64,000 nucleotides of DNA from Selaginella moellendorffii (lineage: Eukaryota; Plantae; Lycopodiophyta), in contig NW_003314401.1 in NCBI RefSeq assembly GCF_000143415.4, forward strand, positions 214,148 to 278,147, given 5' to 3'. The notes under the pieces were generated by a model. It did not search any database and was not told where the DNA came from. It saw only the letters and a list, made by a program, of their open reading frames with translations. Shown here in pieces: positions 1 to 64,000 of the stretch (positions within the stretch are counted from its first letter, which is position 1; every line of letters starts with the position of its first letter). Both the position numbers and the translations under genes were made by a program.

Positions 1-390
1 GTAGAGAAGTGAGCGTGATCGCGAGTGGGACCGCGATGCGAGCGGGAGCGCGAGTGTGATGCGAGCGCGAGCGCGAGTACAAAGCAAAATGCAAAACCTA
101 ACCTCACACGCGCGAAATGTCACAACGGTTGGTAATCCCGCCACGTCATCATTCCTCGGACTTGGGCGCCACCATTAATTTCTGGATTGCCGCGCGCATG
201 CAAGCACGCAAAATCCAAAAGAAATCCGCAACGTCATCATTCCTCGGACTGCATGCACGCGAAATCCAAAAGAAAGATCATGATTGGGATATCATTTAAT
301 ACCCTCGCTATATTTATACCATGCATGATTGGATATTCCAAAGCATCTTGTATTTCCAAAAATGGCAGATGTTCAGCTAAATAAAGAAAT

Positions 391-1795
391 TCTATCTGTT
401 TCTATTTTTCTCTCAAATCAATATTATAGCGTGTGGGCTCATGCAATTTTGAACCAAAGAAACCCAAAAAACGTTGGACCCAAAATATTTTGAAAAAACC
501 CAAAAAACCCTAAACATTTTAAACCCAAAAATCCAGGCGTCCTGTGGCGTTATTCCTTGAATGGCGTGTGGGCGCATGCCATTTTCAGGGCCAAATGCTG
601 AATGGAGAAAAATTCCCTTTCAGTGCAAATGCTGCAAGAGGCAGATGCCGAGCACAAAGGACTGTAACTACCTCACATGACACAGATAAACTTTTCTCTA
701 TTTGGCAAAGATAAACTTTATAGCGTGTGGGCTCATGCAATTTTGAACCCAAAAAATGCACCAAAAAATTCTCGGCGTCATCTGGCATTATCTCTTGAAT
801 GGCGTGGGGCCGCATGCCATTTTCAAGGGCACATAGGAGTATATTCCTAGGATATTCTGACACACGCGAGATTTTTTTGAGTTTTCTGGAGATCCAACCG
901 TTAGATCGCAACTAGATTTTACAGAATGGTATACAATGTCTTTCTTGATGACCCTGCAAAGAAGCATCTCAATCGGACACCACATGAGACCACACGAGCC
1001 TTACAATGTTTCAGGGGCATTTGCCATAGATCCGACCATTATTTTGCTCCAAGATTTCACAGTTTGGTGTGCATTGACCTTTCCATCGAAACTGCAAAGG
1101 GACATCACAATCAGATGCGGGATCACAAGAAACTAACTTCACTAACTCTGGTTTCACCAAGATCTACGTAAGGAGTTATGAAATGAAAGGACCCTCTCTA
1201 TTGAAATGTGTTTATGGTCCTAGGGGCATTGTGACATATCAAAGGATTTTGCATCAAGTTCTGTATTTGCATGTTTATCAAGCTACTGAATTGCTAAACC
1301 CTAAACCCTAAACCCTAAACCCTAAACATGTGGCAAATGCTGCGTGAAGAAAGATGCCCTTTCTGGGCAAATGCTGTAAGAGGCAGATGCCGAGCAGATG
1401 TATCTCAGGCTAGCGAAGGGGACGAACGAAAGCTAGCTATAAACATGACGGGATGCAAATAGATTACTAGGTTGGTCCTACGAAAATCAAATACCATAAT
1501 TGAAAACATTGAAAATGCAAAAAGAAAGGTTTATAATATTTTTGAATTTTAGGCAACCAAAGGAATGTAAGTAGGGCATGTGTTTGTAAGTTTAAAAATG
1601 CCTCAACCACTTAAATTCCCAAGTAAATAAAGCTGTTTCTATTTTTGGTACAGGTAAACTTTATAGCGTGTGGGCTCATGCAATTTTGAACCCAAAAATG
1701 CACCAAAAAATGCTCGACTAGCATTATTCTTTGAATGGCGTGTGGCCTTATGTCGAGCATTATTCTTTGAATGGCGTGTGGCCTTATATTGCCAT
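391..1795. repeat. Dispersed ~150-190 bp direct-repeat modules, each carrying 22-bp palindromes (transposon subterminal region)
   Basis: The block TTATAGCGTGTGGGCTCATGCAATTTTGAACC recurs at ~424, ~718 and ~1661. A related block GCAAATGCTG(C/T)AAGAGGCAGATGCCGAGCA recurs at ~625 and ~1367. Confidence 0.85.
1294..1327 (+). repeat. Interstitial plant telomeric repeat (CCCTAAA)x~5
   Basis: ctaaacc x4 plus ctaaac read directly. Confidence 0.9.
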
Positions 1796-2221
1796 AAATG
1801 GACGTACACACACAGCGTAATTATTCCTTTACACGGCGAATAATCTTGGCGCGGATCGCTGACATGGCATGGCAAAGTTCGAATCACTGACATGGCACAG
1901 CTGGATCGAGGCAAGGACATGATGTGACAAAGTTCAACCTCCGACAGCAAAGTCTAGAAGCTACTCAGTTTGAAATTTGTCAGAGGAATCATAAGATCTG
2001 GTTTGTCAGAGGATTTGATGTGACGTTCAAGCGTGTGTTATTTTTGAATTCTCGAACTCATTCCTAGGTCTATCATTTTTGTGCGCCGTGTTCTTGGTTC
2101 CGCTGAGCGCAGTGAGCGCTGCTTGTGTAAGCGGCGTTGTGGGCTGTGGTTTATGCGTCTACGAGCGGTTTCGGCATTGCGAGCGCCATTGCGAGCGGCA
2201 GTTTATGCGAGTGGCAGTTTG

Positions 2222-2291
2222 TGCGAGCGGCGCTACGAGCAGTTGCGGTGTTGCGAGCGGCGCTACGAGTAGTTGCGGTGTTGCGAGCGGC
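2222..2291 (+). repeat. 30-bp tandem repeat (2.3 copies), probably in the 5' UTR exon of the transposase
   Basis: TGCGAGCGGCGCTACGAG(C/T)AGTTGCGGTGT occurs twice plus a partial copy. A possible donor GTATGT lies at ~2347 and an acceptor TTTCAG at 2651-2656, just before the ATG. Confidence 0.7.
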
Positions 2292-2657
2292 ACTTTCTTT
2301 GGTGTGGCTACCGCTTCCTCTTGATATTCGGCACTTGTGCTTCCTGGTATGTTCACCATGGAATGACTTAGGACCACATTTAGAAATGGCATGAGGCCAC
2401 ATGCCATCTTGGGCCCTTGCAATTTCATGGCTAGCGTATTGTCATGTATGTTTTTACTTGCCTGCAGCTGTGTGTATATCAAGATGGCATGAGGCCTCAT
2501 GCCAATTTTGTGAATGCGAAATTTCACGTGGGTGTCAATAGCATGTTTGAATAATGGCATGTGGCCTCATGCTATTGAGGTTGTTTGGTATGTTATGATT
2601 TAGGCCATTCTCCAATCATTTTTTGTATGGTCTTAACTTCTTTTCTGCACTTTCAGA

Positions 2658-5600
2658 ATGGCCTTCAGGGTTGGGGAAAAGGTTTACATTTTGAATGGTG
2701 GGAAGAGAGTTGCAAAAGGGACCCTTGTGTCTATGGATCGGAACTTTGTTATACACTGTGAAAGGCTTGGGGAAGGCAATGCTGCTGTATCAGTAGAGAC
2801 TGTCTTCGATGGGAATGTGGTCGCTATTGAACGAGGAGAGATGGTCGTCGGGGTAAATGTTGTTGTTGCCTTGAAAAATCTTCAGAAGAAAGCAGATGTT
2901 GGGGACAGCGCAAGTGCGACGCATGTTCCCTCCGTGGATCTTAAGAACCGTGCTACATGGATTCAGGCAAAAGTGTTTCTAAACAACCCCGAGGGGGAGG
3001 TGGTAGCTGAGGGCTTAGCCACAGTTGTCGATCCAAGAGATGCGGTTGCTAATCAAGAATTGGGCTGGGATGATATTGGAGTTGCGATTTTAGAGGTTGT
3101 TGACACAGAAGAAAACAGTCTGACTATTGGAAGCATTGTGCGGTGGAAATTGAGGCACTTAGTGTTTGAGAATGTGAAGGATTCACAATCAAACACCACT
3201 ACAACTGACGACAGAACATCTCTTCATGGGAAAAGAAAGTACACCTTCCTAAAGCGCAGCCAAAGGGATCTGAGCAACGAACCGAAAAGGCAGAAAATGG
3301 CGATGGAGGTTCGAATGGTCTCGACAGTTGCTTGTTGCAAGAGGAGGTGCTGTCAACATGCTGATTGGGATGCTATTGAAGAGGAGAGAGCAAGATACAA
3401 GACATTGTCCTGGAAGGCAGCTCGCAATTTTGTGTATGAGGCATTACGGTCATCTGTTGATGCTTCAGAACATCAGGTGGGGGGCATGGTCTTCCAGAGG
3501 GGTTTGGTCTGCATGAAGGCATGGAGAATCATTTATGGAGTCCCTCGAAGCACATTCTACAGAATCAAAACTGAGTTCGAGGAACAAAGGGTTCAACAGG
3601 CAGTCCATGGGAACGACGGTACGCACAAAACCAAGGGTCATGTTGTATATGGAGAGGCAATCTTCAAGAGGTTTGTCGAGACATGTAGCGAGCAGCAACC
3701 ACATAAAACCCGCCTCTTGGAAGATGGAACACGAGACACCCAACGAGTTCTCCCTTCCATGTATACCAAGGGGGCCATATTGGAAGATGTGAATCGGGAA
3801 CTCCAGAGTAATGGCTACAGGAAGCTGAGCCAATCTAGATTTAGTAGATTGTGGAGCAACAGGTTCAGGGATGTGAGTATAGGAAAGTACTCCAGCTTTT
3901 CAAAGTGTGACGAGTGCACTGCTATCAAAATGGCTTTGTCGAAGAATTCTTGCAGCGCTCAAGAGCGAGAGACGTTGGTTAGAAGGCGGCTCGACCACAA
4001 CATCGAGCAGAGAAGCTGCAGGACTGCATATTATCATAACAGGATTCTCTCCATGGAGAGACCTGACTCTTACCTCTGCATCATCCACGACAAAATGGAC
4101 CAGAAAAAGACGTGCTTACCTCGACTCAATCCTGCCCCCAAGGCAATCTCTTCATCCATGCAGCTGCCTGTGTCTCTGTTTGGCATAATCGCTCATGGGC
4201 ATGGTGCCCAGAACTATGGGAACTTCTTTGTACCTCTATGGGGTGGCGGGGGTGCAAACATGATGATTGCGTCCCTAGCAAAACACTTAAGGTCTCTGCA
4301 AAGTGCGCAGACTGAGCTGAACGGCCAACCCTTGCATAAGGCCCTTGTCGATCGAACCCCATACAGGGTTCAGCTGGAGGAGGAGCAAAGGCTTGCAGTA
4401 TCGCGTGGGGCCCCATGCCATCCCAGTGAATATGTTGGCCGTCAGATTGTAGGGTTATCACGTGAGGCCTCATGCCATTCCGACGAGGCTGGTCGCCCGG
4501 TGAATGCACAGCCTCATCCAAACGAAGCAGAATCTCAAGGAAGTTCTTGCGGCCGATGTGGCCTTCCACCCCATCTTCTGCTCCAAACAGACAATGCTGG
4601 CAGTGAGAACAAAAACATGTACGTCTTCGCGTACTTGGCGATGCTTGTTGCCAAAGGCATATTTGAAACGGTTACACTTGGCTTTCTCATGGTTGGGCAC
4701 ACTCATGAAGACGTCGATGCCATGTTCAGTCACCTGGCAAAGTCCCTCCGGCGATCCAATGTCCTCACCCTCCCACAACTCTACGATGAATTCCAAAATT
4801 GCATCAAAGGCACTGTTGAAGCTGCACTTCTGACAGAGGTTCCAGACTTTAAGGGGTTTGTAAGAGGCTACATCAGGGATGGATCCGAAACGCTGATTGG
4901 CCACTCCAAGCCTCTTCAGTTTCATTTCAGCATGTGTGACGGTGCTCCAGTGATGAGGTACAAGATGAGAGAATAGGACACAGTGTGGCTGCCAGTGGAC
5001 GGCATTGAACTCTTCAAGAGAGATCCCATAACTGGGGAACCTATGATTCCTCAGGGTTCCCCACGGCCGATGCACCCGGATGGACTCAAAGACCAGGAAA
5101 GTATAGTGGCCGGGATTAGACAGCATATTGCCTTCTGGAAGAGGGGGTTGGTGTTTGGTGGAGAATCCTATTTTCAGAGGTGCAAGCCTTTGCTCGAATA
5201 CTGGGAGAAGATTATATCTGCTATCCAAAATGGGCCGGTTGTATATGAAGAATTGGAAGAGTCCTTTTGGCCAGAACCCAGAGCACCAGATAGTAGCGGA
5301 ACAATGTCCTCTGGAAATGCAGTGACAGATAACGATGTTGAGGATCACTATTGTGGGCCGAGGAACAAGAAGCCGGATTCAGCATTCAATCCAGTACAGG
5401 TCTGCAAAGGAATGGTCGTGCTTGTCAGACCCAGTAATAAAAAACAAATGATATGGGTGGGGCGCTGCATCACTGATGCAGAGGAGGACGCGGAAACTAA
5501 CTCCTTCAATGTAACTGTGGAGTGGTTCAAGCCAAGTTCCGGATATACGAAGGATTGCCTAGAAAAGAGATGGGTGCTGAATCCAAGGGATCCCAGCATG

Positions 5601-5799
5601 AGCATATCGGTGGATAATGTTGTGCATGGTTGGATGCGGAAGCAGAGTGCCACCATCACCTTGCCAGACCATGCAAGAGATGCAGCAAGAGCATTCATAA
5701 CTCGGGTTCAAGGTGAGATTCATTAATATTCCTTTACAAAGTTTCTAATGTATTTTATTTCAAGGTGAACAATCCGAATCTGAATCAGAGGAGGCTTGA
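2658..5799 (+). pseudogene. Sola1-like DDD transposase (~1030 aa) with one in-frame TAG at 4974-4976
   Basis: Motifs FSKCDEC, IIHDKMDQ, GGANMMIASL, LLLQTDNAGSENKN and FLMVGHTHEDVDAMFS. ORF 4983-5726 continues in the same frame (GAA TAG GAC ACA GTG). A predicted GT-AG intron at 5713-5764 gives a C-terminus QGEQSESESEEA* ending 5799. Confidence 0.7.
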
Positions 5800-6014
5800 T
5801 ATAGTGTGTGAGGTAAAACAAAGATGATGTGACATATGCATTTACCAATCACACGTGCATAAATCTAATAATATGGCGTGTGGCCCATATTAATGGCACA
5901 TAAACTCATATTGTGGGCTTACGTGCTTTATGTACCATCATTCCCTTGCAGCGTGTGTGTTGGTTTCCTTTTATAACACAACGAACTCCATATTTTAGGG
6001 TGAAGAGCGTTCTC

Positions 6015-6272
6015 ATGGCAAGCACAAAATCTGTAAGTGAGGCAGAAAAGGAGACGGAGAAGGAGATAGGTGAAGATGTAGAATATATAAGTCTTCCAAA
6101 CTCCCCGTACTATACTCCAGGTGATCATTTTTCTGAACAAACGGCAACATTAACAACTATCGAGAACGCCCCAGTAACGTCAGAGACAACAATCCAAAGC
6201 AAAACAACTGACCCGGAGAAGGATGATAGTACCGCTGAGAGTACCAAAAAGGAGGTGTCCACTAGCGCTTAG
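6015..6272 (+). CDS. Hypothetical 85-aa acidic, Thr/Ser-rich ORF inside the element
   Basis: ATG at 6015, acceptor-like TATTTTAG at ~5991-5998 upstream, and a palindrome copy directly after the stop. No recognisable domain. Confidence 0.3.
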   Translation: MASTKSVSEAEKETEKEIGEDVEYISLPNSPYYTPGDHFSEQTATLTTIENAPVTSETTIQSKTTDPEKDDSTAESTKKEVSTSA

Positions 6273-6932
6273 GCTTATAATGGCGTGTGCCCTCATGCCA
6301 TTTACTTGATCACCAAATACCTTTTTCCCTTTGCACTAGTATATCTTAATACCGGTCTGAGAAATAGAATGGCATGTGCCCTCAGGCCTTTTACTAAATC
6401 ACCTTTGAAAGAAATGCAAGCCTCTATGTCGTAAAAAAAAGGTACTAGAGAAATTCCTTAATAATATGAATGTTATTTAGTTTCATGAAAATACACTAAG
6501 GGTCAAATGAGTTAAATGACTTCTCCAGACTAGCAATGCCTCTTGCTACACCTTCACAATTAGATTCGTTAGAAAAAGATAACATTGAATAATATCTAAA
6601 TGTTCTCACCATTAAGTTATATGTCTGGCTAATAGGAATGATGTTCATCTTGGAAAGCTCACCACACGCTCAATGAACAAACAAATAGTGTGTGCGCGCA
6701 TGCCATCGCTCTTCTTTAGCTTCAGATTCGGCTTGTTCACCTTGACAATGAGATTTATTATACAACTAGATGGACTCAGTCTGGACATAAGGTCACCGCG
6801 CTAGTCACCATGCCCCAGATATGTCTAGCCCCTGGACAAAAAACATATAATTTCACGTCATTTTCAAATACTTGAAAATTTGTACCTAGTCCCATTTTAC
6901 TGAATAAATCCCACTTTAACGAAATAGAGCTT

Positions 6933-8310
6933 TACATTGCAATCCTGTCTCTCATAGACTAGGCCATCCATCCATGAGGGATCATCCCAGATCCACTCCT
7001 TAGCATCCTTAGGATGCTCGCAGACTTAGGGAATAACCTTCCCCAATATCTCTTTTCCGGTCCCCACCAAGTCCCTCTCTGTCGATGGCCGTGTTCACCA
7101 ACACTACCACTGGATCAAGGCCCGCAGGCCCGACCTCTAAGTCCAACTGTCCTCTGGGACTTCCTCACTGGGTGACCGTGTCCTTTGTCACCACACCAGA
7201 GGGCTACTCCTCTTCCTTTCCATAGTCTGGGACTTTGGGACAACATTTCGGAACACCGTGGCCTTACGCAAGCCTCATGGGTACTCTCCCCGCCTTTCAC
7301 CTTTAGGTGCTCTAGCCATGGGCTTAGAGCGAGGTTTCGTTGAGCCACGACAGGTATCCAAGTAGGTAGTGCCACCCACACTTGGATTGGGAGCATCGGC
7401 CAGTCGATCTCCCGGGGGAACTAAAGCCGGCTCTTGAACACTTCACCAAGCTACCCCGCTTGTCGGTCCGTGTTCACTCTAGTCTTGGACTTCCCAGTGG
7501 GCAGCTCATCACCCAACACTGGGTCCGGCCTTCCTGGGCCAAACTGGCCTTTCCTGGCCAAACTGGCTCCACTGCAGTCCTCCCCCTACTATACTTTTGG
7601 AGCTCACCAAACCCCCCAAGGTCTGGGAGACGAACGCTTTGGGCTTTCACCCTCTCAGACTCGAACTCGGACTCGACCTCGGACTCGGACTCGGACTCGG
7701 ACTTGGACTCGGATTCGGACTCGGACTCGGACTCGGCCTCGGCCCCGGTCTCGGTCTCGGTCCCGATCTCGGTCTCGGTCTCGGTCCCGGTCTCGGTCTT
7801 GGTCCCGATCTCGGTCTCGGTCTCGGTCCCGGTCTCGGTCTTGGTCCCGGTCTCGACTTCGGACTCCATCTCGGGTCCATCTCGAACTCCATCTCGGACT
7901 CCATCTCGGGTCCACCTCGGACTCCATCTCGGACTCCACCTCAGACTCCATCTCGGGTCCTTCTCGGACTCCATCTCGGACTCCATCTCGGGTCCCATCT
8001 CGGGTCCACCTCGGACTCCACCTCGAGGTCCTTCTCGGACTCCATTTCGGACTCCAACTCGAGTCGATCTCGGACACTTCCATGTGTCATGTGTTGGTCC
8101 TTTTGGGTCCCTTTTTTGGAGCCTCACTTATTGCTCTCTTTGTGCTTGTTCCTCGAGCACTTCGTTGGGAGTTCCACTCCCGCTCTCAACCTTTCAAGGC
8201 GGAGCTTTTAGTCCAAACGTGTTACGCTCGTTTGGCTTTCGCTTCGGCCACTACCACATGGCGCCCTTCCAGCACCACTTTGGGGCCTAGGGATTTTGTA
8301 TCTCACAACT
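6933..8310 (-). mobile_element. Truncated LTR, inverted copy of 10214-11665 + 19532-19547
   Basis: Reverse-complement match over ~1.4 kb, including the empty insertion site TCTATGAGAGACAGGATTGCAATGTA. Confidence 0.85.
7656..8075. repeat. Compound minisatellite in the LTR: (GACTCG)n, (GGTCTC/GGTCCC)n and 12-mer GGACTCCATCTC
   Basis: Direct reading of the tandem units. Confidence 0.9.
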
Positions 8311-10216
8311 TGCCATGAGGCAAGGCTATCAAGGTTAGGGAAGTAGTTCCCGAGTGTTCAAAGAGAGGGCTTTGAACAAAAGTTGATGGTCAAGGACTTT
8401 CACGCTTATGCAGGAACCATGTTACAGTGGTCAGAGGACTTGCGAAGTGAGATTGGCAAGTCAGGGGAACAAATACCCTAATTGAAGGTGATAACTTCAA
8501 AAAGGGTCGGCCATGGGGCCAAGCATGGAGGAGTCCATGCATGATCACAGACTTGTCAAGTGAGGGGACTTGGCAGTGTGGAGGAACCAGGTTCCTAAGC
8601 TGTGATCTGTAGCGCGGTTTAAATATAAGTTGGTGCACCGGCGTGGGGAGTCACGCCAGGCATCCTGTGTGATGCCTTCCGTAGATGCATATACGGAGGT
8701 TGGGTTCGAGTCCCGACCCTCTAGTGCTTGGGTTCGAGTCCCAAATCACTAGGGCGTGGTGATGGTTTGGAATATGAGGACACTCATATTTCGGTGGTCA
8801 TGGACTCTCAGTGGGGAGACTGGTTTGGGCACACCGCCAAGCGAGGGATGCCTCGGAGTCGTGATGCACGATTAGATTGCTTAGTGTGAAAGCTTGGCAT
8901 ATCTAACTTGAACGCTTTGGTGCAAGTGGCACCAAGGACGTGGTGAGTGAGATGGGGACACCTAATCTCAGTTGCTATGAACCCTTAGCCGTAAGGGCTG
9001 GCTTGGGTGCACCGCCAAGTGTGGGGGATGCCCCCGGGGCTATGGTCAACAACTTGAAGGTCTAGAAGACCAAATACCTTTTGGCAACTCTGTTAAGGTG
9101 CCAAGGTGAGATCACTAGATGATCTTATGGCCAAATAAGGACAAAGTCCTTGGTTGGCTAAGGAAGGAAGTTCCTGGTTCAAAATGTTGATTTGAACTAT
9201 TTAAGATGGTGTGGCTTGGTCAAAGTAATCAAGTGGGAAGGGCACCTAAGGGAAATAAGCTATGTCCGTGTGATGGCATAGTGAGTCCAAGGAAAGTAGT
9301 CTTTATAAGAGACCCATGGGAGGGTCATGAAGTTGAGCCATGGATAGAGCCCATAGTAGAAGATGCTAAAGAGACATACTAGGAGTGAACATCCTCCGGA
9401 CTTGGCAAAGAAGAGTCTTTGCTATGGAACTGAAAGGATATCTCGAAAATGGAGGTAGCGATCCTGCATTGTTGGGTGCAACAATCAAGGATAGGAGCAA
9501 AGGACTAGTGGCCAAGTTTGGGCCATGGAATTTAATGGAAGGGATCCAAATGGCAAAGTTAACCAAGGAACACTAATGTGTTTGATGCTAACGGTTTGTG
9601 GGAAAGGAAGTGGACTTCCAAGGATGGATTTCTAAGTGCTCCAATTTGGCGAAGTAAAAGCTCCAAGTGAGGGAGTGGCAAAGTAGCCAAAAGATAGGGC
9701 CGTGGACAGCCCTAGCACAAATTATGATAACCGGAACTTAGTGCCAAAGGTGGCATGAAATCGAAGAGAGGATGATGTTGTCATCGAGTAGAGGACTTCC
9801 TAAGATGGGGAAGGGGAGTTGCATGATATGTGCAATGCAAGGTGTCAAAGACACCCAGGAAATTGACTTCGAGGAGTCAAGAATTAAAAGTTCCAAAGTG
9901 CAAGGGTTATATCGATGGAAAGTGAGACAACTCGAGAATGTATAGTGGGATCGAGTTAGAGAAGGTGTCTCTAACAGGTTTAATGAAAACTAAACCAATA
10001 AAAGGAGAGAACCACCATAAGTGGTTGAATGAGCCTCTAAGTCGGGGAGGCTATGCTCCTTAGAGGATGGACAAGGCATGGTGAGCCTTTGGGGTCAAAC
10101 CATAGACAAATATTGGCTGGGTGCCAAGATGGAAATGGTAATACCTACAGGTGTTACTTTATAAAAGGGTTTACCGTTCGATGAGGACATCGAACTTCGT
10201 CTATGGGTGGTAGAGT
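8311..10216 (+). mobile_element. Decayed internal region of a Gypsy-like LTR retrotransposon
   Basis: Purine-rich with no long ORF. Ends GAGGACATCGAACTT...GGGTGGTAGAGT before TGTGAGAC, resembling the PPT-LTR junction at 18349-18380. Confidence 0.55.
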
Positions 10217-10446
10217 TGTGAGACACAAAATCCCTAGGCCCCAAAGTGGAGCCGGAAGGGCGCCACGTGGTAGTGGCCGAAGCGAAAGCCAAACGAGTGT
10301 AACACATTTGGACTAAAAGCTCTAACTTGGAAGGTCGAGAGCGGGAGTGGGACTCCCAACAAAGTGCTCGAGGAGCGAGCATGAGGCAACCAATAAACAA
10401 GGCTCCAAAAAGGGACCCAAAAAGGACCAACACATGACACGTGGAA

Positions 10447-10940
10447 GAGTCCGAGATGGACCCGAGTTGGAGTCTGAGATGGAGTCCGAGATGGAGTCCA
10501 AGATGGAATCCGAGATGGAGTCCAAGATGGAGTCTAAGATGGACCGAGACGGAGTCCGAGATGGAGTCCGAGATGGACCGAGATGGAGTCCGAGATGGAG
10601 TCTGAGGTGGACCGAGACGGAGTCTGAGATGGATTCCGAGATGGACCCGAGATGGAGTCCAAGATGGAGTCCGAGATGGACCCGAGATGGAGTCCGAGAT
10701 GGAGTCCGAGATGGACCCGAGATGGAGCCCGAGATGGAGTCTAAGATGGACCCGAGATGGAGTCTGAGATGGAGTCTGAGATGGACCCGAGATGGAGTCC
10801 GAAGTCGAGACCGGGACCGGGACCGAGACCGGGACCGAGACCGGGACCGAGACCGAGATCGGGACCGAGACCGAGACCAAGGCCGAGTCCGAATCCGAGT
10901 CTGAGTCCGAGTCCGAGTCTGAGTCCGAGTCCGAGTCTGA
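10447..10940. repeat. Compound minisatellite in the LTR (GAGATGGAGTCC, GACCGA/GACCGG, GAGTCC units)
   Basis: Reverse complement of the 7656-8075 array with different unit copy numbers. Confidence 0.9.
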
Positions 10941-12677
10941 GAGGGTGAAAGCCCAAAGCGTTCATCTCCCAAACCCTAGGGGGTTTGGTGAGCTCCAAAA
11001 GTATAGTAGGGGGAGGACTGCAGTGGAGCCAGTTTGGCCAGGAAAGGCCAGTTTGGCCAGGAAAGGCTAGTTTGGCCCAGGAAGGCCGGACCCAGTGTTG
11101 GGTGATGAGCTGCCCACTGGGAAGTCCAAAACTAGAGTGAACATGGACCGACAAGCGGGGTAGCTTGGTGAAGTGTTCAAGAGCCAGCTTTAGTTCCCCC
11201 GGGAGATCGACTGGCCGATGCTCCCAGTCCAAGTGTGGGTGGCACTACCTACTTGGATACCTGTCGTGGCTCAATGGAACCTCGCTCTAAGCCCATGGCT
11301 AGAGCACCTAAAGGCGAAAGGCGGGGAGAGTACCCATAAGGCTTGCGTAAGGCCACGGTGTTCCGAAATGTTGTCCCAAAGTCCCAGACTATGGAAAGGA
11401 AGAGGAGTAGCCCTCTAATGTGGTGACAAAGGACACGGTCACCCAGTGAGGAAGTCCCAGAGGACAGTTGGACTTAGGGGTCGGGCCTGCGGGCCTTGAT
11501 CCAGTGGCAGTGTTGGTGAACACGGCCATCGACAGAGAGGGACTTGGTGGGGACCGGAAAAGAAATATTGGGGAAGATTATTCCCTAAGTCTGCAAGCAT
11601 CCTAAGGATGCTAAGGAGTGGATCTGGGATGATCACTCATGGATGGATGGCCTAATCTATGAGAGTGTCGTGAATGTGACTTCAGGTATCGAAAGTTAGC
11701 TGTCGGTTAGTCCTTTCGGATATTCTTTCCTTACTGCCACGATGGCAGGAGGTCGGTATTGCTGGTTCCCTTTATCAGCCCCTCTTGTTCAAGTGTTAGT
11801 TTACTGGGCTTAGCACCTGTACTTAGCCAGATGGACATAAGGTAGGAACTCCTATGTGTTTCTAGCTGAGCATACTCGGCCTGGCTCTTAGTTCTCTTTT
11901 GCTCTGTCTTGCACTGGCTTGACAAGAACCCTTGGATATTGAGATTGGTCCCTCAATATCGCCAGATGATAGCTTACCGTGTCTGCCAAACACCCTCGCT
12001 ATCATGCCCTTTGTGTTGGTCTCATTTCGGTCCCAAATGCTATTTATGGAAAGTGTCCAAATTTGCTCATTTGGCATATCTACGGAATGTAGAGATCGTC
12101 CTGAACACAATGGTGTTCGTCCCGTGTCCAAATTCGCAATCTAGGAACATTCCATATTTAGTAAGTTTCGAGCTTGTCCCAGAGACTAACTCCTGATACT
12201 AAGGGAGGCTTGGGGTGAAAGCCCAAAGCGTGTGTTCCTCAAGGGGGGGGGGGCTATGGGGGGTTCCAAATGTATAGTAGGGATAGTGGGTAGGTCGGGC
12301 ATGGCCGACCAACCTGAGGCATAGTCTAGTTCCCGCTTGCGTGCCTGTCCTTGTTCTGCGTCCGGCTTGGGTCTAAGCCCAAGTTCCATTCCATGCTAGT
12401 TGGTGGAGTACCCATGTCCTCGCGTTAGGCCACCGGTATGCCAAAATAGCGCCAGACTCCGTTTGGCTCCGTTTTGCGTGCTGGTCCTGGCATTGGGATG
12501 CCGGTTACTCTAGGACTGTTCCAAGTCGCTCCGGGCCCCTGTCCCTTCGCTCCTTGGGCTTTATGCACGGGAGTTGCTCCGTGGTTCGGTTCCATCACTC
12601 CTTGGCTCCATGCTTAGGAGTTTGGCACCGTTCCTTCGTTCAAAGGCCCAAGGCCCTGAACCTCAGGTTCCTATGGA

Positions 12678-12726
12678 CACGTGGCATGGACACGTGGCAT
12701 GTGACACGTGGCATCTGTCACGTGGC
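12678..12726 (+). promoter_or_regulatory. Four tandem G-box/ABRE motifs (CACGTGGC) in the 5' LTR; repeated at ~19394-19442 in the 3' LTR
   Basis: CACGTGGC at 12678, 12691, 12705 and 12719. Confidence 0.6.
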
Positions 12727-14917
12727 ACAAAGAGGGTTTAGGTTCCACTTCGTGGTGTTATCCTATGGTAAATCACCATAGGATAAAGGGTCAAAACCAC
12801 GTGCGCTACATTTGGTATCAGAGGATGAGTCTCAGCGAGTTCTATTCAATGAGATTGGGCAACTAGTCTCGTTGCATACGCAGAGATGAAAACGATGATC
12901 CGAGTGGGTACATGTTTGGCGCAAAGGGTTCACATTCGTTCCTTGGGTATGGTTTTGGTTACCTTTTGTACCTAATAATGTGAGCTTGCTCTTGGGCTCA
13001 TAGGATGGATTTGAGATGCTCCGTTAGCACGAGTTTGAGCTTGGGCTCGTGAGTGAGGCGCATTAGCAACTTGAGGTTACACTTTGAGTTGGCAGGATTA
13101 ATGTTAGCCTATCGGTGGTTCCATGAGTTGTTCCATGTACCGTGAGTGAAAGCAAACCTTCCCTGGGTTTGCTATGAGTGGCAAATAGGCTGGTCCGTAG
13201 CTGTTTAGCACGGCACTAGTGGATCCTTCCTAGGCATGATTACAAGTGGATCAAACAAGACTGTAGGGATTAGTCTATTGATTCAGGTAATCATTGCCAT
13301 GCTCTCTCATAAACTTTTCTTGGATTGGACTGAAGGCAGTGCGAAAGCAAGCTTGAGGTTTGGTCAAAGATAAGACCGAAAAGAGAGTCATCAGGGACGA
13401 AGGATCAAACACGTAAATCATTTTCTCTTCTTGGAGATATGATTTGCAACAAGGTGTTAACTCATTGCTCATGTTCACATTATGTAATCAAGAGTCCCTA
13501 CCTTGATGCATCTTGGAGATGATGGTCTTACAAATGGTGAGTTGTGGGATGGATAGCGGTGAAGTGCTAAACCATTTTTCTAGGCTTGCTATTGGAAGAC
13601 TTGGGTTGCAATGCTCAATTCTTTTCCGAGGAACCTTGCTATTGCTCCTTGAGTAGCTTGGTGTTGGACTAGTTTTGAGTTTGGTCGGAAAGAGAGTGGC
13701 ATGAGCTTGTCTATGTTGTGAACAAAAGTTAGTGGTGTTGGATGTTGTAAATCTCTATTGGTGGAGTGTGGCATTTATGTTGCATTTTGTCAAATTGAGT
13801 TGGCACTTGATACTCACATAAACCTTTGAAGTAATGACATTGGCATTGCTCATAGTGTTGCTCAATTAATGATCAAGTCATTGTGATTTCTATATCATAT
13901 CCATGTGATAATGAGCAATGTGTTTACGAAGTTGCTTGGGTAAATGATGATCAACCCCAAAGTGGTTGATGATGAAGCTAGTCTATTTACACGAAGTAGC
14001 ATTGTAGTAGCTTTGACTGGATTCTCAATGGTGGTCCATTATGCTAAGTTTAAGTTGGTACCTTGTTTCCTTGAGGGTTTGCCCATAAGGTGTTGGAAAA
14101 GGGTTGTAGCATTCACTTGCTATAGCTTGTTGGTTTATCCGTTAATACTTGGAGTAGATTGTTGGATGGAGAAGATGTGTAGTTGGGGCATTGACATCAC
14201 TAGCACTTGTGTTAGTGGAAGTGGCATTGTTACTTCGAGTGATGAGGAATTTTCCTTAAAGCTTGATTTTCCATGTCATTTTTTCTTGTTAGTGTTTTAG
14301 TTTCACATTGGATCTTGAAGGTGGTTGAAGAAGAGTGTTAGTGCAATGTGAATATCCGAAGATATGGTCTCTATGATCAAACTTCAGATGTTCATTTTGC
14401 ATTCTGCGGACGTCGGTGTTGGATGTTGAAAGAATGGGCAAAAAGATGTTCGAGGCTTAAGCATAATATGGGTCATGAGAATTTGTGTTGAAGTGAGCTT
14501 ATGTGAAGTTGTTAAGTAGGAGGAAGTTGGTTGAGTCTTGAAAGTTTGTATTCCTGGACTGAGAGTCATTCTTTCTCTGGGATGAAAAGATTTTCCACAA
14601 AATTTCATAGACTTTTCCAATGGCTGATCTGTTGGTCACTTTGCTCGAAAACCATTCCATTTTCGAAAGCCAATACAAACTAGTGAAGGGGTTGGAGTTG
14701 ACTTCAGTTAGCTTAGACCTTAGTATGTAGTTTGTATGATGCAGACCGAAAGGGATGCTAACTTTTGGGGCTAAGGCAATTGAGTTGGATAGAGTCTGGA
14801 GTTAGTGTAGAAAAGTGGCCGTTGCACTTTTCTGGAAAGGTGACCCTTGTGCCTTTCTTTTATAGCGTTATGCTTAGTGGCAAGTTGCACTTTGCATTTC
14901 GTTAGACTCTATGAGAG

Positions 14918-15510
14918 TGTAAGCTCCTGAGTTTGGACTTCCCGGGAGGTCACCCAGCCCAGTACTATTCAAACCCAAGGACGCTTAACCCCAAATATCC
15001 CAAGACCCTTAACCGTTTGGAAAAGGGGGTGCACTCTTATTCATAGGCCCTTTCCCTCTATATTTGAACCCCATGGATCGTCTCTCGAGTCGTTCCCTTT
15101 GGTTGCTTACAATCCACCACGCTTCCCTGCAAGTTCACGCCCTCGTGAACGGAAGTTGAGAGCCGCAGCTCTCCCGAGAGCCTCGCTCTCTTGACACCCT
15201 ACCCCTCGGGTCGAGCCCAACGGGAGCAAACTGGACCAGCCAGATGTCAATCAACATGTGGTGTGATTCCCCTAGCCAACCAACAGAGTCGGACCCGAGA
15301 CCGCTCCAATACCAAATGTAAGCTCCTGAGTTTGGACTTCCCGGGAGGTCACCCAGCCCAGTACTATTCAAACCCAAGGACGCTTAACCCCAAATATCCC
15401 AAGACCCTTAACCGTTTGGAAAAGGGGGTGCACTCTTATTCATAGGCCCTTTTCCTCTATATTTGAACCCTATGGATCGTCTCTCGAGTCGTTCCCTTTG
15501 GTTGCTTACA
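14918..15510 (-). mobile_element. Cassandra-type TRIM with 5S-rRNA-derived LTR domains
   Basis: Two 194-bp LTRs (14918-15111, 15317-15510; 2 mismatches) and a 205-bp non-coding interior. Minus-strand PBS TGGTATTGGAGCGG, PPT-like GGGAAGCGTGGTGGAT, perfect TSD GAGAG. The 5S-like 55-mer lies at 14935-14989 and 15334-15388. Confidence 0.93.
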
Positions 15511-18500
15511 GAGAGTAGTGAGCTCTCACTGATCTTGACTTGGTCTTGGTGGCCCTGCGCCTTGGCTGAGGATGGTGATGTTCAACTTAGTTGTTTAAGT
15601 TTGAGATGTTGGTACCCGTACTGTAGCTTTGTCTATGAGGAGGTTGTGTACCGATATGAGTCCATCTCATGGTCTTCACTTTAGTTTCAACTAAGTGTTG
15701 ATCATGCATAGCTAGCCTCTTCAAGGCATGCTCAGAGTTAGTGGCTAAATGCATTGGTGAGCTTATCGCAGTTGAGTTGGATTCGAGTGGTCATTTAGTT
15801 CGTGCTTGTCCATAAACCTTTATCTCATATCTGGGGTATTACGTTCATGTTGGACAAGTGTATGACTCGATGACGTGAGTTTAGTGTTTGGGTCTTGTGA
15901 AGGCAAGTTGAAAGAGTAATTATTAGTTGCTTTGCGACTGGTGATTACTTGTAGACTTCATCGAGGACTTTTGACACTTGCTTCGCTTGATGAAGATTTA
16001 ACAGTGATGGGTTTACTTTACCGGATGGTGTTGCGGAAGATCGTGTCATTTGACTTACATGGGTTTTCCATGTTGGCATGTCGACTCTACCTCTGTTGAT
16101 ATCATTAGGTTGCGTTTAGTTCATAGTGTTGGATTTTATTGAGTCTTGGACGTGGTGATGCACTCCTTGAGGAAGTGTTATCTATACCTGAGTAATGTTG
16201 AAGAACTAGTCTCAGATACTAACTAAAGTATCTTCGACTTTGGTTAGCTTGGTTGCAAGAGAGTTTTGAGTGGTGATTCACTCTTGCTTTCTTTTAGCTT
16301 TGTTCTGATGTTGAGCCTTGTCATTGATATTATTGATGTTGAGATTCAGGTGAGATGATATATTTATCCTTAGGATTGATATTGAGTTTCATTGCTCTCG
16401 ATGAAGATAGTGTTGATGATTTGGCTATAGCTTTGTGTTATTATCATTCGTGCATTTGCTAGTTGGCAACTGTGTTGACGTTTAAATGAACTGAGTGGCA
16501 AGTTTAAGTTAATTGTGTTCTAGACGAGATTATTTAGTAGAGGTTGGGCTTTGGCTTTTCCTTGAAAAGTGATTCAGTCGTGGACTATAATAACTCTACA
16601 AGTGGAAGAGTTAGTGATCGATATTAGAATGTTTGAATCCTTATTGGATTTGAATTGGAATATATCAATCATTGATGATTTTTCTTGTGCTTGTTATGAA
16701 GTGAGTTACGTCTTGCTATAGATGAATTCATGGAGGATCGGTTTAGTGATCACTTGTCAAGTATAGCTTCGTTGTGGTTAGCTTTTGGATTGCTACAGAT
16801 CTGCTCTTCATTAGCTTTGGCATTATGAAGTTTGACTTATGGATGTGTTGAGGGAGATATTGTGGGTTGCACCATGATTTCTTCTTTAGCATTGAAGTTA
16901 GTTTATGCAAGACTCGTGATCATTATAGGCAAAACTTTGCTATAGGCTTCTTCGAACTTTTGGTTCCTTGAGTTTTAGTACTTGTGGTCCATTTGTTAGG
17001 AGTTGTTGGGGAAAGCATTTTAGCTCATTAGCTTCAATGTTGAAGTTGGCTTTTGCATCTAGCAATCATTGGTGATGATTGACTATCATCTTAGATAGTT
17101 GATTATCCTTGTCAAGAGTTTTGCTTGATTACTGTTGATATAGACTGAGTTGCTGTTCTTCGGGATGGTAGATTCTTTCTTCAACGATGATTATGCATTT
17201 CTTTTTGATGGGATGATTGCTGATTTTTCATGATGGTTAGTTATTCTCTTTGATAGCTTTTGGCTTTTTGCAATACCACATGTTCTTTGTGGTTTGCTTT
17301 GGATTGGTCTCTTGGGTTTGAGACATCAGTAGGATGTTGCTGACACTTGCTTAGGCAACTTGAGTTCCTTAGTGTTGTTGGCTGGGATCTATTCGGATTG
17401 ACTCATGTGATAGTTGGCATGACTGAGGGTTTGTTGGTCTTACCACATTCATTCTGTTCTGTTGATTATTACTTGAGTTAGTTCTGATAGATTGGGATGT
17501 TATTTCTTTCGGGTGATACATTCGCGAGCATTGTGCTTGTCAGTCAATGATATTTTATGTTCTTTGAGTTATCTCTAGTAAGTTGTTGGCTTACTATCTG
17601 CTATCTTCGGTAGTTAAGTTTCATCATTGAGTTTACTTGATGATATACTTGCTATTGAATTTTGTTGGATGGTGCATCCTATGTTTTCCAATGATAGTGA
17701 TCTTGGTGGTTCCTATACTATAATACTACTTTATCGGATGATAACTTACTTGGAATACTTTTGTGTTCTAATCTAAGCTTTATTCACTGATAATTATGAC
17801 TCTAAGATATCATTGTTTATAACTTTGATATTGTCCATCTATTAATCTTTGAGTTTGGGCCAGTATAGGCAGACTGGCTTTGGCACTTCCTGTGCATGTT
17901 GAAATCTCTAGTCATGGGGTAGCTACTGTCGACTGGTCACATAACCCGCCTCTTTGTCAATGTTCCTTGTTCCGTTGAAAGGGCGTGACCGTGTAAACAA
18001 CTCTAACTGCCTGTTTACAGTAGTCTATCTAAACCTTACCGACGGGTTTGGTTTCTTTGCTTAGGAGGGTTGGGGCCTCTGGCTTCTCTCTCTATGTTCC
18101 TGCAGGCAGGGGCATATCACACTTTTGTAGCTGGGTGACTCCCAGAGCAGCAAGGGTGGCTGACTCCGTTGGTCATTTCTTTGTCGGTGACGGCCAGAAG
18201 GTGTCTGAGCTGGTAGCGCATCCGCGTTAGACAAAGAGGTTGCCCCCTAACTCATTTAAGTTGGTGCATTTCTCACATAGTGTGAATACCGTGAACTTTT
18301 TCTGGAGTTGTTTCCTTGGCGGTATTCTAGACTCGAGTGTGCATCAACGAGGACGTCGATCTTCCCAAGGGGGGGAGAGTGTCGCGAATGTGACTTCGGG
18401 TATCGAAAGTTACCTGTCGGCTAGTCCTTTCGGATATTCTATCCTTACTGCCACGATGGCAGGAGGTCGGTATTGCTGGTTCCCTTTATCAGCCCCTCTT

Positions 18501-19821
18501 GTTCAAGTGTTAGTTTACTGGGCTTAGCATCTGTACTTAGCCAGATGGACATAAGGTAGGAACTCCTATGTGTTTCTAGCTGAGCATACTCGGCCTGGCT
18601 CTTAGTTCTCTTTTGCTCTGTCTTGCACTGGCTTGACAAGAACCCTCGGATATTGAAATTGGTCCCTCAATATCGCCAGATGATAGCTTACCGTGTCTGC
18701 CAAACACCCTCGCTATCATGCCCTTTGTGTTGGTCTCATTTCGGTCCTAAATGCTATTTATGGAAAGTGTCCAAATTTGCTCATTTGGCATATCTACGGA
18801 ATGTAGAGATCGTCCTGAACACAATGGTGTTCGTCCCGTGTCTAAATTCGCAATCTAGGGACATTCCATATTTAGTAAGTTTCGAGTTTGTCCCAGAGAC
18901 TAACTCCTGATACTAAGGGAGGCTTGGGGTGAAAGCCCAAAGCGTGTGTTCCTCAAGGGGGGGGGGGGGCTATGGGGGGTTCCAAATGTATAGTAGGGAT
19001 AGTGGGTAGGTCGGGCATGGCCGACCAACCTGAGGCATAGTCTAGTTCCCGCTTGCGTGCCTGTCCTTGTTCTGCGTCCGGCTTGGGTCTAAGCCCAAGT
19101 TCCATTCCATGCTAGTTGGTGGAGTACCCATGTCCTCGCGTTAGGCCACCGGTATGCCAAAATAGCGCCAGACTCCGTTTGGCTCCGTTTTGCGTGCTGG
19201 TCCTGGCATTGGGATGCCGGTTACTCTAGGACTGTTCCAAGTCGCTCCGGGCCCCTATCCCTTCGCTCCTTGGGCTTTATGCACGGGAGTTGCTCCGTGG
19301 TTCGGTTCCATCACTCCTTGGCTCCATGCTTAGGAGTTTGGCACCGTTCCTTCGTTCAAAGGCCCAAGGCCCTGAACCTCAGGTTCCTATAGACACGTGG
19401 CATGGACACGTGGCATGTGACACGTGGCATCTGTCACGTGGCACAAAGAGGGTTTAGGTTCCACTTCGTGGTGTTATCCTATGGTAAATCACCATAGGAT
19501 AAAGGGTCAAAACCACGTGTGCTACAAAGAGACAGGATTGCAATGTAGGTGGTGTTGGACCACCAGCATGACCAAGGTGAATAGGTATGGCCTCAGCATA
19601 ACGGGCCGATATGTCGGAGATACCTTGGGGTGTCGATCATGGGATCGGACACGTGGAGCACTTAGACCAAGTGCAAAGGTTGAGTGGTATGGATGCCATT
19701 CTCGGGGCTAGCAAGCCCCAAGTCCTAACTGGGACTTGTGGAAGTTGTGAATGAGACTCCTCCAAGTGGTCGGAGGTGTGGTTAAGTGACTAAAGTAAAA
19801 TGGAAAAATTAGTCGCTTACA

Positions 19822-20330
19822 CTAAGTTTACCTTTGCGATTGCCATAGGTTGCTGATGCTAGGTCGTGAGATCAGTATTTGACGAACATTCTTCCACTTG
19901 TCCAATGGGAGTTTGCAGAACACTTTGGCCGTGTATAAGTGGGACAACAACAATGCTACAACTTCTATTATCATCCACTTGTGGAGTACAAAGTGAATGA
20001 CTTGATGTTAGTTTATTCTTCTCATCTTACAGTATGTGATTTATTTAAGAGGCTTTTTGCTCAGTGGAAAGGATTGTATCAAATGTTGTGGCAAATTGGA
20101 CCACAAGTTTATGAGGTTCAACATGACATCCAACAAGCCGATCCTCCAGAAATTGTGTTTGTGTAGTAGTTGAAATACTTCGTATAAAAGGATCCAAAAC
20201 AATTGATACCACCTATAGATCCACTAATGCCTCCTCCTGACGTTCCTTCAAATCCCAGCCCATCTATAAAAGAACCCTAATGGTCTTTCATCATTCCAAG
20301 ATGAGGAGATGATGTGAGGTCCAAGTGTAT
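19822..20330 (+). mobile_element. Old Gypsy remnant: integrase C-terminal (GPY/F-type) fragment and PPT-LTR junction
   Basis: EYKVNDLMLVY...QWKGLYQMLWQIGPQVYEV resembles the YxVGDxVLV...WxGPYxV...YxV pattern. AAGATGAGGAGATGA precedes TGTGAGG at ~20313. Confidence 0.6.
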
Positions 20331-21054
20331 GGCTACAATGCTATATTGTAGCATATGTGATCATGAGATGAGATTTGGATATACTGTCATTGTAAATCCT
20401 TAAAACATTAGGGGATAAATGGGGATAAAATAGCCACTAAAAGCTCTCTCATCAAGCAATTACCCCTTTTTCAATTGGTTTAAAGGGAGAAAAATAAAGT
20501 GCATTATACTAATATTAGTATAATAGGATTTAAGCTAGAGTTTTTAGGTTAATTGATATGTATATTTTTTGTATTCCCTTTCTATATTGCAGAATATTAT
20601 GTGTAATAAGGGGACCATAGATCTTATAGTGGTCCATGTTATATATATGTCACGTGGCATACAAGGTCAAGGACAGTAAACTCTAACTATGGCTAAAGTT
20701 AGTTTTCTTCCCTTGCATTTAGAAAAAGCTTGGAATCTTTTTTATTGGGAATGAAGCTGAGCAATTTGAAAGGTAGCTTCTTCGTGTTTACATTTCTTGA
20801 GGTTGAATGCGAAGAAGATGATATGGCTAATAATATATTTAAATCAGTAAATGCAATTGCCTATTCCCACCTGGTATAAAGCTTATTAACATTCTTGGCT
20901 TGCAAGAAGTTGACAGAGGCACACCAACCCCAACACTGTCTGAAGAGCTCAGCAAGGAGTATGGCGACAGCACTCATACAACACCTATGTTTGTGGTAAT
21001 CTATCTTGGTGATTATATCCGATTCATCCCAAACTCTAGTTCTACCGGTTGTTA

Positions 21055-21405
21055 GAACATCCACTTCCTCCTCTTCCACCATAGGCATGAACTCCTCGAT
21101 GAGGCTAACAGTCTGTGCGCCCATGCCCTCCCTCACAATTACTGGTTGCCTACTGGCCTCCTGGGCAACCTGACGTTGCCCAGCGCTTGTTTGAGAGGAT
21201 GACAAGCTATTTATTCTTGTGGACAGGACTAGTGTCTGTGTGCTCTCTGGCGGCCGTTTCAAAGTCAAATAAAGGTGCTCGATGCAATGCCCGTGTGGGA
21301 CGTTGTGTCTTGGAATGTTGTAATACCAACACATACCCAGAATGGGCATCGTAACTAAGGGTTTGTTTGACGATATGCCAGAACGAAGCACCATCTCTTG
21401 GTACT
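21055..21405 (-). pseudogene. Chimeric fragments: piece of the NMCP/CRWN last exon joined to PPR-like sequence
   Basis: Reverse complement of 21061-21156 matches 48727-48840 (GAQTVSLIEEF). The adjacent YQEMVLRSGISSN sequence is PPR-like. Confidence 0.7.
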
Positions 21406-22652
21406 ATGCCCCTTTGGAACTTTCAGGGGCTTTTGCATCCGGTTGTTAAATTAACAGGTAAGAATATTTTGTATTACTAATTAGAATTTTCACTCCTTTT
21501 TCGCTTGTCGCGGGACTTGTTTATAAAGTAAGGTAAGTTTTGTATTTGCATCATTGTTAATGCTTTTGCTGCTCAGTATTGCTGAGTATTTCACCATTCT
21601 GGTCTGCACCAAATGGATCAACACTTGGATTCGAGGATCTCTTTCATCGTCTTGCGAAACACTGGAAAGAGACAATATCTTTGCAGTGCATCTTCCACAT
21701 CAATCATACTTTGAGGACGAAGGCATCGAAGCCAGTATTGATATCGCAGATCTTACTGTGTATAAAGCTTGAGGTAAGACTTTCTTAACTTAACTTATCC
21801 ATCAAGAAAGGTAGCAAGCAAAACTACTATGTTTCTTTTCTTTAGCAGGAGCAAGAAACATTCCATTCTGACTTGGGTATTCTTCTTACAGTTTTGCGTG
21901 TCGTGGAAAGGCTAATGCATGTAGGTGACGTGTCATAGAGCTCGTCTCCCGGAATTCTATGGTTTTGTTCGCCATGGCTCAAGGTTAGTCATCTATATAG
22001 AGTTCCTTGTTCCTTGACAATTCATCAACTTGGGCTTCTTGGGTGGTGGTCCATTGATGAGAAGAGCAAAGAAGAACAAGACCGGCTCTTTCGGGGTAAA
22101 ACAAGAAAATCAACTGTCTTTGGCTCTGGTTTTTTGGCTTGCATTTATGCGAGATTTGTACTTCCAGGTACTACACATTTACTGGCCTTCCGGTCAAGAA
22201 AATGGCCCGGAAAGACCTTGCAGAGGTACTTTACGCTTGTTTGTCCAATGCCTGACTCACTCTGGCTTGTACGCAGATATGGATGCTTCAAGCGGAGCAA
22301 ACACGAATAGCCAAGCATCGGCAGCACGAGTTTGACCGCCTGCAGAGCGTATGGGCTTCTCCTTTTCACTGCATTATATGTGATTTATATGTGATTTATG
22401 TGTAGCGTGACTGGCTTGTTGCTCTAAGATGGCCCTGCAGGAGAAAGTGCTTTGCCGGGTGTGCTTTGAGCGTGACATAACCATAATGTTACTCTGTGTA
22501 AACATCGAGTCCTTTGCAGGTTGATGTTTGAAGTCCGTTGTGGTGGCGTCCTACTGACTGGCTTTGTTGGCAGCGTGTGCTCCGAGAGATGTAAACACTG
22601 CCCGATATGCAGAAGTTACATCGGGGATCGCCTGTCCGTGTATGATGTATAG
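21405..22652 (+). pseudogene. Transmembrane (TMEM185/Fragile-X-F-like) RING E3 ligase, 3' portion, frameshifted
   Basis: GLLGWWSIDEKSKEEQDRL. Spliced RING EKVLCRVCFERDI...CKHRVLC|SVCSERCKHCPICRSYIGDRLSVYDV*, with a frameshift at ~22495 where LLPCKH is expected. No 5' exons recognised. Confidence 0.7.
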
Positions 22653-24256
22653 GTATGGAGTGGTGGCTCGGCTGGGAGGTGGAATCGAACTCCTCGTCGT
22701 GGCCAGCGTAGAAGTCCCTGCTGCTCGCACATCAGCATCAGGAAATGTCCACGTCCAACTTGAATGCGAAATGGTGCGCACCCAAGCAGGGAAAGGCCTC
22801 CACATCCACATCCTCGAGCTCCGCTAGTGAGTGAAGCGAGCAGCAACAGCAGAAAAAGATTTTTTTATATCCATCCATCCGACTTTCACTTGGTCTCCAC
22901 ATATATATATATACCCTCTTAGTGTCATGCTGTTGGAAAGAACGGGATAGTTTTTTTTATGTAGGAAGCGATGCCTCGCACGGGCATCCAGCTGATTTAC
23001 AGAAAGTGACCTCAATTATAGTAAGAACGGCTTCGCTTTGCATTCCTTGATTGCATGACTTAAGAAAAACCACACCAAAGCAAAAGGCCGACTGGATTAC
23101 GAGCTAAGTACGTGATGCAACTTTAAGCAATGGATCCGACTAAGACTTTGGAACTTGGACGCATGGAGCATGGATAGATGGATGGCTGGATGGACCACAC
23201 GGAATCAAATCAAGTACGCATCAACCCCAGTGAGTGAGAGCGAGAGGTGCTCTCTCGCTGAGAATTATGTTTGCTTCAATTGGTGCTTGTGCTTGTGGTC
23301 GCTTTTGGGGTCTCTGTGATAGATAGATAGACAAAGAGAGAGAGAGAGGCAGGAGGTACACCCTCCTCCTATTCCTACATTGGGATCTTTCATAAGGTAG
23401 TTTGACTTTGGATGTTTGGTAGGGGCCAGTGTTGGCCTGTCTTGTTTTTGTGCTGCTTGCTTCCTTGAAGGTCCTTCCTTCCTGCTACTGCTCCTCCTCC
23501 TCCTCCTGCACCTGCACCTGTGTCTGCAGCTTTGCTTGCTGCAACTTCTGCACTCACTTCACTGCACAGTCCACTGACTGCAACCCGAGTTCCAGTTCCG
23601 TTCCTCTTGCTTGGAAATCCCACCCAGATTCGTGTCCGCCTTGAAGCAAGTGCCAGGGCCGCTTAGTTGGTGATCATATGTGTTTGTTGCTTTGTACAAT
23701 GTTTCACCTACTTGTTTCCAAGGATTTCTAAAGAGAAGCATATGCATCTCTCTTTTTCTCTTGCTGTTGATTGATTTTGACTGCGACTAGGACTGCTGAG
23801 AAAGTGGCTTGCCTTGGCCTTCCATCTAATTACCATCCTTGCATCAATGCTGTTGTTTTAATTTCTGGAGTTTGTCTATATGCTGATGCTTGGTATAGAT
23901 ATGGTCCCCTTCCCTCGCTCCTTGTTTGTTGCTTGCTCTAGTCAAGTGTATGGTGGAGCGCTAACTCGTAGGCCTAGGTCCTAGGTGCTGGAGCGGGAGA
24001 AAAGCTAGCTTCTCTTTCCCATGTTCCATCCATAGCCGTGGAGCTCCTCCTCTGATCAATCTCCGGTGGTCGTTCGTCAAGCCAGGCCAGAAATCTCGAA
24101 GCAGCCAGGAGAAAGGACAGCACAAAGCACAAGAGCAGCTACACATTCTTGTCGTGAGGGAGGCATATGCTCCCTAGATTAGAGAGCGGAGCGGAGGAAA
24201 AAGGGGGCCATTTTCCCCAGGCCGGGCATCTGTTATACTTGTAAGCACAAACAAGC

Positions 24257-25770
24257 ATGGGTTCCAGCTCGCAGAGTGGAGACGAGGCCGCTGCTGCCGA
24301 TTCGAGTAAGCAGCAGCAGCAGCAGATGGGAATGCCCACTTGGCTCAACTCGGCTCTGTCGAGGCAAACAAGCTCTCAACAGCAGGCACAAGATCAGCAG
24401 CAGCAAGCCTGGCCGAATCCCTCGTCTTCGTCCTATACCAACTGGCTCTCTGCGGCTGGTGCTACTAGCACGGGTGTTAGGCGCCTCGAGCAGCAACAAG
24501 CTTCCGCTACCACCAACACAAGTCCGGCCACTGCTACTACCACCACCACCACCGAGTTGCTGGTGGAGCAAGACAGGAAAGCAGCAGTGGCGGCGGCGGC
24601 GATGCTCATGGGGGCGGTGGAAGCGGATGTGACCAGCCACGGCTCCGTTCCAGGTGACCCCGACTTGGACGAGTGTGCTGCTGCGCGCTACCAGATGAAT
24701 GCCGGGCTCAAAGCTGATATTGTCACGCATCCCTTGTACGAGCAGCTGCTCGAAGCTCACGTTGCCTGCCTCAGGATTGCCACTCCAGTCGACCAACTGT
24801 CGAGGATTGACGGGCAAATCTCCCAGTGCCACCACGCCATTGCAAAGTACTCCATTCTGGCCAACCACCAGCTATTGTGCGGGAGCAGCAAGGAAGAACT
24901 CGACCACTTCATGGTATTTCATCGTATTGATTGTTGGTGGTGCTTATTGTATGTTGTATCCAGGCTCACTACGTGATGTTGCTCAAGTCGTTCAAGGACC
25001 AGCTCCAGCACCACGTTCGCGTCCATGCCAAGGAAGCGGTGATGGCGTGCTGGGAGCTGGAGCAGTCGCTCATCAGCCTAACTGGTAATTCTCCACAGTT
25101 TGTGCCATGAAATTCATGAACCAATGTTCATAGGTGTAGTGCCAACCGCGTGTTGAAAAGCAGGAGCTGCGCCGGGGGAGGGTACGGGCGCAACCATGTC
25201 CGACGACGAGGACGAGCAGCAGCAGCCCCAGCAGGAGCAGCAGCAGCAGCAGCAGTCGGACAGCGATTACTGGCAGGACAATCTGGGATTCGGACCCCTC
25301 ATCCCCACGGAGACGGAGAGAACACTCATGGAGCGCGTGAGACAGGAGCTCAAGCACGAGCTCAAGCAGGTTCTTCTTTCTCTCGGATTCATCCTTTCCG
25401 ATCGAGTGACCCGACTTAAGCTTCTTGCAGGGGTATAGAGCGAGGATTGTGGACGTACGGGAGGAGATCCTCCGCAAGAGACGAGCCGGGAAGCTGCCAG
25501 GCGACACCACCTCGGTTCTCAAGGCGTGGTGGCATGCTCACTCCAAATGGCCGTATCCAACCGTGAGTTGACGCATTCTCAGCATTGCTGGATCATCGAT
25601 CTCACTAGGTAGAGATGTGGCAGGAGGACGAGAAGGCGCGGCTGGTCCAAGAGACCGGGCTGGAGCTCAAGCAAATCAACAACTGGTTCATCAACCAGCG
25701 CAAGCGCAACTGGCACCACCACCCATCGTCGTCCACAAACTCGTCCACCAAAGCCAAGTGCAAGAGGTGA
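24257..25770 (+). CDS. Class II KNOX homeodomain transcription factor (KNAT3/KNAT7-like), 5 exons
   Basis: Exons 24257-24913, 24964-25084, 25164-25369, 25431-25562, 25624-25770. KNOX1 [27 protein letters not shown] domain [10 protein letters not shown], homeodomain WPYPTE...[15 protein letters not shown]. Confidence 0.95.
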
Positions 25771-25985
25771 TGATACATCTATCGGCCAAATGTTGCACTG
25801 TCCCTTTTGTCCAAGCCCCAGAAGTGTTGTGCTTCTTTGAAAAGCATGAAAACAATCTCCAATATCATCGCGCATAGCATGCATGTACGCACGTAAATAT
25901 GTTACGTTGATCCGGCCATAAGATCTTGTGAGCGGGAGGGGGGGCGAGAGGGATCGATCGCTCATCGATGGACAATCGTAGCGTA

Positions 25986-26702
25986 TCATCGATCTTGGTG
26001 CTGCTGCTGCTGCTGCAAGGCCAGATGCTCGCACACTTTGGCCAGGGACTGGAGGTTGCAGCGCACAACGGTGTCGGTGAAGGTGAGCGTCTCCTCCTTG
26101 CTGTTGCCGGCGGGCACGTCCACCACGTAGGACTCGAGCACAATGGTGGCGTCGCGGCCGCCGGCGGTGGTGGCGTGGAGGGAGGTGACGGAGGTGTAGT
26201 TCTTGAGGCGGTGCTCGCCGCCCACCACCCGGAAGCTGAGGACGTGCTGCTGGTCGTCCAGGATCTCCAGCCTCTCGGTGCTGCAGCTGGCGGGCAGGCC
26301 CGAGACGAGCGTCACGTCGCGGGTGCTGCCCACGCTCACGCCGTCGCCCTCCCTCAGCACGCAGCCCCGGATGAAGCACTTGTATGCCTGGGGGCTGTCG
26401 AAGCGCCGCACGACCGACCACACCACCGCCACCGGCGCCTGGATCCACTGCGGTACCACGTTGCTGCACTGGGTGTGGCCGCGCAGCGCGTGGCAGTGGT
26501 AGCGCGACGCCGCCGCCACTAGCCGGGCGGCCTCGTCTTGATCGGGCACCAGCGCGCCCAGGCTCACGAGAATGTGGTCACTGCTGCTGCTGCTGCTGCT
26601 GCTGCTGCCACTGCTGCTCTCCTTGCCGCCGCCCACACCACCGACGCCGCCGCATTCTTGGAGCAGCAAATCTTCCTCCTCTTCTTCTCCCTCCCCCATC
26701 AT
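25986..26702 (-). CDS. PYL: PYR/PYL/RCAR abscisic acid receptor, intronless
   Basis: Gate SGLPA, latch HRL, plus VWSVVRRFD-PQ-YK-FI and ESYVVDVP-GN motifs. Confidence 0.95.
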   Translation of the reverse strand: MMGEGEEEEEDLLLQECGGVGGVGGGKESSSGSSSSSSSSSDHILVSLGALVPDQDEAARLVAAASRYHCHALRGHTQCSNVVPQWIQAPVAVVWSVVRRFDSPQAYKCFIRGCVLREGDGVSVGSTRDVTLVSGLPASCSTERLEILDDQQHVLSFRVVGGEHRLKNYTSVTSLHATTAGGRDATIVLESYVVDVPAGNSKEETLTFTDTVVRCNLQSLAKVCEHLALQQQQQHQDR

Positions 26703-27305
26703 GGATTGATCGATTTTGGGCACAGAGAGAGTGAGTGACGGGACAGGATGCTTACCGCCGCGCCCTAACGAAGAATGCCCGCCATTTGCGTTGCTTCGTT
26801 GCCCTCTTTTCTCCTCCTCCCGGGAGAGCTCTCTAGCCTACTTTAGGTCTAAAATTAAAAAAACAATGACACGACCAAAAGGGGGAAAAGGAAGACAAAG
26901 GCCAATGTTAGTTAGCTCCCTCCACGTGGCGAGGTCTAACTCGTTGGACGCCGTCCGACGTGGCAACTGGACGCGACCCTATGGGGACAAGAAAATGCGA
27001 AGATGCGATGCGATGAATGCGATTGCGAGAAGATGCTGGCGTCTTGGGCGACGGCGGTGAGCCGGCTGCTGGGCGAGTGTACCGTGAGAGGATTCAGGCG
27101 GGCAGCGGCGAGGCCGCGGGCGCGCCGGCGAGCTCTTGTGGTGAGGCGATTGAATTCCCCTGCAAGCGCTCCTAGGCCTGCCGATCGAGGGATGAGGAGG
27201 ATCTCTTCTCCCGCCTCTTCGCTCCTGCGCCGCCGACGAAGGGTATAGATCTCCTCGATCGAGAACTTCTCAAAAGTGCTTGAACTTTTCCAGAGAGACC
27301 GGCGA

Positions 27306-27471
27306 AGAAGACGAAGACGAAGAAGAAGAGGCAGCGCATGAGAGAGTGGTCAACGGACAAAGTCAGCGAGTCAGTCAAATCCAGTCAAAGAAGACGAAGA
27401 CGAAGAAGAAGAGGCAGCGCATGAGAGAGTGGTCAACGGACAAAGTCAGCGAGTCAGTCAAATCCAGTCAA
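27306..27471. repeat. Perfect 83-bp tandem duplication just past the YSL stop
   Basis: 27306-27388 is identical to 27389-27471. Confidence 0.9.
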
Positions 27472-27479
27472 TCTCCTTT

Positions 27480-29767
27480 TTAAGTCGCAGTTGGAAGGAA
27501 GGTCATACACATGGGAGGCTTGATTTTGAGCAGCGCCACCACGGCCGAGGGGATCGTCCACAATCCATCGCCGCAGATGAGGCCCGACGCCACTGCCGCT
27601 CCATACGCGCTCGCTTCGTCCTTGCCGCGGAGCCTCTCCCACAGGATCATCACCAGGCTGCCCACTACCATGTCCACCGCGAAGTAGGCGCCGATGTAGA
27701 AGGGGATCGCCATCGCCACCGGGATTGGCAGCCACCGCCAGGAGAAGCAGTCCCTGCCGGCATTGAGGAGCAGCGCCAGCGCGAAGAAGGCGATGCAAAA
27801 CTCGAGGCAGTGGGCCGGAAGAGCTGCCAGGCCTTGCACACCCAGGATGGCGATCTGGCGGTAGGCGATGGCGGTGGGGACCTTGTACTCCCCGTCGGGC
27901 AGGCCGACGTCCGGGAACGCCTTCCAAAACATCCAGAAGGTGAGCGGAGCTACAAAGCATCCCAGCAGCGTCCCCAGGAGCTGGCTCACGAACATGGAGC
28001 GCGGCGACGATTGTGTGAGGTAGCCGGTCTTCAAGTCTTGCATGAGATCGGCAGCGGTGGAGGCGATGGACATGACGAGGCCGCAAGCTCCAAGGCCAGC
28101 CATGACGCCGCCACCCGACGATCCCACCCACGCCCCGAACACGAACAGCCCCATCTTGCCATACGATGACGCCAGGTTCCAGTCCGTCAACCCGGTGCCG
28201 TAAGCGTTGCAGAAGCCAAACACCGGGGCGACGAGGTAGCAGACGAGGACGTGGTACCAGCGTAGTGCCGGGATGATCGTGGGTATGTGCAGCACCGAGA
28301 GCAGCGACAGGAGCACGTATCCGGTAGCGGCTATCCACATTGGCACGCCCTCCATGGTGAACGTCTCGGTTAGCTTGTCTCGATCCAGATCCAACAGCGG
28401 GACTCCTGCCAGCCCGATGGACGAGCTCCACAGTCAGTTTTTCAAACCAAGATGATCTTGCGTACCAGTTGCGTCGTCCCCTCCTGCCTTGTGGATCATG
28501 GCCGCCCTCAGGCTGATGACGGCGATCTTGAGAAGATTGTAGAGGCCATCGCCGAGGATGAGAGCAATGGCGATAAACACCTAAGCAAGCAAGCAAGCTC
28601 AGACTTGTCCTTTGTAAAACACACACATACCTTGTATCCATAGAGCCCCTTGAAGTTCGTAGGTTCCAGGCCCGCGGGATACCAGTCCCCAGCTCGGGCA
28701 CCGATGAGAGGCCACAGGATTGCCCAAGACAGGATGGCTCCCGCTAGTGCCGAAAAGTTGACGATGCTCGGGCACAGCATGCCGGTGCCCACAAATGTAG
28801 CACTGAAGTCGAAATAGAACCTGCCTCGATATCCACAGTCAAGTGAGAGGAGATCTCTCAAGCTTTCCATGAACTCGTCACGTACGTGTTTGCATAGGCT
28901 TTGAGCCCCAGCGTCCGGAAATGCTCGAAACCGCAGTTGCTTCCAGTGCCACCGCTAACGAGCCACTTGAGAAAGCTCCATGCAAAGCTCCCGGCAAAGG
29001 ACTTACCGAGGCAGGCCACTTGTTTCCTACGAACACCACGACGATCAAACGGAGTATCGGAATCCAATCCCGGTTACCTGGCTTCGTGAGCACCCGCGTT
29101 GCTGTGGAAACTGCTGATGAGCATTGCGGTGGCTGTGCCGCTTGGATACGTGAGCTTGTAATCGATCAGCATCACCTAGAGAGCAGTAACTTGAATGACT
29201 AATCATCCTCCGAAGTCTAAAAGAGCAGCACTACCTTTCGAAGGGGCACGAGAGCAAAGATTCCAACAAAGCTGCACGTAAGCACGAACGAAGTCATCCA
29301 GCCGAGCTCCGGATCCTTGACATCCTGTGCACTGTTTCCAGGAGAGTCAGGCCCAATGACCTGGAACGTCCGGCTGCTCATCCCAAACAGATAGGTGCCG
29401 AATCCACCTGGACGGTATCACCAGCAAACCAAGATTTGCGACAGAGGGATCCCGGCCCGGAGAGCTTACCACTGACTGCAATCCCATAGCACGCAACCAC
29501 GCACGTCTGGATGACCGTGTTCTCCTGTTGGGTGAAGGGCGTGGTCACGAGGCCCAGCTTGGTCACGAGAGCCATCCACGACTTCACCAGGAGGAAACCC
29601 AAGAGCCCCGCAGCCACATTGAGCGAGGGAATGACGCCGATAGAGAGGCTGAGCTTGTGGGTGATGATGGAGAACACAACCCCGAGTAGCACGCTCACGG
29701 CAAGACCGCGCACAGTGATCTGTTGTGTCCATGGCGGAACCTCCTCCTCCGGAATCAGATCATCCAT
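27480..29767 (-). CDS. YSL: Yellow stripe-like (OPT family) metal-nicotianamine transporter, multi-exon
   Basis: [70 protein letters not shown] and [11 protein letters not shown]. Confidence 0.93.
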
Positions 29768-29840
29768 CTTTTATTTACCTCGCGTTCACTGTGTGTGTGG
29801 ATGCCATAACTTAGCCTACCTAGAAGTTGTAAGAGGAAGG

Positions 29841-30487
29841 ATGTCTAGCGAGAAGAAGATCAAGAGGGCGCTGGTGGAGCAGCTGCTGGAAGCAAAGTCC
29901 CGGTCGGGCAAGACGCTCACGATGATCGCAGCCGAGACTGGGCTCACGAATGCGTATGTGGGGCAGCTCTTCCACCGCCAGGCTCAGCTTCACCCGGAAC
30001 AAGTGAGTCCCCTCCGGAATGCCGTGCCAGGGCTCTCGGATGAGCTCCTCGAGAAGATGCGAGCCCCCCCACTTCGCTCCTACGAACCGACCCTCATCCA
30101 GGATCCCACTGTTTATCGGTCAGTAGTATCTCGGACTTGGATTGCTTCTTTTTTGTGAATCCTGTGGTTCTCAGGCTGAACGAAGCTGTGATGCACTACG
30201 CCCAGAGCATCAAGGCCATCATCAACGAGGAATTTGGCGATGGCATGTATGTCATTGCCACCCTCTCGAGTCTTCTTTCAAGCTGTGGCTTTTGGGTGGC
30301 AGAATGTCCGCAGTTGGTTTCTTCTGCGAGGTGAACAAAATCCGAGGCAAAGAGGGTGAAGACCGGGTGCAAATCACGCTCAATGGGAAGTTCCTGCCTC
30401 ATATCGTTCAGGTAAGCTTGCCAAACACGCGTGCCAACCACTAGCTTTGCTTCTTCACAGTTGCAGGAAGACAACGTAAGCTCCTGA
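29841..30487 (+). CDS. CYN: Cyanate hydratase (cyanase), 4 exons
   Basis: [22 protein letters not shown]|[15 protein letters not shown]|MSA and [13 protein letters not shown], joined by GT-AG introns. Confidence 0.93.
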
Positions 30488-30602
30488 GCTATGGCGTTAA
30501 ACGGGGAAGGATAGATTGTTACGTAAGAGTGTTCTGCAAACAAAAGAAATAAAAGCGCTTGCGTTTGACAGATCTCACGAACCAAAACTTCGAGCAAGGA
30601 TT

Positions 30603-32336
30603 TCAAGCTCTCACAGGCAAATTCTCAGCGATGTTGCGAGCTAGTACGTAAGTTCGGGTTGCCAGAGGCTTTGTCCGTTCGATGGCTTGCTCGTACCTGC
30701 AGTATCAAGCTTGTTACAGCAGCGGGGGAGAATGCAAACACGATTTTCCACTTACACGTCCGTGTGCTGCACGCCCATGACAACCGTTCCATTCTTCGAA
30801 TCGATCTTGGCATCGAGCCTGGAAAAATTGATGAGGTTGGCGATCCAGCGCTCGGCATCGTCGTAATTCATGTGAAGCTTGTCAGACAGCATCCTGAGGA
30901 TCCCACAAAAAGAAAACAAACATTAGTTACAAGCCATCACTTCCAGGAACACTTTTACCCAATGTCAATCCTTTGATGGATTTTGCAGTATGTCTCGAAC
31001 ATTGCCAGGCGTGCGTTCTCCAAAAACTCGTCCCTGAACTTGTACACAATGTAGCCGTTGTCCGTTTCCGGACGCCCAAGGAAGAAGTCATTCAGGATGA
31101 GCTGCAAAGCAAACAAAAACGGATGAAGAGAGCGGTGGGAAGCAAAGCGGCACTCACATCTTCACACTCTTGGAGCTTCCGTTGAGCTCCTTCAAAGTCG
31201 TAGTTGACGTAGAGGCACTCGAGGAACTCGGTGATGGGATCCCTGTAAGTGTGATGCTCCTGCTGGATCACCTTGATGAAGTCCTTTATGTTCCCGCGAT
31301 GCTTCCTCTTGCAGACCACAAAGGCAGCAGCGAGGTACCTCAGCAGATGGTGTGCATGCGTTTGTATCACATGAAGGTATCTGGTGACACAGAATGAGTG
31401 AGGTACTCTGAGAAGCCAAAACACAAACTTTCTTTTCCCTACACTCACCTATCATTCATAAACAAGTCGATGAGACTATGCCTCCCACTTTCGAGGTTGA
31501 AGTACACAAAGAGGCTCCAATGCATGAGCCACACTCGATTTTGCACTTGGACAAGCGGCGATGAAAAATTCTGCAAAGAGGACAAGAAACAAAAACATTT
31601 CTTTGTAAGTAGGAAAGAAAACGTAAAACTACCTTAGAATCCATGGCTTCCTTGAGCTTTCCAAGCTCGTATTCTGCACCGCTCCAGTTTTGCATCAGTA
31701 TCTCGGCTGCAAACTTGCCCCACATTGCACTGTAAGCCTTTTCGCTGTTGATGGTCAAGGTCCGATACTGGTAGAGAAAATCCGCGGCTCCCGAGTAGTT
31801 GCCACACTCAAACTGGAACTTTGCGTATTGGTAGAGCGCATCGATGTGCTCGGGACCAATCTGCGAAGAAGAAGAATGGTGGTGCTCAGCCTAAACTCAC
31901 AAGAAACCAAAGAAACAAAGTACCTGGTACCGGTCGTGAAGCATCTGGAGATTGGCTTGCCTCTCGGGCTTGAGCTCCGCGGTCATTTGCGGGTTTTGCA
32001 GGAAGGCGATCAAGGGAGCCGCCAGATCCTCGAGGGCCTTGAGGCGATTCACAACCTCGGCACGCCTGTCCATCATCTCTGCGAGAAGAGCGAACGGGAA
32101 ATGGGCATTGGAGCGCGAAATGGAGGCCGCCTACCTTTGGGGACCTCGTCGTAGAGGCTGCGGTGGATGTCCATCATGTAGTCGACCATGTTGGTCTTGG
32201 CCAGCAGCTCGATCTTGGCCTTGAGAATCTGGTCATTGGGATAGATCCCCTTGTCCTGGAGGAACTCGAGCAGCGGGAACACCAGATGCCTGTCCAGGAA
32301 GGGCGCAATCTTGAGCGTCTGGTCGAACTGCGCCAT
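30603..32336 (-). CDS. EIF3E: Translation initiation factor 3 subunit E, multi-exon
   Basis: [48 protein letters not shown] and [22 protein letters not shown]. Confidence 0.95.
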
Positions 32337-32351
32337 AGCCGTCGTGACCTA

Positions 32352-32366
32352 AAACCCTAACCCTAG
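32352..32366. promoter_or_regulatory. Telo-box (AAACCCTAA) in the 34-bp gap between the eIF3e and PPR start codons
   Basis: AAACCCTAACCCTAG. Telo-boxes are typical of plant translation-machinery genes. Confidence 0.7.
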
Positions 32367-32370
32367 AAAA

Positions 32371-33862
32371 ATGGAATGCCGCTGGCACTGCTTTGCCGCG
32401 CTGGGCTATGGTGGAGGCGATCACGCCAGGACGAGCGGCAGCGGGCAGCTCGCCAGGATGAGATTTGTGAGGGGGAGGAGGGCCGATCGATCTCTCTCCA
32501 GCCACCAGCAGCAACAGCAGCAGCAGCAGCAGCGGCAACCGGCCGTGATGAGCATTCTCCACGAGCTCCAAGACAAGAAGAGCAGCAAGAGCCACGTCCT
32601 GGACAAGTACGCGAGGCATATTCCCGTGGATGGATTCATGGCGCTGGTGGACGAGATTGGCAGGCTCAACGACTGGGCGCTGGCGCTCGCGGTTAGTTCA
32701 TCGTGCTCGATCAAGCGAGGTTTTGATGTGTTTGTCATCGCCACAGCTCTTCAAGTGGCTGCAAAAGAATGAGGCGCGGCTGAGCAACCGGGACCTTGAG
32801 GTGGCGCACGCCAAGATCATCGACACCATGGGCAAGCAGGGGCAGCTGCGGCTGGCGTCGTGGATCTTCTCGCAGCTCCAGCTCTCGTCCAGGACCACGC
32901 CGGTGTTCAATGCCATCATCATGGCTCACCTGAGGTGCAAGAACGTTGCGCGAGCGCTGGACAGCGCGCTGGATCACTTCGGCCACATGAAGACGAGCGT
33001 CCACTCGTGCCCGAGCCTCGCCACGTACAACATGCTCACCCGGGCGTGTGCGCAGGCCGGGCTCACGGACAAGGCCGAGGCGCTCTTCCTGGAGCTCCTG
33101 CGCCGAGACGATCTCAAGCCCGACGCCTACACTTTCAACGGAATCATGGACGCCTACGCCAAGAAGGGGCTGTACCGCGACATGGAGTACAAGCTCAAGG
33201 AGATGAGCGAGCATGGCGTGAGACCGGACCTTGTCACCTTCAACGTCCTCATCGATGCTTACGGCCGGGCGGGAGACTTTGTCAAGATGGAGCGGACTTA
33301 CAAGTCGCTCGTCAACTTGTCCGGGTGCAAGCCCTCGGCCACCACTTTCAACTCGATGCTGGCGAGCTACGGGCAGTCGCGGGAGCTGGGAAAGATGGAG
33401 CAAGTGCTGGTGAGGATGGACATGGCGGGCCTCGGCCCCGACCTGACCACCTTCAACACGCTCATGAGCTCCTATGGCCGGGCTGGGGAGCTGGACACGA
33501 TGCGAAAGTGCTTCGACAAGATGGTGCGGTCGCCCGTCAAGCCGCAGGTGTCCACCTTGGACGTGCTGCTGCGGGCCTACGCTGAACACGGCCTGGTGGA
33601 CGAGGCCGAGGCGCTGTTCATCAACGCGTCCAAGCTCGACATCAAGCCCGCCGTGTCCTCGTACCTCATACTGTTCAAGGCCTATGGGGAGGAGCGGCAG
33701 CTGGACAAGATGACAGTGCTTATGTCCAAGATGGAGCAAAGCGGAGTGGAGTCGGGTCAAGAGTTTTTGCTGCAAGCACTAGAATCTTATGCGGCCACGC
33801 CTCATCCCACTACTGCTCCTCCGGTGATCGAAGATAAAGATGATAATCAATCAAGCCTCTAA
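32371..33862 (+). CDS. PPR5: P-class plastid PPR protein, PPR5/EMB2453-like; one intron ~32692-32745
   Basis: 35-aa repeats. LDKY, KIIDTMGKQGQLRLASWIFS, FNAIIMAHL, PDAYTFNGIMDAY and KMERTYKSL parallel Arabidopsis PPR5 as recalled. Confidence 0.8.
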
Positions 33863-34273
33863 GTGTATCATATGTTCCAACGTCACATTCCATAAAATCC
33901 CGGTGATCATGTCCATATTTCCCACGCCACTCGTGACTCACACACACTCTCACACTGGCACACGCATACATACATGGAGTTGAAAAGTCTATAGAGCTTA
34001 TAGTTTAGCAATGGTTCTCCCGAGAGTTGTATCTTAGATGCGGTATATCAAAGTCGAAACTCCCAAGAACAGGAGACTTTTTTAATATGTTTGCTGCACT
34101 GCCCTGTCCCTATAATGCTCGCCCCGCTCTGTACAATGCGGAGATGTAAACTGGAGAACACATATAACACTTTGAAGAGGATGATAATTGCGCGTGGCCC
34201 TCACACTCTATAGTACATATCTTGGGCACTCTTGAGCTCGAATTCGGGTAGAGAAAAAAAAGAGAGGCCTGGA

Positions 34274-34707
34274 TCAAGGATCCACATCGTAGATGTAATC
34301 TATATGATCAGCAGGCACCGGAGCTTTGTCAGCCAGCTCTCGAGCAACACGATCGGAAGCTGTTTTGGATTCCTCGCACTTGACTTGCGCCTTCAGCTGC
34401 TGCGTTTTGTCATGAAAACCAACATGTGTTTGACATGAGATCAAATTCAAAGCAGGCCTCGAATCAGATTGTGTATGTATATTACCACACTCGCAGCATC
34501 CAAGTCCTCCTTCTCAGCTAGGATCTCTGCTGCTTCCACTGCATCCTTCTTGTTTTCTAGTACTGCACAACACAACGCAAGACGAATCCGTGAGTCAGGA
34601 CTCGTTTCTGCCGCAGTATTACTGCATTCACCTGGTGGAAGAGGCCGGGCGAGAACGTCGACAACTAGCAGCAAGGAAAGAAACAAGAGGCTGCAGCGAA
34701 TACCCAT
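34274..34707 (-). CDS. Secreted phytosulfokine-like peptide precursor, 92 aa, 3 exons
   Basis: Exons 34707-34632, 34562-34486 and 34399-34274 with phase-consistent GT-AG introns. Signal peptide ends VLA-RPLPP, middle is acidic, C-terminus is ADHIDYIYDVDP*. TATAAAA at ~34863-34870. Confidence 0.8.
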
Positions 34708-36336
34708 GACTAGTAAGATTCAAACTACGGTTTCAAGAGATTGATCTTACAAAGCAGTATAGAGAGAGAGAGAGAGAGAGAGGAGAAAGCGAGAAGAGAA
34801 GGAGGAACGCCCCGTGTAGTTAGCGAACGAAGAAGCAGCAAAACATCCATCCAAAATGCGCCCTTTATAAAGGGTGCATCCAGCCGTTGGAAGGGGCAGG
34901 CTCTCCACCGTCGGATGGGCTAGTCGAACGTTGACTGGCGGCGGTCGCCCCGATCACCGACGGTCAGGAAGGACGGGGTAGGGAGCTTTCTTTGCGTTTT
35001 GCGCTGGGCCTGCAATTCTTCGTCTCTCCTTCTTCTTTGTTCCGGAAGTTGGGCAGTTGACTTTGAGATTATCTGTCTGTCACAACTGGGAGCTTGGGGA
35101 TGGCTCATTGACTTTTCGCCGGTACATACGCCACACACAGCATCACCGATACGTATGCGCCCGCGTACACTGGCCAGGGATTGACATTTGCCTGGGCTCA
35201 AGGGCGTACTCTCTAATCGCCCTCTCACACCTTCACATTGTCCGGCTAACCGGGGATCCATTTCCAGAACAGGTCCATTCCAGCTACAGGAGTATACGGG
35301 GATGGGAGCTCTTGTTTGAACAAAATCAAGGAAGAAAGTGATTTGATTTGCTTGTTTCAAAAGTCAGTCGAGTAAATGACGTGCTACAAAACAGGTGGAT
35401 ATACTACATATGCCTGGGGTATTTGTAAGCAGATTGGCGGTTTTACAGGATTTGATTTAGAGGAGGGTTTATAAGTAAGTCCATTGTGGCCGTGGCAATA
35501 AACTCAAGAGCTCCATTGTTGAGGTGTGTTTCGAAGAAGCCAGGTAGATACCTTTTAGTGTGCATAAGGAGCTGAAGCTCTTAGCTCAGATAGTAGGAGG
35601 ATTGGCGCTACTAGAAAATGAGCTAGTGAAGACGTTTGGCAGCTGAGAATTAGGAATTCTTTGTAAATTTTTTATAAGGGAATGATGCTATGTACATACA
35701 GACGCAAATCAAATTCAAGCTCAAGGAACAAAGTGTAAGTGAGTGTGTATACAAACAAATCACGAGTAATGTAGCTGCGTTCTCAGATTTTTAGTATACC
35801 TAATCCACATGTAATAATAAATATACGTTAAATTTTTACAAAAATCCTACAATATAGTGTTGCTATTAGAGTGTTTATTCTCGTACGATAGCTTGTCTTC
35901 GTTTCTATTCACCATAAATTCAGTTCTAAATTTAAATTATTTCTCATACTCACACCTTGAAATCTTCATACATATCTCTACTTCCATATTTATTTTAAAT
36001 TTTTTCATGTCCATGGTCTAAAAATAAGCATATAAACATTGTTACATTTTTTTTAATTCTGGTTCTAACTTTGATCTTGGGGCAAGTTTCAAGGCGCTCT
36101 AGCCTAGGTGCTTTCCAAGGCTGGGATAAATGGATGATCGGATCGCTCAGCCACTATGCAGCAAGGGAGCACAAGGCACGCGTGCATCCTAAAGGACCCA
36201 AAGGACTAACGATTTCTCACGTCATCATTCCTCGTGGTGCGTAGTGTTGACAATTCGCTGCTACTGCTGCTGCTTGTGTCATTCATGGAGCTTTTCACTT
36301 CTTTCCAGACGTGTCCTGCGTATGAAGTGATGGAAG

Positions 36337-38496
36337 ATGGCCAAGCTCCAAGTGTGTCCCATCCCAGACGATCCCAATTCCTACGCCGAGGCCTTCAAGC
36401 TGTGCACCAGGACAAAGAACCTCGCTGCCGGCCAACGCCTGCACTCGCTATTCGCACAAAGCCAGCACTGTGGGAACATCTACGTGTGCAACATGATCGT
36501 GGAGATGTACAGCAAGTGTGGAAGCCTAGAAAACGCGAGAAAGGTCTTTGAGAGCTTGGCATGCCCCAACGTCTTCTCCTGGAACATTATTGTCTCTGCA
36601 TATGCCCAACACGGGCATATGCTGGAGGCCGAGCTTTTATTCCAGAGAATGCCTCGTCGCGATCTTGTTTCTTGGGTGGTCATGGTGGTAGCCTACTCTC
36701 GGGAAGGAAGCTGCAAGAGCGCAAAAGAAAAATTCGACAAGATGCCAGAGAGAGATTTCATTGCATGGGTGGCTCTCATCTCTGTGTATGCTGCCTGCGG
36801 CCAGCTATATGAGGCAGTCACCCTCTTCAATCTGATGCCAGAGCGAAACCTGGTTGCGTGGAACGCCATGCTGCAAGCGTACTCTCAAAACAGCGATATT
36901 GCAGGAGTCAAGCTAACCTTCGATTCTATGCCACAGAGGGATGTTGTGTCGTGGACGACTATGGCTGCAGCGTATGCCCGGGAAGGGCAAGTGGACAAGG
37001 CAACAGTAGTGTTTGACGGCATGCCAGAGCGAAATGTGGTTTCCTGGAACGCAATGCTTGCTGCATATTCATCTCAGGAAGATGATCCAGAATCGGGAGA
37101 TATGACTCAGGTGAGGGAGCTGTTTGATGCGATGCCGGAGAAAAACTTGGTGTCGTGGACCAGCTTGATTGCAGCGTATGCCAGGTACGGACATGTTGAC
37201 AAGGCCCGCAAGGCATTTGATGCTATGCCGGAGACATGCGTTGCGGCTTGGAATGCGCTGATACAGGCATACGTTCGAGTTGGAGAGGTGGAAATGGCTG
37301 TGAGAGTTTTCGAGAGCATGCCGCAGCAAGACATGGTGTCGTGGAACGCGATGATCGCAGCTCATTCCCAGCACGGCGACATGACAAGGGCGAAAGATCT
37401 CTTTGACAGAGCCCCTCGGCGGAACTTAAGGACGTGGAACACTATGATCACTGCCTACGCTCGGGAGGGCAATATTCGCGAGGCAGAGGCACTCCTCGAC
37501 AAGATGCCGGAACAGGACGTGGTGACGAGGAGCAGCATGGTCGGCATGTACGCCGACGCTGGTGACTTAAGGGTGGCACGCCGTGCGTTTGACAGCATGC
37601 CGCTGCGCAACCGGGTGGCGTGGAATGTGCTTGTCCAGGCCTACTCGCAGGCTGGCGACGTTGTTGCGGCCAAGGCGCTGTTTGACGAGATGCCGGAGAA
37701 GGACGTGGTCACCTGGAACGCGCTGCTTGCCGGGCATGCGCACAACGGGGATCTGGACACGGCACGAGAGTTGCTTCTGCAGGAGATGCCGGTGCGGGAC
37801 GTGATATCGTGGAACTTTGTGATCCAGGCGTATGCCCAGAGCGAGCAAGGCGAGGAGGCATTGCAGCTGGTGCGGGCGATGGATATGGAGGGTTTTCAAG
37901 GTGACAGAGTGACGCTGGTGAGCGCCCTCGAGGCCTGCGCCAGCGTGAGGCTGGTGTCCCAGGGGAGAATCGTCCTCTCCAGCTTTGGAGACGCCTACGG
38001 ATCGGAGCTCGTTACGGGCGACACGTTGGTGTCCAATGCCGTGATCAGCATGTATGGGAAGAGCAGCCATCTGAGGGAAGCAAGGGTGACGTTTGATAGG
38101 ATGCCGGAACGAGACGTGGTGTCTTGGAGTGCTCTCATTGCCGCAAATGCCCACAACGGACAAGGCGCTGCGGCGGTGGAGGTTTTCAGTGCAATGGGGG
38201 TGGAGGGCATCATTCCCGATCAAGTGACAATGCTGAGCGTCCTCTTCTCGTGCAGCCACGGGGGCCTGCTGGACAAGGGGATGCGCTACTTCATGGGCCT
38301 GGCGAGTGACTATGGGATAAGCCACTCGAGCGAGCACTACCACTGCATGCTGGACGTGTTGGGGCGGGCGGGACGGAGCAAGGATGCTCGGGAGCTGCTG
38401 CTTACAATGCCGTTTCTTCCCGGTGGTGTGGCATGGACCACGCTGCTTGCAAACGAGCTCAACTCCGATCAACGACGAAGCCCCAGTCTCCCTTAG
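36337..38496 (+). CDS. PLS-class PPR protein (RNA-editing-factor type) ending in a truncated E domain
   Basis: Many 31-aa MPERN/DVVSWNAM repeats, VLFSCSHGGLLDKG, HYHCMLDVLGRAG and WTTLL followed by early termination. No DYW domain. Confidence 0.92.
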   Translation: MAKLQVCPIPDDPNSYAEAFKLCTRTKNLAAGQRLHSLFAQSQHCGNIYVCNMIVEMYSKCGSLENARKVFESLACPNVFSWNIIVSAYAQHGHMLEAELLFQRMPRRDLVSWVVMVVAYSREGSCKSAKEKFDKMPERDFIAWVALISVYAACGQLYEAVTLFNLMPERNLVAWNAMLQAYSQNSDIAGVKLTFDSMPQRDVVSWTTMAAAYAREGQVDKATVVFDGMPERNVVSWNAMLAAYSSQEDDPESGDMTQVRELFDAMPEKNLVSWTSLIAAYARYGHVDKARKAFDAMPETCVAAWNALIQAYVRVGEVEMAVRVFESMPQQDMVSWNAMIAAHSQHGDMTRAKDLFDRAPRRNLRTWNTMITAYAREGNIREAEALLDKMPEQDVVTRSSMVGMYADAGDLRVARRAFDSMPLRNRVAWNVLVQAYSQAGDVVAAKALFDEMPEKDVVTWNALLAGHAHNGDLDTARELLLQEMPVRDVISWNFVIQAYAQSEQGEEALQLVRAMDMEGFQGDRVTLVSALEACASVRLVSQGRIVLSSFGDAYGSELVTGDTLVSNAVISMYGKSSHLREARVTFDRMPERDVVSWSALIAANAHNGQGAAAVEVFSAMGVEGIIPDQVTMLSVLFSCSHGGLLDKGMRYFMGLASDYGISHSSEHYHCMLDVLGRAGRSKDARELLLTMPFLPGGVAWTTLLANELNSDQRRSPSLP

Positions 38497-39767
38497 GACC
38501 GGCTAAATCTATCGAGGGTGCTTTTCGATCGCGCCGACTTGAGCTTGATCCGCGCCTGCCTTCCGCCATGAGGGTCGCAGGGGGAGCCTTGCAGATGCGT
38601 CGGATTCATCCACCATCGAGAAAAGAAACGTATTCCATTCATCCATGCATTAATCAATGTTACTGGTTCTTTCGGATTAGGATTTGCGGAATTCCCTTCT
38701 CTACTACACAGCAACAAGATTGCGACATTCTTCCTCATAGGTGACCACTTTTTACCTCGCCTAGTCTTCGGCTAAACATCCATTCTTGCTGGTGGATAGT
38801 AGTTACAGTGATCGAGTATCAACCGGGCATCACAGCAGTAGAACGTGATCATCTTTCCTGGCCACTTTTCGGATGGACGGTGTTCTCATGGTGGAGGTGA
38901 GTAAATCTATAATGATAATGGATAATGGGAATAACGTCGATTTATCGTTGTCAAGAAGCTTACGCTGGCCAAAAATGTTGGTAATGGGATCGAATCAGCC
39001 AGGAAAGGCTCGATGTTCAAGAACTCGAGATAGCATTTTCCACGCTTTGGATAATAAAATAGTGTTTAGTTTAGCACAAGTCTTCCTGGAAGAAGGCATG
39101 GATGGAGACCAGCCATCCACATTGGCGCAGCAGCTCGGCTTGGATCAAATAATGAATTCGCGCGCGGCTTTTTGACCAATCCTGTCCTGCTCGCGTACAG
39201 GCAGAGGAGAGAGCAGACAGCCAAGAGCCTCCCGTGACCCCTAACTCTGAAACAGTGACTAATAGCCGATTTCCTAGCTATAGGCCTCACTCGCCCCGTC
39301 GCGCGCCACTCTTTTCTCCTCTCCTCTTGCTTGTCTTCTCACCTATAAGCCTTGTAAGCTTTTGAAATGGTGACTGCTCAACTGGTGGGTGTTGTGTCAG
39401 GCGGTGGCAGCTAAAGTGTGAATTGAGTGTACATCCATGTTCTCGCGCGCTTGCGCCCATGTGCAATCAAGCCAGCCATTGCAAGCGGAGCGAAGCAAAG
39501 GAATGCTCGCTGCCAATCCATCCTTTTCACCATCCCTCGGCCAGCCAGAGCGCATCGCATATATACTACTTTACGGGGCCAAACAAAGATTCCAACGACT
39601 TGGTAAAGGCTGGCACCGCGCAATGGCAAAAAGAGAAAGAGAGCGCCGCTTCTCTTGTAGCAACAGAGCTCCTCCCACTCAACCACGCACTCGCATTGGA
39701 CAGTGGCGCTCATAAAGCTTCCTGGCTGCTCGCACGACGGATAGATAGTTTATAAAGCCCCCAGAAG

Positions 39768-39800
39768 CGAAGAAGAAGAAGAAGAAGAAGAAGAAGAAGA
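39768..39800 (+). repeat. (GAA)n microsatellite in the PR-1 leader
   Basis: Direct reading; follows a TATAAA at ~39751. Confidence 0.85.
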
Positions 39801-39900
39801 GGTAGGCATTTGAAGCAGGGTCGTCTCGGGCTCTAGACAGATAGATACATAGATACATAGATAGAGACAGACACTTACACTACGTACATACATTCATGCT

Positions 39901-40425
39901 ATGAGATTCATGGTTGATCGAAGATACCACTGCGTGGTGGCCGTGTGCTACGTGCTGCATTGCTCGCTCCTGGCAGGCGCGAGCTACTGGCCGCCCCGAT
40001 ACAACGCATTCGTGGCGCAGTTCCTCTACGGCCAGAACCGAGCTCGCTACAGCGTGGGTGTTCCGCCGCTGGTGTGGGACAACCGGCTGGCAGCGTACGC
40101 GCAGTGGTGGGCAAACCAGAAGCAGGCGTCGGGCAACTGCTATCTCCAGCACTCGGGGGGTCCCTACGGCGAGAACATCTTTTGGGGGCGGGGCAAGCCG
40201 TGGAGCCCGTCCGAGGCCGTCGACGCCTGGGTGGACGAGCGCCGCTGGTATGACTACTACTCCAACTCGTGCCTCTTCAACGACGACTGTGGCCACTACA
40301 CACAGATCGTGTGGAGAAGCTCAACGCGGGTGGGATGCGCAAGAGTCACCTGTGCCGACGGGGATGTGTTCATGATCTGCAACTACGATCCCCCAGGGAA
40401 CTACATTGGCCAGAGGCCTTACTAG
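39901..40425 (+). CDS. PR-1-like CAP/SCP secreted protein
   Basis: Signal peptide, LQHSGGPYGENI, CGHYTQIVW and ICNYDPPGNYIGQRPY. Confidence 0.93.
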   Translation: MRFMVDRRYHCVVAVCYVLHCSLLAGASYWPPRYNAFVAQFLYGQNRARYSVGVPPLVWDNRLAAYAQWWANQKQASGNCYLQHSGGPYGENIFWGRGKPWSPSEAVDAWVDERRWYDYYSNSCLFNDDCGHYTQIVWRSSTRVGCARVTCADGDVFMICNYDPPGNYIGQRPY

Positions 40426-40553
40426 CTACCTCTCTCCAATTCTCATCTCGCGCGATCCACAGTCGCTCACTCAACTCTACACAGGGGGTGAGGGGTATTC
40501 ACAAAAACCACCTATGTCTCTCTCTCTCTCTCTCTCTCTCTGAGTCTACTGTC

Positions 40554-43500
40554 TCACATCTTGAACTCCACCTTGCCCGTCACCACGATTGGCTGCCGAA
40601 GCACCACTCGAGTAGCTTGGCCCTCCGCAGCTAGCTTGCCCAGCGATCCTGCCTCCTTGGGTGGCGTGCCAGGAGCGGTCCATAACTGTGCGGAACGAAG
40701 GTCAGTCCAGTGAAATAAAGAGAATCAAAGAAAAGAAAAAAAAAACTCACCGTGACGTGCGGCATTGGGTTTTTGGAAGCCACGCTTTTGCTGTCTAGCT
40801 GAGCCTCGAAAGCACACATCCTTGGGCAGTACAAGAATGCTGTGAACTTAACCGGCACTTCCGTCCCAACGTATGCGCCATACTCCGCCACCGCTGCCGC
40901 ACCGTGAGAGCGAACGTGCGCAAGTGTCACATGCCCGGCACGAAGGGTGTTGCTAAGATTCTTTGGAGCCAGAAACGCCTTTGCTCCGGCGTCTGCGCTC
41001 GATACCTGTAGCACAACCTGTGAATCCAAATTCGTCTCAAAACTTTAGGACACTTACCTTGGCCAGAGCGCTCAAAATGCCATCCACGGGTAAGGAGACC
41101 GCAGCGTAATTGAATGCACGAAACTTACGCTCCTGGGTATCTGGCATGTGAACTTGAACGTTGCCAGTAACCACATCACGAAGCTTCTCTCGAACAGATT
41201 TGACAACATCTTCGAAGGGAACCTGCAAGCGCACCTCTGTCATGACTAAACTACTGTCAATCGAAAAAACGGTTTTACCTGAATGCCACTTATGTGTGCC
41301 GAATGTGCAAGCATGGTGTCCTTCAGTTTTTTCTCCCATGCGTCCCACTCTCCCTTGAAGCTTCCCTTCGATGGATCCGCCCTGCGAAGCGGGAAACTTA
41401 GAATAACAACCACAAACCATCAGATGACTTACTTCCCATGCTTTGCGGCGTGTTTCCTGAACAGCTCAAGTCCTTCGTCGAGCACAGCTTTCAGAGGTCC
41501 CGGCAGAGGAGGTCTGGAATTCATGCGTCGTAACTCGCTTCCGGGAGAAATATAAAGGACAAGATTTTACCGATTCGGCTTCAACAAGGGAAATTTGATC
41601 AGATAGCCAAACCGCTTGTGTAGCTCCGCGTCAAATTCACTTCGATCCTATACACAAAATTATCGTGCTAGTAAGGAAAGAAAACAAAATGAAGAAAAGA
41701 AAAGGATACAGACCATCCCATCGTACAGGTTGTAGAACATCATAAGCACATATCCAGGATATAGGGAGTTTTTGTCAAGGTTGCCCTGCGACAAACAGGC
41801 AGTAAAGAAAAAGCAGCGCCTCAACATACGAAAGCATACCGGATGCTTCTCTCGGTGAAGTACTCGGAAAATAAAAACAGCAAGGGCATCTAAAGAAAAT
41901 GGATTTGAATCCGTGCCTGAAATAACCAGGATGATTAGAAGTTCCTCTGCTTATACAAGCCGTCAAACCTTCAGAGTCAGGAACTATGGGAACCGCAGTG
42001 GCATCAGTTGACTTGCAAATATCGGTCACCTGAAACGGTGCTTGAGTAGTAGTACAGGCTAAAAGAAAATACTTACCAGCTTCCACACATCCGCAGTCGG
42101 AGCATTCTTATCAGCCAGAGTAATTACGTTTGGATTTTTCTTTCTTTCCTCTTCAAGCTTCGGCCAGTAACGTCCTGCAACGAGATGACGCTCAATATTG
42201 AGTCAGTCGCTCATAGCAACGCCATACCCTTTATCATGTCTCCCATTAAGCTTTTCATCGGTCTTTTATCACCGATGCCACCTGGAGTGCTGATAATCTC
42301 ATTGCAAAGTGCAGATTTTGCGCACCCAGGTATTCCTACAAAGAGAAAAGTTGACGATTAAGCGATCCACGATAAACGATAGTAAGCAAGTACCAGGAAA
42401 AAACACGAGCAGCCCCTTAGCCTTGATGCCTTCATGGGAAATCGGCACATCCGGCGAAGCTCCAACGTCTTGTTTAAGATCACCTTCCTCGTCATCACCT
42501 TCACGAGATGCAGCTAGGTGCGCCGCGGTGTCGATATCAGTACCAGCTTGACCAACCAGTAGCTGGTTCTTTGTACTGCGACTAGCAAAAGCTTTCAGAA
42601 ACGGTTCGGCTTCTGAAAGATAGGACCCTTCTTTGAGCTTGCCAATCTTAATCTTTTGTGTGATGTGTGAAGCCCTGGAAAGCAAGAGGATGAGCAGCTG
42701 CAATCAGCGATTCTAACAAAATACCATTCATCCAACATCCTGGAAAGTTCTCGCTGCTTTTCCGCAGAAGTGCCCCAGATTTGCATTTGCCTGGCAAATA
42801 AACATAAGCTGAGCCCAAAACTTCGAATCCAAAGTACCTGAAATAATAGTCTTTATAACCCTGCTTCCCCTTATTAAACAGAATATCAATACCATTACGA
42901 ATAAGGAACGTACGAATCTGAAAGAGAGAAAAGACCATCCAGTTGAGGTTACCACATAAGAAGACAAGCAAAAAAGTGTTACCTTGTATGTCAAGAACTT
43001 CAATTTCACCATCAAGTGCTCAGCATCATCCGCCATTGCATCTTGGTCCAGGTGTCCCAAAGTCACTTCTTCCGTCTCATTAGAAGAAGAAGAATTGTTT
43101 TGCGAGTCTCTGGTTAACATAACATCCACAAAGAAACCTGTAGAAACATATAAAAGTCAGATGTTATGAAGTTTCCTTGTTAAAAAAACCGGACCTCTGT
43201 ATAAAGGCCACAGGCTTGGATTGTACCTGCACAGAAATTATTAGAGAATGCGGCAGAAAGAAAATCACATACTGCATCTCCTTCTGATATCTTCTAAATA
43301 CAGAGTCTTGTAGTACATGAATAGTCATTGTGAACTCGTTCTCCGAGCCTTGGCGAGACTGACATTTAAACTTCACCCGCATATTTTTTTGGCGTAGCAA
43401 GTTCACCATTTCCTGCCCATAGAAGTTTAGAGGCAGAACAAAAGAACATAGTGGTACCTGAAGTTTAGCTGTGGGATCATCCGCAGGAGGTGTTTGTAGA

Positions 43501-45306
43501 AATTTGTTTAGCCACGCTGTCTGAGCAGCATCTTTTTCCTTGTCAAACCATGCATTCCAGTCCGAGCAAAAGTCGGTGCCAACAGCCTTCAAAAGAGCCT
43601 TGCTTTGCTGAAAAATTGGACGACATGATCATTAGTCCGCACGTCAAGAGCTACCCTGTACCTCTTTCTCAGACTGCCTGTTTGCCATGCATATTTCACG
43701 GAGACCAGGCGCAGTGTAAGCACCTGCAAGAGCTCGATCGTAAACATACCGATCAAAACTGAAGAAATACATTTACCAGGTGCATGATCTGGAACAGGAT
43801 ATTTCTCAGCGACAAGCTTTAGCTTCTTGCCACTTTCAAAAGAAACGATACGAGCAACCAGTCCCTCCAGTATTTCCCCTTGCACTACGGCATGACTTTC
43901 GGTGCCTACACCACAAGAAGGAAACATTCAAGAGAAACGCAAGTAGAGGAGCAACAAATACCTGGGACAGTCGCATCTGCAATTTTGTTGAAGTTGTCGC
44001 GGACAAGCGTATAAATGCTCTGCTCACATAAGACGTCGTAAGCCGCGAAACACGTTGAAGCGGACTTCCTGACGAGAAATTCATTCGCAATGACAGATCA
44101 AGTAGATCGTAAACATACCTTGTGGAGAATAACCACACCTCATTCGTAGGAAGACGCCACTTCCTGCAGAATTCCACAAGATCGGGGGTAGAAAAAAATC
44201 TGGGACGGCCTGTAAGCTCTGTTACTGCTGTCACCACCACTGTTCATGTAACAAGGTAGAAGTCAGTGCCGTTGTTACAAGAATAACAGACATCAGACCG
44301 TAATCTTTGAGAGGCCTTTGACCGTGATCACCAAGCACAGCCGTCACAAGTTCCATGGAGATTGAAATACGGTGTTCCTGGGAAATAAAAATCAGTTTGA
44401 CATGATACCATTGGCAAAAACCCTGAGCAAACCTTAAGGTATGCATTGAATTCTCTCTGCTTGGCTTTGGCTTGATCGCCCCATGCTTGTTCGAGTGTTT
44501 TTCCCAGAACATACACACCAACAGCCGTATATCTGGCACAAACAAAAAACAAACTACGTGAAAACCACGCCAAGAGTAAACCGCCTTACAGATTTCCATA
44601 GCTGTTTTTCGCGAAAGCCTGTCCATCACCAGCGTACATAAACAGGGATCCAGAATGTTTCAAGGTGACCTACACAACCCTGGATAAGCAAGCTTCTTTT
44701 CATTGCTCGGGAACTCACCTCCACAACACCTCTGCCGGAAGCCACCACCTCGATCATCCTACTTCGGATCTACCAAGACAATTCTATAAACCAAACGAGT
44801 AGAAAGACAAGGCAGTACCTCTTGATCGGACTTTTCATTCTCAAACTTGGGATAGAAGGTGGCCCGAACTTCCGACTTGACTTTGGTCTGGCCCTTTTTG
44901 GCGGGATAGGCCGTCTCGGTCATGGGCTCGGCCACGGCGGCCTGCGAGGAGGGACGCTGTTGCTGCGCAGATGTGGAGATTGTTGCCTTTGGCACCCAGA
45001 CAGTAGCACCGTCGCTGTCGGCGGTCTTGGCTTTTCGCCCGCGCTGTGAAGGCATCTTCCTCTTCATACAAACACAGGACTAGGTTAACCTAAATGCCAA
45101 GGCATGCACAGCTTATATACCTCGTCACTCGCAATCACTTGCCATAGCTCACGCCGCGGCACCGATGGCAGGGACAGCGCCGGGAATCTGGCGCCGAATG
45201 GCACGCAATGCCTCCAGAGATGGGGGGCGAGAGTGGGAGAGTGGCAGAGCGGGGAGGAAGAGACACGGAAGAATGAGGAGATGCCCTTGCCTCGGACGCC
45301 TTTCAT
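40554..45306 (-). CDS. RNL: Plant tRNA ligase (ligase/kinase/cyclic phosphodiesterase), many exons
   Basis: VRATFYPKFENEKSDQE, ISMELVTAVLGDHGQRP, GEILEGLVARIV, GLLVFFPG|IPGCAKSALC, HVTLAH and PHVT. Confidence 0.92.
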
Positions 45307-45498
45307 CGAAGCCCTATTCTTCTCCTAGCCAGGAAGACGAAGACGAGGAGAGAGAGCCCCTCCCTCCACACATTGCCAATCGCGAGACCTATGAGGGTTA
45401 GCCAGGGTTTAAGCGTCGGGGGAATATTCCGCTTTCTAGCGAAATGTCCCGATAGACGGGTTTAGGGCTTTTGGTTGCGAGAAGAGAAAGAGAGCGCG

Positions 45499-48400
45499 AT
45501 GTTTACCCCGCACAGGCGCGGCGCGACGCCCAACCGGGGAGCTGGCTTCTCTGTGTCCACGGAAAGGCGAGAGGTCAGGTTTGCTTCCTCCTCACCACCA
45601 GATGGGCGGCAGCAGCACCAGTCCGCGGACGGAACCCTAGCTGGGAATGACGCAGGAGATGGCGCGGGCAAGTCCAGCAGCGAGATCTGGCAGACATTCC
45701 GGGAAGCGGGTGCGCTGGACCAAGAATCGCTGGAGCTCAAGGATCGCAATGCTCTCCTCGCTCATATCTCCAAGCTCGAAACTGAGGTGGGTCTTGTTTC
45801 TTTCCGGGTAGTCTTGGTCTCACGCGACGCTCGGCCTGGATCTCCAGCTGTACGACTACCAGTACCAGATGGGGCTGCTGCTCCTGGAATCCAACAAGCT
45901 GCGCGGCGAGTCGGAGCGTCTCAAGAGCGTGATTGACGAGACGAGAGATGGGCTCAAGCGGGAACAATCCGCTCACATGATTGCGCTGCAAGAGGCGGAG
46001 AGGCGCGAGGAATCTCTGAAGCGTGCTGTCACCACCGAGAAGAAATGCGTGGCCGACGTAAGCTACAGCGCCCTTGCTCTCTCTTCACTTGTCACAACCT
46101 TTGCCGTTTGTGTCCAGCTCGAGAAGGCCCTCAAAGAAATGCACGAGGAAGTCGCTGAAGCCAAGGCAGCCGCTGCTACGCAGTTTCAACAAGGCAAGGC
46201 AACGGCAATGAGCGCTGAAGAAAAGCTGCTCGAGGCGGAGTCTAAGCTACATTCCGCGGAGGCGTTGCTTGCGAAAGCAAACAGGAAGCACGCTGACGCG
46301 GAAAGAAAGCTGCAGGAAGTCGAGTCTCGTGAAGACGCCTTGAGAAGGCAGCGCCACAGTTTTCTGGCAGAGTAAGCCCTTTCATCTTCTGGAACCCGCT
46401 TCTGACATTTGAGAGTCTTTGTTAAAGGTGCGAGGCGCATAAGCTGGAGCTTGAACATGAAAAGCAGAACCTCAAGGGCTGGGAACGCACCCTCGAAGAG
46501 AGTCAGGCTAGATTTGTGGAGAACGAGAAGCTTCTGAACAAGAGAGAGGAGTACATGCAACAGAGGGATGATGCACTTACGAAACTTGAGAGGGACCTGG
46601 ATGAAGCAAGAAAGGTTCTAGAAAAGGACCGTTCTGCACTACGGCAAGAACAGGCAGAGTATAGTGCTTTGCTGTCTGCGCTTTCACTGAGAGAGGAGGT
46701 TAGTGAATGCGATACGACACGTTTCTGTTTTTATGTTTGTCTTATACTTTTACACAGGCTGCTGTGGAAAGGGAGAATGCTGCAACAAAGAAGGAACAGG
46801 AAATCTTGCTGCTACAAGAGAAGCTTGCCAGCAGGGACAGGGTGAGTAAAAGAACTGTGTTCTGCCTGCTAAAGTATCTATTCCTGTTATCATTCTTCCA
46901 GGCATTTGAACAACACGAGCAGATGGTACGAGAGCTTGAACAAGCAAACGCGAAGGAAAAGGAACGTCTTGTTGATCTAGAAGCCAGTTTGAGTACTCGG
47001 GAGAATCTTTTGGCTGTGTCAAAGCAAAGCCTGGTAAACATTGTATTCTATGTGCCTCACGCGCTTATTTGTTTCTGCATGGTAGGAGGATATCTCGAGG
47101 ACCCTGGATGAGAACGAGCAGGCTTTAAGGACAAAGAAGGCCGACTTTGAGAAGGAGATTTCCGCGCTTCGTCTGGCGTTAGCTTCCGAGAAAGATGAAC
47201 TCGAGGGGGTCAAGATGCAGATTCAGGAGGAGAAGGAGAAGCTTAATGTGATCGAGAAGGAGAGGGAAGATCTTCTCAAGGTTCAGCTGCGGTTGAAAGA
47301 GGAGATAGACGATTTTCGGGTACGTAAACAAGACTTAACGACAGAATCCGACGAGCTTAAGAAAGACAAGGAGAAGTTCGAGGCTCAGTGGGAGTTACTC
47401 GATGAAAGGAAGGACAGGCTTACGAACGAAATCGATCACTTCGAGGCGAGTAAAAACCAGTCAATGAAGTGGCTGCATGACGAGGAGGAACGGCTAAAGC
47501 AGGAAAGGCGAGAGCTCCGCGAGCAGGTGGACAGGGAAATGGAGACCTTGGCACTTGAAAGGGAAGCTCTGGCGCGAACTGCAGAGCTGGAGAAAGCTGA
47601 GATTTTGTCTAGGCTCGAAAGGGAGAGGGAAGAGCTGATCCGTGATGTTGATCTGCGGCATGCTGAGCTTGAACGGAACATGGCCAAGAAAGTGGAGGAG
47701 ATGGAGAAGCAAGCAGAGGAGCGGGAAGCTCGCTTACTGTCACAAGTTCAGAAGGAGCGCCAAGAGGTGGCACAGATAAGTGAAAAAGCTAGAAAGGATT
47801 TGGATGGCGTGGAGTCCGAGAAGCGGAGTCTTGAGAAGGAGCGGTTGGCGATAATTGGACAGCGCGAGCTTGCTGAAGCTGAATGGGAAGAAATAAAGAA
47901 GGATATACACGAGTTACAAGTCCAGAGGGAGAAGCTGAAGGAGCAACGAGAAGCTTTGCGGGCGGAAAGGCAAGAAGTACTGCAAGAAGCAGAGAGGCAG
48001 AGGAAGCTAAAGGAGGACCTGAAGGAACTCGAGGACAGCTTAAGGATGTCAGAGCAACAACCTTCACAGAAGAACGCCAACGATGGGGAAGTTATGTCCG
48101 CCAGGAGGATTTCGTCCGAGAACGAGTTGCAGCCCCTTCCAAGCTCTACTCCAAGTCGAACCATCACTCCGAGCCGATTGTCATGGCTGCGAACTTGTGC
48201 GTCCAGAATATTTCCGAAAAGCATTTCTCAGGGTGGCGAGGAGGACAAGGTGCCAGTAGCAGACGTGGACCAAGCAGAACTGACAGTTGGGAAGAAGAGG
48301 CGACTGGAAGAGAGCGAGGGTGCTGCAGTGAACCCGGAGGCGACAGCCAGTGGAAGGAAAAAGAGGAAACAGCGGGAGGCGTCACAGTCTGCGATGAATG

Positions 48401-49040
48401 GCGACTCTACCCCTCGGTACAACTTCAGGGACTCCACAATGTAAGTCTAGAAACACTTGTATCACGTCCTAATGCGCTTTACCGATTTCAGTGCAAGTAT
48501 GCTGGCGACACAAGGAGGAACGCATGGAGCTTCGGCGACCAAGAAATCGCAAAAGAGTGAAGACCCGGCTACTGTAAGATACCCATCCTCTTCTGTGCGT
48601 GCGTGATGAGGTGACTTTTTGGTTTGGTTGGTTTTGTTTTGCAGAGCCACGACGGTGGCGCTTGTAACGGTGTGAGCGAGGATGGACCGACCACAGGAGA
48701 CGCGGACCAGGAAGTCAATGCAACTACAGTAGGCAACCAAGACTTGCGAGGTTTGGAAGGAGGGGAGGGCGAGGGCGCACAAACTGTTAGCCTCATCGAG
48801 GAGTTCGTGGCTGTGGAGGTGGTGACAGAAGAGGTGGAGAACGGGGGCCTGGAGGAAGTAGCACAAGGAGGAGACGACGAGGACAATGAGGAGGCAGAAG
48901 AAGAGGAGGAGGAGGAGGAGGAGGAAATGGAGATGGATGAAGAAGTGGATGATGACGAAGAAGGCATGAGTGAAGGCGATGGCGACAGTGGTGATTCTCA
49001 GCCCTTGAGAAAGAAACTATGGACGTTTATGACGACGTAG
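45499..49040 (+). CDS. NMCP1: Nuclear matrix constituent protein (NMCP1/CRWN-type lamin-like), multi-exon
   Basis: Starts MFTPHRR; LYDYQYQMGLLLLE, EKKCVAD|LEKAL, long coiled coil, SWLRTCASRIF, RYNFR, acidic tail ending KKLWTFMTT*. Confidence 0.92.
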
Positions 49041-49130
49041 TTTGGGTTGTATGTATATCCTTATAGAATGGAATTTGATTTAGTCAGTCTCCAACATCAG
49101 GTTTTGTAGGAAACCCTGGTAGAACTAGGG

Positions 49131-50878
49131 ATGGCGGAGTGCGATGGGAGTTTGACGGTGCGAATCTTGCGGTTCCTAACACTGTCTCGGCGGAGGAGCT
49201 GAACAAGGAGCATGGCGACGCACTCTTGCGCCCTCACGCGACGTGTATGTTTGTGGTATGTACGCAACTTAGCTGCCTATCTTGTGTCTCATGCCTCTCT
49301 CACCCAGCACTTCCTGCAAGCCAGCGCGACGCTCTTGAGAAACTGGCCCGGGGTATGCCCCCGTTTGATCCATCACTGCCAATATCTCGGATAACCTCTT
49401 CACATGGCTCACCACCGTCGTCCCTTGGGACGATCCTCTACTGTTGAAATCAGGAATGGATGGAAGGGCTGCTCACAGCGATTCAAAACGCCGGGGACTC
49501 GTCTTGGCCGTGCTTGAGTATGCATCTCCAACCACAGTACGTCCAAAAGTTGACTACCCACTGAGTGTCAAGGAGGCGCTACAGGTGGCCTGGGATCGCC
49601 CTTACCAGGATCCTTGCAAAGTGTTGGACTACGTTGCAGAGGTTATCAATGGCTTGTTTGACGAGTGGCACAACGATATGGGGCAGCTTGCAGCATGGAC
49701 GATGGTGCTGCAGAGCTCTGGGTGGGGAAAGTCAAGAACCATGCGAGAGCTGGCCACCAAGGGCTTCTACGTAGTGTACGTCTCCTTTCTCAAGATCGGG
49801 TCTACAGGCATCCCGGATCGAAGTGCTGTGGCGCAGCAGCTGATTAATAGCAAAATGAGCAACGATCCACACGCCGTGGCAGCATGGGTTCTCGCCATTT
49901 TAACTCAGATCAAAGAGAAATCTCCGGAGGAGTGGATGAAGGAGCAGTCGGAGCCACACTTTGGCGAACCCGTGGCTAAAAGGTACGCGACTATCTTCTC
50001 CTATCTTCTCTTTTTGCTTGCTGACTTTGTGCTGCTGGTGCTCTTTCCTCCAGCTACCTTAAACTCCGTGGGGAGGTGCTGGAGGAGGTGCGTGTGTCCA
50101 AGCCGGGTCCAGGACAGGACTGGGATGGTGTGAAGCGATCCGGAAGACGGCCAACAAGATTTTCGTACCGGATAAGAAGATCATTGTCTGCATGGACAAG
50201 GTGTCTTCATGGTTTGGACAGGTAGCCGGTTCATTCCTGACCTGCAGGAGGTTTTTTTCGTGCATTCCGCGCAACTTAAAGGTGTTCGGACTGGTAGCAG
50301 ATACTGCCGGAAAGCTCGGCCTCGTCATCCCTCCGCAAATGCAAGAGCGCAGCTCCTCTTCGACCAGGTTCTTTGAGCCGATCTCGGTGGTGGGGAGCTT
50401 GTGGTGGGACTTCGAGCAGGCAAAGAAGCTAATGTCCTTGCAGCTGAAGAAAGGATCCGACCAACCATGATTGCGTCTTCACCGCGGACACGTTCAAGCC
50501 TAGGAATGGTTGGTTGTGCTAGCCTCAAGGTAAGCGTACACGAAAGTTTGTTCTTCAAGCACTTAGACATGTACAATAATATTCTTTGCAGCCTACAGTA
50601 GCAGCAATAGCAGCTGGAAAGGATATTGCTCTAGCCAACAAGGAAAATCTCCCGCAGGTAGGATGTTGATTCCGTGTTTCTTTGCAAGAGGTAGAACATA
50701 TGGACTGCCGGCTGAGTAAACTTAGTCTTCAACGACGTGCTTGCAACAGGCATGTAACTATTTCCCCTCGAGGCCCCTCCACAACGTACGCTTGCTTGAA
50801 AACTCGCTGCGCCACCTCCAGCACCGCATTCAACCGATCTTTGTTGTCCGGTATGCGCGCGGCTGCCTCCGCCAATAT
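49131..50878 (+). pseudogene. P-loop NTPase of Crinkler/fungal QSSGxGKSR type, frameshifted, with its 3' part inverted
   Basis: VLQSSGWGKSR (Walker A), VYVSF...STGIPDRS, IIVCMDK (degenerate Walker B), VFGLVADTAGKL. The continuation ILAEAAA...GPRGEI is on the minus strand at 50878-50730. Confidence 0.65.
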
Positions 50879-51250
50879 GCCACAACTTCTACTGCCTCTG
50901 GATGACACGCTATCTGAAGAGCAAAAAAAAGCAAACACAAGAGAAAAAAAATATGAGAAAAAACAACTGAGCAAATTGAAGTACCTGTACAATTCCTTCG
51001 TCCCCAACGACAATCTCTGGATTTTCGTCAAGATCAGCAATGGCTTCTTTTAATTCGGTCTCGAATCCCAACCATGCTTGGTTTGAATCTCCTGACCTGT
51101 TGATTGGCAGTGTAAGCTCGTATAAACAGATACGACGGCTGACCAATTCGTAGTTTACCTGATCAGCAACAAGTGTAACGTTTGAGCCAGCAGCCAGGCC
51201 AACAACTTTGAATCTGTCAGGGTTTTCCGAGATGATGTCAAGTGTGTGGC
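50502..51250. pseudogene. DXR: DXR (1-deoxy-D-xylulose 5-phosphate reductoisomerase) fragment with introns, split by an inversion
   Basis: Minus strand: [29 protein letters not shown]...[11 protein letters not shown]. Plus strand: GMVGCASLK|PTVAAIAAGKDIALANKE. Confidence 0.88.
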
Positions 51251-51779
51251 ACAACACCACGTTAGCATCCTCATCGCTTGCATAGGAAACGAAGGAAAAC
51301 AGGGATTCTAACCTGTGTGCCGATGGAGCCCGTGGATCCAAGAAGTGAAATGGGCTTTGGTCCATCCCAGGATTTTTTCCTAGCTCCATCCACCATTGCT
51401 CTGGCCAAGCTGAGGGAGGATCATTTGACGAGCAGCGTATCTTAGAGGAACCAGCATTTCTTGGGTACTCCTGCGTACTGGAGGAGGTACCACATTGAGC
51501 GCCTGCAAACATGCACGAATGAGCACTGTCGCTGTCGAAAACGTGTCTCACGCACCTGTTACTGCCAATTTCCTTCCTGTGAAACACGACCTGGAGCTCG
51601 AGCTCAGCTGCTGCAAATCCCCCTAGAAAGAAATTTCCACATCCATGAGAAATCCCAGCTCCAGAAAAGCATTTGCTAAAGACAGCCTCCAAAGCCATCG
51701 GCAGCTCCCAGAAATCACTAGACGCGCGGTCAATCGCTCGGAATATCGCAGCGGCAATGCATACAAACCAAGAGCCCTA

Positions 51780-51960
51780 AACTTAGCACTACTGGCTGAC
51801 ATCCTGGGAAGAGTTGGGAAGTTAACGGAGGCTCATGAGTTGCTGAATTCGATGCCTCTCAGGCCTGGAGCTATCGGCTGGACATCCTTCGTTGGAGCTT
51901 GCATCACACACTCGGATGGCATTAGCTCCGGAGTCGAGGGAGTGGAGAATGTTTAGAGAC
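51780..51960 (+). pseudogene. PLS-PPR S2/E-domain fragment
   Basis: LADILGRVGKLTEAHELLNSMP...IGWTSFVGACITHSD. Confidence 0.75.
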
Positions 51961-53073
51961 GACTCACTCCAAAAGTCTGGGGAAGCACTTGCCTTACGTG
52001 ATGCTGGCGAACGTTTTGAAGGAAACACCAACATATGCTATAGGTAGACGGGTTTTTGCTTTATTCTTTTTGTTCTTGGCAGGGATGGATTACGGTTAGA
52101 CATTCGAGGCGCTCTCCCTGAGTTTTTAACTCAACCTTCTTTGTGTACAGTCACAACTCCTTTCACCACTGTAGGATCTACTTTTTACAATTGATGCAGG
52201 TGATCTTGAAAGTCCAGTCCGTGCCCTCCATGATCCATTCTATGTCTTTGATACTGAGAAAATAGAAAAATAAATGTTGTAAAAAAAATATCATCTATAA
52301 ATCAAATACCTCGTGATCACAAAATGATACAAAAGGCCACTCATAGAACTCAACTTGTGGAACCCAGCTTGTGATGATAGAATACCGTGGCCATGTGATT
52401 TTGGAATACTTCCAAGTCCACCAAAGATCAGCACCATTTCAAGTGGGATAATGTCTCTTAAAATTCAATGCTGAATAAATAGAAAGCAATAAAACACATA
52501 AAACATACCTCTCAAAGTAGCAGTGTAACATACATGGTATCCTGGAATCTCCTTAGCTTTGTGAGCCTTCATCATTTTCTCATCCGCCAAGCATCTACGG
52601 TGGGTAGAGCAAAAGTAGCCGTCCTTGTGGTAAATCACACCAGTCAAGGTATGGTGTATTCTAACTCCCATACCTTTGTATGGCTGGATGCCATTTGGAA
52701 AAAATTCGGCGGGAAAAGCCATTGTTTCGAGCACGTGAACATTGTTCTCCTGGGATCCGTGGTCTATATACCACTCCTTGTATCAATCGTCAAAATTGAA
52801 AGCCTGTACTGTAGTAGCTGTAAGCAGTGAGAGACGAAAAATGAACTATGCCAATCAATACCAAGCAGCTTCTCGGATAGCACAAAGTCCAAGAGCTCCT
52901 CGCGCATGAGAGTGTAAGCCATAGATCCAGATGAACCCTAGATAATTAGGTTGAGGTCTTGAGCATGGTTACCGGGTGATGATGGTGAGTGGGAGATTGT
53001 CTCTGATCCAGGGCTGGAGCTGTTTCCATCGGCTAAAGGTTCAGCGGTTAAAGTAGCAAATAGGATAGAGGAG

Positions 53074-53925
53074 ATGGATGATTCAAAAACCTGGGTCCTC
53101 GTTCACAGAGGCAATGGCACAGACGATTGCACATTAGCATGGAGCCCGTGTGATGGAGAACGTCTCATGATCCCGGAGCAGTTAATTGGAAGCCATGGCC
53201 TACGCTTGGCCCCTTCCTGCCACGAAATGGGTCCATTCTCTTTGCTGCTCAACAGATATCATGATCAGCTCTACGTTGCGTACATGGCAATCCACGGTTG
53301 CTTTCTCTACGTCTCCTCCACCGGGAGCTGGCAGCCTCTGTTAGATGTTGAAGGGAAAGAAGACGTCGAGCTTGAGTTAATGGATGCTCAAGAGGTGAGG
53401 GAGATTGGAAATACGTACATTCCATCCGTCCACTACAACCCCAAGAATCGATCATACAAGGGCTTGCCGGCGGCGCCAGATAATGTTCGTCCTAAGGGTT
53501 TCCACTGGCACGAGGGCAGCTTCTACATGATGTCTTGCATACCTTTTGAAGAGTTTCAGGTCTTCAGCTGGCAGGGTGGTGAAGAAGGGTGGCAAAAAGT
53601 TGCTACACATCCCATATACCAGGATGGGGTTGACAGATTAGGTGGTGACTTGTTTTGGTTTACGGCAGGTGGTCGCTACGCTTGCATATCTCAGGGGAAT
53701 ATAAGCTATCCGGATGTAGACTCTGGTCGCTTCATTGTGGTCTACGACTTGGAGGAGAGGCAGTGGCATTACCACACCATGCATGCTGATTCTGGATTTG
53801 GTATTCCAAATGTTGTTGTGTGCAACCGCGCTCCAGAGCTTGGTGATTTGGAGGCTACCACCTTCAATGTAGTGTGGGCTCAAGATCGTGTACTTCTGCA
53901 GCTACCGCCCATTTCTTCTGCATGA
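53074..53925 (+). CDS. Intronless 283-aa hypothetical protein, possibly an F-box-associated/kelch-like beta-propeller
   Basis: Open ORF with repeated beta-strand plus W motifs (YVSSTGSWQ, GWQKVA, IVVYDLEERQWH). No F-box seen. Confidence 0.5.
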   Translation: MDDSKTWVLVHRGNGTDDCTLAWSPCDGERLMIPEQLIGSHGLRLAPSCHEMGPFSLLLNRYHDQLYVAYMAIHGCFLYVSSTGSWQPLLDVEGKEDVELELMDAQEVREIGNTYIPSVHYNPKNRSYKGLPAAPDNVRPKGFHWHEGSFYMMSCIPFEEFQVFSWQGGEEGWQKVATHPIYQDGVDRLGGDLFWFTAGGRYACISQGNISYPDVDSGRFIVVYDLEERQWHYHTMHADSGFGIPNVVVCNRAPELGDLEATTFNVVWAQDRVLLQLPPISSA

Positions 53926-54094
53926 CTTTTGATGCAATAGCATGATAATGCTTGTTGTTTAGATTGAAATCCAACTCGTGAAAGTTGGATGAACTTCGGG
54001 CATACATGAGTTTGCCACATTTACATTTACATTTTGGATGATCAAGTTTGAGAGGCGAGTGACATGTTCAAGTTTGTCTGTCAGATCTTGTCTA

Positions 54095-54400
54095 TTGGAC
54101 GGTGCAGCACAAGACCATCAAGAGTCGAGACCGGTGTTCGTCCAGAGGGCGATCCAGTACGAGGAGATCCGGGAGAGGGAAAGGAGATCAAGAAAAACTT
54201 GCTGGAACTCCACCAGATTTTTCTCGACATGGCTGTGCTGGTGGAAGCTCATTGAGATATGATTGCATGGCGGCCAACTACGTGGACAGGGAACTCGCAG
54301 CCACTATGCCAAGCAGCACCAGAGGAGCTCCCGGAAGTGCACGCTCATTGCGATCATCCTGCTGCTGCTGGTGCTCATGGTTACGACTCGGTTGCCAGCA
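54095..54400 (+). pseudogene. SYP1-type syntaxin 3' fragment
   Basis: VQRAIQ, EIRER, EIKKNLLELHQIFLDMAVLVEA and AKQHQRSSRKCTLIAIILLLLV across frameshifts and deletions. Confidence 0.8.
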
Positions 54401-55562
54401 ACCACCATTCTTCCTCGCGTGATAACAAGAAAGATCCACTGACTTTGAGACCTCCAGCGTACATTCTTGGACCCTGTCCCTGACTACGAAGCTGGAAGAA
54501 ACGTTTTACGAATTAAGTCGATCGAGAACCGCAAGCAACAAGAGCTTTTAGTTCAAAGAACAGAGGTGTATATATATTCTCATACCAGAGAGGCCCGTGC
54601 CGCGACTTCCGCAGCGTAAATCCGGGCCCATTGGTCGGATGCGAGGATAACATCCAGGCTTGGCTCCTTGACAAAATCTCACTTGTGCGTTTCGCAAGTC
54701 TTCTCGATCAATCTGATGATGTCGAAATAACCAATCATGAGAAAAGAATCCTTGGAAACCAACTATTTTGCTTACTTCTCGTCTAGGAAGAGCTCCACTG
54801 CTTTCTCGTTGGCCGCGCTCATGACTCCTGTCATGGTTCCTCCCATTCTTCCAGCTGCATAGGATATGTCCATGGATGGATCCTTTGCTCAGTCGGGGGC
54901 TTTGAACGTTAGCGATCCAGTCCTGTTTCAAAGCTCCGGTGTGAATAAATGTTTCCAAAGGACAAGGTGATAAAATGTGAAGCTTACTTGACAAAATCAA
55001 GCCTTGGCCAGGTGATTTCTGAGCATGGAATCCTATCCGGCCAAGAGAGTGTGTAAAGAATAGGTAGTCGCATGTCAGGCCACCCCAATTGCACCAGAAT
55101 GGAGGAATCCTGTATTTGACTAGATGTGTTAGTTGTGTGTTGACGCAGCATTCAACTAATATTACCTATGGCTTGATTATGGAGGGTATAATCGATTGGG
55201 GATGGATAACAATGTCAATGTCATCATAGTCAGCTCCAAACAAATAGTGAGCTTCAATGACCTCGAGTCCCTGCCAGCAGAAGATGTTAGTTCAGCAGAC
55301 AAAATATCAGCTTATAAAAAAGTTTTTTATACCTTGTTCATCAAGGTTGCCGAATCCACTGTAATTTTCTTTCCTATACTTAAGTTTGGATGTTTCGGTT
55401 TGACGTCCTTGAGCCTTTTCACTGGCCAGTCCCTGATTTTTAAAGAGAAGTTCAGTTTGGATTGGTAAAGTATAACGATGAGAGAAATCCTATGCATTCC
55501 GCCCTCTGGAAGCCCCTGAATGCACTGAAATACGCATGGTTGAATGTTAGAAACAAGCACTG

Positions 55563-55900
55563 TTGGAGGAAAGAAAATACATCACCTGGAAAATTGCGGA
55601 ATGTTCTGAGTACACTGTCAAGCTCCGGGGCTTTGTGACCAAGCTGTGTGGGAAACCGCTGGAAGTAAAAGGGCTTGTCTGCTTCAACCGCTTCATCATC
55701 CTCAACAGAAAGCAGATCACCAAGGAAGACTTGCTCTTATGCTTTCTGGTCAGTGTGGCGATCATACCGCAACGGAACCAGGAAGCGTAGGATGCACTGC
55801 TTCCTGTGCTGATGCCAGGGCCAGATGAGATGTATGAGCTTCGTGATGACAGAATGCGAGCCGGGTTCAGATTCGAATCAGAGACACCTACTCTGTGAAC
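55563..55900 (+). pseudogene. C-terminal restriction-endonuclease-like portion of the NTPase gene at 49.1 kb
   Basis: GLVCFNRFI...VAIIPQRNQEA*DALLPVLMP. A homologous block at 58600-58800 directly follows the second NTPase copy. Confidence 0.55.
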
Positions 55901-56803
55901 ACTCAGAAGCTTGCCAAGGCTGCATTGGAGTATGCTCTCTTTCTCACTCGCTTTTAATCACCAGTGTTCATTGCAGGGGGGAAGCTCCGGTTTCAGAAGC
56001 CAGCTCCAGCCAGGCTCCGGTTCCAGGAGTCATCTCTAGCCATGGTCCAGAAGCCAGCCCCTGCCAAGTTCCACAGGTCCTCCCTGAGGCTGGCAAGGGA
56101 CTGCTCCAACACATGGACGTGGATCCGGATGAAGTTCCCCATAGTCCTGTGCATAGCTGCACGAAAATGAAACAGCAGAGTCTGCGTGCTGAAGATGATG
56201 ACGATCATGACAAACTCAAGGATTCAACATATAGAGATAAAGAAAATGACAGTGATGAGAATGAAAGTCATCAGGGGGAGCCATCTCGAAAGAAGAGGCA
56301 AGTTGTCATGGAATTGCCATCTACATGCATTTGGGAGGATGTAAGAAGTCATCAGTCAAAATTTCAGAAGACGGTAGAGTGTTGATTTTACACAAATTTG
56401 CATATTTATTTCTTGGGGTAAGTGGATATAAACATGTTTGGATAGCTCATTTTTATATTTTTGTGCATGAAAAACTTCTTAATGCTCTTATGCAATTGTG
56501 CACAGCATATTTTAAAATGGAAGATCATTTCATAAGGAGACGAGGGGACATTTTGAATTATTTTAAATTGCCCAAGTCAAAGGTAGAGCAGGTTTAGTGC
56601 AGTTCGAGAGATGTTGGATTGCCAACTTAATCACTGAAATTGTTTGCTGCAAGAGGGACAGCATGCGTAAATAAAGCTTATTTTCCGCTTTACATTCTTC
56701 TGGGCATTCTCTAACAACCTGGTATAAGAAAAGGAACAGACTGAACTAGTTCCTCTATATTTGACAGCTGTTTTTGTGGGCCATGTCAAAGCTAATTTTC
56801 TGC

Positions 56804-58010
56804 ACCCTGGATGAGAAAGTTGAGGAGGAGCTTCCTCTGGCGTTCGCGTCCGAGAAAGATGAACTCGAGGGGTTCAAGGTGATTCAGGAGGAGAATTACT
56901 TGATGTGATCAAGAATGAGAGGGAAGTTCTTCTCAAGGTTCAGCTGATTGAAAGAGGTATAAACGATTTCCGGGCATGTCAACAAGACTTAATGACTGAA
57001 TCTGACGAGCTTAGGAACTAGGAGAAGTCGGAGTCTCAATGAAAGGAAGGACAGGCTTACGAAGGAAATTGAGTAAAACGCAGTCAATGAAGTGGCTGCA
57101 TGACGAGGCGAAACGGCTAAGCAGGAAAAGCGAGAGCTCCGTGAGTGGGTGGACAGGGAAATGGAGACCTTGGCACTTGAAAGGGAAGCTGCATACTAGA
57201 GAGGTGATTTTGTCTAGGCTCGAAAGGGAGGGGAAGAGCTGATCAGTGATGTTGATCTGCGGCACATAATTGAACATGGCCAAGAAAGTGGGGGTGAAGA
57301 AGCAAGCAGAGGAGCGAGAATATACATGAGTTACAAGTTTAGATGGAGAAGCTGGAGGAGCAACAAGAAGCTTCTTGCAAGCATTGCAAGAAGCAGAGAG
57401 GCAGAGGAAGCTAAAGGAGGACCTAAAGATGTCAGAGCAGCAACCTTCACAAAAGGTTGGGGAAGCCATGTCCGCTTTGTCCAAAAACGATTTGCAGCTG
57501 GGAACCATGCATTTCTCAGGGTGGCGAGGGACAAAGTGCCAGTAGCAGATGTGGACCAAGCAGAACTGACAGTTGGGAAGAAGAGGCAACTGGAAGAGAG
57601 TGAAGGTAGTGAACCCCGAGGCGACAGCCAGTCGAAGGAAAAAGAAGAAACAGCGGGAAGCGTCACAGTCTGTGATGAATGGCGATCTGTACAACTCACA
57701 AGGTAATTAGTCTAAAACACTTGTCGTCCTAATGCGCTTTACCGATTTCAGTGCAAGTAACTGGCAACACAAGGAACTTCGAAATCGCAGAAGAGTAAAG
57801 ACCCCCTACGGTAAGATATCCATCCTCTTTTGTGCGTGAGGTTTTAGCCGCTTGTAACGGGAGAACAAGGATGGAACAAGGATGTAGCTACAGTAGGCAA
57901 CCAAGACTTGGGGCGCACATCATCTTAAGAAGAAGGCATGAGTGAAGGGGGTGATTCGCAGACGTTTATTTGAATTATTATCGCCCATCCGCAATGAGAA
58001 TTTGATTTAA
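56804..58010 (+). pseudogene. Deletion-eroded duplicate of the NMCP/CRWN 3' half (source ~47101-49085)
   Basis: Collinear matches such as TCCGAGAAAGATGAACTCGAGGGG, CAGTCAATGAAGTGGCTGCATGACGAGG and GTGGACCAAGCAGAACTGACAGTTGGGAAGAAGAGGC. Introns are retained. Confidence 0.92.
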
Positions 58011-58094
58011 TCACTATTTTAAATCTATACTCCAATAATGCCGTGTTGGGGTATGATGTCAAACTCCCACGCCATCCCCATCGTCGGGTTCTTG

Positions 58095-58830
58095 TGCACG
58101 ATGTTTAAGTGGTATGTACGCAAATTGGCTGCCTATGTGGCTCTTTGCACTTCTTGCAAGCCAGCAGGACGCTCATGAAAAACTGGCCCAGGGTAAATCG
58201 ATCTCTTCCCTTTGCTAGAGAGCTCTGGCATGCTGTCCCTTGCTGTCAAGAACCATAAGAGAGCTGACTATACGTGTCCTTTCTCAAGATCGGGTTTACA
58301 GGCAGACATCCCAGATTGAAGTGCTACACATGGCCAGCAGCTGATTGATAGGATTCTCGCCAGTCTAACTCGCATGAAATCTCCAGAGGAGTAGGATGAA
58401 GGAGCAGTCGGAGCCACATTTAATGGAGGAGACGTGGCTAGCTATCTTCTCTCCGCTGACTTTGTTCGTTCCTCCAGCTACCTGTACTCAGTGGGGAGGT
58501 GCTGAAGGCGGTGTCCGAGTCCAAACCGGTTCCCTGGAGGTGGTGCAGCGGATTTTTAAGCAAGTGTGCTGCTTCTGGCAATAGAAAGTGACAATAAGTC
58601 TTTGTGACCAAGCTGTGTTTGGTTTCGCATTCCTCAACAGAAAGCAGATGACTTGCTCTTGGGCACTGTGGCAATTATACTGCAATGGAAGGAAACTTAC
58701 GATGCACTGCTTCCCTTCCCGTGCTGATGCCAGGGCCGGATGGACAGACGAGCTTCGAGCCGTGCCGGTTCACATTCGAAACAGGGCAGTGAAGCTTGCC
58801 GGAGTCGCACGGCAACCGCACCACGTCACG
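58095..58830 (+). pseudogene. Deletion-eroded duplicate of the NTPase+nuclease gene
   Basis: Matches 49250-50100 (TCCTTTCTCAAGATCGGGT, GGATGAAGGAGCAGTCGGAGCCACA), then LEVVQRIFKQ, then the 55630-55850 block. Confidence 0.85.
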
Positions 58831-58908
58831 GACGCGGATTCCAGCCGCGTAAATGGTCTTCAAAGGGATTTAATTTAAGCTAGGGTTGATACTATTTGGC
58901 GATCGGCG

Positions 58909-59370
58909 ATGGCTTCCAGTGGCGACGAGGCCTATGCGGCTGCCTATCAACGATACGCGGAGGCGGGGTTTGTGTCCGGCGGCGGCGACGAGGAGGGGTG
59001 GCAGTCGGGTTTGTGCGATTGCTTGACGGACATCCCCACTTGTGTCTTGGGCTGTTTGTGCCCCTGTGTGGCGCTGGGAAGGAACGTGGAGATTCTCGAC
59101 GGGGGCCAGACTTCGTGCGTGGCTGCCTGTCTGCTCTGGTTCCTCCTCCAGTCGTGCCTGTGCGGATGCGCATACTCGTGCTGGTACAGGCGCAAGCTGC
59201 GATCCGTGTTCCACCTCCCAGAGTCTCCTCTCTGTGACTGCTGCGTCCACTGCCTGTGCTTCCCCTGCGCCTTCTGTCAAGAGGCCCGAGAGATCGACTT
59301 GCGCAGCAAGAGGCTTGTGGCCACCCTGCCTCCCCAGCGCCAGTACTTCACCAGGACGTGCTCCTTCTAG
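58909..59370 (+). CDS. PLAC8-family (PCR/CNR/FW2.2-like) cysteine-rich protein, intronless
   Basis: WQSGLCDCLTD, CLCPCVALGRNVE, YSCWYRRKLR and DCCVHCLCFPCAFCQEARE. Confidence 0.93.
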   Translation: MASSGDEAYAAAYQRYAEAGFVSGGGDEEGWQSGLCDCLTDIPTCVLGCLCPCVALGRNVEILDGGQTSCVAACLLWFLLQSCLCGCAYSCWYRRKLRSVFHLPESPLCDCCVHCLCFPCAFCQEAREIDLRSKRLVATLPPQRQYFTRTCSF

Positions 59371-61359
59371 CGCTTCTTCGACTGCTTCCTCTTTCCAGCC
59401 ACATAGCCACCATCGTCTGCCTCATCGTCGTCGCCGTTCCGCCGCTTCTTGGATTTCTTGGACGCGTCCTTCTCTCGGATGTGCTGCACACACACAAGAA
59501 AATGTAATCCAACCAACCAGTACATAGAATAAAGAAGAGTACAAACCATTGCAGCTAGTCTCTGCGCCTCACTGACGCGCTCCTCGAGTAACAAGACCTC
59601 GTCCGCCTTTGCTGGAAACTCGGGGAGAGTCATGCCTGACAAGCAGTGTTAGAACAAACAAGAGGTCCATGATCACTTACCAATCAAGTCCTCTATCCTC
59701 TTGTACAGGTCCACGTCGTACTGGGTGACAATGGATATTGCACGCCCGGACCTCCCAGCTCGGGCCGTTCTTCCTACGCGATGTATGTAATCCTGCAAAA
59801 GCCAGGGGAGAGAAAGGGAGAGTCAGGAGCAGCTGATAATATCTTATGAAACTTGCCTTGGAGTTTGTTGGTATGTCGTAGTTGATGACCACATCCACAG
59901 ATGGGATGTCGAGGCCACGACTGGCGACGTCAGTACATATGAGCAGGTTTCTGTCGCCAGCTTTGAACTTCAACAAGGCACCCGAGCGCTTGGACTGCAC
60001 AAGAGGAAACCTGTGAGCTCATCTCTGTTTGGTTGGATAGACGAACCAAGACCCCTTACCTGGCTCATCTGGCCGCTGATGGGGATAGCACCGAATCCAA
60101 GGCTACGGAGAATCAATGCCAGCCGCCTCGTGCTGTCACAGGTTCTTGTGAAAACCATTGCCGTACTCCCCGCCATCTCGTTTAGCAGGAATACAAAGTA
60201 ACAGTCCTGGCCAATGTGGACAAGAGACAAAACTCAAACAGCAAGAACACGGGTGCAAACCTTGTGCTTGGCAGGAACAAAGACATACTCTTGTTTCAGG
60301 GTAAGAGCGGTAGTGTATTTGGAGGAGACTTCCACCTGCAATGCACTTGTCTCAAGTATCTGGCAACCGCAAACAGGCAACACAAACCTTTGTCGGATTT
60401 CGAAGACAGGCTCGTTGAAGTTTTGCCACCTGCTCGTACGTTGAACATGAACGGAACGAGAAAAAAGCAGGAGACAAAGCGCACCTTGTTTGTCATTGTA
60501 GCAGAGAAGAGGAACGTCTTCCTCTCCCGAGGGACAACCTTGAGGATCTCATCGACCTCCTTCTCGAAATCGTTGTGCAGGATCTTGTCCGCTTCATCAA
60601 GCACCTGATCACAAAGAAGCACGGACCTTAAGGGAAGAAAAGGTGTGTCATGTCATCTTTACCAGGTACTTGACGTTTCGCAAGCTAAAGCCTTTTGTGT
60701 TTGTGAGGTGATCCAGCAGCCTTCCAGGTGTGGCTACCTGGTGGAAAGAGGAGTGTCGTAAGAAAGCTCGGTGCTTGCGTGCAGAGAACATACCACAATA
60801 TGCGGGTTCTTGCCCAGCGCAACAGCCTGATCCACCATAGAGACGCCTCCAACAATCTGTCCACGAGCAAGCACGCAACAAGGAACTGACGAAAACAGGT
60901 GATAGAGCAACTCTTACAGCCACGCTCCTGACGCCGATTTGTGATCCTAGCGCTTCAAACTGCTCCGATATCTGGATGGCCAGCTCCCTGCATTTGATGA
61001 TCCATCCAGGTAATTAGTTCTCCTCGCCTGTGCTCTCTTACCTGGTGGGAGACAGGACGCACGCAAAGAATGGGTGGCATTGCTGGAACAGCGCTTGAAG
61101 TATAGGCAGCGCGAAAGCCGCTGTCTTCCCGGATCCAGTCTGCGCGAGGCCGATCAAGTCCCGGCCTGTCAGCAACAAGCGTGGAGAGATTGAACACACA
61201 CGCGCACGAACAAGACACACACAAACCTTGCAGAGCCAGCGGGAGCGCCTCCACCTGGATGGGCGTGGGTGCCTTCCATCCGAGCTTGGTGCAGGCGTCT
61301 ACAAGCTCCTCGCGCACTCCCAGCTCCCCAAAGCTGGGCACCGCCGCCGCCGCTGCCAT
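59367..61359 (-). CDS. RH10: DEAD-box RNA helicase RH10 (RRP3/DDX47-like), multi-exon
   Basis: [61 protein letters not shown] and [11 protein letters not shown]. Confidence 0.92.
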
Positions 61360-61400
61360 ACACACTAGAGCTTCTTAGGGATCCTGTTTAGGGTTCCCCG

Positions 61401-61823
61401 ATGGAGTTTTGCCCGACATGCTCGAGCCTGCTGCTGGTGGAGCACGCTGGCAGGCTGAGATACTTTTGCCCCACCTGTGCATACATTTTCGGCGTGGACC
61501 TCAAGGTTTGCTCTCCTGCTTTCTCTCCTCGTTCACGCCTCTTCCCTCTCAGATCAGCAAGCCGATCCCTCTCAAGAACAAGGAGGTTGACGACGTTATG
61601 GGGGGAGAAGACGCATGGAAGAATTGCGATCGCACACCAGGTATGTGTGTGTGAATGAGCTCTGAGCTTCTTACAACCGTGGGGCTGGACAGTTACCTGT
61701 GCCAAGTGCAACTATGGGCATGCCTACTTTATGCTGGTCCAGATCAGATCGGCGGACGAGCCAAGCACAGCCTTTTACAGGTGCTGCAATCCAAACTGCT
61801 CGTTCCGGTGGAGAGAAGACTAA
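61401..61823 (+). CDS. RPC11: RNA polymerase III subunit C11 (RPC11/POLR3K), 3 exons
   Basis: MEFCPTC...FCPTCAY, KEVDDVMGG and QIRSADEP...FYRC. Confidence 0.93.
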
Positions 61824-61845
61824 ACTTATTCTCAAAAAAGGCCCT

Positions 61846-62377
61846 CTAGTGAGTGCTCCAGTCTTCCCTCCCCCAATCTTTTACAACCACAACCTGATCA
61901 AAGCCCGAATGAGAAGAGTTGCAAGATCTGAATATAAAAGATACAAACCTCGGCTGGGAGAGGTGGGTTTCTTGCATACGTTACGCCTTCAGGGGACCAA
62001 GGAACTGTAGATTGGACGAAATGTTGGTGAGCACACAAACATTGGAGAAAAACAAACCTGCGTATGGCTCTGGATGCTGGAACTTCTTGAACTCGGCCTC
62101 TCCCTTGACAATGAGCCTCTCTATTGCATCCACATCTACCACATCCTTGTTGACATCGAATCTGGCTCTCAGCTTAGATGCCTGCACAAGCACACAAGAA
62201 GAAGAATGCACGCTTGGATCGCAACACGCCTCCTCACCTCCTTGTAGAAGGGCTCCCGGAATATGACCCAATCAAGGGTATGGTGGAGCGCCTTCCTGTA
62301 GAGCCGACACACCCGTCTCCTCTGGGCATCTCGCCGGGCCGCAAGTGATGCCAAACCAGCGATCGTTAAAGAGGCAC

Positions 62378-62381
<4 letters not shown>
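61846..62381 (-). CDS. NDUFB9: Mitochondrial complex I subunit B22 (LYR family), 4 exons
   Basis: RLYRKAL...DW, LRARFD and FQHPEPYA|VPWSPEGVTYARNPP. Confidence 0.9.
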
Positions 62382-62412
<31 letters not shown>

Positions 62413-62494
62413 CTTCAACAAGAGTTAAATTGACTCTCTACTTAGGGCTTCCTAGGTACTTATCTTGTCCCAGCCATACATTCCAGTTTTTATC

Positions 62495-63318
62495 ATGCTG
62501 CTGAGCCGCTCTTCTTCTTCTTGCCATGGCCGTCCTCGTCCTCAGCTCAAGGTGGGATCCTCCTCGCCCATCAAATGCTCCGCTGTGCCCAACGCTCCCA
62601 ACAAACGAGCCAACAGAATGATTGAATGGAGCTCTCCGGACGAAGGATGGATCCGATTTGACAAAGATGATGATCCGGATAAGGAGGGCCAAGGAGGAGG
62701 AAGGGCAGCAGCTGAAGCAGCAGCAGCAACACAAGAGGGCAAAGACGATCAAGCTGGACTGGACGACACCATTACGGATCTCATAGCACACGTATCGGGA
62801 ACACATTACGAGTGAGTAAAACCGAAGCCCACCATTGACTGTGTGTGATCTTGCGGTTTCGCTTGTGGATCCACAGGTTCTTGGGGATCACACCTGAAGC
62901 TGACACAGAGGAAATTAAAGTGGCTTATAGGAAGCTGTCTAAGCAGTACCATCCTGACTCCACCACACTCCCTCTAGAGGTAGCGGGAAAGAAATTTCTC
63001 CGTCTCAAGGAAGCGTACAACGTGTTGAGCAGCGAGGACGACAGGAAGCTCTACGATTGGCACTTGGCGCAGGAGGCATCCAAAGCGAGAGGGGGCAGAT
63101 TCATCTGGCCTTACGAAGTGGATAGAAGCCAGCTCAGAGAAAGCAGCAAGCCTCCAAAATGGAAAACCGAGTGGCAGCCCAAGCTAGACCCAATTGAAGT
63201 GCTCGACGGGAAGAATCTCAAGCTGAGCGACCAGCAACAGACAGCACTTGCGTTTGATCTCTTTGCCATCCTTGTGTCTGTTGCCACTATGATTTACGTT
63301 GGCTTCTTTAAACATTGA
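62495..63318 (+). CDS. NdhT: Chloroplast NDH-associated DnaJ protein, NdhT/CRRJ-like; one intron ~62812-62876
   Basis: Transit peptide, IEWSSPDEGWI, HYE|FLG...YRKLSKQYHPDSTTLPL, YDWHLAQE, LSDQQQTALAFD and a C-terminal transmembrane helix. Confidence 0.82.
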
Positions 63319-64000
63319 CCACCTATGAGTGGCCGACTATAGATGATCGCAATTAAAGTAAGTTTAAAAGGAGTTAAAGTGCTGCAGCCACGCCGGCCAA
63401 CTCGACGTGCATGCTACTGCTTCACTTCCACGCAGCTATTCCTTCCAGAGGAACTCAAGGCTGCAAATATGTGTTCCCAGGATGAGACCGACATTGTTGT
63501 TCATGTGGATGGACATGAGTTTCACTTTCGTTTTTTGTGGGTGGTGCTGAGTTAAGCTTTGGCATCATTCTTGGTTTGAATTGAATCAAGCCTTGAATTC
63601 TCTCCCTTTTGCTTTGTTTTTTATAGTGTTTCTCCTACACCTCTCACTTTTATTCCCTTTCATTTTTTTTCTTCAACCTCTGCTTTTATCTCTTTTATTT
63701 CTCTATTGTTCTTCCTTCGTGTTCCTCAGTTCCTTTGATCTTTGAGTGACACTTGGCACCCGTTGCCTGGTACAGCAGTATGGGATGATGGAGTACGGCC
63801 AGATTTCCATGGGGGGCTACTCAACGGTGTGAAGCTTTACCCCGGAAAGCAGGGCTGTCTCTGGGTGAGGGGAGACGATGTGCTCACTACTGTGTGTAGC
63901 AAGGATTGGTTTGTGGACATGAGGCACCTAGTTAGACGTGAAAAGGAGATTATCAGGGTTACCTAGTTACATGTGAAAAGGCAAGTGCAACTAGGTTCCT

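Follow-up and report, generated by a model that had tools for sequence, protein, structure and literature searches.

A candidate three-exon gene for a phytosulfokine-type sulfopeptide precursor with a non-canonical YIYDV motif in the lycophyte Selaginella moellendorffii

Does a lycophyte genome encode a peptide hormone of the phytosulfokine (PSK) type? The question is raised by a short locus on the minus strand of the 64-kb stretch of Selaginella moellendorffii DNA analysed here, the whole of which we call the window. Precursors of PSK are 80-120 aa long and start with a signal peptide; the pentapeptide stands close to the C-terminal end, with a conserved Asp, needed by TPST, at -1, and beyond the pentapeptide and this Asp the precursors "share little similarity" (PMC10796568). 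The known plant PSK variants differ only at positions 2 (I/V) and 5 (Q/N) (PMC10796568, PMC13081851). According to one review, "basal plants" have yielded no PSK (PMC10796568), and another describes PSK as an innovation of vascular plants (PMC13091385), while Furumizu et al. 2021 reported putative PSK orthologues only in P. patens, M. polymorpha and P. abies (PMC8462819). The sulfotransferase TPST is reported from S. moellendorffii (PMC8462819). An initial annotation of the window proposed that the locus hides a three-exon gene for a PSK-like precursor in which YIYDV takes the place of the usual pentapeptide. As far as the sequence can tell, our analysis leans towards this view, namely that S. 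moellendorffii has a three-exon gene, uncalled in GenBank, for a secreted precursor of 92 aa from which a PSK-type sulfopeptide with the non-canonical YIYDV would be released.

In-silico splicing of the minus strand joins three exons (34707-34632, 34562-34486 and 34399-34274) through two GT-AG introns, and gives a string identical to the one proposed in the initial annotation. The spliced coding sequence of 279 nt, translated with a local script, encodes 92 aa that begin MGIRCSLLFLSLLLVVDVLARPLPPV and terminate in DHIDYIYDVDP followed by the stop. Exon 1 (34632..34707, minus strand) has 76 nt from the ATG, an ATG-started run of 25 codons plus 1 nt, and encodes the signal-peptide-like stretch MGIRCSLLFLSLLLVVDVLA (residues 1-21, 34707-34645) and then RPLPP. 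It is followed by intron 1 (34563..34631), a phase 1 intron of 69 nt that reads CAG/GTGAAT...TTGTGCAG/T, and by exon 2 (34486..34562; 77 nt), which encodes an acidic, variable pro-region (VLENKKDAVEAAEILAEKEDLDAASV). Intron 2 (34400..34485; 86 nt, phase 0, GC 0.37) reads GTG/GTAATA...AACGCAG/CAG. Exon 3 (34274..34399) consists of 41 codons and the TGA (34276-34274), and carries Cys59, the sequence RELA and HIDYIYDVDP (34306-34277), within which DYIYDV (34300-34283) represents residues 85-90 of 92. The acceptor of intron 2 is a NAGNAG (cag/cag, 34397-34402, minus strand), where use of the second AG would drop Gln52 and keep the frame.

The last exon is missing from the list of open reading frames, as the initial annotation had pointed out, because the 58-aa TTG-started ORF that contains it (34274-34450) falls below the default listing limit of 60 aa. 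The frame of exons 1 and 2 hits a stop inside intron 2, at 34449-34447, and therefore the motif is reached only when intron 2 is removed. Translation through intron 1 meets no stop and keeps the frame, and retention of this intron would give a product of 115 aa. In such a case, always or sometimes, the locus would be a two-exon gene whose precursor has three extra Cys (28, 46 and 47); the exon-like GC of intron 1 (0.51) and the fact that 115 aa is still inside the range of PSK precursors are in line with this structure. Against it, the intron 1 donor CAG/GTGAAT is the best in the locus (6/8 consensus positions), its acceptor is a pyrimidine/G-rich CAG, and its codons score well under those of the exons. 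A log-odds score of codon usage, for which the two PPR genes of the window served as training set, reached +16.7 bits in the spliced frame vs -7.0 and -65.0 in the other frames; per codon, the values were +0.37 bits for exon 2, +0.18 for exon 3, -0.72 for intron 1 in frame, and -0.18 or -0.52 for intron 2. These scores favour the three-exon model over the retention of intron 1, which we hold to be very unlikely, a judgement that concerns structure only, is compatible with PSK-type and non-PSK readings alike, and lies outside the sum of the probabilities given to those readings.

The gene model employs the two best donor sites of the locus, and introns this short are normal in the S. moellendorffii genome, given that the annotated neighbouring PPR gene has a GT-AG intron of 54 nt (32693-32746). 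However, 51 different single GT-AG introns also yield an ORF reaching the motif, and thus splicing compatibility alone is weak evidence. The ease with which it is obtained belongs to the case for a non-functional locus, either a chance combination of ORFs or a decaying sequence that is not expressed. The initial annotation came from a screen of thousands of windows, in which rare chance events are expected, and this also counts in favour of such a locus. We consider it quite unlikely, nevertheless, and the frame-specific codon signal that separates exons from introns is one point against it. Chance was further assessed in 150 simulated Markov-1 windows of 64 kb. The six frames of the window contain a single DY[IVLM]Y; in the simulations, DY[IV]Y lying in an open frame with a stop at most 12 codons away was present in 2.7% of the 150 windows, and none of them (0/150) had it together with His at -3, or together with a signal-peptide-like ATG ORF no more than 900 nt upstream (0/150). 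A putative promoter element also argues against a non-functional locus: the TATA-like box TTTATAAAG (34863..34871, minus strand), with its function read from the sequence, stands at the sensible distance of ~155 nt upstream of the ATG.

Between this box and the ATG lies a (CT)n tract (34760..34783, minus strand), presumed to belong to the 5' leader. It has microsatellite matches at other places in the window, and no other part of the locus does. The other allele carries a 4-nt insertion inside the tract, at ~34765. The same interval holds a 41-aa ATG ORF (34725-34850, minus strand), which would be an uORF if transcribed; it may precede the transcription start, because its ATG is only ~21 nt downstream of the TATA box. 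A plus-strand gene at the locus is unlikely, since only TTG/GTG-started ORFs without features are found there. No paralog was detected within the 64-kb window, and Rfam gave no match at 33000-36500.

Positions 30337-44496 of the window are base-for-base identical to the GL377705.1 locus of assembly GCA_000143415.2, and the second haplotype is represented by GL377728.1, with the same gene order. The GenBank annotation has no gene call at the locus on either haplotype (GL377705.1, GL377728.1), a point in favour of a non-functional locus; the flanking PPR genes are called on GL377705.1. It is known, though, that annotation routinely misses small peptide genes (PMC8462819). The allelic copy on GL377728.1 lies at positions 4315-4748 of the region GL377728.1:160304-180828 (reversed), and the two alleles were compared in an alignment of the 2.5-kb intergenic region. 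In the gene body (434 nt) there are no indels and four substitutions, all of them exonic: two conservative replacements, V15A and N29K, and two synonymous changes, at A20 and L73. Both introns, all splice sites, HIDYIYDVDP and the stop are identical in the allele, and so are the TATA-like box and its surrounding 26 nt. The flanks (2,040 nt) differ between haplotypes by 27 substitutions and 16 indel events, so that 3.4 indels would be expected in the gene at the flank rate vs 0 observed (Poisson P ~0.03). A locus whose ORF, splice sites and motif are free of indels amid such flanks fits poorly with a decaying sequence. The substitution rate is not clearly lower in the gene (0.9%) than in the flanks (1.3%), and the ratio of nonsynonymous to synonymous changes between alleles is 2:2, which makes dN/dS uninformative and leaves a non-functional locus the benefit of the doubt on this point. 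The ORF is intact on both haplotypes, yet these differ too little for selection to be demonstrated.

The two haplotypes are collinear over positions 29901-50425 of the window, through genes for a cyanate lyase, an eIF3 subunit, two PPR proteins, a CAP protein and a tRNA ligase-like protein. The CAP/PR-1 gene (39901-40425, plus strand; PF00188) is intronless and encodes a protein of 174 aa that is identical on both haplotypes. Between the PPR genes, the intergenic DNA of the two haplotypes has an identity of only ~95.5%, with 16 indel events in 2.5 kb; one haplotype indel of 10 nt (TCTTGGGCAC, plus strand) falls at 34220-34229, in the presumed 3' UTR. Gene models disagree for the neighbouring PPR gene (32458-33862, plus strand). 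Its ORF is 100% identical to SELMODRAFT_135826 of S. moellendorffii, a protein of 449 aa with the 54-nt intron at 32693-32746; the gene call of the assembly index is longer, with 478 aa on this haplotype and 480 aa on the other, and the longest ATG ORF has 410 aa. Exact-protein look-ups gave no record for this ORF or for its annotated form, whereas the 719-aa protein of the second PPR gene was found on GL377705.1 and the CAP protein on GL377728.1. Elsewhere in the window, an ORF with a KNOX1 domain (24257-24976, plus strand; Pfam E 1e-18) presumably belongs, as one exon, to a KNOX homeobox gene of class I/II, an ORF at 50910-51698 (minus strand) that weakly resembles the N-terminal region of DXP reductoisomerase (E 8e-7) is probably a DXR exon, and a 772-aa ORF at 2658-4976 (plus strand; DUF7869, E 5e-42) is consistent with a transposase.

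The initial annotation expects ARP after the signal peptide of PSK precursors and more than one Cys in the pro-region. In the predicted product, by a rule-based reading, residues 1-21 would form an N-terminal signal peptide, with MGIR, one basic residue, a hydrophobic core of 12 residues and VLA before Arg22; Val at -3 and Ala at -1 satisfy the -3/-1 rule. Kyte-Doolittle hydropathy averages +1.82 over residues 1-21 vs -0.49 over the remainder. The remaining 71 residues are acidic, with 17 D/E vs 9 K/R, and Cys59 is the sole Cys after the signal peptide, in keeping with the single pro-region Cys counted in the initial annotation; this low number speaks against a PSK-type precursor. Only two Tyr are present, Tyr86 and Tyr88, both of them within the motif, and the first is directly preceded by Asp85. 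The length of 92 aa and the position of the motif near the C-terminus, where six residues follow DY, agree with those of PSK precursors. The canonical pattern Y-[IV]-Y-T-[QN] is matched at positions 1-3, and positions 4-5 differ: TQ is replaced by DV, as the initial annotation had read, and Asp-Val corresponds to no described plant PSK, so that its contrast with YIYTQ, YVYTQ, YIYTN and YVYTN holds. The sequence R-E-L-A starts 16 residues upstream of Tyr86 and possibly fits RxLx, the pre-processing motif of S1P-type subtilases (PMC13082318).

Homology searches were carried out exon by exon, with exon 3, its 58-aa ORF and the 86-aa ORF of exons 1-2. None of the three had a PSK match in Pfam, PF06404 included, at E<=10; all that appeared was sub-threshold noise (Bee_toxin, DUF2188) on the signal-peptide ORF. 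A word-indexed search of 5.8 billion clusters, from a collection of 15 billion proteins that includes some transcript assemblies, gave no match for the 58-aa or the 86-aa ORF, an outcome that also suits a non-functional locus. With exon 3, phmmer found 0 matches at E<=0.001 among 1.84 billion representative proteins, and the ESM Atlas gave no usable match. This missing homology carries little weight for or against, given that PSK precursors hardly resemble one another beyond the pentapeptide and the Asp in front of it. In the literature, YIYDV had no match in ~8.4 million full texts and YIYDF had one unrelated match.

The same searches bear on another explanation, in which this is a real secreted-peptide gene, lycophyte-specific and sulfated or not, that is not a relative of PSK and came by its DYIY through convergence. 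The product could then act through another receptor or have no hormone role, and the mature form could be a C-terminus of 7-8 residues or a YIYD freed by two Asp cuts. The lack of detectable homology to PSK precursors in the exon-wise searches agrees with this explanation, even if undetectable homology is expected among true PSK relatives as well. So do residues 4-5 and a fixed tail of two residues that ends in Pro, unlike PSK, whose tails vary. Moreover, the four residues DYIY are few enough for an independent origin, and the sulfopeptide families PSY, RGF and CIF also begin with DY (PMC8462819). A metagenome scan with the back-translated HxDYIYDxxP-stop gave one match, on contig Ga0316604_10007237 (3943-3975, minus strand). 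It was dismissed as chance, because the 52-aa ORF that holds it, on this AT-rich contig of bacterial origin, is antisense to a likelier gene, and it hints at the background rate of the bare motif. On the other hand, the length, the position of the motif, Asp at -1 and His at -3 are all compatible with PSK, and the mature peptides of the other DY families have 13-21 residues, more than the short C-terminal end found here would allow. We therefore regard an origin outside the PSK family as unlikely.

The reading that we prefer, a PSK-type precursor, can be set beside the systems already known. With the PSK of seed plants (alpha YIYTQ, and in legumes gamma YVYTQ, delta YIYTN and epsilon YVYTN; PF06404), the Selaginella product has in common a signal peptide, a length of ~80-120 aa, a variable acidic pro-region, a motif few residues from the C-terminus, Asp before Tyr1 and the Y-I-Y core. 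His at -3 is shared with AtPSK4, which reads HTD-YIYTQ (RRSLVL/HTD) (PMC13082318). The differences are Asp-Val, instead of Thr-Gln or Thr-Asn, at positions 4-5, the lack of a PF06404 match in the exon-wise searches, and the three-exon structure of a gene that comes from a lycophyte. The claim of a PSK-like precursor was thus borne out in its architecture, in Asp at -1 and His at -3, and in its preservation on both haplotypes, and it is weakened by the lack of exon-wise homology and by positions 4-5. The suggestion that the peptide is ancestral found no support in anything examined.

The bryophyte PSK-like sequences (YIYTSQ in Marchantia and Physcomitrium) resemble the Selaginella product in the YIY core near the C-terminus and in the small secreted precursor, and were likewise found by motif, with a putative function; they are without the Asp before Tyr1 that sulfation requires, whereas Selaginella has this Asp and has lost Thr-Gln (PMC8462819). 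Closer at position 4 are the PSK-like effectors of root-knot nematodes, DYIYDN (theta) and DYVYDN (omega), whose silencing reduces galling (bioRxiv 2026 preprint, PMC13081851). They too have a signal peptide, a variable propeptide, a C-terminal motif and the change from Thr4 to Asp, and theta has the same D-Y-I-Y-D core. In contrast, they are animal genes thought to mimic the PSK of the host, and position 5 is Asn in the effectors and Val in Selaginella. The PSY, RGF/GLV/CLEL and CIF/TWS1 peptides are also made as secreted prepropeptides whose mature peptide, close to the C-terminal end, opens with an Asp-Tyr sulfation site, but their mature peptides of 13-21 residues contain Pro/Hyp and have a terminal His-Asn or similar.

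If the product is of the PSK type, its maturation may be envisaged as follows. The signal peptide would be cut after Ala21, and in the Golgi the tyrosylprotein sulfotransferase (TPST) would sulfate Tyr86, whose -1 position holds the Asp that the enzyme needs, and probably Tyr88 as well. Subtilases would then free a short peptide from the C-terminus, cutting at its N-terminal side between Asp85 and Tyr86, by analogy with the Asp-specific phytaspase SlPhyt2, which cuts tomato PSK at EAFLD/YIYTQ (PMC13082318). At the C-terminal side, a cut before Asp91, as made by SBT3.8 on AtPSK1 (YIYTQ/D; PMC13082318), would give sYIsYDV, and no cut would give sYIsYDVDP. Given the Asp on both sides of YIY, two cuts by Asp-specific subtilases might also produce the tetrapeptide sYIsYD. 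The disulfated peptide would signal extracellularly through a PSKR-like LRR receptor kinase; a literature search found nothing published on a Selaginella orthologue of PSKR.

In the angiosperm complex, the main contacts of the ligand are its two sulfates and the C-terminal carboxylate (PMC11211552). In AtPSKR1, the sulfates contact Lys508 and Asn424, the carboxylate contacts Arg300 and Asn346, and there is packing on Tyr3 and Gln5 (PMC11211552). By analogy, we infer that the five-residue sYIsYDV would keep the main determinants of AtPSKR1 binding. Taken together, these receptor contacts, the cut sites at the flanking Asp85 and Asp91, RELA and the nematode precedent for Asp4 suggest that the DV change at positions 4-5 could still be functional. 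A broader proposal, which we put forward tentatively and consider doubtful, is that a Y-I-Y-D core, represented here by YIYDV, marks a class of disulfated PSK-type hormones peculiar to lycophytes. Under this proposal, PSK-type signalling would be older than seed plants, and Asp4, until now regarded as nematode-specific, would be a plant variant of ancient origin.

Reviews confine PSK to seed plants or to vascular plants (PMC10796568, PMC13091385), and the bryophyte candidates are without the Asp. A lycophyte gene with an intact D-Y-I-Y core would fill this gap in non-seed plants, and the locus would be a further case in which standard annotation has missed a small peptide gene. If our reading is true, the gene would provide a testable ligand for studying the co-evolution of PSK and PSKR, and would indicate that Thr4 and Gln5 are not essential to the ancestral signal. 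The "nematode-specific" DYIYD effector classes would also be seen in a new light.
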